Part shown: positions 1 through 64,000 of the stretch, piece after piece
How the letters are laid out: each line of letters starts with the position of its first letter
Position numbering within the stretch: the first letter of the stretch is position 1
Assembly (NCBI GenBank): GCA_963813535.1
Contig: CAWEZH010000002.1
Location: 1,824,001-1,888,000, forward strand
Reading direction: 5' to 3'
DNA from: an uncultured Chloroflexia bacterium
Lineage (GTDB): Bacteria > Chloroflexota > Limnocylindria > Limnocylindrales > CSP1-4
Length of the DNA: 64,000 bases
Notes under the pieces: generated by a model
What the model saw: the letters and a program-made list of their open reading frames with translations, nothing else
Databases searched by the model: none
Told to the model about the DNA's origin: nothing
Translations under genes and position numbers: made by a program

Positions 1-426
1 CTGCTCATCCTGATCGTGATCGCGATGATCCTGCTGGCCATCTTCTTCGGTGTCCTCGGCTTCGACGACTTGGTCGGTCTCGACATCGTGGGCGGCGTCG
101 TCGCGATGCTTGGCGTGATCCTCGGGTTCGTGATCGTGTGCTCCTACGTCGCCGACGCGATCGTCGGTGCGGCGTTGGCCGGCGTGGTCATGCGCGACCG
201 GGCGACCGATCGAACGCGCGAGCTGGCGATCCTTGCGGTCGGGGCAGCCGTCGTGGTTCTGGTCTCGTCCTTGCCGGTCCTGGGACCATGGGTGAAGCTG
301 GTCGTGGCCCTGCTCGGCCTGGGCGCCGTCGTGATCGCGCTGTGGCGGTCGCGCGGGTCCTCAGGCATGGGCGAGCCGATGGTGACGCCGGTGCCACCGA
401 CCCCGACACAGCCGACAGCCACCTGA
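1..426 (+). CDS. Membrane protein, C-terminal part (5' truncated by window edge)
   Basis: Open frame from base 1 to TGA at 424-426; several hydrophobic segments and a Pro/Thr-rich tail. Confidence 0.7.
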   Translation: MLILIVIAMILLAIFFGVLGFDDLVGLDIVGGVVAMLGVILGFVIVCSYVADAIVGAALAGVVMRDRATDRTRELAILAVGAAVVVLVSSLPVLGPWVKLVVALLGLGAVVIALWRSRGSSGMGEPMVTPVPPTPTQPTAT

Positions 427-509
427 CTCCGGCGAGCACGACGATCGGCGATCCGAAGCCGTCTCGTCGACCCGTGCCGTAGACTCTGGAGCGCTGCTGT
501 GCAGCTTGT

Positions 510-586
510 CCGCCCGTAGCTCAGTGGATCAGAGCGACTGACTTCGGATCAGTAGGTCGGGGGTTCGAATCCCTCCGGGCGGGCCA
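510..586 (+). tRNA. tRNA-Arg, anticodon UCG
   Basis: Cloverleaf: acceptor CCGCCCG/CGGGCGG, anticodon arm ACTGA-CT-TCG-GA-TCAGT (TCG at 544-546), T-loop TTCGAAT, encoded CCA end. Confidence 0.96.
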
Positions 587-598
587 TCTTCCTGAACA

Positions 599-634
599 CG
601 AAAAGTCCCTCCGGGCAGTCCGGAGGGCTTTTCG
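599..634 (+). terminator. Rho-independent terminator after tRNA-Arg (possibly bidirectional)
   Basis: CGAAAAG(T)CCCTCCGG-gcagt-CCGGAGGGCTTTTCG hairpin with A-run before and T-run after. Confidence 0.75.
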
Positions 635-1234
635 ATCTGGAGCCATACCCGCGGCCGTACCCAACGCACGAAAGATGGCACGCGCGGAGGGACCACATCC
701 CCCAAGACGGGTCCCCCGCGGCGATGCCTCGGGGAGTGTGGGCCCCCCGAGGGCCACCGCGTGACGCATTCGTCATTCGCCCTTGGGCGTAAGGTGCTTA
801 GGGCGTCAGAGTCGCCCCCTCGCTGTTCCCCCAGGCGACCGGTAGGCGCTGCGCGCCCTCAGACGTTGCATCGGGCGTGACATCGAGCCATTCGGCGATC
901 GCCGCCATCAGCGCAGCATGACGGCCCGTAATGACGTGGTGGCTGCGGGCCGATAGATTCTGCAAAGGGTGGGCGGCTGGCTGCGCGGTGCCGTCCACGA
1001 TTGAGACTCCACCCGAGGCTCGGCTACTGATCTGGGGGCCTGTGGCCGGGCCTCGTCCTTTGATCGCTCCAGGGCGGCTTGACCCGTACCCGGCACCGGT
1101 TCGGACTTGCGATCCCGGGCTACCCCCAACCGGCCAGCTCGTCCGGGCCGCCCGGGTTACGTATCCCGACCCCGGCAGGGCGACGAGGGCCAGGGTCCCG
1201 TCAGGTTCAGATCGGCGCGGCGTATGGTGGATCG

Positions 1235-1453
1235 GTGACCGAGAACCTTCCTGGCTACGTGCTGACGATCGGCGTTGGCCTCGCCGTCTTGCTCCTGACC
1301 TACCGGGTGGTCGTCCGGATCATGACCAGTCACGCGCATCGGGTCGTGAAAGGTCTGGTGGCCGTCCTTGCCGCTGCCGTCGGTGTGTTCGGCGCCGTGT
1401 TCCTTGCCTTCTGGACCCGTGCCCTGACGACGAAGACGTTCTGGATGGCCTGA
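1235..1453 (+). CDS. Small hypothetical membrane protein (2 TM)
   Basis: GTG at 1235, in frame with ORF 1079..1453; two hydrophobic stretches; start uncertain. Confidence 0.45.
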   Translation: MTENLPGYVLTIGVGLAVLLLTYRVVVRIMTSHAHRVVKGLVAVLAAAVGVFGAVFLAFWTRALTTKTFWMA

Positions 1454-1472
1454 GTCGACCGATGGGGCGCGA

Positions 1473-1925
1473 GTGATGTACCAGCTCACGGAATTGGTCC
1501 GCATCGACCGCCCGTCAGCGGACGTCTGGGCGATCCTCATCGACTTTCCGAACGTCCCGACGTGGGAGAACGACGTGCTCGAGGTCCGGCAGACGTCCCC
1601 CGGCCCGGCGGCCGTCGGCACCACGTTCGTCGCCCGCCGCCTCTTCGGTGGACGGGAAAGCCTCATCGACTGCCGGATCACCGACTGGCAGGATGGCCGT
1701 GCCGTGACGATGGAGCTCATGGGCGGTGTCGTCCGCTCGGCGTCCGTAACCTACTCCGTCGAGTCGGTGGGCTCCGACGCATGCCAGGTCACGTACTCGA
1801 TCGACGGCCAGATGCGGTCTCTGCTCGCGTGGGCGACGCCGTTCATCCCGGCCATCGGAAGTCGGTTGGTCCGCTCTAATCTCGCGAACCTGGCGCGGCT
1901 AGCCGAGGACGCGGCCGCCGTCTAG
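1473..1925 (+). CDS. SRPBCC (polyketide cyclase/START-like) family protein
   Basis: N-terminal 'VRIDRPSADVWAILIDFPNVPTW' pattern and C-terminal amphipathic helix typical of SRPBCC. Confidence 0.8.
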   Translation: MMYQLTELVRIDRPSADVWAILIDFPNVPTWENDVLEVRQTSPGPAAVGTTFVARRLFGGRESLIDCRITDWQDGRAVTMELMGGVVRSASVTYSVESVGSDACQVTYSIDGQMRSLLAWATPFIPAIGSRLVRSNLANLARLAEDAAAV

Positions 1926-1975
1926 GCGCACGCCACGGGCGCCTCCCCTGACCGGACGGGTCGCGCTCCCTGGTA

Positions 1976-2419
1976 TCAGCCTCGGTTCTGGCGTGCCTTG
2001 AGCGCCTCGGCATAGCGCTGGCGAAGTTGCTCGAACTGGCCCATCAGGTCGTCGGCCTCGGGCGTACCCGCCGTCGCCTCCATCAAGCGATGTTCGACGG
2101 CACGCCATGCCTCGAGGATCCCGGCCAATTCCTTGGCCGGACTCACATGCTCGATCGGTGGCAATGTCACGGCGTTCGGTCGGCCCGACATGGAGAGCGC
2201 GGTCAGTTCCTCCTGGCGCGCGAACGCCAGCGCCGATTCGGCCGCCAGGCGCACGTTACGCGCCAAACCGGCGAAGGCAGGGTCGGATGGGGGCATGCCT
2301 CGCTTGCGCCGCTCGAGCGCGTCGGTTTCGGCGATCGCGATCATGAGCTGGTCCGACGTCGCTCGGAGCATCTCGGCTTCGGGCATCAGATCCGCGTCGG
2401 GCGTCCGATCGTCGCTCAC
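1976..2419 (-). CDS. Hypothetical helical protein
   Basis: GTG start preceded by GGGAGGG RBS; natural amino-acid composition. Confidence 0.65.
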   Translation of the reverse strand: MSDDRTPDADLMPEAEMLRATSDQLMIAIAETDALERRKRGMPPSDPAFAGLARNVRLAAESALAFARQEELTALSMSGRPNAVTLPPIEHVSPAKELAGILEAWRAVEHRLMEATAGTPEADDLMGQFEQLRQRYAEALKARQNRG

Positions 2420-2597
2420 GTGGCGTCCCTCCCTGCGTGTGGCGATGGCGCCATTCTGGCGGGTCCTGCCGCGAGTGGTACTTTCGGGTCGTTGCTGGGA
2501 TGCACCACCCCCAGCACCATCGCCGCACGGGTCCCGAGTCGCTCCCTGTCACTGGGGGATCGGTCGAGCGCCGGGACCCTGACTCCCCCTCAGCCCC

Positions 2598-2912
2598 TTA
2601 CGCGTCCTCGAAGGACGGCTCGATATCGAGTGCCTCGTAGTGGGTGATCGTGATGTCGCTGATCATGTCCTCGGCGCCGGGCAACATCCGTGGCTTCGTC
2701 ACCTCCGGACCGGTCCAGCCGTAGAGCGACGCCGTGTCCCGCCACTCTTCGTAGAGCAGAACCTCTTCGATGTCGCCCTCGATGCGTCGCGCAAGCTTCA
2801 CGTAGACGAGCCCAGGGTGCTCGCGGAGGATCGGCAGCTGGGCACGCATGAGTGCATTGAAGGAACCGGCCCGATCCGTGCTAACGCGCGCCGTCACGAC
2901 CCGGACGATCAT
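2598..2912 (-). CDS. Antibiotic biosynthesis monooxygenase (ABM)-like protein
   Basis: 104 aa, 'HPGLVYVKLARR...VLLYEEWRD' ABM-like pattern; TAGGCT -10 box 6 nt upstream of ATG. Confidence 0.7.
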   Translation of the reverse strand: MIVRVVTARVSTDRAGSFNALMRAQLPILREHPGLVYVKLARRIEGDIEEVLLYEEWRDTASLYGWTGPEVTKPRMLPGAEDMISDITITHYEALDIEPSFEDA

Positions 2913-3010
2913 GCGGCCAGCCTAGCGTTCGCTCCGGTCAACCGCGCCAAAGGCGCGTTGCAAATCGAAACCCACGGATGACAGCGCGGCCGTCTCGCTA
3001 GGCTCACGCG

Positions 3011-3766
3011 ATGGATGCATCGACGCTGTCGCGCGCCTGGTCCTGGCTGATCGCCGCCCCTGCCGACACGATCACGGAAGCGGACCGCCGAACGGTCGAC
3101 GTGGTCGGGCTCGATCTGCCCATCCGGGCATCGATCGCCGTGGCAGCGACGACCCTGCTGCTGCTCGTCGACTTCTCGCGCGTGCTGATCCCTGCATCGA
3201 TCCAGGACCTCGGGCATTCCGCAGCCGGTTTGCGGGCGATCGCGCTGGAACGGGTGGTGCTGTTCGGTGCGATCCCTTTGGCTATCGTCCTGCTCGGCTT
3301 CCGCGATCGACCCGCGCGCTACGGCATCACCCTTGGCGACGGCCGAGCGGGTGCCGTTCTCGCGCTGGTCGGCTGCATCGTCATGACGCCGATCGTGCTC
3401 TGGTTCGTGTCCCTTCCGGATGTCCGCGCCTACTACTCGGTCAGCGCCGCCCCGTTGAGCGAGGTCGTCATCACGAACGTCCTCGACCTGACGTCCTCGG
3501 AGTTCCTGTTCCGGGGCTTCCTGATGTTCACGCTGATCCGCGCGATCGGCCCGCTCGGCGTGCTCATCAGTGTCATGCCCTTCGCCTTCGGGCACCTCGG
3601 CAAGCCCGTCCTCGAGCTCCTCTCGACGCTCGTCGGCGGGCTCGCCTACGGCTGGCTGGCGTGGCGGACGCGATCGATCGTCTGGGGATCGATCGCGCAC
3701 GTCTACATCCTCAGCCTGGTGACCCTGGCGGCCGCGGCGGCCGTCGGGTCGGCCTCTACGCGGTGA
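3011..3766 (+). CDS. CPBP family (CAAX/Rce1-like) intramembrane metalloprotease
   Basis: SEFLFRG, FAFGH and 'W..RTRSIVWGSIAH' motifs in a multi-TM protein. Confidence 0.85.
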   Translation: MDASTLSRAWSWLIAAPADTITEADRRTVDVVGLDLPIRASIAVAATTLLLLVDFSRVLIPASIQDLGHSAAGLRAIALERVVLFGAIPLAIVLLGFRDRPARYGITLGDGRAGAVLALVGCIVMTPIVLWFVSLPDVRAYYSVSAAPLSEVVITNVLDLTSSEFLFRGFLMFTLIRAIGPLGVLISVMPFAFGHLGKPVLELLSTLVGGLAYGWLAWRTRSIVWGSIAHVYILSLVTLAAAAAVGSASTR

Positions 3767-5159
3767 CCGCGGCCGGCAGCCAGCCCGGCTCCGGGTCGCC
3801 GAACTTCCCGACGAGGTAGTCGCGCGACGCCTCGACTGCGCGACGTGGCCCGTCGAGCTCGGCAGTCAGCCTGAAGTCACGCTTCATGATCCGGCCGTCG
3901 ATGAGCACGGTCTTGACGTTGGAGATGTCTGCCGCGCACACCACCGCCCCGACGGGGTCGATGATCGGCGCGACGTTCACGGCGGACCCGTCGAGGACGA
4001 CGATGTCCGCCTTCTTGCCCGGCGTGATCGAGCCGGTACGGTCTGCCAGGCCGGCGACGACCGCGCCACCCTGTGTCGCCCACGAGAGGACCTGGCGCGA
4101 GGTGATGAGACCGGGCGAGGCCGTCAGGCCGTCGAGATCGTCGTCCCATGCCGCCTGGTGCTTCCGGCCACGCTCGGATCCGAAGATCGCATGCATCTGC
4201 GTGAACTGGTCGGCCGAGGCCGTCGTGGCGACGTCCGACGACAGGGCCATCGGCACGTCGAATTCGAGCGCCTTGACCGCCGGCGCCCAACCGTGGCCCA
4301 TCTGGATCTCGATCTGCGGGGCGAACGAGACGTTGCCACCGGAATCGCGGACGAGCCCCCACTCCTCGTCGGTGAAATGCGAGCCGTGGACGTATGTCGT
4401 TCCCGGATACAGGAGGTCGAGGTCGCGCAGCCCGGTGATCTGCCCCTTCGTGTAGCCGAACCGATCCATGCCCACATGGACCGTGATGTTGACGCCCAGC
4501 TCCTTGGCCAGCTCCCAATCGTGACGCACGACATCGGGCTTGCAGAAGCCCGTGCCACGCGTCGCCAGACCCATCGTGATCAGCCCGTCGTCGGAGGCGA
4601 AGTACTGCTTCCGGACGCGACGGGCGTCGTCGCCCGGTGTCGTGAGTTCGCTGCCGGCGAAGTCGGGACCGAACCACCAATCCTGCAGCGACGTGTTCGG
4701 GAAGCCGTACGCGAAGACCGACCGGATGCCCGATTCCTGGAGACCCCGGACCGCCTCGTCGGCGTGGGCGGGCGTGTTCATGATGTGCGACCAGTCGACG
4801 AGCGTCGTGATGCCCGCATTGATGCACTCGAGCGAGCCCCAGAGATTGGCCGCGTAGACATCGTCGGGGCGGTAGTGCGGCGCGAACTTGTCGAGGATCG
4901 ATCCGAAGTACGTGATCAGCGCGAAGTCGGGCGCCGAGGTCCGGATCGATGTCTCCCAGGTATGTCGATGGGTATCGATGAACCCCGGGATGACGATGTC
5001 GCCCCCCGCGTCGATGACGTCGGCGTCGGCCGCGTCGAGGTTCGGACCGACGGCTTCGATCAGATCGTCCTCGATGAGGATGTCGGCTTTCGGCAGCTCG
5101 CCGAGCTTGTCGTCCTGGGTCAGGACGATGCCGCCCTTGATCAACGTCCGGTTGCTCAC
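3756..5159 (-). CDS. Metal-dependent amidohydrolase (AtzA/TrzA/SAH-deaminase-like)
   Basis: PGFIDTHRH metal motif, 'GITTLVDWSH', C-terminal 'GSITPGKKADIVV'. Confidence 0.9.
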   Translation of the reverse strand: MSNRTLIKGGIVLTQDDKLGELPKADILIEDDLIEAVGPNLDAADADVIDAGGDIVIPGFIDTHRHTWETSIRTSAPDFALITYFGSILDKFAPHYRPDDVYAANLWGSLECINAGITTLVDWSHIMNTPAHADEAVRGLQESGIRSVFAYGFPNTSLQDWWFGPDFAGSELTTPGDDARRVRKQYFASDDGLITMGLATRGTGFCKPDVVRHDWELAKELGVNITVHVGMDRFGYTKGQITGLRDLDLLYPGTTYVHGSHFTDEEWGLVRDSGGNVSFAPQIEIQMGHGWAPAVKALEFDVPMALSSDVATTASADQFTQMHAIFGSERGRKHQAAWDDDLDGLTASPGLITSRQVLSWATQGGAVVAGLADRTGSITPGKKADIVVLDGSAVNVAPIIDPVGAVVCAADISNVKTVLIDGRIMKRDFRLTAELDGPRRAVEASRDYLVGKFGDPEPGWLPAAVTA

Positions 5160-5202
5160 GTGTGCCTCCTCTCGAACGGGCCTCGATCACGCCGGGTGAC
5201 GA

Positions 5203-6111
5203 TCACGGTGTTCGCGCAGTCGCCCCCTCCTCTGCCGAGTGCTGCTCACGCAGATGGGTCGCGACCGCGGAGAAGTCCAGACCGCCGTCGCCGGCCGCGA
5301 TCACGGCCTCGATGACGGCGAGGTTCGTGGTGGCCTGGGGCATCGCCAGCTCGACGGCGTCGGCCAGCTCGGCGATGAGCCGCAGGTCCTTGGCCGCAAG
5401 GTCCGCGGCGAAGGCCACTGGCGTGCCGTCCGGGTCGAGGAACGCCGTACGCTTGTAGCCGACGTACGGCGCGGCCACGGCGCTCGCCGCCAGGACCTCG
5501 TACGCGCGCTCGCGCGCGATCCCTGCCCGCTCCGCGAGGACGAGGCCCTCGGCCAGCGCCTCGTTCAGGCCGAAGATCACCGTATTGACGGCCAGCTTCA
5601 TGGCCGTGCCGCTGCCCAGCGGGCCGAGGTGGAAGAGCGTGCTGCCGTACGCCTCGAGGACCGGTCGGGCGCGCTCGAGGTCCTCGGCCTGGCCGCCGAC
5701 CATCAGGGTCAGCTTGCCGCTCTCGGCGAGGGCGACGCTGCCCGACACCGGTGCATCGAGGACGCCCGCCCCCCGCGCCCGGATGGCCGACTCGTGCCGC
5801 CGGAGCACCGCGGGAGGGACGGTCGAACTGTCGACCAGGACGGCTCCGTGGCGCGCCCCGGCGATCAGGCCATCCGACCCGTCGTAGACGGCGTCGACCG
5901 CCGAACCATCTGCGAGCATCGAGATCGTGATGTCGGCGGCCGCGGTGACGTCGGCGGGTCGTGCGACCGCGCGCCCGCCGAGCTCCGACGCGAGTGCCTC
6001 GGAGGCTGCCGGGGTGCGGTTCCAGACGACGACGTCGTGGCCGGCTCCGTGTATGGCCCGCGCCATCGCGCTACCCATGCGGCCGGCCCCGACCAGGCCA
6101 ACGGTCACCAT
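5203..6111 (-). CDS. 3-hydroxyisobutyrate dehydrogenase family NAD(P)-dependent oxidoreductase
   Basis: GLVGAGRMG Rossmann motif, DAPVSG, 'MKLAVN'; start placed at MVTVG (6111). Confidence 0.9.
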   Translation of the reverse strand: MVTVGLVGAGRMGSAMARAIHGAGHDVVVWNRTPAASEALASELGGRAVARPADVTAAADITISMLADGSAVDAVYDGSDGLIAGARHGAVLVDSSTVPPAVLRRHESAIRARGAGVLDAPVSGSVALAESGKLTLMVGGQAEDLERARPVLEAYGSTLFHLGPLGSGTAMKLAVNTVIFGLNEALAEGLVLAERAGIARERAYEVLAASAVAAPYVGYKRTAFLDPDGTPVAFAADLAAKDLRLIAELADAVELAMPQATTNLAVIEAVIAAGDGGLDFSAVATHLREQHSAEEGATARTP

Positions 6112-6119
6112 GGTGCCGC

Positions 6120-7106
6120 TCAGCGAGCCTCGTCGAGGCGGCGCTTGACCGTCTTGACGATACGGTCGACGGATGGGATCGCCATATCCTCGAGCGCGGC
6201 GGCCGACGGCAACGGGATGTGCGGGGTGGTGATGCGGACCAGCGGCGCGTCGAGGTTGTAGAAGCCCTCGTCGGCGACGAGCGACACGATCTCGGCGCCC
6301 CAACCACCGACCCGCGGGTTCTCCTCGATCGTGAAGAGGCGGCTGGTCTTCGCCACGGATCCGAGGATGGCCTGGGCGTCGAGCGGGATCAGGGACCGCA
6401 GGTCGATGACCTCGGCATCGATGCCGTGGTCGGCGGCAAGCCGCTCCGCGGCGGCCAGGGCCTTGGGCACCATCGCGGCCAGCGCCACGAGTGTCACGTC
6501 GGATCCCTCTCGCAGCACGGCTGCCTGGCCGAGTGGCACGACATGCTCGCCGTCGGGCACGTCGCCCTTCTCGGCGAAGAGCGCTTTGTGCTCGCAGACG
6601 ATCACGGGATCGTCGTCGCGCACCGCGGCGGCCAACAGACCCTTCATGTCGGCCGGTGTCGACGGTGCGACGACCTTGAGGCCCGGGATCGCCATGGCCC
6701 AGTTTTCGATGCTCTGACTGTGCTGGGCCCCGAAGCGGAGACCGGCGCCGTTGGCCGTCCGCAGGACGAGCGGGATCGACACCTGGCCGTCGGTCATATA
6801 GCGCGTCTTGGCGATCTGGTTGGCGACCATGTCCCAGGTCACGGCGAAGAAGTCGCTGAACATCAGCTCGGCGATCGGACGCAGCCCGGTCATGGCCGCA
6901 CCCATAGCGGCACCGACGATTGCCTGCTCGCTGATCGGCGTGTCACGCACCCGCTCGGGTCCGAACCGGTCGAACAGGCCTTCGGTCAGCTTGAACACAC
7001 CGCCGGCGGCACCCACATCCTCGCCGATGAGGACGACCGATCCGTCGCGGTCCATCTCCTGGGCGATCGCGGATGCGATCGCCTGGCGGTACGTCAGCTC
7101 AGCCAT
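6120..7106 (-). CDS. TPP-dependent dehydrogenase E1 beta subunit (AcoB/PdhB-like)
   Basis: GEDVG, DTPISEQ, AQHSQ, IDLRSL motifs; ATG overlaps the E1 alpha stop. Confidence 0.92.
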   Translation of the reverse strand: MAELTYRQAIASAIAQEMDRDGSVVLIGEDVGAAGGVFKLTEGLFDRFGPERVRDTPISEQAIVGAAMGAAMTGLRPIAELMFSDFFAVTWDMVANQIAKTRYMTDGQVSIPLVLRTANGAGLRFGAQHSQSIENWAMAIPGLKVVAPSTPADMKGLLAAAVRDDDPVIVCEHKALFAEKGDVPDGEHVVPLGQAAVLREGSDVTLVALAAMVPKALAAAERLAADHGIDAEVIDLRSLIPLDAQAILGSVAKTSRLFTIEENPRVGGWGAEIVSLVADEGFYNLDAPLVRITTPHIPLPSAAALEDMAIPSVDRIVKTVKRRLDEAR

Positions 7107-8113
7107 CAGTTGCGCCACGTCGAGGTTCCGTCGGCCCAGACCTGCGTCTCGAGGACCTCGGCCGTCGGCTCGGGCCCTTCCCGCGCCTCGGCCTCCGCGG
7201 CGGCGACCTTGGCACGAGCGGCCTCGTCGACGGCGTCGAGCTCGCTGGCGTCGACGCCGGCTGCCTCGAGCCTGGCTCGGTACGAGGGGATCGGGTCGCG
7301 CGCCTTCCACGCGGCGACCTCGTCGTCGGGCCGGTACTTGCCGGGATCGGCCCGCGAGTGGCCGCCGTGCCGGTAGGTGATCGCCTCGATCAGGGACGGT
7401 CCGTCGCCGGCACGCGCTCGAGCGACCGCCTCCACCGCCACTGCATGCACGGCCTCGACGTCGTTGCCGTCGACGACGATCGGCTCGAGGCCATAGGCGC
7501 TCGCCCGGTCCGCGGCCGGTCGGGCCACGGCGGTCACCTCGCCGATCGGCGTGTACTCCATGTACTGGTTGTTCTCGCAGACGAAGACGACCGGAGCCTT
7601 CCAGACCGCGGCCATGTTGAGTGCCTCGTGGAATGCGCCGATGTTCGTCGTCCCGTCACCGAAGAAGCAGACGGCCACCTGGCCCGACTTGCGGTACTGC
7701 GCCGACCACGCCGCGCCGAGGGCGATCGGCAGGTGCGCCCCGACGATCGCGTACGAGCCGAGCACCCCGTGTTCGACGCTCGTCAGGTGCATGGAGCCGC
7801 CCTTGCCACCGAGCAGTCCGGTCGAGCGCCCGAAGAGCTCGGCCAGGATCGGGGCCATCGGCACGCCACGTGCGATGTTGTGGTTGTGGCCGCGGTACGT
7901 GCAGAACGTGTAGTCGTCGGATCGCATCGCTACGGCGAACCCGGCGGCCACCGCTTCCTGGCCGACGCCGAGATGGGTCGTGCCGCGGACCAGCCCCTCG
8001 AAGAACAGTTCCTGCGCTCGTGTCTCGAGCAGCCGGCACTCCTGCATGAGGCGGTAGAGGGTCAGACCGGTCTCCCGGTCGAGCGTGGCGGGCGCGGCTG
8101 CGACGGTCGCCAT
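7106..8113 (-). CDS. TPP-dependent dehydrogenase E1 alpha subunit (AcoA/PdhA-like)
   Basis: GQEA, GKGGSMH, GDG...ENN TPP-binding motif, 'YRHGGHSRADP'. Confidence 0.92.
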   Translation of the reverse strand: MATVAAAPATLDRETGLTLYRLMQECRLLETRAQELFFEGLVRGTTHLGVGQEAVAAGFAVAMRSDDYTFCTYRGHNHNIARGVPMAPILAELFGRSTGLLGGKGGSMHLTSVEHGVLGSYAIVGAHLPIALGAAWSAQYRKSGQVAVCFFGDGTTNIGAFHEALNMAAVWKAPVVFVCENNQYMEYTPIGEVTAVARPAADRASAYGLEPIVVDGNDVEAVHAVAVEAVARARAGDGPSLIEAITYRHGGHSRADPGKYRPDDEVAAWKARDPIPSYRARLEAAGVDASELDAVDEAARAKVAAAEAEAREGPEPTAEVLETQVWADGTSTWRN

Positions 8114-8127
8114 CGACGGTCGGTGCG

Positions 8128-9414
8128 TCAGTACGCGTTCGCGACGAACAGCTCGTCGCTCGGGAACCTGGTGATCACGCGCGGACCGTCGCGGGTGACG
8201 ACGACCTCTTCCTCGATCCGTGCCGCCGAGACCCCGTCGGCGGCCGGGCAGTACGTCTCGAGGGCGATGACCATGCCCTCCTTGATCTCGACCGGATGGT
8301 CGAGCGAGTTGAGCCGGCTGATGATCGGGCGCTCGTGGAGAAACAATCCGACGCTATGGCCGAACTGCAGCCCGAAGCACTCCATCTCGCTCGAGAACCC
8401 GAACTCCTCGGCTTTCGGCCACACGCTGGCGACCTGATCGGTCCCGACGCCCGGCCGCATCAGCTCGATGGAGGCGTCGATCCACGCCCGCGCGCGCTTG
8501 TACGCGTCGCGCTGGGCGTCGGTCGCCCTGCCGACCGTGAACGTCCGGTAGTAGCACGTCTTGTAGCCCACGAACGTGTGGATGATGTCGAAGAACGCCT
8601 GGTCGCCCGGGCGGATGAGTCGATCGCTGAAGACGTGTGGGTGAGGGCTGCAGCGCTCGCCCGATACCGCGTTGATGTTGTCGACGTGCTCCGAGCCCAT
8701 CTCGAACAGGCGGTGGGTCACGTTGGCCACGAGCTCGCTCTCGCGGATCCCCGGCTTGAGCTGCTCGGCGATGAGCTGGTAGGCGCCGTCCACCATCGCG
8801 CACGCCGTGTTCAGCAGGATGATCTCGTCGATCGACTTGACCTCGCGTGCATCGAGCATCACCTGCTGCGCGTCGCGGACCGTCAGCCCTTCCGCTTCCA
8901 GCGCCGCGACCATCGGGGGCTCGACGAGGTCGACGCCGATCGGCAAGTCGGCGGCGCCCTCGGCCCTGAGGATCGCGGCGATCTCGCGGGCGGCCGAGCG
9001 GAAGAGCCCGGCATCCGGCGCGACGGCGCCGCGCAAACCGACCATCCCGGCGTGGACGTTCTCGGTCCGCAGCCACGGGCAGTTCAGGCGGTGGTGCTTG
9101 GCCGCCGATCCGAAGTCCCAGATGTGGGGATCGCCGCCACGTGACAGCAGCGCATAGCGGGTCATCTTGTCGCGCGCCCACTCCCCGATGTGGGTGCTCG
9201 TGACGTACCGGATGTTGTTGAAGTCGAACAGCAGCATCGCGCCGAGCTCGGATGCGGCCAGGGCCTCGCGCGCGCGACCGATCCGATAGGTTCGCAACCG
9301 ATCGACGTTCCAGCGCTCTTCCCAGTCGACGTTCATCGACCCGGGTGAGGGGATCGGGCGGTCGCCGTGGACGATGGGTGGCGCCGCCGGAGGCTGCATC
9401 TCGACGGTGGTCAC
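8128..9414 (-). CDS. M24 family (Xaa-Pro peptidase/creatinase-like) hydrolase
   Basis: Creatinase-like N-domain plus pita-bread motifs 'GHSVG..LHE', 'ALET', 'RIEE'. Confidence 0.85.
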   Translation of the reverse strand: MTTVEMQPPAAPPIVHGDRPIPSPGSMNVDWEERWNVDRLRTYRIGRAREALAASELGAMLLFDFNNIRYVTSTHIGEWARDKMTRYALLSRGGDPHIWDFGSAAKHHRLNCPWLRTENVHAGMVGLRGAVAPDAGLFRSAAREIAAILRAEGAADLPIGVDLVEPPMVAALEAEGLTVRDAQQVMLDAREVKSIDEIILLNTACAMVDGAYQLIAEQLKPGIRESELVANVTHRLFEMGSEHVDNINAVSGERCSPHPHVFSDRLIRPGDQAFFDIIHTFVGYKTCYYRTFTVGRATDAQRDAYKRARAWIDASIELMRPGVGTDQVASVWPKAEEFGFSSEMECFGLQFGHSVGLFLHERPIISRLNSLDHPVEIKEGMVIALETYCPAADGVSAARIEEEVVVTRDGPRVITRFPSDELFVANAY

Positions 9415-9460
9415 GGAGCACTTCCTCCTGTCGACGGTCGGCGGGCTCCTCCGCGCGACC

Positions 9461-9490
9461 TTGACACGGCCTTCAGTGTCGCTCTACGTT
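9461..9490 (+). promoter_or_regulatory. Putative sigma70 promoter for the XRE-cupin operon
   Basis: TTGACA (9461-9466), 18-nt spacer, TACGTT (9485-9490) in an AT-richer divergent intergenic region. Confidence 0.5.
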
Positions 9491-9590
9491 GTTCAACATC
9501 GTTACACAACGGACAAGAGCACGTCCAGTCCCAGTCGAGGGTGTGGTGGAGGGCTCACCGAGCCGCAGCGGACAGCCCGGTTACTCCGCG

Positions 9591-10232
9591 ATGGGCGACC
9601 ACCTGCGGGCCGCACGTCGGCGACGGCACCTCAGCCTGCGCGAGTTGGCCGGCCGCCTCGGCCTCTCCCCGAGTCTCATCTCCCAGGTCGAGACCGGCCG
9701 TGCGAAACCGTCGGTCAGCACGCTATACGCGATCGCGAACGAGCTCGACGTCTCGCTCGACGAGCTGCTGTTCAACGACGCGGGTCGAGCGGGACGTGGC
9801 GGCGATGCCGCCCTCCGGGTGGTCCCAACGGCGACGACTGCCGCTCCCCCCGTCTCGCCAGCGGGCGAGCCGGTCCAGCGCGCCGACGAGCGCAAGGTCA
9901 TCCGGCTGGCGTCCGGTGTCGTCTGGGAACGGCTGACCACCGACTCCGTCCCAGGCATCGACTTCCTCTATGTCACCTACGAAGTCGGCGGAGCGTCGAG
10001 CCCCGAGCATGAATTCCAGCGCCACGGCGGTCACGAGTGGGGGTACGTCTTGAGCGGCAAGCTCGGTGTGACGATCGGTTTCCAGGAGCACGAGCTCGGT
10101 CCGGGCGACTCGATCTCGATCGACTCGACGGTCCCGCACCGCCTGTACAACCGGGGCACCGTCCCGGTCCACGGCATCTGGTTCGTGCTCGGACGGCGAT
10201 CGCTGGACGTCCCCGGCCTGCGCGACGACTGA
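9591..10232 (+). CDS. XRE-family HTH plus cupin transcriptional regulator
   Basis: 'LSLRELAGRLGLSPSLISQVETG..PS' HTH; C-terminal cupin 'HGGHEWGYVLSG...PH'. The start may lie slightly upstream. Confidence 0.9.
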   Translation: MGDHLRAARRRRHLSLRELAGRLGLSPSLISQVETGRAKPSVSTLYAIANELDVSLDELLFNDAGRAGRGGDAALRVVPTATTAAPPVSPAGEPVQRADERKVIRLASGVVWERLTTDSVPGIDFLYVTYEVGGASSPEHEFQRHGGHEWGYVLSGKLGVTIGFQEHELGPGDSISIDSTVPHRLYNRGTVPVHGIWFVLGRRSLDVPGLRDD

Positions 10233-11170
10233 TGGGCGCGCCGAGACACGTCGTCGGACATCTCGACTGGTCGTTCGCCGAAGCGCCGTTGCCGCCGAGC
10301 GCGACATCGAGCGGCCTCGCCCGCCACCGCTTCATCGGCCGTGACGAAGGCGCCGTCCACACCGACCTTTCGGCGATCGTGCTGCATCCCGGCGGTTGGC
10401 TCGCGCCCCACGTCCACAGTTACGAGGAAGCGCTGTACATCCTCGAGGGCGACATGCTGTTCCTCATCGGCGAGCGGGTGCACCGCGTGACCGGTGGCGA
10501 CTACACCTTGATGCCCACGGGGATGCGCCACGGCATCGCCAATACCGGAACTCGGCCGGTGCGCTTCCTCTCGCTCAACTCACCCCAGAAACAGGACCCG
10601 GATAGCGGCCGGATCGACACCTACTTCGAGGTGCCCCAAGACGTGGCTGCCTGGGAGGCCAGCGCTGAACGGCCGCCGTTCGGCGACCCGACGCTCCGGT
10701 TCGTCGGCCACTATGAGGGCACCGGGCCGCAGCTCGAGGCGCTCGCGGTGACCGATCCAGCGCGGGGGCGGGCGCCCGCCGGCGCCGACACCGCGATCCT
10801 CGCGTACAGCGGGATCTCGGTGAAGATGCTCGTCGACCGCGGGTTCGGTGCGGACCACTCGACGATGTTCACGGTCGACTACGAGCTCGGCGGCTCGGCT
10901 CAGCAGCACGACCACCCGTTCGAGGAGGCGTACGTCTTCCTCGCGGGCGAGGTCGAGGGCGAGTTCGACGGCCAGCCGTACACGTTCCGGCCGGGTGACT
11001 TCGCGTTCGCACCGGTCGGCTCGGTCCATGGCTTCTACAACACCGGCACCGAACGGGTCCGCTGGCTCGAGACGCAGGCGCCCCAGCCGCCCGCGCGTCA
11101 GGCCTATCGCTGGGTGGCCAGCTGGGAGACGTACGAGGCCGCCCGAGCGGCCGAGCGAGGAGGAAGCTGA
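10232..11170 (+). CDS. Bicupin protein
   Basis: Two cupin motifs (HVHSYEE...H; HDHPFEE...H); TGATG overlap with the upstream gene. Confidence 0.85.
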   Translation: MGAPRHVVGHLDWSFAEAPLPPSATSSGLARHRFIGRDEGAVHTDLSAIVLHPGGWLAPHVHSYEEALYILEGDMLFLIGERVHRVTGGDYTLMPTGMRHGIANTGTRPVRFLSLNSPQKQDPDSGRIDTYFEVPQDVAAWEASAERPPFGDPTLRFVGHYEGTGPQLEALAVTDPARGRAPAGADTAILAYSGISVKMLVDRGFGADHSTMFTVDYELGGSAQQHDHPFEEAYVFLAGEVEGEFDGQPYTFRPGDFAFAPVGSVHGFYNTGTERVRWLETQAPQPPARQAYRWVASWETYEAARAAERGGS

Positions 11171-11868
11171 TGGCGGACGGATCGGTCGTCATCGTCGGAG
11201 GCACGCGGGCGATCGGTTTCGAGCTCGCCCGCCACTATGCGGAGGGAGGCGACCAGGTCGTGCTGACCGGTCGGGATCCCGACAACGTGGCATCGGCGGT
11301 CGCCGAGCTCGGTGGGAGCACCGGAGGGGCGACGTTCGATCTGGCCGAGCCGACCTCGATCGCATCCGCGCTCGCTAGCGTCGGGCCGGTCCGCCGGCTC
11401 GCGCTCGTGGCGATCGACCGCGACCAGAACACCGTGGCCGACTACGACATCCGCAAGGCCATCCGGCTTGTGACCCTCAAGCTCGTCGGCTACACCGAGG
11501 TGGTCCACACCCTGCGTGAGCGCCTGACCGACGATGCATCGCTGGTCCTGTTCGGCGGGATGGCGAAGGAGCGACCCTATCCGGGGTCGACCACCGTCAC
11601 GACGGTCAACGGCGGCGTGGTCGGCCTGACGCGGACGCTGGTCGAGGAGCTCAAGCCGTTGCGGGTCAACTCGATCCATCCGGGCGTCGTCGGCGACAGC
11701 CCGTACTGGGCGGAGAAGACCGCGGCGGTCGAGCGCTACACGTCGGAGACGCCGCTGGGCCGTCTCGCGAACATGTCCGAGATCGTCGGTGCGGCCGTGT
11801 TCCTGCTCGAGAACACCGCGGTCAACGGTGTCGACCTCATCGTCGACGGCGGCTGGCACACGAGGTAG
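11170..11868 (+). CDS. Atypical short-chain dehydrogenase/reductase
   Basis: GGTRAIG, RVNSIHPG, VDGG motifs; no YxxxK catalytic motif. Confidence 0.85.
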   Translation: MADGSVVIVGGTRAIGFELARHYAEGGDQVVLTGRDPDNVASAVAELGGSTGGATFDLAEPTSIASALASVGPVRRLALVAIDRDQNTVADYDIRKAIRLVTLKLVGYTEVVHTLRERLTDDASLVLFGGMAKERPYPGSTTVTTVNGGVVGLTRTLVEELKPLRVNSIHPGVVGDSPYWAEKTAAVERYTSETPLGRLANMSEIVGAAVFLLENTAVNGVDLIVDGGWHTR

Positions 11869-11989
11869 CCGGTCGACCATCGCGGCCCATCCGCGCGTTG
11901 GGCCTTCCGTGCGCTCGCTCACGCACGTTGGAGTGCGCTCGCTCGCGTACTCAGTCCCGCCTTCGGCTGGACCACGCTTGTCGACCGGC
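11868..11989. repeat. Structured intergenic element (REP/MITE-like)
   Basis: Terminal 10-bp inverted repeat GCCGGTCGAC/GTCGACCGGC; internal direct repeat GTGCGCTCGCTC at 11909 and 11933. Confidence 0.55.
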
Positions 11990-12030
11990 GAAGGATCCGG
12001 GCTGGCGACCCGGCGAATACTCGAGCGGAG

Positions 12031-12522
12031 CTACGCCCGGGCAGCGCCCGCCGCTCCCCAGCGCTTGAGCTCAGCATCGAGGTCGAGCGGCATCACGACG
12101 CCCTTGCTCTCGTACTCACCCCACGCCTCGCGCGGGACACGCCACATGATCTCGAACTCGTTGCCGTCCGGGTCGGCGCCGTAGAGCGACTTGCTCACAC
12201 CGTGATCGGACGCGCCGCCGAGGGCCCGCTCGTCCGACAACGTCTGGGCCGCCGCGGCGAGGTCGTCGATGGTCGGGACCTCCCAGGCCAGGTGGTACAG
12301 GCCGACCGAGCCGCGCGCGGGCCGCGGTGCGTCCGGTCCGACCGAGAACAGGCCAAGATCGTGGTGGTTCTCGCCACTCGCCGAGCGCAGGAAGACGGCT
12401 CGGCCACCGAAGGCGCTTTCCACCACCTCGAACCCGAAGACACGGCCATAGAACTCGGCCGACGCCGTGGCGTCACGGACGTACAGGACGGCGTGGTTCA
12501 ACCGCGCGACCGGGATGCTCAT
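12031..12522 (-). CDS. VOC/glyoxalase family protein
   Basis: LNHAVLYV, HHDLGL, GLYHLAW, DPDGNEFE motifs. Confidence 0.9.
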   Translation of the reverse strand: MSIPVARLNHAVLYVRDATASAEFYGRVFGFEVVESAFGGRAVFLRSASGENHHDLGLFSVGPDAPRPARGSVGLYHLAWEVPTIDDLAAAAQTLSDERALGGASDHGVSKSLYGADPDGNEFEIMWRVPREAWGEYESKGVVMPLDLDAELKRWGAAGAARA

Positions 12523-13187
12523 GACCTGCCGGCTCCGCCGGTCTGACTCGCCGCGCCGGCAGGAGCGCCGACCAGCTTCCAGCCCGACTGCCACGTGCCC
12601 TCGTTGACGATGTTGAGCGCCATGTTCAGGAATGCCAGCGCTTCGAGCTGCCGGGCTCGGACGAGCGGGCCGACGTCGATCGGGCGGAGACCGACCGCGC
12701 GGACCAGCTCGAGGACCTTGGCCTTGGCCTTCGGATCGTCGCCGGCGACGTACCCGTCGAGCTGAAGGCCGTCGGCCATCGGGTCGACCTGATGCGTCGC
12801 GAACAGCGTGTTGAAAGCCTTGACGACCTGGCTGTCGGGGAGGAGCGCCGCCACGGCTTCAGCGTTCGACGAGGTAGTGTCGATGTCCGGGCCGGCCTCG
12901 CCGAACGAGATCCGGTTGGTGACGTCGACGACCGGCTTGCCCGCGGCAGGCGCGGCGATGTCGGCGGCGACCGCCTCGAGGTTGTCGAACCCGACGGCCG
13001 GGATGACGACGTCACCCTCCGCTGCGGCTTCGGCATTCGTTTCGACCGATCTCGCGCCCGATGCAGCCGCCGCGTCCGCGGCGTCCTTGGCGTGGCGCGA
13101 CGTGATGATGACGTCATGTCCCGCGCGCGCGAGCGACGTTGCGAGGGCTGTGCCGACGTTGCCGGCTCCGATGATCGCGACCTTCAT
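12519..13187 (-). CDS. NADPH-dependent F420 reductase family (F420_oxidored)
   Basis: IIGAGNVG, VVDVTN, VVKAFNT, 'AGDD..AK..V' motifs. Confidence 0.88.
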   Translation of the reverse strand: MKVAIIGAGNVGTALATSLARAGHDVIITSRHAKDAADAAAASGARSVETNAEAAAEGDVVIPAVGFDNLEAVAADIAAPAAGKPVVDVTNRISFGEAGPDIDTTSSNAEAVAALLPDSQVVKAFNTLFATHQVDPMADGLQLDGYVAGDDPKAKAKVLELVRAVGLRPIDVGPLVRARQLEALAFLNMALNIVNEGTWQSGWKLVGAPAGAASQTGGAGRS

Positions 13188-13246
13188 CGCATGATCCTCC
13201 ATTCGCTCCGAGACTCCCGGGCCTCGGCTGTTTCGTTGCTTCCGCA

Positions 13247-13286
13247 ACCATAGTCGGATGTTATACTGATGTCAATACCGTATTGA
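13247..13286 (-). promoter_or_regulatory. Sigma70 promoter of the F420-reductase operon with overlapping palindromic operator
   Basis: Minus strand TTGACA (13275-13270), N17, TATGGT (13252-13247); palindrome TCAATAC-C-GTATTGA at 13272-13286. Confidence 0.7.
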
Positions 13287-13301
13287 TGAGGGCAAACTAG
13301 C

Positions 13302-13871
13302 ATGGCGCCTGAAACCCGTGCGACAGACGACAGGGGTACTCGCCTTGCGGTCGGTTCACAGATCCGGCGCTGGCGCGGCGTCCGCCGCCTGACCCTGGCC
13401 CAGGTCGCAGCGGGTAGTGGCCTCAACGTCGGCTACCTGTCGCAGATCGAGAACGACAAGGCGTCGCCCTCGCTGGCCGTGTTGGGCCAGATCGCCGACG
13501 TACTCGACGTCCCGGCGGCCTGGTTCCTCATGGGCGACGTCCCGCCCCCGACGGTCGTCCGCGCACGCGAGCGGCCGGTCGCCCAGGGCGACCTGGGACG
13601 GATCGAACACGTCGACGGGCGGTCGTCCCGAGACGTCACGATCATCGAGGCGATCGCCCAGCCGGGTGGCCGGGTCGGGATGCACTCGCACGCCGGCGAC
13701 GAGCACCACCTCATCCTTCGCGGCCGGTTGCGAGCGACGCAAGGCGAGCACACCGTCGAGCTCGGTCCGGGCGACTACCTGCGCTGGGACGGATCGATCC
13801 CGCACGAGGCCGAAGTCGTGGGTGACGAGGACGCCGCCGTGCTGATCGTGCGCATCCGACCGCGCGACTGA
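13302..13871 (+). CDS. XRE-family HTH plus cupin transcriptional regulator
   Basis: 'LTLAQVA..SGLNVGYLSQIEND.ASPSL' HTH; cupin 'HSHAGDEHH...PH'. Confidence 0.9.
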   Translation: MAPETRATDDRGTRLAVGSQIRRWRGVRRLTLAQVAAGSGLNVGYLSQIENDKASPSLAVLGQIADVLDVPAAWFLMGDVPPPTVVRARERPVAQGDLGRIEHVDGRSSRDVTIIEAIAQPGGRVGMHSHAGDEHHLILRGRLRATQGEHTVELGPGDYLRWDGSIPHEAEVVGDEDAAVLIVRIRPRD

Positions 13872-13891
13872 CGTGGTCGTACCATCGCGAC

Positions 13892-14668
13892 GTGACCCGT
13901 CGCGCGATCACGTACGCGTCCTACCTGAAGGTCCCCGAGCTGCTGTCGCTCCAGATCGAGCGTTCGGCTGGCGCGGATGGCGCCGAGCACGATGAGCTGC
14001 TCTTCATCGTCGTCCACCAGGTCTACGAGCTGTGGTTCAAGTCGCTGCGTCACGAGCTCCAGGGCGTCCAGCTCGCGCTCGAGGACGGGGACACCGACCG
14101 CGCGCTCCATCTGCTGAACCGGGTGCTGAAGATCCTCAAGACCCTGGTCGCCCAGGTCGACGTGCTCGAGACGATGACCCCGCTCCAGTTCCTGTCCTTC
14201 CGCGATCGGCTCGATTCCGCGTCGGGCTTCCAGTCGGCCGGGTTCCGGGCGATCGAGGCCATGCTCGGCTCGCGCGACAGCGCCGCGGTCGACGCCCAGC
14301 CGGAGGGATCAGCCGGGCGCCGGTCTGTCACCGAGGCGCAAGCGGCGTCGTCGGTCTGGGAGTCGTTCCTGGGCTATCTCGTCGAGCGCGGCCATCCCAT
14401 CCCCGACGACGCGACCGAGCCCGACGAGCGCGTCCAGGACATGCTGATCGCCGCCTACCGCGAGGACCCGGATGCGGCGCTGGTGGCGGAGCGGCTGGTC
14501 GACCTCGACGAGGGCATCCAGGAGTGGCGCTACCGGCACGTCAAGATGGTCGAGCGGACGATCGGCACCAAACGCGGGACCGGCGGTTCCAGCGGGGTGG
14601 AGTACCTGCGCGGGACACTCTTCCGCCCGGCCTTCCCGGACCTGTGGGAGATCCGCTCGCGCCTCTGA
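13892..14668 (+). CDS. kynA: Tryptophan 2,3-dioxygenase
   Basis: YLK..ELLSLQ, HDELLFI..HQVYELWFK, ASGFQS, WRYRH..MVERTIG.KRGTGGSSG..YL. Confidence 0.95.
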   Translation: MTRRAITYASYLKVPELLSLQIERSAGADGAEHDELLFIVVHQVYELWFKSLRHELQGVQLALEDGDTDRALHLLNRVLKILKTLVAQVDVLETMTPLQFLSFRDRLDSASGFQSAGFRAIEAMLGSRDSAAVDAQPEGSAGRRSVTEAQAASSVWESFLGYLVERGHPIPDDATEPDERVQDMLIAAYREDPDAALVAERLVDLDEGIQEWRYRHVKMVERTIGTKRGTGGSSGVEYLRGTLFRPAFPDLWEIRSRL

Positions 14669-14680
14669 CCGCGGGTCGGG

Positions 14681-15301
14681 TCAGGCGCGCGGCACCGATG
14701 TGACGCGCGGGTCGCTGTAGCCGTGGCTCGCGATCTCCTTGGCGCGGTCGCCGTAGACCGCCGTGCTCGGTGGCGTCGCCGCGCGGAACCCGTCGACCAT
14801 CCGGTTGTACATCGAGAAGGCGGCGGCGATCAGGACGGCGAGCTGGACGTCGGCGTCGGTCGCACCAGCCTCGTGGGCAGTGGCGACGTCGCCGTCGGTC
14901 AGGGCCAGGCCGTCGTGGCGAACAGTCCGGGCGATGTGGAGGAGCGCCGCCATCTTCGGGCCCAGCCCGTCTGACGAGCCGACCTTGATGGTTTCGATGA
15001 TCGGGATCAGGTCCACCGAGCCGTCGTTCTCCAGCAATGCCGTCGCGAACGCCCCATGCGAGTCCATGCAGTAGAAGCAGTCGTTCGCGGCAGAGACGGC
15101 CGTCGCCAGCATCTCTCGCTCGGCCCGCTGCAGGGTGGTGCCCGGGAAGTCGTGCACGAGCAGTTCGTCGGCGAGCCCGCGGAGGTGGACACCGAGACCG
15201 GGCGTCAACCGGATCGCGGTCAGGATCCCCGGCGCATCCGGCAGGCTTCCGACCAGGATCGGTTGCTGCGAACGGGCGAAGCGCTCGTCGTCGCGTGCCA
15301 T
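14681..15301 (-). CDS. AhpD/carboxymuconolactone decarboxylase family peroxidase-related protein
   Basis: 'REMLATAVSAANDCFYCMDSH' CxxC motif; 'FSMYNRMVDG'. Confidence 0.85.
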   Translation of the reverse strand: MARDDERFARSQQPILVGSLPDAPGILTAIRLTPGLGVHLRGLADELLVHDFPGTTLQRAEREMLATAVSAANDCFYCMDSHGAFATALLENDGSVDLIPIIETIKVGSSDGLGPKMAALLHIARTVRHDGLALTDGDVATAHEAGATDADVQLAVLIAAAFSMYNRMVDGFRAATPPSTAVYGDRAKEIASHGYSDPRVTSVPRA

Positions 15302-15471
15302 CGGTGGCGTCTCCTTCGCTCGGGGTCGGGTCGGTGCAGTATCGGGCACCCGGAGGTATCGCGCGATCGACACCGTGGGGCTTGTCCACGCGGTAGACTT
15401 CGCGCCGACCCCATGCGTCCTCCGCGGCTCCCCCACGTCCGCGGATCCGTCATCTCGAACAGGTGGTGCCC

Positions 15472-16620
15472 ATGAAGGTCGGTGTCGCCAAGGAGACCGC
15501 GCCCGGAGAACGGCGCGTCGCCCTGGTACCCGAAGCGCTCGGTCGGCTGCAGTCGGCCGGGCTCGAGATCGTCGTCGAGGCCGGCGCCGGCGCCGGCGCC
15601 GCGATCCCCGACAGTGCCTACGCCGAGGCCGGCGCGACGATCGTCCCGACGGACGCGTTCTACCAGCAGGCGGATGTGGTCCTGCGGGTCGCCAAGCCGA
15701 CGGCCGAGGAGACGGGCAGGCTGCGCTCGGGGCAGGCGGTCCTCGGGCTGCTGGCCCCGCTCATCGATCCAGCGCTTGCGAAGGACCTCGCCGCGAAGGG
15801 CGTCACCGCCATCAGCCTCGACGCGATCCCGCGGACGCTCTCTCGGGCACAGTCGATGGACGCACTCAGCAGCCAGGCGAACGTCGGCGGCTACAAGGCC
15901 GTCCTCCTCGCCGCGAACGCGTACGGTCGCTACTTCCCGTTGCTGACCACGGCCGCGGGCACCGCCAAGCCCGCCAACGTGCTCATCCTCGGCATCGGCG
16001 TCGCGGGGCTCCAGGCCATCGGCACCGCCAGGCGTCTGGGCGCGGTGGTCAAGGCGTACGACGTCCGGCCGGAGACCCGCGAGCAGGCCGAGAGCCTCGG
16101 TGCCCAGTTCGTCAAGCTCAAGACCACGATCGACGCGACCGGTGCCGGCGGCTATGCGCGCGAGCTGACGGCCGAGGAGCGGGCAGCTCAGCAGGCTGAG
16201 CTCAACGAGGTCATCGGTGGCATGGACGTGGTGATCACGACCGCCCAGGTGCCGGGTCGCAAGCCGCCGCTCCTGGTGACCGCCGAGGCCGTCGGACAGA
16301 TGAAGCCTGGCTCGGTGATCGTCGACATGGCGGCGAGCGCGCTGGGCGGGAACTGCGAGCTGTCGAAGGCCGGCGAGACGGTCGTGACCCCGGATGGGGT
16401 GACGATCATCGCGCCGGAGAACCTGCCGGCATCGATGCCGGCAGGTGCCTCAGCGTTCTACGCCCGCAACATCTCGGCACTCCTCCTCGGCATGGTCAAG
16501 GACGGCGCGCTCCACCTCGACTTCGAGGACGAGGTGACGCAGGCCACGGTCATCACCAAGGACGGCCAGGTCGTGTCCGAGGCCGTCAAGAAGCTGCTCG
16601 AGCCCGGAGGCCAGGCATGA
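15472..16620 (+). CDS. pntAA: NAD(P) transhydrogenase alpha subunit part 1
   Basis: KETAPGERRVAL, RAQSMDALSSQA, GIGVAGLQA, GGYA, GGNCE motifs. Confidence 0.95.
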   Translation: MKVGVAKETAPGERRVALVPEALGRLQSAGLEIVVEAGAGAGAAIPDSAYAEAGATIVPTDAFYQQADVVLRVAKPTAEETGRLRSGQAVLGLLAPLIDPALAKDLAAKGVTAISLDAIPRTLSRAQSMDALSSQANVGGYKAVLLAANAYGRYFPLLTTAAGTAKPANVLILGIGVAGLQAIGTARRLGAVVKAYDVRPETREQAESLGAQFVKLKTTIDATGAGGYARELTAEERAAQQAELNEVIGGMDVVITTAQVPGRKPPLLVTAEAVGQMKPGSVIVDMAASALGGNCELSKAGETVVTPDGVTIIAPENLPASMPAGASAFYARNISALLLGMVKDGALHLDFEDEVTQATVITKDGQVVSEAVKKLLEPGGQA

Positions 16621-16949
16621 CCCCCGAAGAGGTTGACGCGCTGCTCACAGCGCTGACGATCTTCACCCTCGCGATCCTCGTCGGGTTCGCGGTGATCAGC
16701 AAGGTGCCCGCCACGCTGCACACGCCGCTGATGTCGGGGGCCAACTCGATCCACGGCATCGTGCTGGTCGGCGCGATGCTCATCGCGGCGACCGCGAGCG
16801 GCGGTCTGAGCCAGCTGCTGTCGCTGATCGCGGTGGCGTTCGCGACGATGAACGTGGTTGGCGGCTACGTCGTCACCGACCGCATGCTCCAGATGTTCAG
16901 GAAGAAGCCGGTCGCTCCGAAGCCGGCCGCCGACGAGGCGGAGGCCTAG
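16617..16949 (+). CDS. pntAB: NAD(P) transhydrogenase alpha subunit part 2
   Basis: LHTPLMSGANSIHG and NVVGGYVVTDRML motifs. Confidence 0.95.
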   Translation: MTPEEVDALLTALTIFTLAILVGFAVISKVPATLHTPLMSGANSIHGIVLVGAMLIAATASGGLSQLLSLIAVAFATMNVVGGYVVTDRMLQMFRKKPVAPKPAADEAEA

Positions 16950-16950
16950 C

Positions 16951-18390
16951 GTGACCACGCTCGACATCATCGAGATCCTCGTCCGGATCGCCTGGCTGGC
17001 AGGCGCCGTGGCGTTCGTCATCGGGCTGGCCCGGATGAACTCCCCCGCGACGGCCCGGAACGGCAACCTCGTGTCGGCCGGCGGCATGGTCCTGGCCATC
17101 AGCGCGACTGCCGTGCTGATCCTCGCCCGCCAGCTGCTCGCACCGGAGAGCTTCGGCATCCGGGTCTCGAGCTGGGCGATCATCATCGGCGGGATCATCA
17201 TCGGCGGTGGGCTGGGCCTCTACGCCGCACGGGTCGTGAAGATGACCGCGATGCCGCAGCTCGTGTCGCTGTTCAACGCGGTCGGCGGCGGCGCCGCGGC
17301 GCTCATCGCGATCGACGACTACCTGGGTCTGCTCGATGTCGCCCACATCCGGATCGATGAGCACATCTTCATCGTCCTCGACATCATCATCGGCTCGATC
17401 ACCTTCACCGGGTCGCTGATCGCGTCCGGCAAGCTGCAGGGCCTCGTCCCCGGCAGGCCGATCCTGATCCCCGGCGGCCGCATCGTGACGCTGGCGCTCG
17501 CCGGCGTGACCGTCGTGGCAGCGGCCGTGCTGTTCGCGACCGGCGTCCCCAGCCTCGCGCTGATCCTCCTGATCCTCGCCGCGGCGCTGATCTTCGGCGT
17601 GACGATGACGCTGCCGATCGGTGGCGCCGACATGCCGGTCGTCATCAGCCTGCTGAACTCGTTCACGGGTACAGCCGTCGCGATGGCCGGCTTCGTGATC
17701 GACAACCCGGTGCTGATCATCGCGGGTGCGCTGGTCGGTGCGTCGGGCGCGATCCTGACGAAGCTGATGGCCGACGCCATGAACCGGTCGGTCATCAACA
17801 TCATGATCGGCGGCTTCGGTGGCGGCGACGAGGCCGCGACGGCCGGCGCCGAGGCAGGCGGGTCGGTGCGGTCCATCAGTCCGGACGACGTCGCGATCCA
17901 GCTCGCCTACGCCCAGCACGTCATCGTCGTGCCGGGCTACGGCCTGGCGGTCGCGCAGGCGCAGCACGCCGTCCGTGAGCTCGCCGAATTGCTCGAGGAT
18001 CGTGGCGTCGACGTGAAGTACGCGATCCATCCCGTCGCCGGGCGAATGCCCGGCCACATGAACGTGCTGCTCGCCGAGGCGAACGTGCCCTATCCGCAGC
18101 TCAAGGAGATGGACGACATCAACCCGGAGTTCGAGCGGGCGGACGTGGCGCTGGTCATCGGGGCGAACGATGTCACCAACCCGGCCGCCCGGCGACCCGG
18201 GTCACCCGTGTCCGGCATGCCGATCCTCGACGTCGACAAGGCGAAGTCCATCGTCGTGATCAAGCGATCGATGGGTAAGGGCTACGCCGGCATCGACAAC
18301 GAGCTGTACACGAACGACAAGACCGGGATGCTCTTCGCCGACGCGAAGGAGGGGCTGGCGGCGTTGACCGCGGCGGTCAAGGCGCTCTAG
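16951..18390 (+). CDS. pntB: NAD(P) transhydrogenase beta subunit
   Basis: MTAMPQLV, GGADMPVVISLLNS, HPVAGRMPGHMNVLLAEA, GANDVTN. Confidence 0.96.
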   Translation: MTTLDIIEILVRIAWLAGAVAFVIGLARMNSPATARNGNLVSAGGMVLAISATAVLILARQLLAPESFGIRVSSWAIIIGGIIIGGGLGLYAARVVKMTAMPQLVSLFNAVGGGAAALIAIDDYLGLLDVAHIRIDEHIFIVLDIIIGSITFTGSLIASGKLQGLVPGRPILIPGGRIVTLALAGVTVVAAAVLFATGVPSLALILLILAAALIFGVTMTLPIGGADMPVVISLLNSFTGTAVAMAGFVIDNPVLIIAGALVGASGAILTKLMADAMNRSVINIMIGGFGGGDEAATAGAEAGGSVRSISPDDVAIQLAYAQHVIVVPGYGLAVAQAQHAVRELAELLEDRGVDVKYAIHPVAGRMPGHMNVLLAEANVPYPQLKEMDDINPEFERADVALVIGANDVTNPAARRPGSPVSGMPILDVDKAKSIVVIKRSMGKGYAGIDNELYTNDKTGMLFADAKEGLAALTAAVKAL

Positions 18391-18667
18391 CGACGGCATC
18401 GTTCCGGTGCGCCGTCGCACCGAGGGGGAGGCCATCTCGAGAGTCGCCTCCGGCGTGATCCGCCGTTCGGACGGGGTCGGATCGGCCGGGCGATGACGCC
18501 CCCGCAGCCCGTGTCGGTACTGGCCCGGGCAGGACCATCGTGCTATCCGCTCTCGACGATTGTGCAATGTCGCCTGCAAGGACTCGCGAAGTAGGCTCGG
18601 CCACGGGTCGACTCGATGTCGCCCACCACGCGATATCGACCGATCTTCGTCGGGAGTCCCCACTTCG

Positions 18668-19279
18668 ATGCCAACGCTCCGTCTTCCCCGCATACCGCGA
18701 CGTCGCCGTCGAGCCGAGGGCCAGACCCTCGTCGAGTTCGCGTTGGTCTTTCCGATCTTCGTCACGCTGGTCATGGGCCTCATCGAGTTCTCGTTCGTCT
18801 TCAACGCGATGCTGTCGGTCAACTACGCCGCGCGCGATGCGGCGCTGGCGGCGGCCGAGGCCGGTGACACGCTCGGCGCGGACTGCGTGGTCCTGTCGGC
18901 GATCGAGAGCGCCATCGGCGCCCCGACTGCCGACAATCGGATCCAGCTCGTCGAGATCTACGAGACCACGCCGAACGGGGTCATGTTCGGGAGCCCGACG
19001 ACCTACACGCGCACCGGCTCGCAGCTGTGCACCTTCGTCGACGGCTCCACCTCGACCGTCCCATACACCCGGACGGGGAACGGCTACCCCGAAGCGAACC
19101 GCTGCAACATCCTTGGCGGTTGCGACGTCAGCAACCCCAACGACACGGTCGACAACATCGGCGTCCGCATCACCTATAGACACTCCTGGGTGACGCCGCT
19201 CCGCAACTTCGTGGGTGGCGGCAGCGGCGGACTGACCTTCGACCGCTCGAGCATCATGCGCATGGAGCCGGTCCTGTGA
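18668..19279 (+). CDS. TadE-family minor pilin
   Basis: Basic leader, then prepilin site G|QTLVEFALVFP, TM helix, 'YAARDAA'. Confidence 0.9.
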   Translation: MPTLRLPRIPRRRRRAEGQTLVEFALVFPIFVTLVMGLIEFSFVFNAMLSVNYAARDAALAAAEAGDTLGADCVVLSAIESAIGAPTADNRIQLVEIYETTPNGVMFGSPTTYTRTGSQLCTFVDGSTSTVPYTRTGNGYPEANRCNILGGCDVSNPNDTVDNIGVRITYRHSWVTPLRNFVGGGSGGLTFDRSSIMRMEPVL

Positions 19280-19926
19280 GCGCCCTGCGGATGCGTCGGC
19301 GCACGACGGCGGGCCACGAGCGAGAACGAGGCCAGGGCCTGGTCGAGTTCGCGATGCTCGTGCCGGTCTTCCTGCTGATCCTCGTCGGCATGCTCGAATT
19401 CGGGTTCATCTTCGACCACACGATGACGATCAGTTACGCCACCCGCGAGGGTGCGCGCAGCGGCTCGGCCTTCGCGTCGGGCAACACGACGACGATGATC
19501 TGCAACCCGGCGGATGGGGGCCTCGACGTCGACAAGAACATCGTCGCCGCCGTGCAGCGGGTACTCGAGGCGCCTGGATCGCAGGTCGTGCTGAGTCGCG
19601 TCCAGGAGATCCGGATCTACAAGGCCACAGCGAGCGGCACCCAGAGCGGCGGCTCGGCCAACGTCTGGACCTACTCCGCGGGCAGCGGCCCGGTCGTCGA
19701 CGGCCAGCCGCTCGACTTCACCCGTTCGACGTCCAACTGGAATGCCTGCTCGCGCGTGAACTTCTGGGCCGGTGGCGTGGCGCCCGACTCGCTCGGCGTG
19801 AGCGTCACCTATTCCTACCAGTACATCACGCCCTTGCGAGCGATCCTGCAATTCTTCGGGCCGAACGGTACGCCGACCCTGCCGATCACGGACCGGTCGG
19901 TGATGGCCCTCAACCCGACGGACTGA
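19276..19926 (+). CDS. TadE-family minor pilin
   Basis: G|QGLVEFAMLVP, TM helix, 'YATREGAR'; GTGA overlap with the upstream gene. Confidence 0.9.
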   Translation: MSALRMRRRTTAGHERERGQGLVEFAMLVPVFLLILVGMLEFGFIFDHTMTISYATREGARSGSAFASGNTTTMICNPADGGLDVDKNIVAAVQRVLEAPGSQVVLSRVQEIRIYKATASGTQSGGSANVWTYSAGSGPVVDGQPLDFTRSTSNWNACSRVNFWAGGVAPDSLGVSVTYSYQYITPLRAILQFFGPNGTPTLPITDRSVMALNPTD

Positions 19927-19936
19927 CCGCAGCGCG

Positions 19937-22197
19937 ATGACCGACATCGAGTTGACCCTCGATCCGGCGCGCATGACCGACAGACAGCACGGGCGACGCG
20001 GCCAGGTCGCCGTCATCTTCGCCGGCGCGATGCTGCTCTTCGTGCTGCTCGCCGCCACGGTCATCGACCTGTCCTGGTACTGGACCAACAACCTGCGCAT
20101 CCAGCGTGCCGCGGATGCCGCCGCGCTCGCCGGCGTCGTGTTCCTCCCCGGCGACACGACGAACGCGTACGCGGCGGCCCGTGTCGAATCGGCCAAGAAC
20201 GGCTACACGCATGGCGTCGGTGGCTTCGTCGTGACGCCCCTGCAGGATCCCGCCAACGAGCGCCGCCTGCTGGTCACCATCAGCGGACCCGTCAACACGT
20301 TCTTCGCACGCGCGGTCGGCATCTCGACGTGGCCGGCGCAACGAACCGCCAAGGCCGACTTCGTGCTGCCCGTCCCGATGGGCAGCCCCGAGAACTACTA
20401 CGGCGTCGGCTACCTGATCGAGCCGGTCACCACGACCACCACGACCACCACGAACGGCACCGGGAACTCGGGGCAGCAGCATCCGGGCTCGTCACCCGCC
20501 GGCACGTGGCTCTCGAGCAGCGGAACGATCGTCAGCGCCGTCAGTTCGGCCAGCGGCGACACGAACCATGCCTACACGACGACGGCAGGGGCGACCCAGC
20601 AGTTCGGCACTCTGAACCTCCTGAGCGGCCTTGCCGCGAACCAGAACATCACCGCCGTCACGGGCATCCAGGTCTTCCTCAACGACACGCGGATGTCGGC
20701 GACCTGCAACAACAGCCGGGTCCGAGTCCACCTGTCATGGGACGGCGGGCGTGAACTGGACGACGGCCACGACCGAGACGCCCAATCTCGGCACGAACAC
20801 CACCAGCGGCGACTACACGCTCGGAAGCCAGACGAGCCTGACTGCGTGGACTCGCGCCGGGACATGGGTGGAGTCCGACCTGGCCAATGGCAACTTCGTC
20901 GTCCGCCTGACGTCGATGGAGGGCGCCAGCTGCGCCAGCACGATCGAGATGCGGGTCGACGAGGTCATGGTCCGCGTCTACTACAACCTCCAGACGGTCA
21001 CGACGACGACCACGACGACCCTGCAGCAGACGAACGTCACCGGGCCGGGAGGGCCAGGCGCTGACCCCACAGAAGTTCTGGGGCGCCATGCAGAGCCAGG
21101 GCGCACCGAGCATCCAGGGCGATGCGTACATGACCAAGTACGAGACCCGGAAATCTGTCGGGAACGGCCTGAACTCGACCAATCCGGACGCAAACTACGC
21201 CTGGCAGGACTTCTACAACTACGCGGTCGAGATCCCCGCCGGTTCGTCGAATGGCGCGATCTATGTCTACGACGCCGGGTTCTGCGATGGGACGACAGCG
21301 GCCGGCACCGGCGAGAACTGGACCGTCGGCGCACCGAACGGCAACGGGACCCGCCAGCCCGTGAGCGCCTATTTCGATGTGTACGACACGCAGCAGACCC
21401 TGGTCAACAGCCAGGACGACACGTTCATCAGCGGCAGCGGGACGGGCTACCGACGGTTGTCGTATCAGGACCACACGATCTATGGCCTGCTCGGCCAGAC
21501 GCCGACGTCCGGGATCGGAGATTGCGATGGGCAGGGCTGGCACCTGGGCTGGACCCAGATCGCCAGCGGCCTGACAGCCGGCACGTACCGGATCCACTCG
21601 TACTCCACGGATGCGACCGCCCTCAGCGATCAGGACGACTCGACCGGGCTCAATGCGTTCGCCTTCTACGCCAACGCGACCGGCGGCACGCCGCGCATCT
21701 ATGGCCTCGGCGCGATGGAGGCGTACATCCGTCTGCCGGGCGGTCAGGCGTCCGAGTTCTATCTCGCCCAGATCGATGCCGTCCACGCTGGCAAGACCAT
21801 GGTCATCAACCTGTGGGACCCGGGCGACACCGGCGCGCTGTCGGCCAGCCTGGAGATCCTCCAGCCGACCGGCTCCGGTTTCGCGCCCGCCACATTCGAC
21901 TACCAGGGCACCCTCGGCACCGGCGCGAGCGGATCCGGCTGCGGATCGCTCTCCGGGAACAACGTCACCGCCGTCACCACCAATACCGGTGGTTCGAGCC
22001 TGTACAACGGTTGCTGGCTGACGATCGAGATCCCCCTGCCGACGACGTACAGCGCACCGACCGACCCGGTGTCCGGCGAGGACGGCTGGTGGAAGATCCG
22101 CTACACGATGGGCGGTAGCACGAGCTCCTTCAGCACCGACCTGACCACATGGCAGGTCAACATCCGCGGCAACCCGGTCCACCTCGTCCTGCCGTAA
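19937..22197 (+). CDS. TadG-like pilus-associated adhesin 1 (about 752 aa after correcting two +1 frameshifts near 20747 and 21050)
   Basis: G|QVAVIFA...DLSW...QRAADAAALAG Tad N-terminus; protein-like sequence continues through ORFs 19937, 20631 and 21088 and parallels paralog 2; ends IRGNPVHLVLP. Confidence 0.85.
20000..20410 (+). repeat. Direct repeat, copy 1 (TadG N-terminal constant region; copy 2 at 22416-22826)
   Basis: 137 codons aligned without gaps; 120/137 residues identical by hand count. Confidence 0.9.
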
Positions 22198-22352
22198 CAC
22201 GTCGCGGCACCAGAGTCCCCGCCCGCATCCGGAAGTCCGGGGACCGACCGGGACCATCGACTGCCCCGGCGAGCGGTTTCGTAAGGGACCCTGCAAGGCA
22301 CGTCACCGATGCTCGAACCCTATTGCCGGACTGTCACCCGGAGCCGCCTCGA

Positions 22353-24519
22353 ATAAATCAGCCCGATCCGATCCATACCGACTCGCCGGCCACGGCGACC
22401 GCTCGCCGCGATCGCGGCCAGGTCGCCGTGATCTTCGCCGGCGCGATGCTGTTGTTCGTCCTGCTCGCCGCCACGGTCGTGGACCTGTCGTGGTACTGGA
22501 CGAACAACCTGCGCATGCAGCGCGCGGCCGATGCCGCCGCTCTCGCCGGCGTCGTCTTCCTGCCGAGCGCCGTGCCGTCGGCGGTCACGACCGCCCGTGC
22601 CGAGGCCGCCAAGAACGGCTACACGCACGGGGTCGGCGGCGTCGTCGTCACGCCCGTCCAGGATCCTGCCAACGATCGGCGTCTGCTCGTGACGATCAGC
22701 GGCCCCGTCAACACGTTCTTCGCGCGCGCTGTCGGCATCTCGACGTGGCCGGCCCAGCGCACCGCCAAGGCCGATTACGTCCTCCCGGTCCCGATGGGCA
22801 GCCCCCAGAACTACTACGGCGTCGGCTTCTATCAGCGCCGACAGGCCACGACCAACCTGGTCCCCGCCAACACCGACTGGAACCCGACCGCACAATCCGT
22901 AGCAGGCGGCCTGTGGACCAATCCGGATCAGGCGTTCACCAACGACAACCTGTTCACCACCGAGGACACGAACAACCAGACCCAGATCTGGGGGAACTTC
23001 AACCTCCAGGCCGAGATCCCGACAGACGCGACCCTCGTCATCGACGGCCTCGAGGTGCGGCTGCAGGACGTCCGCCACACCGGCAGCGGGACATCGACGA
23101 ACTGTCGTGTGCAGGTCGCCGTTCGCAAGACGTCGAGCGGGACGTGGTCGGCGAACGTGCCCACGCCCGCGCTCACCACGGCCGACACGGACCCCGTCCA
23201 GGGCAGCAACGCGAGACCTGTCCATGTGGACACCGCATACGACCTGGACTCGCAATGACTTCGCCAATGGATCGTTCCAGGTCCGACTGACGTGGACCGA
23301 CGGCACCGCGTCGTGTGCGGCCACACGCGCCGTCCAGCTCGATCAGCTCGAGGTCCGCGTCCAGTACCACACCACGACGACGACCTTCTCGGACGTGACC
23401 TCCTCGGTGAACGACCCGGCGACCGGGACGGCTCTCGCCTCCCAGGGCTTCTGGGGCGCGGTGTTCACCTCGGGCGGCATCCGCGAGAACGGCGATCGCC
23501 ACGCGCCGTCGTTCCTCGGCAACGGGACCGGCTTGCCCGCCGGAAGCGCCAACCCGGACTACGACGCCGGAGGCTATGACTACCTGATCGAGCTGCCCGG
23601 CGGCTCCGGCCAGGTCCGCGTCTTCGACCCGATCTTCTGCGCGACGGGTCCGAACCCGACCGGCGGCTCGTATGGCGCGGGCGATCACTGGACGGGGACC
23701 CCGTCCGGTCAGGTCGACGCACCGGTGTCGGTCCGGTTCCAGCTCTACAACACCAACGGCACGCTGGCCAACGAGAGCGACGACGGTGCGCCTGTCGGCA
23801 CGATCTCGTACGACCCCGGGAGCGCCACGCTCGGCGACTTCAGTGGGAACTTCGGGACGCCGAGCAACCAGGGCGACGCCAACGCGCAGGACTGCTCGGC
23901 GAACGCTGCCCACAACCAGTGGGTGTCGATGAGCGGCAGCGCTCTGCCCGCCGGTGTCTATCGCCTGAACGTCAACACCTCCTTCGACGCGGACAACTTG
24001 AACGTCGGCGCCGAGAACCTCTTCTCGATCTGGTCCAGCTCGGCCGGGTCGTCGCGGGTCTATGGCAGCGGTCGGATGGCCGCCTATACGAACCTCGACG
24101 GCGGTCTGCAGGCGTTCTACTTCTCGCAGATCGAGTCGGTCCACGCCGGCAAGCAGATGGTGATCGAGCTGTTCGACCCGGGCGAGGTCAGCGGCAACGG
24201 CTTCCTGCGGTTCCAGAACCCCGATGGCAACGTCTACAACTACGCCACGTTCGACTGGGTCTCCGACGACGGTCGCTCGGGCAACAACGTCACGCAGATC
24301 CAGACGTCCATCAACGGGGCCGCGCAGTTCAACAACCGGCTCCTGACGATCACCGTCGACCTGCCCACGACCTACGGCAGCACCGGGCTCAACCCACCGG
24401 GCGACATCACGAACGAGCAAGGCTGGTGGCGCGTGGAATACAACGTCACCGGCGGTAACGACACGACCACCTGGGCAGTCAGCATCCGCGGCAACCCAGT
24501 CCACCTCGTGCTCCCGTAG
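22353..24519 (+). CDS. TadG-like pilus-associated adhesin 2 (one +1 frameshift near 23213; start uncertain: ATA 22353 or TTG 22323)
   Basis: Same Tad N-terminus as paralog 1; ORF 22149 continues into ORF 23107; ends IRGNPVHLVLP. Confidence 0.85.
22416..22826 (+). repeat. Direct repeat, copy 2 (TadG N-terminal constant region)
   Basis: Matches 20000-20410; the 3' ends also match (22161-22197 vs 24483-24519). Confidence 0.9.
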
Positions 24520-24606
24520 CGCACATCGAACCTACGGGGAAACGACCGCCGGGCGACGAGCCCGGCGGTCGTGATTCGGGGCCACCGGTCCGAAATGCCC
24601 CGAGGT

Positions 24607-25734
24607 CTAGGCGGACGGCACGACCGCGGCCGTCCGCGGCACGACGGTGATGTCGGACATCTCAAGCGGCGCCAGCGAGCCGAGGGACTCCGCCACGACG
24701 ACCGCGTCGTCGTTCGGCTCGAGCACGAACCCGGTCTCGGGATTGACGAACGCGTGCCCGCCGCGGTTGATCGACAGCAGGGTCGCACGGTGGTCCGTGC
24801 GGAGGCGAGCTGCCACCTCGTCGATCGACAGGCCGATGTAGGCCTCGGGCAACGTGATGCGGTAGAGCTCCGAACCCTCGCCTCCCGAGACGATGTCGGT
24901 GACGATGGCGCTCAGGCCCGGGTAGAGCGCCGAGCGTGCGAGCAGGTGCGAGGCGATCTTCGACGTGACGAGCAGCTCGTCGACGTTGGCACGTCGGAAA
25001 TGCGGTTCATGCCTGGGGTTGTTGACCTCGGCGACCGTCCGCACGCCCGGCGCGGCATGCTCGATCGCGAGGATCGTGAGGATCGAATGCATGTCCGCCT
25101 CGTCGGACGAATCACGCGGGAATATCAGCGCAGAGGTGGCCTCCTCGATGCCGGCGCGCGTGAGGTCCTCCTCGTTCGTGGCATCCCCGCGGACGAAGTA
25201 CACGCCGTCGCCGGCGGGGTTCTTGTCGACGTCGGCGATGACCACCACCTTCGCTGTGTAGTCGTCGCCGCGGAGCTCGCCGATCAAGTCGCGGGCCGTC
25301 GTATTCCAACCACACACGACGATGTGGTCCTTGTATCCGGAAGCACCCAACCCCTGGCCCTCCTTGAGCAGGAAATCGATGACCATCGCGACGAGTGCGC
25401 CCGTGATCATGCCCAGCATGGCGACGCCGAACAGGATCAGGAACCAGCCGATCAGCCGGCCGGCGGGCGAGGTGACGTAGGACGAGTCGCCCTGACCGAG
25501 GACCGTCGCGATCCCCCAGTTGAACGAGTCGAAGACCGACTCGAACGTCCATGACTTCTCGAACAACGTGATGAGCACGGCGGCCGCCAGGACGAACCCG
25601 ATGATGCCCTGGGCGAGCGACATGAAGAACCGCCGGTCGAGCTGACCGCGCATCCGGCCCAGGTGCCACAGGACGCGCCGGATGACCGGTGCGTCGAAGA
25701 ACGGCAGCGAGCGCGGCAGACGGGGTCGCCTCAC
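24607..25734 (-). CDS. Ion channel with RCK (TrkA-N/TrkA-C) domains
   Basis: 2-TM pore region ('ATVLGQGD..P.SPAGRL') followed by HIVVCGWN, GDAT and TrkA-C; start could be 25752. Confidence 0.85.
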   Translation of the reverse strand: MRRPRLPRSLPFFDAPVIRRVLWHLGRMRGQLDRRFFMSLAQGIIGFVLAAAVLITLFEKSWTFESVFDSFNWGIATVLGQGDSSYVTSPAGRLIGWFLILFGVAMLGMITGALVAMVIDFLLKEGQGLGASGYKDHIVVCGWNTTARDLIGELRGDDYTAKVVVIADVDKNPAGDGVYFVRGDATNEEDLTRAGIEEATSALIFPRDSSDEADMHSILTILAIEHAAPGVRTVAEVNNPRHEPHFRRANVDELLVTSKIASHLLARSALYPGLSAIVTDIVSGGEGSELYRITLPEAYIGLSIDEVAARLRTDHRATLLSINRGGHAFVNPETGFVLEPNDDAVVVAESLGSLAPLEMSDITVVPRTAAVVPSA

Positions 25735-25804
25735 CGGCCGATCGTGCCACATGGGGGCATCCGGTCGCCAGCCTCGATCGCGGCGTCGCCCCGTCGGTGC
25801 GCCG

Positions 25805-26479
25805 TCAGCCGATCGTCGCGGTGCTCTCGTCGATCGTCACGCCCTCGATCCCGGCGACGGTCGCGGCCACCTCCGCGGCCGTGGCGATATCGCGGGCACG
25901 GAGCTGGAGGTCGGCCGACAAACGACCACCCTGCGTGGCGGTGGTCGTCAGGTGCGACAGGGTCCCGCCACTTGACGTGATGGCCGACTCGACCCGAGCG
26001 AACGCCTTGGGATCGTCGAGGTGGAGTCGCATCCGGACGACGTGCGGATCCCGGCCGATGACCCGCTCCGTCACCACCCGCAGTGGCCACAACGACACGA
26101 TCGCGATGGCTGTGATCGTCGCTGCCACGACCCACAGCCCAGCACCGGAGGCCATCCCGACCGCGGCGACCGACCAGAGGCTGGCGGCTGTCGTCAGGCC
26201 GCGGATCGTGGCGCCTTCCTTGAGGATCGCGCCGGCCCCGAGGAAGCCGATACCCGAGACGATCTGCGCCGCGATGCGCGTCGGATCGGCACCGGGTCCC
26301 TGGGCCATGGCGATCGACAGGACCGTGAACCCGGCCGACCCGAGCGACACGAGCAGATGCGTGCGCATGCCGGCGGGATGGTCATGGAGCTCGCGCTCCA
26401 GGCCGACCAGGGCACCCAGGAATGCCGCGAGCAGCAGACGCGCTGCGTACCCGGAATCGGCGCCGAGGTCGACGAACAT
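25805..26479 (-). CDS. MgtC/SapB family protein
   Basis: GLERE...AGMRTH, DPTRIAAQIVSGIGFLGAG, GLTTAA. Confidence 0.93.
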   Translation of the reverse strand: MFVDLGADSGYAARLLLAAFLGALVGLERELHDHPAGMRTHLLVSLGSAGFTVLSIAMAQGPGADPTRIAAQIVSGIGFLGAGAILKEGATIRGLTTAASLWSVAAVGMASGAGLWVVAATITAIAIVSLWPLRVVTERVIGRDPHVVRMRLHLDDPKAFARVESAITSSGGTLSHLTTTATQGGRLSADLQLRARDIATAAEVAATVAGIEGVTIDESTATIG

Positions 26480-26491
26480 GGGACCGACAGT

Positions 26492-27109
26492 CTACGCGCG
26501 GGCCACCGGCCTCAAGAGCCCACCCGCGACCATATCCAGCGTGCCCTCGATGATCGCTTCCCGCTCACCCTGCGGCAGCAGACCATCGCCCAGCAGGACG
26601 GCCGCGCCATGGACCGCGATCCATGCGAGCGCTTCGGCCCCGCTTCGTCGAACGGCCAGCAGCCCTGCTGACTGGAGCGCATCGAGGGCCTCGGAAAGGA
26701 CCGCGTAGGGGGATGGTTCGTCGGGCACGTAGAGGTCTGGGGGGCACGCGCGAAATGCGACTTCGAACAGGCCCGGCTCGTCGAGCGCGAACGTGATGTA
26801 GGCGCGGCCAGTGGCTCGGAAGCGAGCGACGGGCGGCGAGGTCCCCTCCCCCGGCACGGCCGTCGTGGCATCGATCATGCGCCGTGCGAGCGCCTCCCGC
26901 CCCTCGGACGCGACCTGGGCGAGCAGGCCTTCGCAATTCGGGAAGTGGCGATATGCGGCGCTCGGCGAGACGCCCACGCGCCGAGCGGCCTCGCGCACCA
27001 CGACGCCATCGGCACCGCCGCTGGCGGCCAGGTCGGTCGCGGCCGACACCAGGGCGCGGCGAAGGTCGCCGTGGTGGTACGGGCGGACGACCGCTGTCGA
27101 TGTTGTCAT
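26492..27109 (-). CDS. TetR-family regulator (WHG-type C-terminus)
   Basis: YHHGDLR...REAARRVGVSPSAAYRHF; C-terminal 'WIAVHG'. Confidence 0.9.
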   Translation of the reverse strand: MTTSTAVVRPYHHGDLRRALVSAATDLAASGGADGVVVREAARRVGVSPSAAYRHFPNCEGLLAQVASEGREALARRMIDATTAVPGEGTSPPVARFRATGRAYITFALDEPGLFEVAFRACPPDLYVPDEPSPYAVLSEALDALQSAGLLAVRRSGAEALAWIAVHGAAVLLGDGLLPQGEREAIIEGTLDMVAGGLLRPVARA

Positions 27110-27115
27110 GCGTCT

Positions 27116-27162
27116 ATGTTGACACCGTTCACATCGACCTGTAAAGTGGACAGTGTTCACAT
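27116..27162 (+). promoter_or_regulatory. Promoter with two TetR-type operator sites
   Basis: TTGACA (27119-24), N17, TAAAGT (27142-47); imperfect palindromes ATGTTGACACCGTTCACAT and AAGTGGACAGTGTTCACAT. Confidence 0.75.
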
Positions 27163-27194
27163 CACCGTCACCGACGACAGGAGACAGCACCGCC

Positions 27195-27701
27195 ATGGCA
27201 GAGGTCATCAACGGTCGCCGCACGGCCGGTCTCGACGACGACGTCGTCGTCTTCCTCATCGGTATGCGCATCAATCGATGGCGACACCTGCGCTCGTGGC
27301 TGCCCGCATTCCGGGCCATGCCGCGGATGCTGCGCGAGCTGGGTGCCGATCCCGATCTCGGATTGCTGCGCGTGCAGAGCTTCTGGGCCGGACGGGTCAT
27401 CATCGCCGTCCAGTACTGGCGCTCGTTCGAGCAGCTCGAGGCCTTCGCGCGGTCGAGGGACCACGAGCACCTGCCCGCCTGGCGCGAGTTCAATCGCCTG
27501 GTCCGCGACAATGGCGATGTCGGCATCTTCCACGAGACGTACAGGGTGGGGCCAGGGACGGCCGAGACGTTCTACGGGAACATGCCGCCGTTCGGACTGG
27601 CCGCTGCGGTCGGCGTCGTGCCGGTGGAAGGCCGCGGGCAGACGGCAGCCCGGCGGATGGGGACGCGGACGACGGACGAGCCGGCAGTCGCGCCCTACTG
27701 A
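27195..27701 (+). CDS. DUF4188 family monooxygenase-like protein
   Basis: VVFLIGMRIN, VQYWRSFEQL, H.PAW..FN, VGIFHETY, Y.NMP.FGL. Confidence 0.88.
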   Translation: MAEVINGRRTAGLDDDVVVFLIGMRINRWRHLRSWLPAFRAMPRMLRELGADPDLGLLRVQSFWAGRVIIAVQYWRSFEQLEAFARSRDHEHLPAWREFNRLVRDNGDVGIFHETYRVGPGTAETFYGNMPPFGLAAAVGVVPVEGRGQTAARRMGTRTTDEPAVAPY

Positions 27702-28174
27702 TCGACGACGGTCACGTCGACGGTCTCGGCCCCGAGGGCAGCCACGAGATCGGCCGGCGCGAGATGGAGGTTGACGCCGAACGCACCGCCTCCGACCGAC
27801 ACGACGGGCTCGTCCAGGACGGATGTGTCGAGGATGACGGGCCATGCTCGCGCCGAGCCGAAGGGCGTGATCGTGAAGCGCTCGTAGCCGGTGACGGAGC
27901 GTGCCTCATCCGCGTCCGGCAGCGTCATCCGGCGCAGGCCGAGATGCGAACGGAGTTTCGGCCAGTCGAACCGCCGACCGGCCGGCACGAGCACGAACAG
28001 GTAGTCATCCTCGCCGCGACGGACGACGATCGTGCGGAGGAGGGCGCCGATCGGTATGCCCTGGAGGCTCGCCGCTTCCTCGGCGCTGCCCGCCCGTTCC
28101 GTCCGGACGACCGTGAAGGGGACGCCCGTGGCGGCGATCGACACGATGGCCGGAGTGTCGCCGTCCGTCGCCAT
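27695..28174 (-). CDS. YbaK/EbsC family aminoacyl-tRNA deacylase-like protein
   Basis: 'SAEEAA', 'RTIVVRRG', 'TGYE...ITPFG', 'SVGGG' motifs. Confidence 0.85.
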   Translation of the reverse strand: MATDGDTPAIVSIAATGVPFTVVRTERAGSAEEAASLQGIPIGALLRTIVVRRGEDDYLFVLVPAGRRFDWPKLRSHLGLRRMTLPDADEARSVTGYERFTITPFGSARAWPVILDTSVLDEPVVSVGGGAFGVNLHLAPADLVAALGAETVDVTVVDQ

Positions 28175-28175
28175 C

Positions 28176-28932
28176 TCAGCCGGTGAACACGCTGCCGCCG
28201 TTCGGCGACAGCACCTGACCGACATAGGCATCGCCGCCCGGACCGGCCAGGAAGGCGATGGTCGCGGCGATCTCCTCCGGGCTCGAGGAACCGACCGATC
28301 CGCATCGTCGCCAGCTCGGCCTCGATGGCGGCCGGATCGTTGTCGCGCAGCATCGGCGTGTCGACCGGCCCGGGTGCGACGGCGTTGACGAGGATCCCTG
28401 ACGGCGCGAGCTGGTAGGCGAGGGCTCGCGTGAACCCGACGAGCGCCGCCTTGGCCGTCACGTACTGCACGCTCTGGTTGCCGAGCCACACGGCCTCCGA
28501 TGCGATGTTGACGATGCGGCCCCAGCCCGTCTCCGACATCCCGGGCAGGACGGTCTTCGTGACGTGGAACGCGCCATCGACATGGACGTCGAGCACGCGC
28601 CGCCAATCGTGGAACGAGGTGCCGGCGAACGTCCCGGCGCCCGGCACGCCCGCGTTGTTGACGAGGACGCCGACCGGCCCGTGGTCGGTGACGAGACCGC
28701 CGACCACCCGCGCGACAGCGTCTGCGTCGGTCACATCGGCGGCGAGTGCCTCGGCGCCGCCACCCGCGGCGACGATCGAGGCTGCCACCGCCGCGACGCC
28801 CTCGCCATCCCGATCCAGGCAGCCGACGACCGCTCCATCGGCGGCGAGGCGCAGCGACGTCGCCCGGCCGATCCCGGATGCCGCACCGGTCACCAGGGCG
28901 ACACGACCCTCGAGCGGGCGCCGATCAGCCAC
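28176..28932 (-). CDS. Classical SDR (FabG-like), one +1 frameshift near 28279
   Basis: TGAASGIG, NNAG, YVTAK, VNAVAPG; the C-terminus 'PEEIAATIAFLAG...GQVLSPNGG' lies in the shifted frame. Confidence 0.85.
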
Positions 28933-30056
28933 GCTGCCCCGCGAACCGGGCCAGGTGGATCGGCCGGTAGCGGTCGTAGAGCGTCACGATCAGCGTCAGC
29001 AACAGCACGAAGACGAGGGCATGCTCGAGCCGGCGCCCGGTCAGGGACGCGAGCACGAATTGGCCGACCGCCACGACGACCACGTTCACGACCAGCATGG
29101 CGCCGAACTGGCGGATGGTGGAAGCCCACTGCCGTCCCCGCCGGACCAGGCCTTCGCTGATGATCGTGTTGACGACGATCACGACCGCGATCCCGAGGGC
29201 AGTCCCGACGGGACTCGCGTCGACCCCGGGCAGCATCCGTCCGAAGATGATCGATACCAGGGACACGAACACGATCTTCTCGAGCAGCTCACGGTCGACC
29301 AGCCGCTCGGCCAGGAGGTGTCGCTCCCGCTCGATGAGGGACGGGTCGACCGGTTCCTGACGTTCATCGGCGTCGAACGTCAGTGGACGGTCGGCCGGGG
29401 GCAGGCGTCGAGTGAACAGCCACCACGCGCCGACGGCGAGGAGCCCCAGCGCGACCGCGACGACGACGATCACGGTCGGTCGGTTGGCGATCGCTTCCGA
29501 CCAGGTCGCGTCGGTCGACACGCCGAACACGGCCGTCTTGATGAGATCGGTCGTGTCGAGCTGGGCGACGTGGATCCACCACTCCTGGGGCAGCTTGATC
29601 ACGATCCAGATGAACGCGGCCGCGCCGATGACCAGCCGCTTCGACATCCGTCAGCGGATCCCACCGTGCGCGAACCGCCTCGTAGAAGTCGAAGAAGTAC
29701 TCGAACGTGTTGGGGAAGACCAACAGGATGGCGCGGATCTGCGTCAGTTCGAACAGGACGACGCCTACCAGGCGGTAGTAGTAGAGGAACCGGCTGACGC
29801 CGAACGCGGTCAGGTGCGTCCAGTTCCGGAGCGTTGCCGTGTAGGCGATGCCCAGGTAGTAGACGTCGAGCGCCTTGTCGTAGCTCTGGTAGCCGTCCAG
29901 ATCGAGGCTCGTGAAGGTCTGGAAGATGGTCTGGTCGAGCCCGTCGATGACCAGCGCCGCGAGCATCGCCGGCAGCGGGAAGCGCGGGATCGCAAGTGGG
30001 ACCAGGATGCGGGTCGCGATGACGACCGCGAGGATCACGCCGTCCAAGGCGCTCAC
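28925..30056 (-). CDS. Multi-pass membrane protein of unknown function, one +1 frameshift near 29650
   Basis: ORFs 29364..30056 and 28925..29647 join into one hydrophobic protein (D..DQ...YDKALD motif). Confidence 0.7.
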
Positions 30057-30101
30057 GTCCTCCTTCGGCGGCGTGGTCGGTGGGCCGAGGATACGCGACG
30101 G

Positions 30102-30860
30102 TCATCGCGTTCCGATCGGATCGACGAGCTCGATGCGGATGCGCTTGTTGATGCGGCCCTTCGACTCGTAGCCCGTCACTCGGATGCCACCGACCTCTCG
30201 GGTGTTCGCCACGTGGGTCCCGCCGTCCGCCTGCAGGTCGAGGCCGACGATCTCGATCGTCCGGATCTCCTCGATGCCCTCGGGCAGCAGGTTGATCTTC
30301 GTGCGGATCAGGTCCGGGATGGCGAACGCCTGCGCGCGGGGCAGCACGTTGACCCGGACGTCGCGCTCGGCAGCGAGCTCGAGGTTGACCGCCGCTTCGA
30401 TCGAATCGACGAGGTCGCCGGACATCGACTCGAACTCGAAGTCCATCCGACCGGAGCCCGGCTCCATGTTGCCGCCGGTCACCTGGGCACCGTGGTCGCG
30501 CCACACGACGCCGCACAGCGCATGTAGCGCCGTGTGGGTCCGCATCAACGCAAAGCGGCGGGCCCAGTCGAGATCGATGTCGACCGCGTCACCGATCGCC
30601 GGCGGGTCCTCGTCGCCGGGCTCGAGTTCATGGACGATCTCCGTGCCGGCCTTCCTGGCGGCGCGGACGGTCCAGCGGCGGCCGTCGGCGGTTCGCAGGA
30701 TCAGGCCGCGATCGGACGGCTGGCCGCCACCGCCCGGGTAGAACACCGTCCGATCGAGCACGATCAGCGGTGCGTCGCCGACCTCCACGTGTCGCACGGT
30801 GGCACCGACCGACCGCGCATAGGCATCGGTGTAGCAGATCTGCTCACCGGGGGGCGTCAC
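30102..30860 (-). CDS. alaX: Alanyl-tRNA editing protein (AlaX)
   Basis: LDRTVFYPGGGGQPSD, MRTHTALH (HxxxH), QADGGTHV; GTGA overlap with the upstream gene. Confidence 0.9.
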   Translation of the reverse strand: MTPPGEQICYTDAYARSVGATVRHVEVGDAPLIVLDRTVFYPGGGGQPSDRGLILRTADGRRWTVRAARKAGTEIVHELEPGDEDPPAIGDAVDIDLDWARRFALMRTHTALHALCGVVWRDHGAQVTGGNMEPGSGRMDFEFESMSGDLVDSIEAAVNLELAAERDVRVNVLPRAQAFAIPDLIRTKINLLPEGIEEIRTIEIVGLDLQADGGTHVANTREVGGIRVTGYESKGRINKRIRIELVDPIGTR

Positions 30861-31369
30861 TCGGCGGTGAGCGTCCCGGTCATGTTCGGATGGACCGTAC
30901 ACACGAACGCGTAGTCGCCGACCGCGAGGGCCGGGGCGTCGTAGGTGCGCTCGTCGACACCCGGGAAGATCTCGCCTTCGAAGATGGACGTCCCGGCCGC
31001 GTCCTTGATCGCGACGTTATGCGGGATCGACGGGTCGTTGTTGACGAAGTGGATCTGGAATGGGGTGTCAGCAGGCACCGCCTCCTGGGTCGTGTTGAAC
31101 GCGATGCCCTCGGCCTCGATCTCCAGGACCTCGCCCGAGCCGGCGGAGGCCGATGCGCTCGACGAGGGCGAGGCGGAGGCTGATGGGGCAGCCGACTCGG
31201 ACGGCGACGCCGAGCCGCTCGGGGCAGCGGAACCGCTCGCGGCGGCCGATCCGCTCGGGAGCGGCGTCGCGGAGGGAGCCGGGGCGTAGGTCCAGCCCGG
31301 CTTCGCCGACGTGCACGCGACGAGCACGAGCAGCAGGGCGAGTCCGAACAGGGGACGCAGGGTTCGCAT
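30857..31369 (-). CDS. Cupredoxin-domain lipoprotein with Ser/Ala linker
   Basis: Lipobox LVAC; type-1 copper ligands PHNV...CTVHPNM. Confidence 0.88.
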   Translation of the reverse strand: MRTLRPLFGLALLLVLVACTSAKPGWTYAPAPSATPLPSGSAAASGSAAPSGSASPSESAAPSASASPSSSASASAGSGEVLEIEAEGIAFNTTQEAVPADTPFQIHFVNNDPSIPHNVAIKDAAGTSIFEGEIFPGVDERTYDAPALAVGDYAFVCTVHPNMTGTLTAE

Positions 31370-31445
31370 TGGGTTCGGGAGGCCTCATCGGAAGGGGTCC
31401 GTTTGTCGCAACGATGCTACCGCGTCGGCGACCGTCCGGTCCCAC

Positions 31446-31477
31446 CAGTACCAGTGACCCAGTACCTGACTAGTACC
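31446..31477. promoter_or_regulatory. Three AGTACC repeats, candidate regulator-binding sites
   Basis: CAGTACC (31446), CAGTACC (31460), TAGTACC (31471) in the divergent intergenic region. Confidence 0.45.
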
Positions 31478-31577
31478 ATCGTCCGGATTGTCCCCTGACC
31501 ATATGGCGACTAGCCTCCAGTTTCCCCGGATGGATGCGAACGACGCACCCAGGGGAGACCGGAGAGCGCATATCCTC

Positions 31578-31676
31578 ATGTTCCGTTCCGTTGTCGATCG
31601 AGCCTGGCACCTCGCGGTGACCGTCGGCCCGATCGTCGTCATCGCTCTCGCGCTCGTGGCCGCTCGCCGCTGGTGA
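31578..31676 (+). CDS. Small hydrophobic peptide (32 aa) MFRSVVDRAWHLAVTVGPIVVIALALVAARRW
   Basis: ATG with upstream GGAGAG, one hydrophobic helix, downstream + strand terminator; no other + strand gene in the interval. Confidence 0.65.
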   Translation: MFRSVVDRAWHLAVTVGPIVVIALALVAARRW

Positions 31677-31773
31677 TACCGGCGGCCAAGGGGCCGTGCG
31701 AGCGGTCGCGGTATCGCGACCACTGACTCGCTATTCGCTCGCCGGACATTGCTGGCCGGCGATCGTCCTCATT

Positions 31774-31810
31774 CGAGACCCGGGGACCTCCCCCCGGGTC
31801 TCGCTTTTTT
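31774..31810 (+). terminator. Rho-independent terminator for the peptide transcript
   Basis: CGAGACCCGGGG-acctcc-CCCCGGGTCTCG (12-bp perfect stem) followed by C and six T. Confidence 0.9.
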
Positions 31811-31830
31811 GTGCGTCGCGTCCGGTCGGT

Positions 31831-34800
31831 TCAGACCCTGTCTGTCAGCCCGAGGCGGATCGCAACGGTGGCGGCTTCGACCCGACCCGACACGCCGAGC
31901 TTGGCCAGGATGTTGCCGACGTGGACGCCCACCGTCTTCTGGCTGATGAACAGCCGCTCCCCGATCTCCCGGTTCGTCCGACCTCGAGCGATCTGGACGA
32001 GGACTTCCCGCTCGCGGCCACTGAGGCCGAACGTATCGCGACGCGGGTTGGCCTCGGCCGCTCCGGTGAGCCGCAGCGCGTCGACCAGGTCCGATCGATC
32101 GCCGTCGGCGTTCGGACCGTTCGCCGATGCACCCGCCGCGATGGCCGTGGACGACGGCATGACACCGACGAGGTCGCGTGGGCGGTCGTCAGGACCAGCG
32201 AGGCGCTCGTCGACCTCCGGGGGCAGCGTGATCAGGGCGCGACCGGCGAGCTCGCGAAGGTCGCGCAGGAGGGGCAGCGCGCCGAGCGTCAACGCGATGC
32301 CGACCGCCTCGAGGAGCGGCACGCGCGCGTCGGCGCGCGCGGCACGTCCGGCACCGGATCCCAGCATCGCCTCGGCTTGGCGCCAGCGGGCTCGCGCCGT
32401 CTCGTACGGGATATGGAGCGATACCCATGCGTCACCGACGGTGGTCCACACGGCGGGATCGTCGCGGCCGTCCACTCGGCGTCGATGCGCCTTCGCGGTC
32501 GCCAGCCAGGCGTCGGCGAGTCGCCTCGACCCGAGCGTCCGGTCCACGCCGTGCTTCTTCACGATCGCCTCGGCGGCACGGATCACGTCGCGGGCGCGCT
32601 CACGGGCCGCCGCCAGCCCCGCCAGGTCGCGGTGCTCGCGCGCCTCGGCAGCGCCGGCGGCCTCCACCTCGATGGCCGCGGCGGCGGTCCGGGCGGCAAG
32701 GATCCAATCCTCGGTCTCGCGGACGAGGGCCCAGCCACGATCGATGGCGCGCCGCGCGTCGGCGAGGTCGCCCCGCCACAGCGCGAACGACGCTGACGCG
32801 AGGTGGAGCGGCACGGCCTGTTGGGCGTCGCGGACGGCCTCGAGCTCCAGCAGCGTCTGACCCAGTAGCCGCCCTGCTGCCTCTCCCGCGGACAGTTCGA
32901 TCTCGACCGTGGCCAGCGACACCAGCGCGTTCAGGAAGTTGATGCCGGTCGGAAGCCACTCGAGGGCGGTCATGCTCATCGCCCGTGCCTCCTCCCAGCG
33001 ACCGAGCAGGAAGAGTGAATCGGCGGCGTTGCCGCGCAGGATGTTCCCGTAGACCGCCTCGAGCCCGGCGTCCTTTGCGGCAGCGATGCCGGCGGACGCG
33101 ACGTCGACTGCTTCCTCATGCCGCCCCGCGAGCTCGAGCACCGTCGTGAGGTTGGCATGGACGCGGAAGAGCTCATCAAGGTCGCCGAGTTCCTCGGCCA
33201 TCGCACGCGCGTCGGTCAGGATCGCCAGCGCGGCCTCGGGGTCCGCCCGCCAACCGAGGGACACGCCGAGCGTCGTCGTCGCGTGGAGCTCCCACCGGCG
33301 GGCCGGCGGATCGCACGCCTGCGCGACGCGGATCGCGTCACGGGCGAGCCGCTCGGCCTGCGAGAACGTGCCTTCGAGCATCAGCATCTGGGCCAGACCC
33401 GCGACAACGGCTGCCCTCGCCGGCGACGGCGTCGTCGGCACGAGGTCGACCGCGCGACGGCGGGCGGCGAGCGACCCCTCCGCATCGCCGGCGACCCGTC
33501 GGAACTGGGCGAGCCGGTCGTGGAGCAGCCCGAGCCGGACGCGATCCCGGCGGCCGTCCGTCGCCGCGATCGCAGCGTCGAGGTATGCCGCGGCACGTAC
33601 CGGTCGCCCCGCGGCGAAGGCGGCTTCTGCGGCCCTGGCGTTGAGCTCGTTCGGTGGCAGGACGGGCGGATCGCTTCGTCGTCGGCCGCCGCGCCGCGAC
33701 GTGACGCCGGTCGCGCTGCCCGCGGCGATGGCGAGCTCCAGGGCCCGCAGCTCATCGAGCGGCGCGTCGACGGCACCCGCCGAATCCGCTGCGGCGATCG
33801 CCGCCTGGCGCACCGCGACCGGGTCGAGCGACGCTGAGAAGTGATGCATGGCCACGAAGGGCCGTTCGATGAGCGCTCGGGCGACCGCCGCGTGATGACG
33901 GATCCGCATCGACGGCAGCAAGTCGGCCTCGATCGCCTGGCCGACGAGCTCGTGCCGCAGAGCGAGCCCGTCGTCGTCGTCGCGGATGAAGCCGTACTCG
34001 ATACCTTCCTCGAGGCCGCGCGCCAGGTCGGCATCGAGGGGACCGTCGCCGCGGCGTGGCGCGTTCGAGGAGCGCGGCGGGCCACCCGTGAGCTCGGCTT
34101 CGAACTCCTCGGCGATCGTCGCCAGATCGGCACGGTCGAGCGGTCGGCCGGCCGGGGCGAGCAGACGCAGCGCGCGGCGGGCCTCAGGCGAGCGCGCTGC
34201 GATCCGGGCAAGGACCAGGTCCTGGAACGATGACGTGAGGGAGACCGCCGGGAGCTCGCGCCTGGCGGCCAGCAGCTCCTCGGCCACGAGAGGCCGGCCA
34301 CCGGACCGTTCGGCGACGACCACCAGCACGCTCGCCGACGGTCGCTCCTCCTCGATCGACTCGATGAGCCGGGCAAGTTCGTCACGGCTCAGGGGCGGCA
34401 GGGTGAGCAGCGACGGCGGCCGCGGCGCCAAGGCGAGTCCGGCGAGGTCGACGGCCCACGGATCCTCTCGCCGGAGCGCGTCGGCCTGATAGGTGCCGAC
34501 GATGGCCAGGCGGTTGGAACGGGCGATCCGGGCAAGGAACGTGACGAATGCCCGGGTGCCGGCGTCCGCCCGATGGAGATCCTCGACGATCAGCAGGACC
34601 GGGCGTTGCTCCCCGAGGCGGCCGAGCACCCCGAGGACGCCCTCGAGAAGTCGCGGCTGGCGCCGCTCGGGCACGACGGTGAGGACGCGCCGACCGGCAC
34701 CCTGCCCATCGACGCGTTCCGCGAGCTCCGGCAGCAGGCGCACGAGCTCGTCGGTCGCCGTGCCGAGGACGTACGCGAGGTCCTCGTCGGACAGGGCGGC

Positions 34801-35070
34801 GAGGGTCGGTCGCAATGCCCGGATGATCGGGTGGTACGGGGCGTCGGTCGCGGGACCGTAGGCGGCACCACGCATCACCGCCATCGGCTCCTGGAGACCG
34901 GAGACGCGGCGCAGGGCCTCGTCGATGAACCGGCTCGTGCCGACACCGGCAGTCCCGTCGATCAGCAGCGTCCCTGAGTCGCCGGCTGCGGCCGATCGGA
35001 TGACGGTCGCGAGTCTCGCGAACGCGTCCTCTCGCCCCACGAACCGCGCGCTCGTGTACCTGGCGGGCAT
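31831..35070 (-). CDS. Large ATPase-TPR-LuxR HTH transcriptional regulator (LAL/STAND-like)
   Basis: FVGRE, degenerate Walker A GTAGVGTS, Walker B LLIVEDLH, helical repeats, C-terminal 'LSGREREVL...TNREIGERLFISQKTV.VHV.NILAKL'. Confidence 0.92.
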   Translation of the reverse strand: MPARYTSARFVGREDAFARLATVIRSAAAGDSGTLLIDGTAGVGTSRFIDEALRRVSGLQEPMAVMRGAAYGPATDAPYHPIIRALRPTLAALSDEDLAYVLGTATDELVRLLPELAERVDGQGAGRRVLTVVPERRQPRLLEGVLGVLGRLGEQRPVLLIVEDLHRADAGTRAFVTFLARIARSNRLAIVGTYQADALRREDPWAVDLAGLALAPRPPSLLTLPPLSRDELARLIESIEEERPSASVLVVVAERSGGRPLVAEELLAARRELPAVSLTSSFQDLVLARIAARSPEARRALRLLAPAGRPLDRADLATIAEEFEAELTGGPPRSSNAPRRGDGPLDADLARGLEEGIEYGFIRDDDDGLALRHELVGQAIEADLLPSMRIRHHAAVARALIERPFVAMHHFSASLDPVAVRQAAIAAADSAGAVDAPLDELRALELAIAAGSATGVTSRRGGRRRSDPPVLPPNELNARAAEAAFAAGRPVRAAAYLDAAIAATDGRRDRVRLGLLHDRLAQFRRVAGDAEGSLAARRRAVDLVPTTPSPARAAVVAGLAQMLMLEGTFSQAERLARDAIRVAQACDPPARRWELHATTTLGVSLGWRADPEAALAILTDARAMAEELGDLDELFRVHANLTTVLELAGRHEEAVDVASAGIAAAKDAGLEAVYGNILRGNAADSLFLLGRWEEARAMSMTALEWLPTGINFLNALVSLATVEIELSAGEAAGRLLGQTLLELEAVRDAQQAVPLHLASASFALWRGDLADARRAIDRGWALVRETEDWILAARTAAAAIEVEAAGAAEAREHRDLAGLAAARERARDVIRAAEAIVKKHGVDRTLGSRRLADAWLATAKAHRRRVDGRDDPAVWTTVGDAWVSLHIPYETARARWRQAEAMLGSGAGRAARADARVPLLEAVGIALTLGALPLLRDLRELAGRALITLPPEVDERLAGPDDRPRDLVGVMPSSTAIAAGASANGPNADGDRSDLVDALRLTGAAEANPRRDTFGLSGREREVLVQIARGRTNREIGERLFISQKTVGVHVGNILAKLGVSGRVEAATVAIRLGLTDRV

Positions 35071-35278
35071 CGGAAGCATCCTACACGGCGGACACCGCCG
35101 TTCATCCACCCTGGACCGAACCACGATCCTCCTGGAGCTCGGCCTGATGGTGCTGCTCGTGCTGCACCTGATGCCGAAGGATCGATCACGCTCGGCCGCT
35201 GACCGGACAGGACGTCCACGGCGCCGCGGTCTCGTTCCGGTAGCCGACCCCGCCCATCCGACCCGCTACGCTGCGGGC

Positions 35279-36226
35279 GTGACCGACCCGCGACCCGCAC
35301 CCCACCCGGACAACACGCTCAACGAGCTGTCGGGCGAGGAGTGGCTCTACTTCACCAAGTCGGTCCTCACGACGGCCTACCCGTCGGAGCTTGGCCACGC
35401 GGCTCGCAAGGCACATGGCGCGAACAAGCCACCGCGGCTCATGGCTCGGCTCATCGAGTTCTTCACCCGGACCGGCGAGCTGGTCCTCGACCCGTTCGCA
35501 GGGGTGGGTGGAACGCTGCTCGGTGCGGCCGTCGCGCGCGGTCCTCGGCGGGCGCTCGGGATCGAGCTCGATCCACGCTGGGTGGCCGTCTATCACGAGG
35601 TCCTCGCTGGTCTCGCCGCGGAGCGCGAAGGTCTGGGCCCGGCGATCGCCGAGCTCGGGACCGCCGACCCGGGCCCCGTCCGGGGGTTCGACCCCTCCGG
35701 GCTCGAGATGCGAACAGGCGACGCCCTCGAGCTGCTCCCGACCCTCGAGGACGAAACGATCGACCTGGTCGCGACCGATCCGCCCTACAACATCCAGTTG
35801 CCGCTGACGATGGCCGGCGGGGAACTCGCCAAGACGCACGCGAACCGCCGCACCGACTACGCGATGATCAGCGACGCGCCGGCCGATCTGGCCAACGCCC
35901 CGGACTATCCGAGCTTCCTCGACGCGATGGGTGCGGTGTTCGGCGAGCTCACCCGCGTCCTCAAGCGCGGTCGCTACGCCATCGTCATCGTCCGCGATGC
36001 GTACCAGGGCGGGCGCTACCAGTTCGTGGGGGCGGACCTCGCCGGCCGCGCGGAGGCAGCAGGTCTCGTGCCGAAGGGCGACCTCATCTGGCACCAGGCC
36101 GGCACCCGGCTACGACCGTACGGCTATCCGCGGGTCTTCGTGCCGAACATCACGCACCAGCACATCCTGGTCCTGCGGCGAGAGCCGCCCCGGCCGCCTC
36201 AGGCGCGGCGGCGGCTCTCGAGGTAG
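35279..36226 (+). CDS. Orphan amino-(N6A/N4C)-methyltransferase with permuted motif order
   Basis: [22 protein letters not shown] (motif I) precedes TDPPY (motif IV); TACGCT -10 box 6 nt before GTG. Confidence 0.85.
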
Positions 36227-37842
36227 GCGGAGAGCACGTCGCCGTCGACGTCATCGCCCATCGTCCAGGTATCGGCAGCGATCGGCATCGTGGCCGTCGG
36301 GGTGCTCTGGACCGGCGGATCTCCGATGGTGTCGCCCAACGTCATCTTGTGGATCCAGCCCTGACGACCGTCGGGGCACAGCACCAGCCAGTAGACGCCC
36401 CGCTTCTCCAGCAGCTGCACCTCGTCGCCCTGGTCGAGGAAGGCCACTTCGGTGCCCCGCAGCTCATCCGGGATGTCGAGTAGACGGACCAGGTTGTAGC
36501 GGATCAGCCGACGCTCATGCCCATCGATCGGTCCGACGAGACCGTGGTCGAACGTCAACCGCGGGATCTCGACGGCGTCGCGGATGGGGTCGGCCTTGCG
36601 CGCCACCATCAACGACGGCCGCCGCCAGCGCGGCATGTCGAGCTCCGCGTCGCGCGGGTTCGGGATGTCGACGACAGGAACGGCTGGATGCTCCCGCTCC
36701 ACGGTCGCGGCAGCCGGGGCAGGCTCGCGCGCTACGACATCGACATACCGGGCCGTCGCACCGACGGCCAAGGGTGTCGCGGCCGCATGGGCGAGGACCG
36801 CATCCGGTGCCGGCTGTTCGTCGTCGCGCCGACGTCTCCCGAAGACACTGAAGGCGAGCGTGGCGCCGACCACGCCCGACGTCGTCACCAGCGTGGCGAC
36901 GAGCCCGAGCGGGATCGTCGGACGACCCCCGGTCAGCAGGTCGAACCCGGCGACCAGGGCCGCGAGCGGTAGGTCGCCACCCGAGCCCGACGATGAGCCA
37001 CCCGGACCACCCCGTGGCGCGGCGGCGCCCCCGGTCGATCCAGCGCCGCCCATCGATCCGGAGCCGTCGCTCGGCCGGGGGACGACGGCCACCGCGTCAT
37101 CGCTCGGTGCGGGGCTTCCGGTCGATCCGGGTGCCGCAACACCGACGCGCGCGCTGGCGCTGGGTGATGCCACGACCGCCGGCGCCTTGGTCGGCGCAGG
37201 AGTCGCCGCGCGCGCGGGACGTTTCGACGGTCTGGGCGTCGGCCGGGGCGTCGATCGCGGGGTCGGCCGCGCCGTGGCCCGCGCCGTCGGCTTCGGCGTG
37301 GGCTTGGGCGTCGCCCTAGGGGTCGGTCGGGGCGTCGGCGCCGGGGTCGGCTTCGGTGTCGGCTTCGGGGTGGCCGTCGGCGCCGGGGTCGGCGTGGGCG
37401 ACGGCGTGGGAGCGGCCGTGATCTTGACGGTGCCGACATAGTCCTCGTCCCCGTTGCCGGCGACACTCCTCGTGCTGAGGTCGACTCGGTGGGTTCCCGG
37501 AGGCAGGGTGCCCGACCAGCTGAAGGTGACGCCGTGTTTCCAGTCGGAACCGGCCGTCTTCGTCATCGTCCGGGCCGCGCCACCCACGTCCACCCGCACC
37601 CATTGCGGGGGCGAGCCGTCGTCATCCCGGTAGCGGATCGAGATCTCGATCGTCGTCGCGGTCGTGCCGGAGCGCGGGCTGACCTTGGCATTGGACAAGT
37701 GTGTCGTCTCGTCCGCCCAGACCGGGGCGACGACCGAAAGCGCCAGCGCGATCGCCGCGATGGGAGCGACGATCCGTGGACCTCGTCCGCCGGCGATGCG
37801 TGGTCTCGATCCGGGCAGGGGGAAACGTGCGACGGGATGCAT
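36199..37842 (-). CDS. Secreted/membrane-anchored Pro-Thr-rich protein with C-terminal SH3-like domain
   Basis: Signal peptide ending APVWA, Ig-like region, PTP(K/R) repeats, TM followed by RRRR, '[11 protein letters not shown]....[12 protein letters not shown]'; start uncertain. Confidence 0.7.
37225..37415 (-). repeat. Degenerate 12-bp tandem repeat encoding a PTPx linker
   Basis: Recurring CCGAC(G/C)CC(G/C) units; translation [22 protein letters not shown]... Confidence 0.7.
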
Positions 37843-38059
37843 CTGGGCGCGAGGATGCGGACGGTGCAGGGGGCCAGCAATGGTACGGGGGTCCGGTGGC
37901 TGGACGGCCGACCGGCCACGGGCGTTGCGGCAGGGCAACGAGTCGCGTCCGACAGGGCGGTTCAGGTGCGGTCCGGTAGGGCTCGTGGTCCCACCGGTCC
38001 GGGGTCGTTACCCCGCTTCGCCCATCGACGTCGTGGTGCATGCCGTCGAGGATGGGGGC

Positions 38060-38809
38060 ATGGAGGTCATCCAGCCGTCCCGACCAGTCCGTCGCCCGTC
38101 CCTCGTGCCGCTCCTCGGCGGCACGGTCCTTGGCACATTCCTCGTCGTCGGGGGCATCGTCCTCGCCTACGTCGCGCTTGCGACACCGGTCCTGCAGGCC
38201 GTCATGCCGGACGGCCGGCCGAGCATCGGCAAATCCGCCACGGCTGTCATCGTCTGGGCCATCGCCCTCGTCGCTCCGGCGGGCTTCCTCCTCATCGGCG
38301 CGAACCGGCTGGCGCGGATCCTGGCCTCGGTACGGGGCCGCATCCCGCGCCGATCGACCACGCTGCGGGCACTCGCCGACCGCTCCGACCTGGTCGTGGC
38401 GAGCGGCATCGCGCTACCGGATGGTCGCGGCGTGCCGGATCTCGTCATCGGCCAGTTCGGCGCCGCGGTCATCCGCGAGCTTCCGCCCGCCGAGGTGACA
38501 CGTGTCCGCGAAGGGCGCTGGGAACTGCGACTGCGGCGGGGCTGGGTCACGATCGAGAACCCGCTCGACCGCGCCGCCCGGGACGCCGAACGTGTCCGCC
38601 GCTGGCTCGCGCATGACGACGCCGATTTCATCGTCAAGGTCTATGCGGCCGTCGTCGGTCCATCGCCGAGTGTCCAGCGAGCGACCGATTGCGCCGTCCT
38701 CACGCCCGATCAGATCGGGCCCTGGATCGACGGACTGCCGCCGCAGCGCAGCCTGACCGATGGCCGCCGGGATCGACTCGTGGAGTTCGTGCGAGCAGCC
38801 ACGGCCTGA
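38060..38809 (+). CDS. Membrane protein with a degenerate NERD-like domain
   Basis: Two TM helices, then 'VPDLVIGQFGAAVIRE...ENPLDRA', resembling the NERD pattern. Confidence 0.6.
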   Translation: MEVIQPSRPVRRPSLVPLLGGTVLGTFLVVGGIVLAYVALATPVLQAVMPDGRPSIGKSATAVIVWAIALVAPAGFLLIGANRLARILASVRGRIPRRSTTLRALADRSDLVVASGIALPDGRGVPDLVIGQFGAAVIRELPPAEVTRVREGRWELRLRRGWVTIENPLDRAARDAERVRRWLAHDDADFIVKVYAAVVGPSPSVQRATDCAVLTPDQIGPWIDGLPPQRSLTDGRRDRLVEFVRAATA

Positions 38810-38826
38810 TCGCCGGACCACGGGGT

Positions 38827-38902
38827 TGGTAGGGGAGCCAGGACTCGAACCTGGAACCAGCGGGATATAAGCCCACCGCTCTGACCATTGAGCTACTCCC
38901 CC
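38827..38902 (-). tRNA. tRNA-Ile, anticodon UAU
   Basis: Minus strand GGGGGAG TA GCTC AATGGTCA GAGC G GTGGG CT TAT AT CCCGC TGGTT CCAGG TTCGAGT CCTGG CTCCCCT A CCA; 76 nt, discriminator A, encoded CCA. Confidence 0.93.
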
Positions 38903-38946
38903 GCCGGGGATGCTACACCCGCCGCCCACACGGGCGGTCGCGCCGG

Positions 38947-39249
38947 TCAGTCGCCGATCAGGCGTCCGGCTATCGAGCGCAAGCGCAAGCGACGCCCGAC
39001 CAGGCGATGCCGACCGCCCGACGTCATCTCAGGGTGGGTATCGACGGCGGTCATCCCGCCGGGAGACCAGGCGCGCACGGGCAGCGTGGCGGCGAAGGCC
39101 CGGTCCTCCTCGGACTGGAACGCTTCGATCGGCAGGTCGTCAGGGTCGAACGGCCGCGGGGTCACGGCTTCCACCGCCGCCGGTGGGCGTGCGTACGCCG
39201 GTGCTCCGTACAGCTTGGGGAGCGCGACGTGCTGCTCGTCGATGGACAC
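38947..39249 (-). CDS. Small hypothetical protein
   Basis: GTG start; 'SIDEQHVALPKLYGAPAYARPP...FDPDDLPIE' has protein-like composition. Confidence 0.6.
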   Translation of the reverse strand: MSIDEQHVALPKLYGAPAYARPPAAVEAVTPRPFDPDDLPIEAFQSEEDRAFAATLPVRAWSPGGMTAVDTHPEMTSGGRHRLVGRRLRLRSIAGRLIGD

Positions 39250-39398
39250 GCGAAACCCCCAGCGAAAGGACGACCGCTCCCGGACCTGCCGGGGGCTCCG
39301 TCGGATGATGACGTGGTCCGCAGGGTAGCCGGAATGGTACGGAAGGGCTAGACGGCAGACGCCTGGCCCGCCGGATCGCGGTGCACGGAGGCACGACA

Positions 39399-39794
39399 TC
39401 AGCCGAACCATGGCCTGACGACCTGGAGCGCGACCACCATCACCAGCCATGCGATCGGCACGGCCGCGAAGAAGCCGAGCGCGGCGCTCCACCCGCTGCG
39501 CCGGCGGACGCTACCGGAGCCGGTCGGCTGGGGAACGATGAGATAGGTCACCAGGCTCCCGACCGCCAGGACGAGCACGGCATACGCGGCCAGGGCCAGC
39601 AGGCGGAGATCGCCGCCCGGGATGGCTGCCCCTCGGGAGATCGCGATGTCATAGACGAGATACAGGCCAGCCGCCCCGATCGCGATCGACAGGCTCGCGG
39701 CCACCGCCCGGACGACCGGTCGGGGAGCGTTGCGGAACTGGCGCCAGCGGATCTCCGCCCAGGAACGCTGGCGGACCGGCCGGCCGTCAGCCAC
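39399..39794 (-). CDS. Hypothetical membrane protein (3 TM)
   Basis: Hydrophobic helices; overlaps the stop of the upstream PLP enzyme. Confidence 0.7.
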   Translation of the reverse strand: MADGRPVRQRSWAEIRWRQFRNAPRPVVRAVAASLSIAIGAAGLYLVYDIAISRGAAIPGGDLRLLALAAYAVLVLAVGSLVTYLIVPQPTGSGSVRRRSGWSAALGFFAAVPIAWLVMVVALQVVRPWFG

Positions 39795-41025
39795 CGGTGA
39801 GGATGGTCAGGGTCCGACGTGGCGGGACCGTCTCCGGGGTGTGCCCAGCCAGCAGCTCGACGCAATCGGTGAACCGGTCGAGCTCCGCCTCGGAGGTGAA
39901 GAACCCGACGCTGATCCGGAGCGCATCGACCAGCGGCACGGTCCGCGCCACGGCGAACACGCGCGCTCCCAGCTCGTCGAGTGCCGCCTCTGGCGACCAT
40001 CCGCCGATCCGGAACGTGACCAGCGTGGCCATGCGATCCAGCGGCGTGAGGACGTCGACGCCGTCGATGGCCGCCAACCGCTCGGACGCGCGGCGGGCAA
40101 GCGACGCCCCACGGTCATAGATCCAGTCGAGGCCGACGAACATGCTGAGCCAGCCGATCGAGCGGGCCATGCCGACGATCGAGGGCCGGTGGAAGTTGGA
40201 GGACTCGAAGCGCCGCGCATCTGGCCACCAGACGGCCGTGCCCGCGGAGTCGACGGATTCGAACGTGTAGTGCCCACCCCAGGACGGCGCGAATCCCTCG
40301 CGTGCTGCGGGCGCGACGGCGATCGCCCCCATGCCCTCCGGTCCCAGCAGCCACTTCTGGGCGGCGATCGCGTAGATGTCCGCACCTGTCGCCGCGAGAT
40401 CGACCGGCATCGCGCCGGCGGCCTGGGCGCCATCGACGATCAGCACGGCCCCGTGGGCATGGGCGATCTCCGCGATCCGTTCGACCGGCATGACCCGCCC
40501 GGTCGCCCACAGGACGTGCGACACGACGACGGCACGGGTCCGCTCGTCGATGGCCTGCTCGAAGCCGTCCAGGACCTCCTGCTCCGTGAGCGAATGCCCG
40601 ACGTCGACGAACGCCAGCTCGATACCGAGACGTGCCCGCAGGTCGTACAGGCCGCCGATACCGCCCGGATGCTCGAGGCGTGTCGTCACGGCGCGATCGC
40701 CCGGCCGCCAGTCGAGCCCCCAGACGCCGATGTTCATGCCGTCGGTCGTGGAGTGCGTGAGGGCGATGTCGCCCACGTCGGCCGTCAGCACCGCCGCGAC
40801 CGCGGCACGTGCCTCGGCCATGCGCTGGAGCGTCTCGTGGTAGTAGTCGAGATGGGCCCGCCCCGTACGCAGCTCGTACTCGGCCAGCTCCGCCATCGCG
40901 GCTGCTGTCTCGGCGGGCAGCGGCCCGACCGACCCGGTGTTCAGGTAGATGCCGGCCTCGAGCGCCGGGAGCGCCCCGCGGACAGCGGCGAGTCGGTCCG
41001 CGTCAGGTGGGTTCGGGGCGGACAC
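39787..41025 (-). CDS. Class V PLP enzyme, cystine C-S lyase (C-DES)/cysteine desulfurase-like
   Basis: YLNTGS, EH, SHV...G, DGAQAAG, QKWLLGPEG (PLP Lys), LRIS; lacks the NifS/SufS catalytic Cys loop. Confidence 0.88.
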   Translation of the reverse strand: MSAPNPPDADRLAAVRGALPALEAGIYLNTGSVGPLPAETAAAMAELAEYELRTGRAHLDYYHETLQRMAEARAAVAAVLTADVGDIALTHSTTDGMNIGVWGLDWRPGDRAVTTRLEHPGGIGGLYDLRARLGIELAFVDVGHSLTEQEVLDGFEQAIDERTRAVVVSHVLWATGRVMPVERIAEIAHAHGAVLIVDGAQAAGAMPVDLAATGADIYAIAAQKWLLGPEGMGAIAVAPAAREGFAPSWGGHYTFESVDSAGTAVWWPDARRFESSNFHRPSIVGMARSIGWLSMFVGLDWIYDRGASLARRASERLAAIDGVDVLTPLDRMATLVTFRIGGWSPEAALDELGARVFAVARTVPLVDALRISVGFFTSEAELDRFTDCVELLAGHTPETVPPRRTLTILTGG

Positions 41026-41044
41026 GGCCCGTATCATACCGACG
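41026..41044. promoter_or_regulatory. Bidirectional -10 element serving two leaderless genes
   Basis: TATCAT (+, 41032-37) lies 7 nt before ATG 41045; TATGAT (-, 41038-33) lies 7 nt before GTG 41025. Confidence 0.7.
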
Positions 41045-41896
41045 ATGTCCGGCCTGGCCCGTCCCGAGATCCTGGCCACGACCGAGTGGCTCGCCGAGCA
41101 CCTGGGCCGCCCGGGCGTCCGTCTGCTCGACGCTCGCTGGCGCCCCGATGGGACCGGCGCCGAGGTCCATCGCGCCGGGCATATCCCGGGTGCCGTGTCG
41201 GTCGACTGGCGGTCGGACCTGGTCGACATGGACCAGACCGGGGACACGATCCGCCTGGCATCACCGGGCCGCGTGGCGGCGACGGTGGCACGTGCCGGGA
41301 TCGGTGACGAGACGACCATCGTCGTCTACGACGACACCCAGGGCCTGTACGCCGCTCGAGTGTGGTGGACGTTGAAGGCCTATGGCGCGGAGCACGTCCG
41401 GGTCCTCGACGGTGGCTTCCCCGCGTGGGAGGCCGAGGGCCGCTCGGTCGAACGGGGAGCCGGCGAACCGCCGGAGGAGCCGCTGACGCCGTTCGTGCCG
41501 CGGGGCCCGAACAGGCTCCACCTCACGACATCCGACGTCCGCGGTCTGCTCGGCGCGCCGGGCGTCACGCTGCTCGACGCTCGTGCACCTGCCGAGTACC
41601 GCGGCTTCGAGGGGAACACGCGCAGGCTCGGCCATATCCCGGGCGCCATCAACGTGCCGGTGGGCTCGATGCATGTCGCCGGCAGCCAACGGCTGCGCGA
41701 CGGCGGCGACCTACGCGATCGACTGCACGCGGCGAACGTCAGCCGGGGTAGCCGGATGGTGGCATACGACGGATCCGGTGTCGCCGCTGCCAAGCTCGCC
41801 TTCGTGCTGAGCCTGCTCGGCCATGACGACGTGGCCGTATACGACGGCGGCTGGGCCGAGTGGGGGAACCGGCTCGACCTGCCGGTCGATCGCTAG
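41045..41896 (+). CDS. Tandem-domain rhodanese/sulfurtransferase (SseA-like), active-site Cys replaced by Asp
   Basis: Two GHIPGA motifs, LDGG, YDGGWAEW; active loop reads YDGSGVAA. Confidence 0.9.
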   Translation: MSGLARPEILATTEWLAEHLGRPGVRLLDARWRPDGTGAEVHRAGHIPGAVSVDWRSDLVDMDQTGDTIRLASPGRVAATVARAGIGDETTIVVYDDTQGLYAARVWWTLKAYGAEHVRVLDGGFPAWEAEGRSVERGAGEPPEEPLTPFVPRGPNRLHLTTSDVRGLLGAPGVTLLDARAPAEYRGFEGNTRRLGHIPGAINVPVGSMHVAGSQRLRDGGDLRDRLHAANVSRGSRMVAYDGSGVAAAKLAFVLSLLGHDDVAVYDGGWAEWGNRLDLPVDR

Positions 41897-41939
41897 AGCT
41901 CGACAGGCAGGCGAGCCGCGGCCGAGGCCCGGCGCGCGC

Positions 41940-42521
41940 CTACCAACCGGTCGGTTCCGGGGGAGGTTCCGCACCGGACGCGGGCCGCGTGTCGAGCCCC
42001 GCCCAGGGATCGCTGGCTCGATGCGGGGCCAGGATCTGTGCCCGCTCGTGGTTGACGGCCAGGAGCTCCGCCGTCTGGCGCGCCTCGTCGAGCACGTCGG
42101 ACCAGAAGGTCGCGCTGGTCACCGGCAGGAAATTGCCCGTGAGCTCGGACAAGGCGTCGCGCAAGCTCCGTTCGGGCATCAGGTGGATGTGTCCTGTGAC
42201 CTTGAACGGCGGGATCGAGATCAACGCCTCCTCGGGGATCTTCGGGGTTCGCAGCTCAGGGGCCGGCGCGACCGACTCGTTGACCACCGCGAACAGGACC
42301 GACGTCAGGTTCACTTGGGCGAACTCGGCTCGGAGCGACTCACCACGGGTGCCGAACTCGTCGGTCGTGACGTCGGACAGCACCAGGAACCGATCCTCGG
42401 CGAGGTTGAGCATGTCGGTCACGCGGCGCTGGCGTGTCGCGATGATCCCACGCACGACGAACGAGTCCGTGTAGAGCGTCAAACGGACCTGCTGGAAGTT
42501 GCCCCCGAGGGAGTCGAACAT
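41940..42521 (-). CDS. Hypothetical protein with two similar halves
   Basis: 'RVTDMLN...FLVL' resembles 'SLRDALS...FLPV'; TATCCT -10 box 6 nt before ATG. Confidence 0.7.
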   Translation of the reverse strand: MFDSLGGNFQQVRLTLYTDSFVVRGIIATRQRRVTDMLNLAEDRFLVLSDVTTDEFGTRGESLRAEFAQVNLTSVLFAVVNESVAPAPELRTPKIPEEALISIPPFKVTGHIHLMPERSLRDALSELTGNFLPVTSATFWSDVLDEARQTAELLAVNHERAQILAPHRASDPWAGLDTRPASGAEPPPEPTGW

Positions 42522-42558
42522 CGGCCAAGGATACGCGGCAGTCGTGCCGCCGTGCGGC

Positions 42559-44286
42559 TCAGATAGGCTCCGCCGGGACGGTCCTGGCGCCCGCGGTCAC
42601 CAGCAGCTCGGACCCATGTTGCAGGCCCTCATACAGGGCCGTCACGGTCGCGACGGTGTCGATATCGTCAACGGTCTTGTCGCGCCTGAGCGCGTGGATG
42701 CGCGGGAAGCGCAGGCTGAACCCGGAGCCGTGACGCTTGCTCCGCACGATCACGTCGAACGCGATCTCGACCACGATCACTGGTTCCACCTGGCGGTAGC
42801 GCCCGTAGCGGGCGATCGTGTGCGCCTCGAACCACGCGGTCATCTCAGCGATCTCCGCATCGGTCAGGCCGCTGTACGCCTTGCCGATGTTGACGAGCGT
42901 GCCCGTCTCCTCGTCACGGACGGCGAACGTGTAGTCGGATAGGACGCCGTGCCGCTTGCCGTGGCCGACCTCGACGCCGACGACCACGCAATCGATGGTC
43001 GCGAGGGCCTTCTTCATCTTCAGCCAGCCGAGGCCCCGCCGACCGGGGGAATAGCCGCTGGTGGGATCCTTGACCATGAGACCCTCGTTGCGTCGGCCGC
43101 GCGCGTCGGCGAAGGCCACCTCGAGCGCGTCCGCGTCGCGCGCCACCGCGAGATGTGACCGGATGAACCGCCCACCGTCCTCGACGAGCGGCAGCTGGAC
43201 GGCATCCAGCCGCTCGCGCCGGGCGCGCAGCGGTTCGCGCAGCAGCGGCTCGACCGTGGCATCACCCTTGGCATCGTCACCCGGTCCCAGCGCGAGCAGG
43301 TCGAACGCCACGTAGATGACCGGGATGTCGGCCCGGATCGCCTCGGACGGCGACTTCCGACCGAGCCGCGCCTGGAGGCTGATGAACGGCAGCACCAGCC
43401 CGTCCTTGAAGGCGAGGATCTCGCCATCGATGACCCCGGTCCAGGGCAATGGCCGAGCCGCATCGACGATCTCGGGGAACTGGTTGCTGATGTCGTGCAG
43501 GTCGCGCGAATAGAGTCGGACGTCCTGGCCGCGCTTGTGGAGCTGGGCCCTGATGCCGTCGTACTTGTCCTCGACCCAGACCTCGGGGCCCAGCCTCCCG
43601 ATGATCTCGTCGGCGTCCTCGGCCGGCGACGCGAGCATGAACTTGAGCGGGTGGAAGAGCGCCAGCTCCGCGTCCCCGAGCCGGTCGTCACGGGCGAGCT
43701 CGGCGAGCCGGCCGATGTCGCCTGTGAGCATGCCCGACCACTTGACCTCGTCGATGGGCCGCTCGAAGGCCTTGGCGATGGCCGCCTCGACCAGCCCCTC
43801 GCGCAACCCGATCCGCAGCTCGCCACCGAGGACCTTGACGATCGCCTTGGCCGTGGGCGGGTCGGCACGGGCAAGCAGGTCGTGAAGGAGCTGCGCCTTG
43901 GCCTGGGGACCGGACGCCGTCTCGATCGCCGCGAACGTGGCAGCCACTTCGGGGAGCGTCGGCGAGAGCTCTGGCGGTGGCGTGTGTTCTGCGCGGATCA
44001 GCACGTCCTCGACCGCGAGGCTCAGGTCCGAGTACCGATCGTACGCGCGACCCATGTCCTCGCGCGTCGCGCCGGTGAGTGCCGCGATCGCCGCCATCAT
44101 CGCGGACCAGCCGAGGCCGGTCGCCCGCTGGTCCGCCTCGGGGAAGGGTCGCCCTGTGAGGAAGACGGCAGCGACCGGCAGCTCGTCGGGGGAGAGGCTT
44201 CGGAGGTAGTCGGCCAGCAGTGCGGTCTTCTCCGACGTTCGGGTCGTCGCCGCCACGCGCTCGGCCAGGTCGCTCCAGCGGCGCAT
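42559..44286 (-). CDS. lig: ATP-dependent DNA ligase (LigB/archaeal-like, with N-terminal DNA-binding domain)
   Basis: EDKYDGIR (motif I), DGE, FDLL, EGLMVK, WLKMK, SLRFPR. Confidence 0.95.
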   Translation of the reverse strand: MRRWSDLAERVAATTRTSEKTALLADYLRSLSPDELPVAAVFLTGRPFPEADQRATGLGWSAMMAAIAALTGATREDMGRAYDRYSDLSLAVEDVLIRAEHTPPPELSPTLPEVAATFAAIETASGPQAKAQLLHDLLARADPPTAKAIVKVLGGELRIGLREGLVEAAIAKAFERPIDEVKWSGMLTGDIGRLAELARDDRLGDAELALFHPLKFMLASPAEDADEIIGRLGPEVWVEDKYDGIRAQLHKRGQDVRLYSRDLHDISNQFPEIVDAARPLPWTGVIDGEILAFKDGLVLPFISLQARLGRKSPSEAIRADIPVIYVAFDLLALGPGDDAKGDATVEPLLREPLRARRERLDAVQLPLVEDGGRFIRSHLAVARDADALEVAFADARGRRNEGLMVKDPTSGYSPGRRGLGWLKMKKALATIDCVVVGVEVGHGKRHGVLSDYTFAVRDEETGTLVNIGKAYSGLTDAEIAEMTAWFEAHTIARYGRYRQVEPVIVVEIAFDVIVRSKRHGSGFSLRFPRIHALRRDKTVDDIDTVATVTALYEGLQHGSELLVTAGARTVPAEPI

Positions 44287-44312
44287 GGCGGGGATGGTAT
44301 ACGGTTCGGCCG

Positions 44313-45041
44313 ATGGCGCCGCGAACCTGGTTCCCGGAGGTCCTGACGGGGTCGCGGGTGGTGCTGCGCCGACACGTTCCCGAGAACCTCGGGGCGTTCC
44401 GGCGGTGGTACTCCGACCCCGAGATCGCGCGCCTCGCGCGCTACCAGGAAGCCCCGATGCGGGCGGAGGAGATCGAGCGGTTCTTCGCCGCCCGCGTGGT
44501 CGGCGCGGACGCGCTTGCGATGGCGATCCATGAGCGCGCGTCCGATCGACTGGTGGGCACCTGCGCGTTCAGCCAGCTCGACGGCGACAACGGCTCGGCG
44601 CTGTACCACATCACGATCGGTGAGAAGGACGCGTGGGGCCGCGGCTACGGGAGCGAGGCGACCCGGCTCATGCTCGGGCATGCGTTCGGCGCGCTGGGCC
44701 TCCATCGGATCGCGCTGTTCGTGTTCGAGTTCAACGAGCGGGCCATCCGCACGTATCGCCGCTGCGGCTTCGTGGTCGAGGGCCGGGCCCGCGAGTCGAT
44801 CTTCCGCGACGGTCGCTGGTGGGACGAGCTGGCGATGAGCGTGCTCGAGAGCGACTGGCGACGATCCCGGGAGCTCGACGTCGAGGACGCGCTGGAGCGA
44901 GAGACGCTGCGTGCCGACGCGGATGCCGACGCCGAGGCGGTCGGGGCGGCCACCCAGGCGGAAGCGAGCCGCCAGGTCGATGCGCCGCGTCTGGCAGACG
45001 GGCGAAGCTTCCTCAGGCGAACCGTCCGGCGGTTCTCATGA
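44313..45041 (+). CDS. RimJ/RimL family GNAT acetyltransferase
   Basis: WGRGYGSEA, LHRIAL.V..FNERAIRTY..CGF..EG. Confidence 0.9.
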   Translation: MAPRTWFPEVLTGSRVVLRRHVPENLGAFRRWYSDPEIARLARYQEAPMRAEEIERFFAARVVGADALAMAIHERASDRLVGTCAFSQLDGDNGSALYHITIGEKDAWGRGYGSEATRLMLGHAFGALGLHRIALFVFEFNERAIRTYRRCGFVVEGRARESIFRDGRWWDELAMSVLESDWRRSRELDVEDALERETLRADADADAEAVGAATQAEASRQVDAPRLADGRSFLRRTVRRFS

Positions 45042-45316
45042 GTAGCACCGGGCCCGCGGCCGACGCGGCTCGCTCCGACGTCCGTGAGCTGATCGGCGCG
45101 AAGGGCCACACCGTCGACAACGCCCGGGCCGTGGTCGCCCGCCTCGAGCGGGCCTTCGCGGACGGCTCGCTGGTGCTGACGCCCGACCTCGCGCAGTATC
45201 TCGAGGATCTGATGCAAGCTCTCGAGCAGGACGAGGGCCAGAAGCTCGGCGGCAAGGCGGCGGAGGCGGCCCGGTTCATCCTGCGGGCCGTCGACCGCGA
45301 GCTCGACCGGGCCTAG
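45038..45316 (+). CDS. Small hypothetical protein
   Basis: ATGA overlap with the GNAT stop; helical composition. Confidence 0.65.
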   Translation: MSSTGPAADAARSDVRELIGAKGHTVDNARAVVARLERAFADGSLVLTPDLAQYLEDLMQALEQDEGQKLGGKAAEAARFILRAVDRELDRA

Positions 45317-45425
45317 GCGGGTCGCGATATCGCCGAGCGGCCCGTCCCGGACAAGGCCTGATCGCCATCCCCGACGGGAAACCGCGGAGAGGCGCACCAT
45401 GTGGGTCCGCATGTGGGAGATCGAC

Positions 45426-45851
45426 ATGGTCGCGACGATCGATGAGGCGAGGGAGACGGCGCGCGCAGCGGCAGCCGAACCGATCGACAGGATGCTCGAC
45501 AAACTGGGCGAACGGATCGGCATGCGAGCCTCGGTCCGCGCGGTCTTCGGCGAACCGCTGGAACGCGGGGAGGTGACGATCATCCCCGTCGCACGTGTCC
45601 GCTGGGGCTACGGTGGCGGTTCGGGGACCGGCCCGGTCCGATCGGACGCGACGGATGGCCAGACGATGAGCGGCGGCAGCGGGGCCGGTGGTGGGGTCCT
45701 GGCCGACCCGATGGGATACGTGGAGGTCCGTCACGACAGCGCGGCGTACGTCCCGCTCACGTCGCCGTGGCTGAATCCGTTCGTGATCCTCGCCTCGGGG
45801 ATCTCGATCGCGGTCGTCATCCGCGTCCTGGCGCGCCTCATCCGCGGCTGA
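45426..45851 (+). CDS. YtfJ/GerW family protein
   Basis: VFGEP...TIIPVARV..GYGGGSG...GAGGG...P.GYV motif. Confidence 0.8.
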   Translation: MVATIDEARETARAAAAEPIDRMLDKLGERIGMRASVRAVFGEPLERGEVTIIPVARVRWGYGGGSGTGPVRSDATDGQTMSGGSGAGGGVLADPMGYVEVRHDSAAYVPLTSPWLNPFVILASGISIAVVIRVLARLIRG

Positions 45852-45945
45852 TCCGTCCGACCAATCCCGGCGGTCCGCCCTCTCGATCCGACGCTGGTCG
45901 GCGCCCTAGACTTGACGGCCCGCGCACCTGGATCGGAGGCCCACC

Positions 45946-46896
45946 GTGACCGAGCTCAAGACCGGCATCCTGCTCTGGAGCCAGGCGGCGACCTGGCCCG
46001 AGATGCTCGACGCAGCGAAGCGGGTCGATCGACTCGGGTACGACCACCTCTGGACGTGGGACCACATCTACGCCATCTTCGGCGACCCGTACCAGCCGAT
46101 CTTCGAGGGCTGGACCACGCTGGGCGCCTGGGCGATGGCGACAGAGCAGACGCGCCTGGGTCTGCTCGTCGGCGCCAACACGTTCCGCAACCCGGGCCTC
46201 ACCGCGAAGCTCGCGGCGACGCTCGATCACATCAGCGACGGCCGGGGGATCCTCGGCATCGGCGGGGCGTGGTTCGAACTCGAGCACCAGGCGCACGGGA
46301 TCGAGTTCGGGTCGTCGACCGGGAAACGCCTCGATTGGATGGACGAGGCCGTCGCGGCGATGCGCACGGTCCTCGACGGCGGGTCGGCCTCCTCTCCGCC
46401 GGATACACGCTATGCGTTCGACGACCTCCGTCACCAGCCGCTCCCGGTGCAGCGCCGGATGCCGATCATGATCGGCGGCAGCGGCGAGAAGAAGACGCTC
46501 CGCACGGTCGCCAAGTACGCCGACATGTGGAACGCCATGGGGCCGCTCGAGCTGATGGCGCACAAGGTGGATGTGCTCAAGCGCCACTGCGACGACGTCG
46601 GCCGCGACATCGCCGAGATCGAGTTCACGCTGGGCGTCAAGTTCACGATCCGGGACAGCGAGGCAGAGGCCGACCGCGTCTGGAAAGCCGCGATGGAGCA
46701 CAACAGGACGCCGATGTCCGAGGTCGAGGACGACGACACGTTCTGGAACGGGACGCCGGAGCAGCTGGCCGAGAAGCTGCGGCCGTACTACGAGCTCGGG
46801 TTCCGGACGGTGATCTCGGAGCAGCCGGCGCCGTACGACGTCGAGACGTTCGAGCGATTCGTCGGTGAGGTGAAGCCGCTCGTCGAGCGCGGCTAG
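45946..46896 (+). CDS. LLM-class (F420-dependent-like) oxidoreductase
   Basis: WTWDH, EGWTTL, FRNPG..AK...LDHIS.GR..LGIG.AW, IMIGGSGEKKTL. Confidence 0.92.
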   Translation: MTELKTGILLWSQAATWPEMLDAAKRVDRLGYDHLWTWDHIYAIFGDPYQPIFEGWTTLGAWAMATEQTRLGLLVGANTFRNPGLTAKLAATLDHISDGRGILGIGGAWFELEHQAHGIEFGSSTGKRLDWMDEAVAAMRTVLDGGSASSPPDTRYAFDDLRHQPLPVQRRMPIMIGGSGEKKTLRTVAKYADMWNAMGPLELMAHKVDVLKRHCDDVGRDIAEIEFTLGVKFTIRDSEAEADRVWKAAMEHNRTPMSEVEDDDTFWNGTPEQLAEKLRPYYELGFRTVISEQPAPYDVETFERFVGEVKPLVERG

Positions 46897-46940
46897 CGGC
46901 CGCGCCGGCGGAGTCGGCGCCGGTCGAGGTCCCTATCGAG

Positions 46941-48128
46941 TCAATCCAGGACCGACGCCAGGATCGCCCGAGCCTCCGCGAGTGACGGCAGCCTGGGGGA
47001 GTTGCGGATGGCGACGTCATCGATGGCGTCCTGGGCGACCACATCCAGCGATGCGTCATCGAACCCGAGCGAGCGAAGCGTCTGGCGCTGCCCGACGCTC
47101 GCCAGGAACCGGCGCAGCTCGCCGATCGCCGCACCGGTCGCGGTCGCCGGCTCCTCGGTCGGGCTTGCTGCACGCAATGCGACGCCGACCAGTGCCAGCT
47201 CCCGGTCGCGCAGCCCCGGCTCGGCGGCGTAGAAGGAGAGCACTTCAGGCAGGACGACGGCCAGCGCCGTCCCGTGGGGCAGACGGCCGCGGGTCCCGAG
47301 CGCGTGCCCGAGCGCATGGACCAGGCCGACGCCCGTCCCGCTCGCCTGCCCTACCCCGGCGAGGTGGGCGGCCAGCAGCATCTGCGAGCGCGCCTCAAGG
47401 TCCGCCCCGTCGGCGATGGCACGCGGGAGCCACTCGGCGACGGTCCTGACGACCGCGAGCGCCATCGCCTCGGCGAACGGGTTGGCGTTCCGGGATAGCA
47501 AGGACTCGAGCGAGTGCGTCATCGCATCGACGCCGGTCGCGGCGGTCACCCCGGCCGGCAATGCGACCGTCAAGCCCGGGTCGAGGATCGTCGTCGCCGG
47601 TAGCAGCGACCGATGGCCGATGTAGTCCTTGCGCCCGGTCTCCTCGTTGGTGATCACCGCGAACGGATGCGCCTCGGATCCGGTGCCGGCCGTGGTCGGG
47701 ATCGCGATGATCGGGCGGCCCGGTGCGAGGTCCGGTCCGTCGTACTCGAGCTCCCACACGGGTCGGTCGTTGGCGGCGCACAGCGCGATCGCCTTGGCGG
47801 CATCCATCGCGGAGCCGCCACCCAGCGCCACCACGACGGTCCCGTCGAGCCCGAGCGTACGCAGGGTCGTCGCGCCCGCCTCCACGGTGCCGCCCGACGG
47901 GTTCGCCTCGACCTCGCTGAACATCGACGTGGGGATCAGGGCGCCCTGGAGGACATCGACGGTATCGGCGGCGATGCCCGCGACCACGACCCCCGGGTCG
48001 GTCACGAGGAAGACCCGCCGGCAACCGGTGGCGGCGACGACGTCGGGCAGTCGCTCGAGGCTCCCGACGCCGAACAGGACACGATTCCGGAGGGTGATCT
48101 CGATCTGGCGATCGGCCAGACCGGTCAC
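46941..48128 (-). CDS. Iron-containing (type III) alcohol dehydrogenase
   Basis: GGGSAMDAAK, PTTAGTGSE, DAMTHSLE, HALGH...HG metal ligands. Confidence 0.92.
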   Translation of the reverse strand: MTGLADRQIEITLRNRVLFGVGSLERLPDVVAATGCRRVFLVTDPGVVVAGIAADTVDVLQGALIPTSMFSEVEANPSGGTVEAGATTLRTLGLDGTVVVALGGGSAMDAAKAIALCAANDRPVWELEYDGPDLAPGRPIIAIPTTAGTGSEAHPFAVITNEETGRKDYIGHRSLLPATTILDPGLTVALPAGVTAATGVDAMTHSLESLLSRNANPFAEAMALAVVRTVAEWLPRAIADGADLEARSQMLLAAHLAGVGQASGTGVGLVHALGHALGTRGRLPHGTALAVVLPEVLSFYAAEPGLRDRELALVGVALRAASPTEEPATATGAAIGELRRFLASVGQRQTLRSLGFDDASLDVVAQDAIDDVAIRNSPRLPSLAEARAILASVLD

Positions 48129-48370
48129 GACAGGATCTCGAGCACCTGGTCGACACTGGTGTCGCGCCGGATCGTCAACCAGCGCCGACACCCCGCGGCG
48201 TGGAACCAGCGCTCGGTGGACTCGCCATCGGGGTTCTCGAAGACCCATACCTCGTCGAAGTCGCGCGCGTCAGCGTCGGTGATCGAGTCGGGGACGTCGC
48301 GGCGCTCCCCACCGAACGTGAACTCCTCGAGCGGGCGCCGCCCGCAGCGCGGACAGTCGAGCCACAACAT
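48125..48370 (-). CDS. soxD: Sarcosine oxidase delta subunit-like
   Basis: CPRCG.R...EF..GGE; E.W.H..GC.RW....RDT zinc motif. Confidence 0.88.
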   Translation of the reverse strand: MLWLDCPRCGRRPLEEFTFGGERRDVPDSITDADARDFDEVWVFENPDGESTERWFHAAGCRRWLTIRRDTSVDQVLEILS

Positions 48371-49593
48371 CAGCGGGTCCCCGCCGAGCCCTGATCGGCC
48401 ATCGCGTGATCGCGCCGGAACCGGTCGAGCGCGAAGGGAGCGATCAGCTCGGGCGTCCGGCCCGTGGCGACCAGCTCGGCCATCGCCTCGCCACCCGCCG
48501 GGATGGCCTTGAAGCCCCACGTCCCCCAGCCCGTGGTGACCAGGAAGCCATCGACGCCGGTCGGACCCATGATCGGCGAGAAGTCGACCGAGATGTCGCA
48601 GATACCCGCCCATGTCCGCAGGATCCGCATGTCGCGCAGGAACGGCAGGATGCGGGTGATCTTGTGGGCGTAGCCGCGCAGCGCGGCGAACGATGACTGG
48701 CGCGAATAGGACGGCTGGGCGTCGAACTCGGCGCCGATCAGCATCTGGCCCCGCTCGGTCTGCGATACGTAGCAGTTGAGCTCGGTGCTGGCGACGATCG
48801 GCCCGAAGCCCTGTTCGTAGTCGTTGGTCACGAAGGCGTGGAGGGGGTGGGTGCGGATCGGCAGGCGGACACCGGCTTGGGCGGCCAACGCGGTGATGCG
48901 GCCACCGACCGCCGATACCACGACGCCAGCCGAGATCGGGCCCTTGACGGTCTCCACGCCCACGACGCGATCGCCATCGCGGAGGAGTCCCGTGACCGCG
49001 GTGTGCTGGATGACGTGGACCCCGCGCTTCGCCGCTCCCGAGGCATACGCCCACGCGACGCGGTCGTGGCGAGCCGTCGCCGCTTCGAGGTGATGGGACG
49101 CGCCGAGCACCGGGTAGCGCCGTCCGCCGGTGAGATCGATCTGCGGGACGAGCTCCTTGATCTCCGCCGGGGTCACCATCACGGTCTTCGCTCCGGCGGC
49201 GGTATTCATCGCCGCACGCGCGCGCTCGGTGCGCAGGGCCATCTCCGTGTGGGCCATCCAGAAGATGCCCTTGGTCTGGTGGAGGATCGCGGCGCCGACC
49301 TCGTCCTCGAGGTCGCGGTACATCTCGAGCGAGTGCTGGTAGAAGCGGATCGCCTCGGGCAGCCCGTAGTTCGCGCGGATGATCGTGGTGTTCCGGCCGG
49401 TATTCCCGGAGGCGATGTAGTCGGCCTCGAGCACCGCCACGTTCGTGATCCCGTGACGCGTCGCCAGGTAGTAGGCAGTCGACAGGCCGTGCCCCCCGCC
49501 ACCGACGATGACGACGTCGTAGGCGTCCTTCGGCTCGTCCCACCGCAACGCAGGCAACGTCGCCACGTACGGCGCGGCCACCCCTTTTCTCAT
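48370..49593 (-). CDS. soxB: Sarcosine oxidase beta subunit-like
   Basis: IVGGGGHGLSTAYYLA, GNTGRNTTIIRANY, ARHD.V.W.YA, GWGTWGFKA. Confidence 0.9.
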   Translation of the reverse strand: MRKGVAAPYVATLPALRWDEPKDAYDVVIVGGGGHGLSTAYYLATRHGITNVAVLEADYIASGNTGRNTTIIRANYGLPEAIRFYQHSLEMYRDLEDEVGAAILHQTKGIFWMAHTEMALRTERARAAMNTAAGAKTVMVTPAEIKELVPQIDLTGGRRYPVLGASHHLEAATARHDRVAWAYASGAAKRGVHVIQHTAVTGLLRDGDRVVGVETVKGPISAGVVVSAVGGRITALAAQAGVRLPIRTHPLHAFVTNDYEQGFGPIVASTELNCYVSQTERGQMLIGAEFDAQPSYSRQSSFAALRGYAHKITRILPFLRDMRILRTWAGICDISVDFSPIMGPTGVDGFLVTTGWGTWGFKAIPAGGEAMAELVATGRTPELIAPFALDRFRRDHAMADQGSAGTR

Positions 49594-49606
49594 GCGGCGC
49601 GCCGCC

Positions 49607-50020
49607 TCATGGCATGACCGGGAGGCGGGCGAGGAGGTCGTCGACATAGGCGGCCTGGACGAACAGGGTGGCGGCGCCCGTGGTGTCGATGTAGAGCTTG
49701 GCCGGCACGCCGGCGATCGCTCCCTGGGTGAAGGCCGGGCGTGTCGGCGGGACCGGCCACTCGATGCGCGGCAACACGACGTCGATGAATTCGTCGACCG
49801 GGAACATGATCGCGAGGAAGCCGACCTCGGGCTCCGCGATCGCGTCCGGATCGTCGAGGTGGACGCCCGTCGCACCGACGGCGAATGCCTCGTCGGGTGC
49901 GAACCGAAGGACCAGCGGCTCGAAATCGTCGAGTCCCGGACCGGAGTCCTGCCACGCCGCCGCGTCGATCGCCGCGGGTGATCCGACGACACGCACGCCG
50001 GGCGCCCTAAGCACGTGCAC
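49607..50020 (-). CDS. Sarcosine oxidase gamma-like small subunit
   Basis: Lies between the alpha and beta genes; 'LRFAPDE' resembles the SoxG 'WLGPDE' motif. Confidence 0.6.
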   Translation of the reverse strand: MHVLRAPGVRVVGSPAAIDAAAWQDSGPGLDDFEPLVLRFAPDEAFAVGATGVHLDDPDAIAEPEVGFLAIMFPVDEFIDVVLPRIEWPVPPTRPAFTQGAIAGVPAKLYIDTTGAATLFVQAAYVDDLLARLPVMP

Positions 50021-52263
50021 GGGCGCCCTCCGGGTCGTAGAAGGGGGTCGGCGTCACGACCGCCTCGCGGCCGTCGATCTGGACCTTGTCGGGGAACGGC
50101 AGCCGCTTGATCCAGCCGAGCATGACGGTCTTGCGCAGGACCGGGGACGCCCAGCTCCCCGACACGTGGCCGACGATCTGGCCGTCGACCATGATCGGCG
50201 AGCCCTCGACCGGCGCTTCGCCGCGCATCGTGAAGCCGTGCAACAGGCGATGATCGGGTTCCTTTTGCGTCCGCTCGAGCGCCGCGCGCCCGATGAACGC
50301 GGGCTTGTCCATCCGCGCCGCCCACGCCATCCGGACCCGCCGCGGCGTCGTGTCGAGCTCGGTGTCCATACCGATGATCACGTGACCCTTCTCCAGCCGT
50401 AGCCCGAAGAGCGCCTTGAGGCCGTGTGGCCGGACTCCGAGGTCCGCGCCGAGCGTCAAGAGCGCGCGCCACAGCTCGACCGAGCGGTCGACCGGGTGAT
50501 GGAGCTCCCACGAGGCCTCGCCCGTGAACGACAACCGCATCACATGGCACGGCACACCGGCGACCTCGGCATGCGCGTGCCCCAGGAACGCAGGGGGCTC
50601 GGCGAGACCGGCCCGCTGCAGCAGCTGTCCGGCGAGCGGACCCGTGACGTTGATCGCGGCGAGCGACATCGTCCGATCCATGACGTTGACCCGCAGGCCC
50701 CAGGTCTCGGCCCAGTCACGCACCCACATCTCGGCGTTGGCCGCCCCGCCGGACGTGAACGTCAGGACGAACCGGGTCGCGTCCTCCCGGAGGATCATCC
50801 CGTCATCCATGATGTGGCCGCGCTCGTTGAGCAGCAGCGCGTAGCGCGAGCGGCCGGGGCGGATATCGGCGACGTGGCACGGGTACAGCCGCTCCAGGAA
50901 CTCGACCGCATCGGGTCCGCTGACGACCATCTTCCCGAGCGTGCTGACGTCGCCGACCGACACGCCCTCGCGGACACACCAGTACTCGGCGATCGGGTCG
51001 CCGTAATGCCACGGTCGCCACCAGTTGCCGAACCGGTCGAGGCGCCCGCCCAGGGACAGGTGCTCGTCGTGCAGGGGCGTCCGACGGAAGACGTCGACCT
51101 GGGTATCGGCGGCGGCCTCGGCGAGGGTGATCTGGCGCGACGCCGGTCGCGCGGTGAATGGCGCCGGCACGGTCCCGGTCCTGGCCGCGATCCACGCCCG
51201 GACCTGCGGGAGACAGGCCGCCCCCTGGCACGTGCCGAGGCACGCGAGGCTGGCCCGCTTGAGCAGCTCGATCTCCTGGAAGCCGCGGTCCCACGCGGTC
51301 TGGAGGTCGGTCCACCGTCGTGCCGTTGCAAGCGCAGACGATGCCGGCCATCGGGGCCGGAGGAAGCACCTCCTGCTGGGCGACCGACCCGACCGCGCTG
51401 AGCGGCACCTCGCCGGCCATCCGGACCAGCACGTCGCGTGGCGCCAGCCCGAGCCCGACGATCACGGTGTCGCACAGCGTCGTCGTCTCGGCGCCGATCC
51501 AGTCGTCGGCGGTCACGACGGCGCGCACCCGCCCCGTCTCGTCGCCCTCGATCCGCTTGAGCCTGCCGGCGACGGGGATGCACGGGACGCCCGGCGGCGG
51601 CGTCCCGATGGCCACTGCCGCACCCATCTCGATGCCCGCGATGTGCATCCGCCGCGCCGCCCGGCTCGTGATCACCCCCTCGAGGTCATTGCCAGGAACG
51701 ACCGGGTGGATCTCGGCGGCGCCGGTCGCGACCACGATCTCCTGCGGGTAGACGTGGAGCATGAGCGTCGGCGTCCGCACGACGACCAGCGGCCCCGGAT
51801 AGATCCCGACGACCTCATCGCCCTCCTCGGCATCGAGGACGAGCACCCGCTTGCCGGCCTTCTCGGCCGTCGCGGCGGCCTCCTTGCCGCTGTCGCCACC
51901 GCCGATCACGGCGACATCGACATGGGCCCGCAGGACCTCGATGTCGGGGCCGGACAGGGACGACGAGAGGTCGGGGCCGGAAACCTCGGGCAGCGGCGGC
52001 AACCCGTCCGGCGGGTGGCGGACGACGGCGAGACCCGGTCGGGCCTTCAGCTGGCACGTCCGGACGTAGGCGACGCCCTCGACCCGCGCCAGGCAGTTGC
52101 CGCAATCGCCGGTCAGGCACAGCGTCCCTGGGCCGGCGGGTGTCGTGCCGCCGCGCAGGATCGCGATCGCGACCGAGTCACCGGCGGCGAAGGGCACGGG
52201 GCGACCGTCGACGACGATACGTCCCGCCTCGGCGACCCTCGTCGAACCGCGGCGGTCGGTCAC
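50007..52263 (-). CDS. Sarcosine oxidase alpha-like subunit (2Fe-2S + FAD/NAD + GcvT domains), one +1 frameshift near 51310
   Basis: LC..GDCGNC...RTC, IGGG, KR......G.CQG and T.RP in the shifted frame, DVSTLGK, LRLEKG, PFYDPEG.R. Confidence 0.85.
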
Positions 52264-54729
52264 TGGCGCATCCTGGCCCCGGCTGGGTCGAACAACGGTT
52301 CTGGCTGGAGCCGCGCCGGCCTGCGCCGCCCGATGATCTCGATCTCGAAACCGTCACCACCCGCGCCATCGGGCGTCGCGAGCTCGGTCGGCACGTAGCC
52401 GAGCGCGATCGACCGCCCGACGTGGTGGCCGTACCCGCCCGATGTGACCCACCCGACCACCGTGCCATCGTGCCAGACCGGCTCGTCGCCGATGACGTCG
52501 GCGGGATCGTCGGGGTCTGGCTCGACCACGAAGGTCACGAGCCGTCGCTTCGGGCCGCCGGCGGCCATCTCCGCCTCGTGCGCCGACCGGCCGATGAAGT
52601 CGTGATCGAGCTTCAGGTACCTGGTGATACCGCCCTCTGCCGGCGTGTAGATGGGTCGGTATTCGCGGAACCACGTCCCGTAGCTCTTCTCCAGTCGCAA
52701 GGACATCAGCGCGCGCATCCCGAACAGCCGCAGGCCGTGTGGCGCCCCGGCCTCCACGATCCGGTCGAACAGGGCGCGTTGGTGCTCCGGCGTGACCCAC
52801 AGCTCGTAGCCGAGGTCGCCCGAGTAGTTGATCCGTGCGACGTGCGCCGGGATCATGCCCAGATCGACGCGGCGGAACGTCATGAACGGGAACGCCTCGG
52901 TCGAGAGGTCGAGGTCAGGGCGCGACGGCGCTCAGGACATCGCGCGACCGCGGGCCGGTCACCGACAGCCCGGTCAGACCGAGACCCAGCACCTCGAACC
53001 GGACCGTACCGTCATCCGGCAGGTGCTGGCGGAACCAGCGCGAGTGATGGACCTCGGCCGGAAGCGAGCCGAAGAGGTAGAACTCGTCGTCCTCGCCGGC
53101 TCGTGCGACGGTGAACTCGCCGACGATGCGGCCCCCCTCGTTGAGCATCGCCGTCAGCGTGATGCGGCCGGGTTTCGGCATGCGCTGGGTGAGCAGCGAC
53201 GACAGCCAGGCCTCGGCACCCGGACCCGTGACCCGGTACTTGGCGTAGTTGGAGATCTCGGTCATGCCGACCCGCTCACGGACCGCGGCGACCTCCTCCG
53301 ACACGCACTCCCAGGCGTTCGAGCGGCGGAACGTCACGTCCTCCTTCGGCTCGAGCCCCGCTCTCTGGAACCACAGCGCGTGCTCGAGGCCGAACGTCGC
53401 GCCCCACACAGCGTTGGCCTGCGTCAGCCGGTCGTAGATCGGCGTCGTCAGGAGCGGCCGGGCATCGGGCAGCTCCTCATTGGGGAACGTGATCCGGAAG
53501 CGGCGTCGGTAGTTCTCCTGGACCTTGGCGTTCGTGTAGGCCAGCGTCGCGTAGTCGCCGTAGCGGGCGACATCCATCGCCCAGATATCCATCCCGGAGT
53601 CGCCGCGATCCCCGGCGGTCATCCAGGTCGCCAGGGCAAGCCCGACGCCGCCGCCCTGTGACAGTCCGGCCATCACGCCGCAGGCGACCCAGTAGCCACG
53701 CAACCCGCGGATCGGGCCGACCAGCGGGTTCCCGTCGGGCGAGAACGTGAACGGCCCGTTCACCACGCGCCGGATGCCGACAGTGTGCATCGGCGGGTAG
53801 TGCTTGAAGGCGACCGACAGCTCCGGCGTGATGCGGTCGAGCTGGGGCTTGAGCAGCTGCGACCCGAAGTCCCAGGGCGTCTCGCGTGGCGACCACGGCA
53901 CGCATGCCTGCTCGTACGTACCGAGCAGCATCGCGCCACCTTCCTGGCGGATGTAGATCTCGCCTCCGAAGTCGAGCGCCATCGGCATCTCGTGGCCGGT
54001 CTTCGCGACCTGGGCGGCGACCTCCGGCATGTCCTCGCTGATGAGGTAGTGGTGCTCCATCGCGAGCACCGGCAGCTCGATGCCGACCATCCGCCCGACC
54101 TCGCGCGCCCACAGGCCGCCGGCGTTGACGACGTGCTCGGTATGGATCGACTCGCCGTTCTCGAGCCGAACATCCCAGGTGCCGTCCTCACGCTGCTCGA
54201 GCCCCACGACCGGCGTGTGCTGGTGAACCTCGGCACCGGCCTGCTGGGCGCATTTCACGTACGCGCGCGTGACGCCGGTCGGATCGACGTGGCCCTCGAC
54301 CGGGTCGTACAGCGCCCCGACGAAGTACTGCGGATCCATGAGCGGGAACATGTCGGCCGCTTCCTTCGCCGAGATGAGCTCGAGGTCCATGCCGAGATAG
54401 CGGCCGCGGGCCACGGCCATCCGCAGGAAGTCCATGCGGACCTCCGTGTCGGCCAGCATCAGGCCACCCGGCAGGTGGATCGAGCAGTCCTGACCGGACT
54501 GCTTTTCGATCTCCTCGTACAGCTGGATCGTGTACTGCTGGAGCCGCGCGACGTTGGGGTCGCCGTTGAGCGTGTGCATGCCGCCAGCCGCATGCCATGT
54601 CGACCCGGCGGTCAGCTCCCGCCGCTCGAGCAGCACGACGTCGGTCCAGCCGGCCTTCGTCAGGTGGTACAGGACGCTGGCGCCGACGACGCCACCACCG
54701 ATGACGACGACCTGGGTGTGCTCCTTCAC
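52260..54729 (-). CDS. GcvT-family FAD oxidoreductase (dimethylglycine dehydrogenase-like), one +1 frameshift near 52919
   Basis: IGGGVVG, GSTWHAAG, NGPFTFSPDG.P; C-terminal 'YSGDLGYEL, SLRLEKSY, TSGGYG, FDP.G.RMR' in the shifted frame. Confidence 0.9.
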
Positions 54730-54760
54730 GCGATCCTCAACGCTCCTCGTGTCGATCGGG

Positions 54761-56347
54761 TCAATAGTCGGTGGGAACGCCGCCTTCGGCGACCCGGCGA
54801 GCGACGAATGCCTCGAGCTCCTCGCGGATCGCCGGGTCCATGGGCGGCGGCTCGTATGCCGCGAGCAGCTCCTTCCAGATGCGGTTGGCCTTGCCCGGCA
54901 CCTCGGGCGATCCGGCCTCCTCCCACGTCTCGAAGTTGCGCCAGTCGCTGAGCATCGGCTTGTGGAACGCGGTCCGGTAGCGGCTCTGCGTGTGCTCGGT
55001 GCCGAAGAAATGGCCACCTGGCCCGACGTCCTGCATCGCGTCGAACGCGAGCGACGCGTCATCGACGACCACCGGATCGAGGAACGCCTCGACCATCCCG
55101 AGCAGCTCGGCGTCGAGGACCATCTTCTCGTAGCTGGCGTGGAGCCCGCCCTCCATCCAGCCGGCCCCGTGCATGAGCAGGTTGACGCCACCCATGATCG
55201 CGCCCCACAGCGAGAACACCGACTCGTACGCGGCCTGGGCGTCGAGGGCGTTCGCCGCGTTCACGTTCGAGGAGCGGTACGGCACACCGTATCGACGCGC
55301 CAGCTGGCCACCGATCATCGCGGTCCGCATGTACTCGGGCGTCCCGAAGGCCGGCGCGCCGGACTGCATATCGACGTTCGAGGTGAACCCGCCGTAGATG
55401 ACCGGCGAACCCGGGCGCACGACCTGGGTCAGGACCATCCCCGCCAGCGCCTCGGCGTTCTGCTCCGCCAGCGCGCCGGCAAGCGTCACCGGGGCCATCG
55501 CGCCCGCCAGCGTGAACGGCGTGATGCACACCACCTGGTTGCGTTCGGCGAAGGCCATGATCCCCTGGAGCATCGGCGCGTCCAGTCGCAGTGGTGAGCT
55601 CGAGTTGACGACCGTGAACACCGACGGCTCGTCATCGAGGGTCGCATCCTCGATCCCCCGGGCGATCCGCACCATCTCGAGCACGTCGATGTTCCGCTGC
55701 CGCCCGAGGCTGTAGCAGTGGATCGCCTTGTCCATGAGCGTCAGCGCGTCGAAGGTCGCGTGCAAGTGACGCACGCCGTGATGGAGGTCCACCGGTTCGA
55801 CGGGGTAGCCGGCGAGGAAGTGGACCGGGTTGAGCGCCTGGCCGAGCCGCAGCAGGTTCTGGTAGTCCTCGCGGTTCCCGATCCGCCGCCCGCGATCGAG
55901 ATCCGACACGTTCGGCGGACTGCCGACCGTCCCGAACGCCATCCAGTCGCCGCCGAGCTGCAGGTCGTGGTCGGGGTTCCATGCGTGCAGCGTGAACGAC
56001 GACGGCGCGGTCCGGATCTTCTCGGTGACCATGTCCGGGTCGAAGCGGACGCGCTGCGTGTCCGGCGACGTCCCGGCCCCGGCGGCGCGCAGCACCTCCC
56101 GTGCCTCGGCGTCGAGGAAGTCCATGCCCAGCTCGGACAGGACCCGCAGCGACGCCACATGGATCGACTCGATCTCATCGGCCGAGAGCACCTCGGTCGG
56201 TCCATAGCGCAGGCGCGGCTGCGCCCACGGCCGCTGCGGCGGGAGGAGGCTGCGCTCGTGACCAGCGCGTCCGCCGGAGCGGCGTCGCTGGAGCCCCCGA
56301 CCGGCGGCCGAGTCCATGTCCGTCACGGGCGGGGTCGCATCATCCAT
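54761..56347 (-). CDS. Trimethylamine methyltransferase (MttB) family, non-pyrrolysine (MtgB-like)
   Basis: NSSSPLRLD, GAMAPVTLAGAL....AE.LAG, GAPAFGTPE, DAQAAYE, HGAGWMEGGL, GPGGHF; no in-frame TAG. Confidence 0.92.
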   Translation of the reverse strand: MDDATPPVTDMDSAAGRGLQRRRSGGRAGHERSLLPPQRPWAQPRLRYGPTEVLSADEIESIHVASLRVLSELGMDFLDAEAREVLRAAGAGTSPDTQRVRFDPDMVTEKIRTAPSSFTLHAWNPDHDLQLGGDWMAFGTVGSPPNVSDLDRGRRIGNREDYQNLLRLGQALNPVHFLAGYPVEPVDLHHGVRHLHATFDALTLMDKAIHCYSLGRQRNIDVLEMVRIARGIEDATLDDEPSVFTVVNSSSPLRLDAPMLQGIMAFAERNQVVCITPFTLAGAMAPVTLAGALAEQNAEALAGMVLTQVVRPGSPVIYGGFTSNVDMQSGAPAFGTPEYMRTAMIGGQLARRYGVPYRSSNVNAANALDAQAAYESVFSLWGAIMGGVNLLMHGAGWMEGGLHASYEKMVLDAELLGMVEAFLDPVVVDDASLAFDAMQDVGPGGHFFGTEHTQSRYRTAFHKPMLSDWRNFETWEEAGSPEVPGKANRIWKELLAAYEPPPMDPAIREELEAFVARRVAEGGVPTDY

Positions 56348-57857
56348 CGGACAGGTCGATCCAGGTCGTCTTGAGCTGGGTGTACCCGTCGAGCGCGTGC
56401 AGGGATTTGTCCCGCCCGAAGCCCGACTGCTTGTACCCGCCGAACGGCACCGTGATATCCGCCGTATCGAACGTGTTGACGTACACGGTGCCGACCCGCA
56501 GGGCACGAGCCAGTCGGTGCGCGCGGGTGATGTCCCGCGTCCATACCCCGGCCGCCAGACCGTATGGCGTGTCGTTGGCGATCCGGATCGCCTCCGCCTC
56601 GTCGTCGAACTCCGTGACCGTCAGGACCGGCCCGAAGATCTCCTCGCGCGCCACGCGCCAGCCGTTGTCGACGCCATCGAGGATGGTCGGCGGGACGTAG
56701 TAGCCGCCGCTGTCCTCGCGGACCCGCCGACCACCGGTGACGAGGCGCGCACCCTCCTCCTGCCCGAGGGACACGTAGCCGAGCACCTTGTCGAGCTGGG
56801 CGGCGTCGACGATCGAGCCGAGCTGTGTCGCCGGGTCGAGCGGCTCGCCTGGCGCCATCCGTTGCCCGATCTCGGCGACACGCTCCACGAGCTCCTCGCG
56901 GATCGAGCGATGGACGATCAGGCGCGAGCCGGCATTGCACGTCTGGCCGCTGTTGTAGAAGATCCCAGCCCCGATCGACGCCGCGACCGCCTCGAGGTCG
57001 CCGGGGTCGGCAAGGACGACCTGCGGGCTCTTGCCGCCGAGCTCGAGCGAGATCGCCTTGACGTCGGTCTCGCCGATGGCCCGCAGCAGCGAGCGCCCGA
57101 CTTCGGTCGACCCGGTGAACGCGATCTTGTCGACCGCGGGGTGCCGCGCGAGGGCCTCGCCGAGCACGCGCCCCGGCCCTGGCACGACGTTGAGGACCCC
57201 ATCCGGGATGCCCGCTTCCGAGGCCAGCTCCGCCAGGCGCAGCGCGGTCAGCGGCGACGCCGACGCCGGCTTGAGCACGACCGAGTTGCCCGCGGCCAGC
57301 GCCGCGCCGACCTTCCACGCGGTCACGATCAGCGGGTAGTTCCAGGGCACGATGGCGCCGACCACGCCGATCGGCTCGCGCGTCACGAGCGAGAGCGTGT
57401 CTGGGCCGGTCGGGCCGATCTCGCCGTAGACCTTGTCGATCGTCTCGGCGTACCACTGGATCGTCTTGGCCGACGAAGGCACGTCGACCGACAGCGCGTC
57501 GCGGATCGGCTTGCCGACATCCAGCGATTCGAGGAGCGCCAACTCCTCGCGGTTCGCGCGGATCGACTCGGCCAGCTTGAGCAGGATGATCTTGCGCTTG
57601 GCGGGCGACATGTCCGCCCAACGGCGGTCGTCGAACGACGCTCGGGCGGCCGCCACCGCACGGTCGATGTCTTCCGCGTCGCCCTCGGCGACCCGGGTGA
57701 TCACGCCGCCGTCGCGACCGGCAACGTCGTCGAACGTCCGGCCGGATGCCGCGGGGACGAACCGCCCGTCGATGAAGGCCTCGTTGCGAGGCTGGACCGC
57801 CTCCGCCCGGGCGATCCAGTCGGCCGCCGTGGGCCCGCTCGGAGCTGTCGCCGTCAC
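56340..57857 (-). CDS. Aldehyde dehydrogenase (PuuC/BetB-like)
   Basis: PWNYP, FTGSTEVG, LELGGKSP, GQTC, EEIFGPV, PFGGYKQSG. Confidence 0.95.
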   Translation of the reverse strand: MTATAPSGPTAADWIARAEAVQPRNEAFIDGRFVPAASGRTFDDVAGRDGGVITRVAEGDAEDIDRAVAAARASFDDRRWADMSPAKRKIILLKLAESIRANREELALLESLDVGKPIRDALSVDVPSSAKTIQWYAETIDKVYGEIGPTGPDTLSLVTREPIGVVGAIVPWNYPLIVTAWKVGAALAAGNSVVLKPASASPLTALRLAELASEAGIPDGVLNVVPGPGRVLGEALARHPAVDKIAFTGSTEVGRSLLRAIGETDVKAISLELGGKSPQVVLADPGDLEAVAASIGAGIFYNSGQTCNAGSRLIVHRSIREELVERVAEIGQRMAPGEPLDPATQLGSIVDAAQLDKVLGYVSLGQEEGARLVTGGRRVREDSGGYYVPPTILDGVDNGWRVAREEIFGPVLTVTEFDDEAEAIRIANDTPYGLAAGVWTRDITRAHRLARALRVGTVYVNTFDTADITVPFGGYKQSGFGRDKSLHALDGYTQLKTTWIDLSDG

Positions 57858-58963
57858 GCCGCGTACCTCCGGACCGACACCTCATCGAGCCGTGCCCCAA
57901 GGCCGGGCACGCTCGGCACGCGCAGGAGGCCGTCGGCATCGGGGCGGATCGGCTCCGACAGGAACGCATCGCGCCGCTCCGGCGTCCAGCCCGGCGGATC
58001 GTACGGGAACTCGATGTACGGCCCGCCGCCGACACCCGCTGCGACATGGAGGTTGGCCAGAAGCCCCAGGCCGTTGGTCCACGTGTGTGGCGTGAACCAC
58101 CGGCCGCGAGCCATGACCATCTCGGCCAGGGTCCGGTTGCGGAGCATGCCACCGGCCAGGACGACGTCCTCCTGGTAGACGTCGAATGCATCGGACGCGA
58201 GCGCCCAGAGCGCCTCGTGGTGCGTACGCGTCATCTCCCCGCCGGCGATCCGGACGCCGAGCCCGCCGGTCCGCAGCGATGCCAGCCCCGGCAGATCGGT
58301 GCCGTCCAACGGCTCCTCCATCCAGAGCACCCCTTCCTCGGCGAGCCGCATACCGATCTCGCGGGCGGTCGCGACATCGATGGACGGCGAGGTATCGCCC
58401 GCCATCCGCCAGCCCTGGTTGAGGTCGACCATGATGTCCATCGTGTCGCCCACCGCCGCCCGCGTCGCGCTCACCGCGGCGAGGCCCTCCTCGAGCCCGC
58501 GCGGATCGACCCGGATCTTCAGCGCGCGAAAGCCTTCGTCGCGCATCCTGAGCGCGGATTCCGCGCGCTCGGGCGCGGGCAGCAGCATGCCGCACGACGC
58601 GTAAGCCGGGATCGCGTCCAGCTTGGCGCCGAACAGCGCGGCCACCGGTGTGCCGGCGACCTGCCCCGCGATGTCCCAGAGCGCCGCCTCCAGCGGCCAG
58701 TAGCGCCCGGCGTGGAAATCGATCGTCTCGAGCACGCGGACATGCCGTTCGATGGCCAGCGGATCCTCGCCGATGAACAGGTGCTCGAACGCCTCGAAGC
58801 CGTCCATGGTGTCGCCGGACCCGATGCCCACGATCCCCTCGTCGGTCTCCACCCGGACGATCGTCACCGGGAACTCGGTGCGCGGCACGGGATCCCACGC
58901 CGCCGGGAACGGCGGATCGAGCGGGACGCGGAGGCGCTGGAGACGGATGGCGCCGATCCTCAC
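57854..58963 (-). CDS. Mandelate racemase/muconate lactonizing enzyme (enolase superfamily)
   Basis: ALWDIAG, ALKIR, MVDLNQ, WMEEP, AGGE, PH motifs. Confidence 0.9.
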   Translation of the reverse strand: MRIGAIRLQRLRVPLDPPFPAAWDPVPRTEFPVTIVRVETDEGIVGIGSGDTMDGFEAFEHLFIGEDPLAIERHVRVLETIDFHAGRYWPLEAALWDIAGQVAGTPVAALFGAKLDAIPAYASCGMLLPAPERAESALRMRDEGFRALKIRVDPRGLEEGLAAVSATRAAVGDTMDIMVDLNQGWRMAGDTSPSIDVATAREIGMRLAEEGVLWMEEPLDGTDLPGLASLRTGGLGVRIAGGEMTRTHHEALWALASDAFDVYQEDVVLAGGMLRNRTLAEMVMARGRWFTPHTWTNGLGLLANLHVAAGVGGGPYIEFPYDPPGWTPERRDAFLSEPIRPDADGLLRVPSVPGLGARLDEVSVRRYAA

Positions 58964-59047
58964 GGCGCCAGTATCGCCGACCGCCCCTACCCGCGGGTCT
59001 GCGGGATGGCTGCGGTACGCTGGCGGCTCCCAGTGCCGGAGGAGTCC

Positions 59048-59806
59048 GTGACGACGGCTCTCGATCGTCCACCCGAAGAAGCCGCCGAGGACACGTCGTT
59101 CGCGCGCGGCCTGCGGGTGTTCCTGACGGTGGCCGATCGCGGCGAGATCAGGGCCGATGAGCTCAGCACGCTCCTGGACACGCCCCTCTCCACGATCTAC
59201 CGCTACCTCCGCACGCTGACCGAGTTCGGGTTCGTGGAACGTCAGGAGGCCGGCTACCGGCTTGGGGCCCGGCTCCACCTGCTGGGCAGCGGGCCGGCCG
59301 TCTCGGCCGAGGAGCTGATCCGGGTCGCCGACCCCGTCCTGGCCACTGTGGCCGAGTCGACCGGCGAGACCGCGTTCATCTCGCGCCGGGTCGGCACCAG
59401 CACCATGTGCCTCGCGCAATATCCGTCGACCCAGCCGCTGCGCGTCGTCGTCGAACCCGGGCAGATCGGTCCGCTCCAGGTGGGGTCGGTCGCCCGCGTC
59501 CTGCTCGCGTTCGCGCCGACGGAGGTCCAGGATGCGGCCCTTGCCGATGTGGCCGATGCGGACGCGACGCGCCGCCTGCTGCCGGGGATCGTGGCGGATT
59601 CGTTCGCGCGGGACGAGGGCGCGACCTACGACGGCGCGCTCACCCTGGCGGTCCCGGTGCTCATGAATGACGAGATCGTGGCGGCGATCGCGATCGCCGC
59701 GCCCGTCGAACGTGCCGACCGCCGATGGCAGGCACGAGCGCGCGGTCTCCTTCATCACGCGGCGACCGGCGTCGAGGCTGCCCTTCGTGCGGAGCCGGGG
59801 GCCTGA
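59048..59806 (+). CDS. IclR-family transcriptional regulator
   Basis: RGLRV...PLSTIYRYL.TL...GFV...YRLG HTH; 'GSVARVLLAF', 'LAVPV'. Confidence 0.92.
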   Translation: MTTALDRPPEEAAEDTSFARGLRVFLTVADRGEIRADELSTLLDTPLSTIYRYLRTLTEFGFVERQEAGYRLGARLHLLGSGPAVSAEELIRVADPVLATVAESTGETAFISRRVGTSTMCLAQYPSTQPLRVVVEPGQIGPLQVGSVARVLLAFAPTEVQDAALADVADADATRRLLPGIVADSFARDEGATYDGALTLAVPVLMNDEIVAAIAIAAPVERADRRWQARARGLLHHAATGVEAALRAEPGA

Positions 59807-59842
59807 CCCACCCAGTACTATCGAAATACGGCATCGGGACTT

Positions 59843-59880
59843 CCCACGATTTGACAATCGTGTGGGACGAGGCGGATAGT
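59843..59880 (+). promoter_or_regulatory. Sigma70 promoter with palindrome over -35
   Basis: CACGATT-TGAC-AATCGTG inverted repeat; TTGACA (59851-56), N18, GATAGT (59875-80), ATG at 59888. Confidence 0.65.
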
Positions 59881-59887
59881 GGTCCCG

Positions 59888-60352
59888 ATGGACGCATTCG
59901 CCGCTCTGGCGCCTGTTTCCGACCTGTATGCGCACCTCCCTGTCGGTGACGCCTTCGATTGGTCCGGCGTCGCGAGTGAGCTCGGCTCGGGCGAGTGGTA
60001 CCTCGTCGCCTTCCGGTCGGTGCGGCGGATCGGCGCCGACGAGGACCGCCTCGCCGAGATCGACGAGCGAGCGCATCTCGAGGCCGCGGAGGCGCCGGGC
60101 TTCGTCCACTACTTCAAGGGTCCGACCGCGAGCGACCGGACGTGTCTTTCGTTCTGCCTCTGGACGTCGCGAGCCGAAGCACGGGCAGCAGCAGGCCGCC
60201 CGGACCACGTGACGGCGGTCGCGCTCCTCGACGAGATGTACGAGCGCTACACGCTCGAGTTCATCCGGGTGACGGGTCGACGCCGGTCGCCGCTGCGGTT
60301 CGAGCCGTACGACGCCCCGGTCATGGACCCGGGGGCTCCTCGAGCCGCCTAG
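59888..60352 (+). CDS. Hypothetical protein, possible ABM-like alpha/beta barrel
   Basis: 'WYLVAFRS...AHLEA...GFVHYF...CLSFCLW.SR..A......H' pattern. Confidence 0.7.
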   Translation: MDAFAALAPVSDLYAHLPVGDAFDWSGVASELGSGEWYLVAFRSVRRIGADEDRLAEIDERAHLEAAEAPGFVHYFKGPTASDRTCLSFCLWTSRAEARAAAGRPDHVTAVALLDEMYERYTLEFIRVTGRRRSPLRFEPYDAPVMDPGAPRAA

Positions 60353-61334
60353 GCGTCTCGACGTCCGCTTCGCCGGGCTCGCCCGTCGACAGCCCGACCC
60401 CCAGCCGCAGAGCCGAGATCACGCCGCCGACCGAGGTGACGAGCAGGATCATCGCGTGGATCAGCAGGGCCATGGCAAACGCCGCATCACGGTCGACCCC
60501 GAACCGCGTGGCGATGCCGACCGCGGTCAGCTCGAACGTCCCGAGGTAGCCCGGGCCTGACGGCACGATCGTCGCGAGGGCCACGCCACTCGACAGGAGA
60601 GCACCCTGCATCGGCGTGATCGCGATCCCGAGTGCGGCGCCGCCGAGGATGAAGGTCAGGATCGAGAACACCCAGGCGACGGCGCTGAAGACGAGCGCGG
60701 AGGCGAGCGTTCGCGGTCGGCTGACGACACCTAGGCCGTCCCGGAGACGCCGGGCGAGGTCGAGCAGCCGGGGGAACCGTTCGGCCATGCGCGTGACCCG
60801 GTCGGCACCGGGCAATCGATGGCTCACGACGGCCAAGGCCAACCCGACGACGAGGATTCCGACGAAGATGGCCCCAAGGACGACCGCGGTCGACACGATG
60901 CCCCCGACCCCGAGCACGATGACCGCGATCGCCGCGAGCCCGACGACGATCACGGTGTCGACGATCCGCTCCACGACGATCGTGCCGAGCACCGTGGTCC
61001 GGCTCACGCCCTCGCCCTCACCGAGAGCGTGGGCACGGACGAGCTCGCCGAGACGAGCCGGCAGGACGTTGTTCGCCAGGTAGCCCACGAACGTGTATCC
61101 GAGCACGTGGAGATAAGGGACGTGGGCGATCGGCGCGAGCAGCGCCTGCCAGCGGGCGCCACGTGCTGCCACGTCCAGGACGACGGTGACGGCCATCAGC
61201 CCGACGATCGCGAGATCCGCCTGGCGCAGCACGTCGGCGGCGGCAGCCACGTCGACCGAGCGCAGCAGGATGTACCCGGCGACGATGCTGATGACGACCC
61301 CGAGCAGGCCCCGCAGCCCGGTGCGGCGGCTCAC
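60321..61334 (-). CDS. Lysylphosphatidylglycerol synthase TM-domain (flippase-like) protein
   Basis: RW..LL, N.VLPARLGELVR, VERIVD, PSGPGYLGTFE. Confidence 0.88.
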   Translation of the reverse strand: MSRRTGLRGLLGVVISIVAGYILLRSVDVAAAADVLRQADLAIVGLMAVTVVLDVAARGARWQALLAPIAHVPYLHVLGYTFVGYLANNVLPARLGELVRAHALGEGEGVSRTTVLGTIVVERIVDTVIVVGLAAIAVIVLGVGGIVSTAVVLGAIFVGILVVGLALAVVSHRLPGADRVTRMAERFPRLLDLARRLRDGLGVVSRPRTLASALVFSAVAWVFSILTFILGGAALGIAITPMQGALLSSGVALATIVPSGPGYLGTFELTAVGIATRFGVDRDAAFAMALLIHAMILLVTSVGGVISALRLGVGLSTGEPGEADVETPRRLEEPPGP

Positions 61335-62086
61335 GGCCGGCGCGCTGTGAGCTTCTTCGACGTTCGCAGCCGGAGCCGGTGGAGGACGTAGCGAGCCACC
61401 ACGCGAAGCGTCGACAGCCCGTACACGACGCTGCGCTTGAAGCCGACCGAGCTCGCTTCCTCGAAGTACCGGGTCGGGACCGCGATCTCACCGACCCGGT
61501 CCCGCATGCCGGCCGCCACGACCTGTGCGATGAGCTCCTGGTCGAACACGAAGTCGTCGCTGTTGGCGTGGTACGGGATCGTCTCGAGCAGCTGCCGGCT
61601 ATAGGCCCGGAGGCCCGTGTGGTACTCCGACAGGCGCAGCCCGAAAGCGAGGTTCTCGACAAGAGTCAGGAAGCGGTTGGCGACGTACTTCCACGTCGGC
61701 ATACCACCAGCCAGCGGGTCGCCCATGAAGCGGCTGCCGAGCATCAGGTCGCGCCGCCCGGTAGCGATGGGCTCGACCAGGGCGGGGATCCGCGTCGCGT
61801 CGTACTGATAGTCGGGATGGAGCATCACGACGATGTCGGCACCGGCCTCCAGGGCCGCGTCATAGCACGTCTTCTGGTTCCCGCCGTAGCCGCGGTTCTG
61901 GGCGTGGATGATCACCTCGAGGCCGAGCTGGCGGGCGATGTCGACGGTCTCGTCACCGGACACGTCATCGACGAGGATGATCCGGTCGATAAGGTCGTGC
62001 GGGATATCGGCGTACGTGCGCTCGAGCGTGCGGGCGGCGTTGTACGCGGGCATGACGATGACGATCCGCGGATCGGGTTGGGCCAC
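61331..62086 (-). CDS. GT2 family glycosyltransferase (polyprenol-phosphate type)
   Basis: [32 protein letters not shown]. Confidence 0.93.
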
Positions 62087-62198
62087 GGCGCGAAGGGTAG
62101 CGGGTTCGCTCCTCCCTGAGCGGGGCAGGTCACCGGATCGTCACCGACGGTGTGCGACCATTGCCCCTCGCAGAAGCCCACGGAAGGATCCTCGTCCC

Positions 62199-62801
62199 AT
62201 GTTCGATCGCCTCTTCGGCAACACCGCCGTCGACCCCGCCACCGCCGAACGGATCCCGCCCGGCCAGTACCGGACCGAGAAGTTCCCGGTGCTGCACTAC
62301 GGCTCGGTGCCGAAGATCGACCTGGCGACGTGGGACTTCAAGGTGTGGGGCGAGGTCGACGCGCCGTTCACGCTGACGTGGGAGCAATTCAAGGAGCTGC
62401 CACGCAAGACGGTGGGTACCGATATCCACTGCGTGACCCGATGGTCGAAGCTCGATACGACCTGGGAGGGCGTGCCGATCCAGAAGATCCTCGAGCTGGC
62501 CCAGGTCCGGCCGTCGGCGACGCACGTCGTGAGCCACGCCGAGCAGGGCTACACGGCGAACCTGCCGCTCGAGGTCCTCGATGACGACGACGTCCTCCTG
62601 GCCGACACGTTCGACGGCCAGCCGCTCGAGCCGGAGCATGGCTATCCGCTCCGGCTGCTCGTCCCGAAGCGGTACTTCTGGAAGAGCTCCAAGTGGATCC
62701 GCGGCCTCGAGTTCCTCGACCATGACCAGCTCGGGTTCTGGGAGCGCTACGGCTACAACAACGACGCCGATCCCTGGAAGGAAGAGCGCTTCAGCGACTA
62801 G
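62199..62801 (+). CDS. Sulfite oxidase-like molybdopterin oxidoreductase (YuiH/MsrP-like)
   Basis: [36 protein letters not shown]. Confidence 0.92.
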
Positions 62802-62815
62802 CGCCCAGACCTGGG

Positions 62816-64000
62816 TCAGACCGCCTCCGCCAACGCCTCCGAGAACTGGCTCGCATACAGCTCGGCGTAGAAGCCCCCGCGGGCGAGCAGCGACGCGTGG
62901 TCCCCCTGTTCGACGATCTGGCCGCGATCCATGACGAGGATCGTGTGGGCGTCGCGGATCGTCGAGAGTCGGTGCGCGATCACGAACGCGGTTCGTCCAT
63001 GGCGCAGGCGACCCATCGCTCGCTGGATCAGGACTTCGGTACGCGTGTCGACCGAGCTCGTCGCCTCATCCAGGATGAGGATCGGTGGGTCGGCGAGGAA
63101 CGCGCGGGCGATCGTCAGCAGCTGTTTCTCACCGGTCGATACCGCGGTCGCATCGTCGTCGATCACGGTGTCGTATCCGTCGGGTAGCGTGCGGACGAAG
63201 TGGTCGACATGGGCCGCTTCGGCTGCGGCGATGATCTCGGCCTCGGTCGCGTCAAGGCGGCCGTACGCGATGTTCTCGCGGATCGTGCCGTGGAACAGCC
63301 ACGTGTCCTGGAGGACCATCCCGAACGACCGCCGCAGGTCGTCGCGCGTCATGGCCCGGGTGTCGACTCCGTCGACCGTGATGCGCCCGCCGTCGAGCTC
63401 GTAGAACCGCATCAGCAGGTTGACGAGCGTGGTCTTGCCCGCCCCGGTCGGACCCACGATGGCCACGGTCATGCCAGCCTCGACATCGAGATCGAGGCCC
63501 TCGATGAGCGGGCGGTCAGGCTCGTAGCGGAACGAGACGTCCTCGAACGCGACCGAGCCCGCGACGCGCTCGATGACCGCGGGTGACACCGGGTCGGGGA
63601 TCTCCTCGGGCTCGTCGAGCAGCTCGAAGACGCGCTCGGCCGAGGCGACTGCCGACTGGAGCACGTTGACGATGCTGGCGACCTGGATGATCGGGAAGGT
63701 GAACTGGCGCGAGTACTGGATGAACGCGACCACGTCGCCGAGGCTCAGCTGGCCGCTCGCGACGCGCAATCCACCGATCACAGCGATCGCGACATAGTTG
63801 AGGTTCGAGATGAAGGCCATCGCGGGCTGGATGATCCCGGAGATGAACTGGGCCTTGTAGCTGGCCTGGTAGAGGACCTCGTTCTCGGCATCGAACGTCT
63901 CGATCGCCTCGCGCTGGCGACCGAACACCTTGACGATGGCGTGGCCGGTGTGCATCTCCTCGACGTGCCCGTTCAAAGCGCCGGTCGAGGCCCATTGCGC
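62816..64000 (-). CDS. ABC exporter, fused permease/ATP-binding subunit (5' truncated by window edge)
   Basis: [33 protein letters not shown]. Confidence 0.95.

What the first reader, a model, noticed from the sequence alone, without database searches (positions are those of the whole stretch)
38827..38902. tRNA-Ile with a UAU anticodon: candidate TilS-independent AUA decoding
Seen: an intact 76-nt cloverleaf with loop CU-UAU-AU, a G1:U72 pair, A73 and encoded CCA, among ordinary chromosomal genes with no mobile-element context. Established: nearly all bacteria decode AUA with tRNA-Ile(CAU) modified to lysidine by TilS, because U34 risks misreading AUG; Mycoplasma mobile is a known exception using UAU. 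Inference: this high-GC lineage has another solution to AUA/AUG discrimination. The U38 and the U28:G42 wobble in the anticodon stem may be tuning features.
Basis: partly seen in the sequence, partly recalled or inferred. Interest (0 to 1): 0.8.

Follow-up and report, generated by a model that had tools for sequence, protein, structure and literature searches.

The report
Lysidine-free AUA-reading isoleucine tRNA
This is a real isoleucine tRNA that reads the rare codon AUA directly, in a whole order of uncultured soil and freshwater bacteria that has deleted the "near-universal" enzyme TilS and the tRNA it modifies.

Summary
Window 38827-38902 (minus strand) holds an intact 76-nt tRNA with anticodon UAU.

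The reading as TilS-independent AUA decoding is supported, and for a whole lineage:
- The genome (3.28 Mb, 69.5% GC, 92.9% complete) has no TilS and only two CAU tRNAs, initiator and elongator Met.
- In a 251-genome draw of its class, the window's order carries the UAU tRNA (126 of 133) and never TilS (0 of 133). The sister orders show the reverse: 0 of 118 with the tRNA, 109 of 118 with TilS.
- Sister genomes have tRNA-Met, tilS, ftsH in a row. Here tilS is missing between tRNA-Met and ftsH, and the tRNA-Ile2(CAU) site is empty.
- AUA is rare (0.38 per 1000 codons) but aligns with Ile or Val, never Met, in relatives.

IleRS is type 2, as in the TilS-bearing sisters. U38 is a conserved pyrimidine in the order. 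The U28:G42 wobble is peculiar to this species.

This is a new member of a known kind (Mycoplasma mobile, Bifidobacterium). Record titles of related MAGs place it in Chloroflexota, Candidatus Limnocylindria. The scan reported this tRNA before in six other Limnocylindria genomes. The TilS and CAU test is new here. How AUG is avoided is untested.

The parts
38827..38902 (-). tRNA-Ile(UAU) gene, 76 nt, with encoded CCA (38827-38829), A73 (38830), and G1 (38902) paired with U72 (38831)
   Evidence: ARAGORN; Rfam RF00005 at 70.1 bits; sequence; covariation in 24 orthologues
38867..38869 (-). Anticodon U34-A35-U36 (TAT on the minus strand)
   Evidence: TAT is called in 29 of 30 and 29 of 30 relatives' loci. 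Contigs of runs X1, X2 and X15 show no variant here.
38865..38865 (-). U38. Position 38 is a pyrimidine throughout the order. The C32-U38 combination is unique among this genome's 51 tRNAs.
   Evidence: Sister-order tRNA-Ile2(CAU) and tRNA-Met have A38.
38875..38875 (-). U28 of the U28:G42 wobble (G42 lies at 38861). This is a species-specific change, not a conserved feature.
   Evidence: 27 of the 28 relatives' copies have C28:G42 and one has C28:U42. Public contigs read G on the plus strand at 38875, which is C28.

Best explanation
The gene encodes the only AUA-decoding tRNA of this organism. It is a tRNA-Ile whose U34 pairs directly with the A of AUA. It replaces the usual pair of tRNA-Ile2(CAU) and lysidine synthetase TilS.

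The replacement happened once, in the ancestor of the window's order. By the titles of related MAG records this is Candidatus Limnocylindrales in Chloroflexota, and it includes the roughly 1.1-Mb Limnocylindrus-type genomes.

Shown here:
- The tRNA is intact, conserved and covarying.
- tilS and the CAU-type tRNA-Ile2 are deleted at their ancestral loci.
- AUA is still used, and it sits where relatives have Ile or Val.

Inferred:
- The type 2 (archaeal/eukaryote-like) IleRS charges the tRNA. This enzyme was already present before the switch and keeps the conserved pocket for nucleotide 34.
- U34 carries no C5 modification, because MnmE, MnmG, CmoB and the TrhP family are not detected.
- Misreading of AUG is limited by competition with tRNA-Met, by the extreme rarity of AUA, and possibly by the lineage-specific C32-pyrimidine 38 loop.
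For: tRNA.

Own genome:
- 51 tRNAs. Only two have CAT: the initiator (CGCGGGG...) and an elongator Met identical to the sister family's tRNA-Met.
- TilS N-terminal family TIGR02432 gives 0 matches at E<=0.001, while all 14 control genomes match.
- PF01171 scores at best 18.9 bits against a cut-off of 27. PF11734 and PF09179 also stay under their cut-offs.

Class draw of 251 genomes, each at least 85% complete:
- UAU-tRNA pattern: f1 112/118 plus the window's own genome, f2 13/14, f3 0/38, f4 0/79, f5 0/1.
- TilS over cut-off: 109 genomes, all in f3-f5, and none of the 133 in f1, f2 and the window's own genome.

Synteny:
- In G125 and G043 the order is tRNA-Met, tilS (PF01171 at 153-160 bits), ftsH. 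In the window's genome tRNA-Met is followed by ftsH after about 265 bp.
- The genes that flank tRNA-Ile2(CAU) in G043, G125 and G052 are adjacent in the window's genome, with about 200 bp between them and no tRNA remnant.

Meaning of AUA:
- 67 own AUA positions aligned to four relatives gave Ile 30, Val 12, Leu 3, Met 0.
- The rare Ile codon AUU as control, 66 positions, gave Ile 32, Val 10, Met 2.
- In the closest relative, 10 of 30 AUA positions are AUC.

AUA use (crude ORF sets):
- 0.38 per 1000 codons here, in 255 of 2118 ORFs.
- 2.37 per 1000 in the TilS-less G153, and 0.42 in the TilS-bearing G125.

IleRS:
- tRNA-synt_1, Anticodon_1 and DUF5915, with no zinc-finger domain.
- Orthologues in 28 of 28 class genomes tested.
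- The nucleotide-34 pocket residues Q961, R964, K965 and L969 of P. megaterium IleRS2 align with Q1058, R1061, R1062 and L1066 here.
Against: Nothing here shows the RNA is made, charged with Ile, or what U34 looks like chemically. Cover in one RNA library comes from relatives' contigs and may be DNA.

The genome is 92.9% complete in 3 contigs, so absence rests on synteny and on the clade pattern rather than on a closed genome.

The AUA test is small (67 positions, on crude ORF calls with GC3 above 0.8). AUA sites are less conserved than AUC sites. Against G153 only 1 of 7 aligned with Ile.

Seven of 133 in-group genomes lack the pattern. The cause may be incompleteness or variant loops.

Type 2 IleRS cannot explain the switch by itself, because the TilS-bearing sisters have it too.

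TrhO and unknown modification enzymes were not searched for.
Confidence: 0.85

Rival explanations
1. Same replacement, different chemistry. U34 of this tRNA is modified, either to 2-thiouridine by the MnmA that the genome does encode or by an unknown enzyme. That modification, not the bare U, restricts reading to A. This rivals only the 'bare U34' step of the best explanation.
For: MnmA (TIGR00420) is present at 332.6 bits, over its cut-off. Eukaryotic tRNA-Ile(UAU) is modified to a pseudouridine-A-pseudouridine anticodon and is a substrate of type 2 IleRS (discussion of Taniguchi 2013). An unmodified U34 normally also wobbles to G, which is established knowledge.
Against: MnmG gives 0 matches. 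MnmE gives only GTPase-domain matches under the cut-off. CmoB has nothing over its cut-off and the Peptidase_U32 (TrhP) family gives 0 matches. That MnmA needs U35 is recalled, not tested here. In M. mobile the U34 is unmodified.
Confidence: 0.3
2. TilS and tRNA-Ile2(CAU) are present but were missed, either in an assembly gap or as a very divergent enzyme. The UAU tRNA would then be a redundant extra, as in Lactobacillus casei or Cyanothece.
For: The genome is 92.9% complete. Some bacteria do carry both systems. Several Chloroflexota outside this order show TilS together with a tRNA-like UAU match, for example G270 and G313.
Against: None of the 133 in-group genomes has TilS over the cut-off, against 109 of 118 sister genomes in the same search. 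tilS is missing exactly between tRNA-Met and ftsH on an intact contig. The tRNA-Ile2 site is empty on an intact contig. No third CAT tRNA is found.
Confidence: 0.03
3. The tRNA is not an isoleucine tRNA in the cell. It could be charged with Met or another residue, or AUA could be effectively unassigned, with the gene kept for another role.
For: In sequence the tRNA is about as close to the elongator tRNA-Met (mean identity 0.70) as to the sister orders' tRNA-Ile2 (0.71). It shares G1:U72 with tRNA-Met. AUA is very rare. Several E. coli IleRS identity pairs, recalled as C4:G69, C29:G41 and A38, are not present.
Against: None of 67 AUA positions aligns with Met, and Ile is the commonest partner, as for AUU. 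CAU is the main MetRS identity element (passage of PMC12514573 seen), and it is absent here. A quick tree puts the UAU tRNAs on the Ile2/Ile/Val side of a 95% SH-aLRT split, away from Met (only 74 columns). G153 uses AUA in 124 of 226 ORFs.
Confidence: 0.05
4. The gene is a recent import or a decaying copy that happens to look intact.
For: tRNA genes with odd anticodons often travel on mobile elements.
Against: The gene is present in 126 of 133 genomes of the order. Its flanks are conserved across genera of family f1. Compensatory changes keep every stem. There are no mobile-element genes nearby.
Confidence: 0.02

Closest known systems
Mycoplasma mobile tRNA-Ile2(UAU) system (Taniguchi et al. 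2013, PMC3575796; abstract, passages and discussion read)
   Same: There is no tilS and no tRNA-Ile2(CAU). A gene-encoded UAU anticodon reads AUA as Ile. The loss is lineage-specific, inside a phylum that otherwise has TilS.
   Different: M. mobile has a type 1 IleRS whose zinc-binding domain carries Arg865 in place of Trp. Here IleRS is type 2 with no zinc-binding domain. M. mobile is a reduced, AT-rich parasite. This is a free-living lineage of about 3.3 Mb and 69.5% GC where AUA is nearly unused. The unmodified U34 and the ribosomal rejection of AUG shown for M. mobile are untested here.
Bifidobacterium and Neorickettsia species that lack tilS (discussion of Taniguchi 2013; its Supplementary Table S1 was not opened)
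   Same: tilS is absent, a tRNA-Ile(TAT) gene is present, and IleRS is of the archaeal/eukaryote type 2. This is the same combination as here.
   Different: They belong to different phyla, so the origin is independent. Here the TilS-bearing sister orders have the same type 2 IleRS, so the enzyme type alone does not mark the switch.
Canonical bacterial system: tRNA-Ile2(CAU) plus TilS (lysidine)
   Same: It does the same job, reading AUA and not AUG. It is the ancestral state of this class, still present in families f3-f5 with the layout tRNA-Met, tilS, ftsH.
   Different: Both components are deleted here.
Bacillus subtilis tilS-deletion suppressor, tRNA-Ile1 with G34 changed to U (Koehrer et al. 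2014, PMC3919564, listing and abstract only; described)
   Same: It shows that a single anticodon change to UAU can replace TilS.
   Different: It is a laboratory mutant derived from tRNA-Ile(GAU). The tRNA here is not GAU-derived. Its body is nearest to tRNA-Ile2(CAU) and tRNA-Met, and it lies at a locus of its own.
Eukaryotic cytoplasmic tRNA-Ile(UAU) with a pseudouridine-A-pseudouridine anticodon, charged by type 2 IleRS (as described)
   Same: A UAU-type anticodon paired with a type 2 IleRS.
   Different: The eukaryotic tRNA is intron-dependent and modified by Pus1. No such pathway was examined here.

Membership tests
tRNA (Rfam RF00005) | Cloverleaf that matches the covariance model above the gathering score | tested here: met
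   70.1 bits against a gathering score of 29, model positions 1-71 of 71; ARAGORN
TilS-independent AUA decoding by tRNA-Ile(UAU) | Gene-encoded TAT anticodon in an intact, conserved tRNA | tested here: met
TilS-independent AUA decoding by tRNA-Ile(UAU) | No tilS in the genome | tested here: met
   for the window's genome. 0 of 133 genomes in the order. Syntenic deletion between tRNA-Met and ftsH. Caveat: the genome is 92.9% complete.
TilS-independent AUA decoding by tRNA-Ile(UAU) | No tRNA-Ile2(CAU) | tested here: met
   There are two CAT tRNAs only, the initiator and the elongator Met. The ancestral site is empty, and no copy is found genome-wide by blastn.
TilS-independent AUA decoding by tRNA-Ile(UAU) | AUA codons are in use and mean isoleucine | tested here: met
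   309 AUA codons in 255 of 2118 ORFs. Of 67 aligned positions, Ile 30, Val 12, Met 0, like the AUU control. The sample is small and indirect, with no peptide evidence.
TilS-independent AUA decoding by tRNA-Ile(UAU) | IleRS charges the UAU tRNA with isoleucine | not testable with these tools
   Only one IleRS (type 2) is present, and its nucleotide-34 pocket is conserved.
M. mobile subtype | Type 1 IleRS with Arg or Lys in place of the wobble-stacking Trp of the zinc-binding domain | tested here: not met
   IleRS is type 2 (DUF5915 C-terminus, no zinc finger). The system therefore works like M. mobile's but is not of that subtype. It matches the Bifidobacterium/Neorickettsia combination.
M. 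mobile subtype | Unmodified U34 and rejection of AUG on the ribosome | not testable with these tools
   Indirect only: MnmG and MnmE are absent, MnmA is present, and CmoB and Peptidase_U32 are absent.
IleRS type 2 (IleRS2) | C-terminal ARD3 domain in place of the zinc-binding domain | tested here: met
   PF19302 at 101.5 bits over residues 942-1124. The best solved relatives are the P. megaterium IleRS2 entries 8c8w, 8c9d, 8c8v and 8c8u (E 5e-175 to 5e-171).

The most novel reading that the evidence does not exclude
An entire order of free-living, GC-rich Chloroflexota reads a split codon box with a U34 tRNA while lacking every known bacterial pathway for C5 modification of U34. On this reading it has evolved its own way to keep that tRNA off AUG: a conserved C32-pyrimidine 38 loop found in no other tRNA of the genome, together with lineage-specific changes in the anticodon-reading domains of its type 2 IleRS. 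Those changes are D1049, nine residues before the nucleotide-34 pocket, and F834. The same loss of TilS has also happened at least three more times within the phylum (families f56 and f27, and genome G619), so TilS would be far less indispensable in nature than its essential-gene status suggests.
Probability: 0.3. Interest if true: 0.7.

Novelty: new member of a known kind. Interest (0 to 1): 0.5.

Why it matters
TilS is treated as essential and nearly universal in bacteria. The published exceptions seen here are nine species in three clades and 19 species with TAT-anticodon genes.

This case shows a clean, datable loss of both tilS and its substrate tRNA at the base of a large, abundant, free-living order. 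The sister orders keep the old system, and both share the same IleRS type and the same low AUA use. That makes a natural before-and-after pair for asking what a cell needs in order to swap lysidine for a plain U34.

It also bears on annotation. In this lineage a missing tilS or a "missing" third CAU tRNA is not a sign of an incomplete genome. And it bears on proposals to free AUA for recoding (PMC4237120, listing only).

Tried and rejected
- Origin of the tRNA. Identity to the sister orders' tRNA-Ile2(CAU) (0.71) and to the elongator tRNA-Met (0.70) is a tie. A 74-column tree leans to the Ile2 side but is weak. I leave the origin open. An in-place C-to-T change is excluded, because the UAU gene does not lie at the ancestral Ile2 locus.
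- 'Type A' and 'type B' UAU tRNAs. At first they looked like two genes. They share one acceptor stem and D arm and are one gene family with covarying stems.
- IleRS type as the cause. Rejected, because the TilS-bearing sisters have the same type 2 enzyme.
- Clade-diagnostic IleRS residues. There are seven: D263, W343, G476, V733, A744, F834 and D1049, plus insertions at 161-206, 358-361 and 478-494. All lie on one branch of the tree, so they are leads, not evidence. D1049 is not a pocket residue.
- Promoter and terminator scan around the gene. It found nothing, which is uninformative at this GC content.
- RNA-library contigs over the tRNA. They carry other flanks, so they come from relatives, and they may be DNA carry-over. 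They are not counted as expression. The contig of run X4 stops before the anticodon.
- Literature searches for this lineage. None described it: Limnocylindria with tRNA (4 papers); tilS with Chloroflexi and tRNAIle (1 review); tilS with Patescibacteria (12 papers, of which the 10 listed are unrelated by title and abstract); tRNAIle with UAU, lysidine and metagenome (1 paper).
- Phylum-wide pattern matches. Outside the order many look like chance, because the reversed-pattern controls are as frequent. Only the tRNA-like ones were considered.

Full report
WHAT IS THERE.
ARAGORN finds two tRNA genes in the window. One is tRNA-Ile with anticodon TAT at 38827-38902 on the minus strand. Infernal matches it to the Rfam tRNA model at 70.1 bits over the whole model.

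- acceptor stem GGGGGAG/CUCCCCU with G1:U72
- A73 and an encoded CCA
- loop C-U-UAU-A-U
- a U28:G42 wobble in the anticodon stem

The neighbours are a LuxR-type regulator, an SH3-like protein, two ORFs with no family, a class V aminotransferase, a DUF6812 protein, an ATP-dependent DNA ligase and a GNAT. There is no integrase or transposase.

THE GENOME.
The window is C2:1824001-1888000 of a 3.28-Mb assembly in three contigs, with 69.5% GC, 92.9% completeness and 0.66% contamination.

ARAGORN finds 51 tRNAs:
- one Ile(GAT) and one Ile(TAT)
- only two with CAT. One is an initiator (C1 opposite A72, three G:C pairs at the foot of the anticodon stem). The other is an elongator-type tRNA, GGCGGAG...CUCCGCU.

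TilS is not found:
- TIGR02432 gives no match at E<=0.001, while all 14 control genomes match.
- PF01171, PF11734 and PF09179 give nothing over their cut-offs.

THE LINEAGE.
A DNA search with the tRNA in 40 relatives found copies 96-99% identical in 18 of 24 genomes of the same genus. It found copies 79-86% identical in 10 of 16 genomes of a second family of the same order, whose genomes are only 1.0-1.4 Mb. ARAGORN reads all of these as TAT. The locus list also holds the window's own copy (L009) and a tRNA-Trp (L038).

Titles of public records that carry the same anticodon arm are mostly Chloroflexota, Candidatus Limnocylindria, Limnocylindrales, Limnocylindrus or Aquidulcis MAGs. There are also hits in Patescibacteria and a few others. 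I take the taxon name from those titles only.

I then drew 251 genomes of the class, each at least 85% complete, and searched them twice.

| Group | UAU-tRNA pattern | TilS over cut-off |
|---|---|---|
| f1 | 112 of 118 | 0 |
| window's genome (f1) | 1 of 1 | 0 |
| f2 | 13 of 14 | 0 |
| f3 | 0 of 38 | see below |
| f4 | 0 of 79 | see below |
| f5 | 0 of 1 | see below |

- The pattern was a UAU anticodon loop followed by a T loop.
- TilS passes its cut-off in 109 genomes, all of them among the 118 of f3-f5. In f1 and f2 only 20-25-bit PP-loop matches occur, in open frames of roughly 370-760 residues.
- The two features therefore exclude each other, and the boundary is the window's order.
- Six genomes flagged unpublished (G192, G114, G204, G094, G154, G131) are among the f3 and f4 genomes of these tallies.

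THE LOSSES ARE REAL DELETIONS.
Five sister genomes each carry three CAU tRNAs: an initiator, an elongator Met and a GGGCCC-type tRNA-Ile2(CAU). The f4 elongator Met of G125 is identical to the window genome's second CAT tRNA. That tRNA is therefore Met, not Ile2.

In G125 and G043 the order is tRNA-Met, tilS (PF01171 at 153 and 160 bits), ftsH. In the window's genome the same tRNA-Met is followed after about 265 bp by the ftsH orthologue (72.7% identity), with nothing in between.

The tRNA-Ile2(CAU) of G043, G125 and G052 lies between two genes whose orthologues here are C2:295371-296665 and C2:296863-298329. The 200 bp between them hold no tRNA remnant. The best genome-wide matches to the sister tRNA are two tRNA-Arg genes.

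The UAU gene lies elsewhere, at a locus whose flanking ORFs are kept beside it in 37-39 of 58 relatives' loci. All of these are in f1, and none is among the 10 f2 loci.

IS THE TRNA UNDER SELECTION?
In 24 diverse copies, 10 of the 21 stem pairs show compensatory double changes and only one cell is unpaired. The loop CUUAUA never varies.
- Position 38 is U in 14 and C in 10 of these copies. One further genome shows G.
- G1:U72 holds in 21 of 24, with G1:C72 in the other three.
- The window's U28:G42 is its own peculiarity. Of the 28 relatives' copies, 27 have C28:G42 and one (L027) C28:U42.
- Contigs from soil runs of two studies and from one metatranscriptome library read C28 too. They have no variant at the anticodon.

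WHAT DOES AUA MEAN?
The ORF set is crude: 2118 non-overlapping ORFs of at least 100 residues with GC3 above 0.8. This biases against atypical genes. In it AUA occurs 309 times (0.38 per 1000 codons) in 255 ORFs. That is as rare as AUU (0.34), against 47.2 for AUC.

I aligned these proteins by tblastn to 400-800-kb samples of four relatives and read off what stands opposite each AUA.

| Relative | Kinship | AUA positions | Ile | Val | Leu | Met |
|---|---|---|---|---|---|---|
| G024 | same genus, median identity 92.8% | 30 | 20 (10 AUA, 10 AUC) | 4 | 0 | 0 |
| G017 | same genus, median identity 74.4% | 18 | 6 | 6 | 0 | 0 |
| G125 | sister order | 12 | 3 | 2 | 3 | 0 |
| G153 | other genus of f1 | 7 | 1 | 0 | 0 | 0 |
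| Sum | | 67 | 30 | 12 | 3 | 0 |

- The other six positions against G153 are scattered over six residues.
- The equally rare AUU gives Ile 32, Val 10, Met 2 of 66. AUG gives Met at 47-90% of positions.
- AUA therefore behaves as an isoleucine codon at weakly constrained sites.
- AUA is as rare in the TilS-bearing G125 (0.42 per 1000), so the rarity came before the loss. It is six times commoner in the TilS-less G153 (2.37 per 1000, in 124 of 226 ORFs), so the codon is in real use without TilS.

HOW IT PROBABLY WORKS.
The single IleRS (C2:516463-519846, 1127 residues from the first start) is type 2. It has class I catalytic and anticodon-binding domains followed by DUF5915, with no zinc finger. 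Its nearest solved relatives are the four P. megaterium IleRS2 entries.

Taniguchi et al. note that Bifidobacterium and Neorickettsia, which also lack tilS, have this type of IleRS, and that eukaryotic type 2 IleRS accepts a UAU-type anticodon. But all 28 class genomes tested have the orthologue, including 13 TilS-bearing ones. About half of all bacteria use IleRS2 (PMC13752280, passages). The enzyme type is therefore permissive, not decisive.

The residues that line the nucleotide-34 pocket in P. megaterium IleRS2 are Q961, R964, K965 and L969 (PMC13752280, section 8). They align with Q1058, R1061, R1062 and L1066 here.

Seven positions separate the 16 in-group from the 13 out-group enzymes. 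Two lie in anticodon-reading domains:
- F834 against Y, in ARD1
- D1049 against L, in ARD3, nine residues before the pocket Gln

All of these arose on a single branch, so they are candidates only.

For U34 itself:
- MnmG gives no match, and MnmE gives only GTPase-domain matches under the cut-off.
- CmoB has nothing over its cut-off, and the Peptidase_U32 (TrhP) family gives no match.
- MnmA is present. TrhO was not searched.

I therefore think an unmodified U34, as measured in M. mobile, is the most likely state. 2-thiolation or an unknown modification is the main alternative.

The C32-U38 combination occurs in no other of the genome's 51 tRNAs. Position 38 is A in the sister orders' tRNA-Ile2(CAU) and in tRNA-Met. 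From memory, not from a call, the 32-38 pair is known to tune A-site affinity in E. coli tRNAs. The other UAU tRNAs found in the phylum have A38, so a pyrimidine there is not a general requirement.

WIDER PICTURE.
In a 401-genome draw of the phylum, TilS passes its cut-off in 358 genomes. The 43 without it are:
- the 28 genomes of the window's order
- 15 others, of which 7 also show a tRNA-like UAU match: family f56 in 4 of 4 (one, G561, is flagged unpublished), family f27 in 2 of 3, and G619

Four TilS-positive genomes are also flagged unpublished. The swap has therefore probably happened several times in Chloroflexota.

The scan's own records hold six earlier reports of this tRNA in other Limnocylindria genomes and many in Patescibacteria.

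COMPARISON WITH THE LITERATURE.
The kind is known. Taniguchi et al. 2013 describe nine species in three clades without tilS and with a TAT gene. tRNADB-CE reports TAT genes in 19 species. Four full-text searches found nothing on this lineage. I did not open the supplementary tables of Taniguchi et al. Their Table S1 lists the species, and a Chloroflexota entry there would lower the novelty.

VERDICT.
This is a real, functional-looking tRNA-Ile(UAU) and the sole AUA decoder of an order that has deleted TilS and tRNA-Ile2(CAU). It is a new member of a known kind. Charging, the chemistry of U34 and the avoidance of AUG all remain to be measured.

Noticed in passing
G000:C2:296665-296863 (outside the window): The intergenic space where the sister orders carry tRNA-Ile2(CAU) holds two inverted DnaA-box-like TTATCCACA motifs between a well-conserved 490-residue gene and an ATPase-like gene. 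It may be the replication origin region.
   Followed up: no
whole genome G000: ARAGORN finds no tmRNA in the assembly. It also lists three oddly long tRNA calls: Arg(acg) of 84 nt at C2:109330, Glu(ctc) of 88 nt at C2:1329486 and Leu(gag) of 93 nt at C2:1331472. These may be false calls.
   Followed up: no
whole genome G000: No MnmE, MnmG, CmoB or Peptidase_U32 (TrhP) family member is detected, while MnmA is present. All U34 tRNAs of this organism may therefore lack C5 modification.
   Followed up: partly
L079:886-4266 (IleRS, G000:C2:516463-519846): The IleRS of the TilS-less order carries insertions absent from the sister orders, at residues 161-206, 358-361 and 478-494. The first also splits the match to solved IleRS2 structures.
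   Followed up: partly
Chloroflexota genomes G449, G554, G561, G596 (f56), G349, G373 (f27) and G619: These further lineages of the phylum lack TilS and show a tRNA-like UAU match with A38. G270 has TilS plus a UAU tRNA whose anticodon arm looks like tRNA-Ile(GAU). G561 is flagged unpublished.
   Followed up: partly
L247-L266 (G153:C3:1-400000): A TilS-less genus of the same family uses AUA at 2.37 per 1000 codons, six times the rate in the window's genus. Its UAU tRNA has C38 rather than U38.
   Followed up: partly
L355 and L356 (G125, G043): In sister family f4 the elongator tRNA-Met, a short (type II-length) tilS and ftsH form a conserved row. That tRNA-Met also has G1:U72, like the UAU tRNA.
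   Followed up: yes
window 510-586 (+): A second tRNA gene lies in the window, tRNA-Arg(TCG). It looks ordinary.
   Followed up: no
loci L086, L093, L104, L111, L113 and others: The same G31-CUUAUAU-C39 anticodon arm with a matching T loop occurs in many Patescibacteria MAGs and in a few Gammaproteobacteria, Anaerolineaceae, Verrucomicrobiia and Ruminiclostridium MAGs.
   Followed up: no
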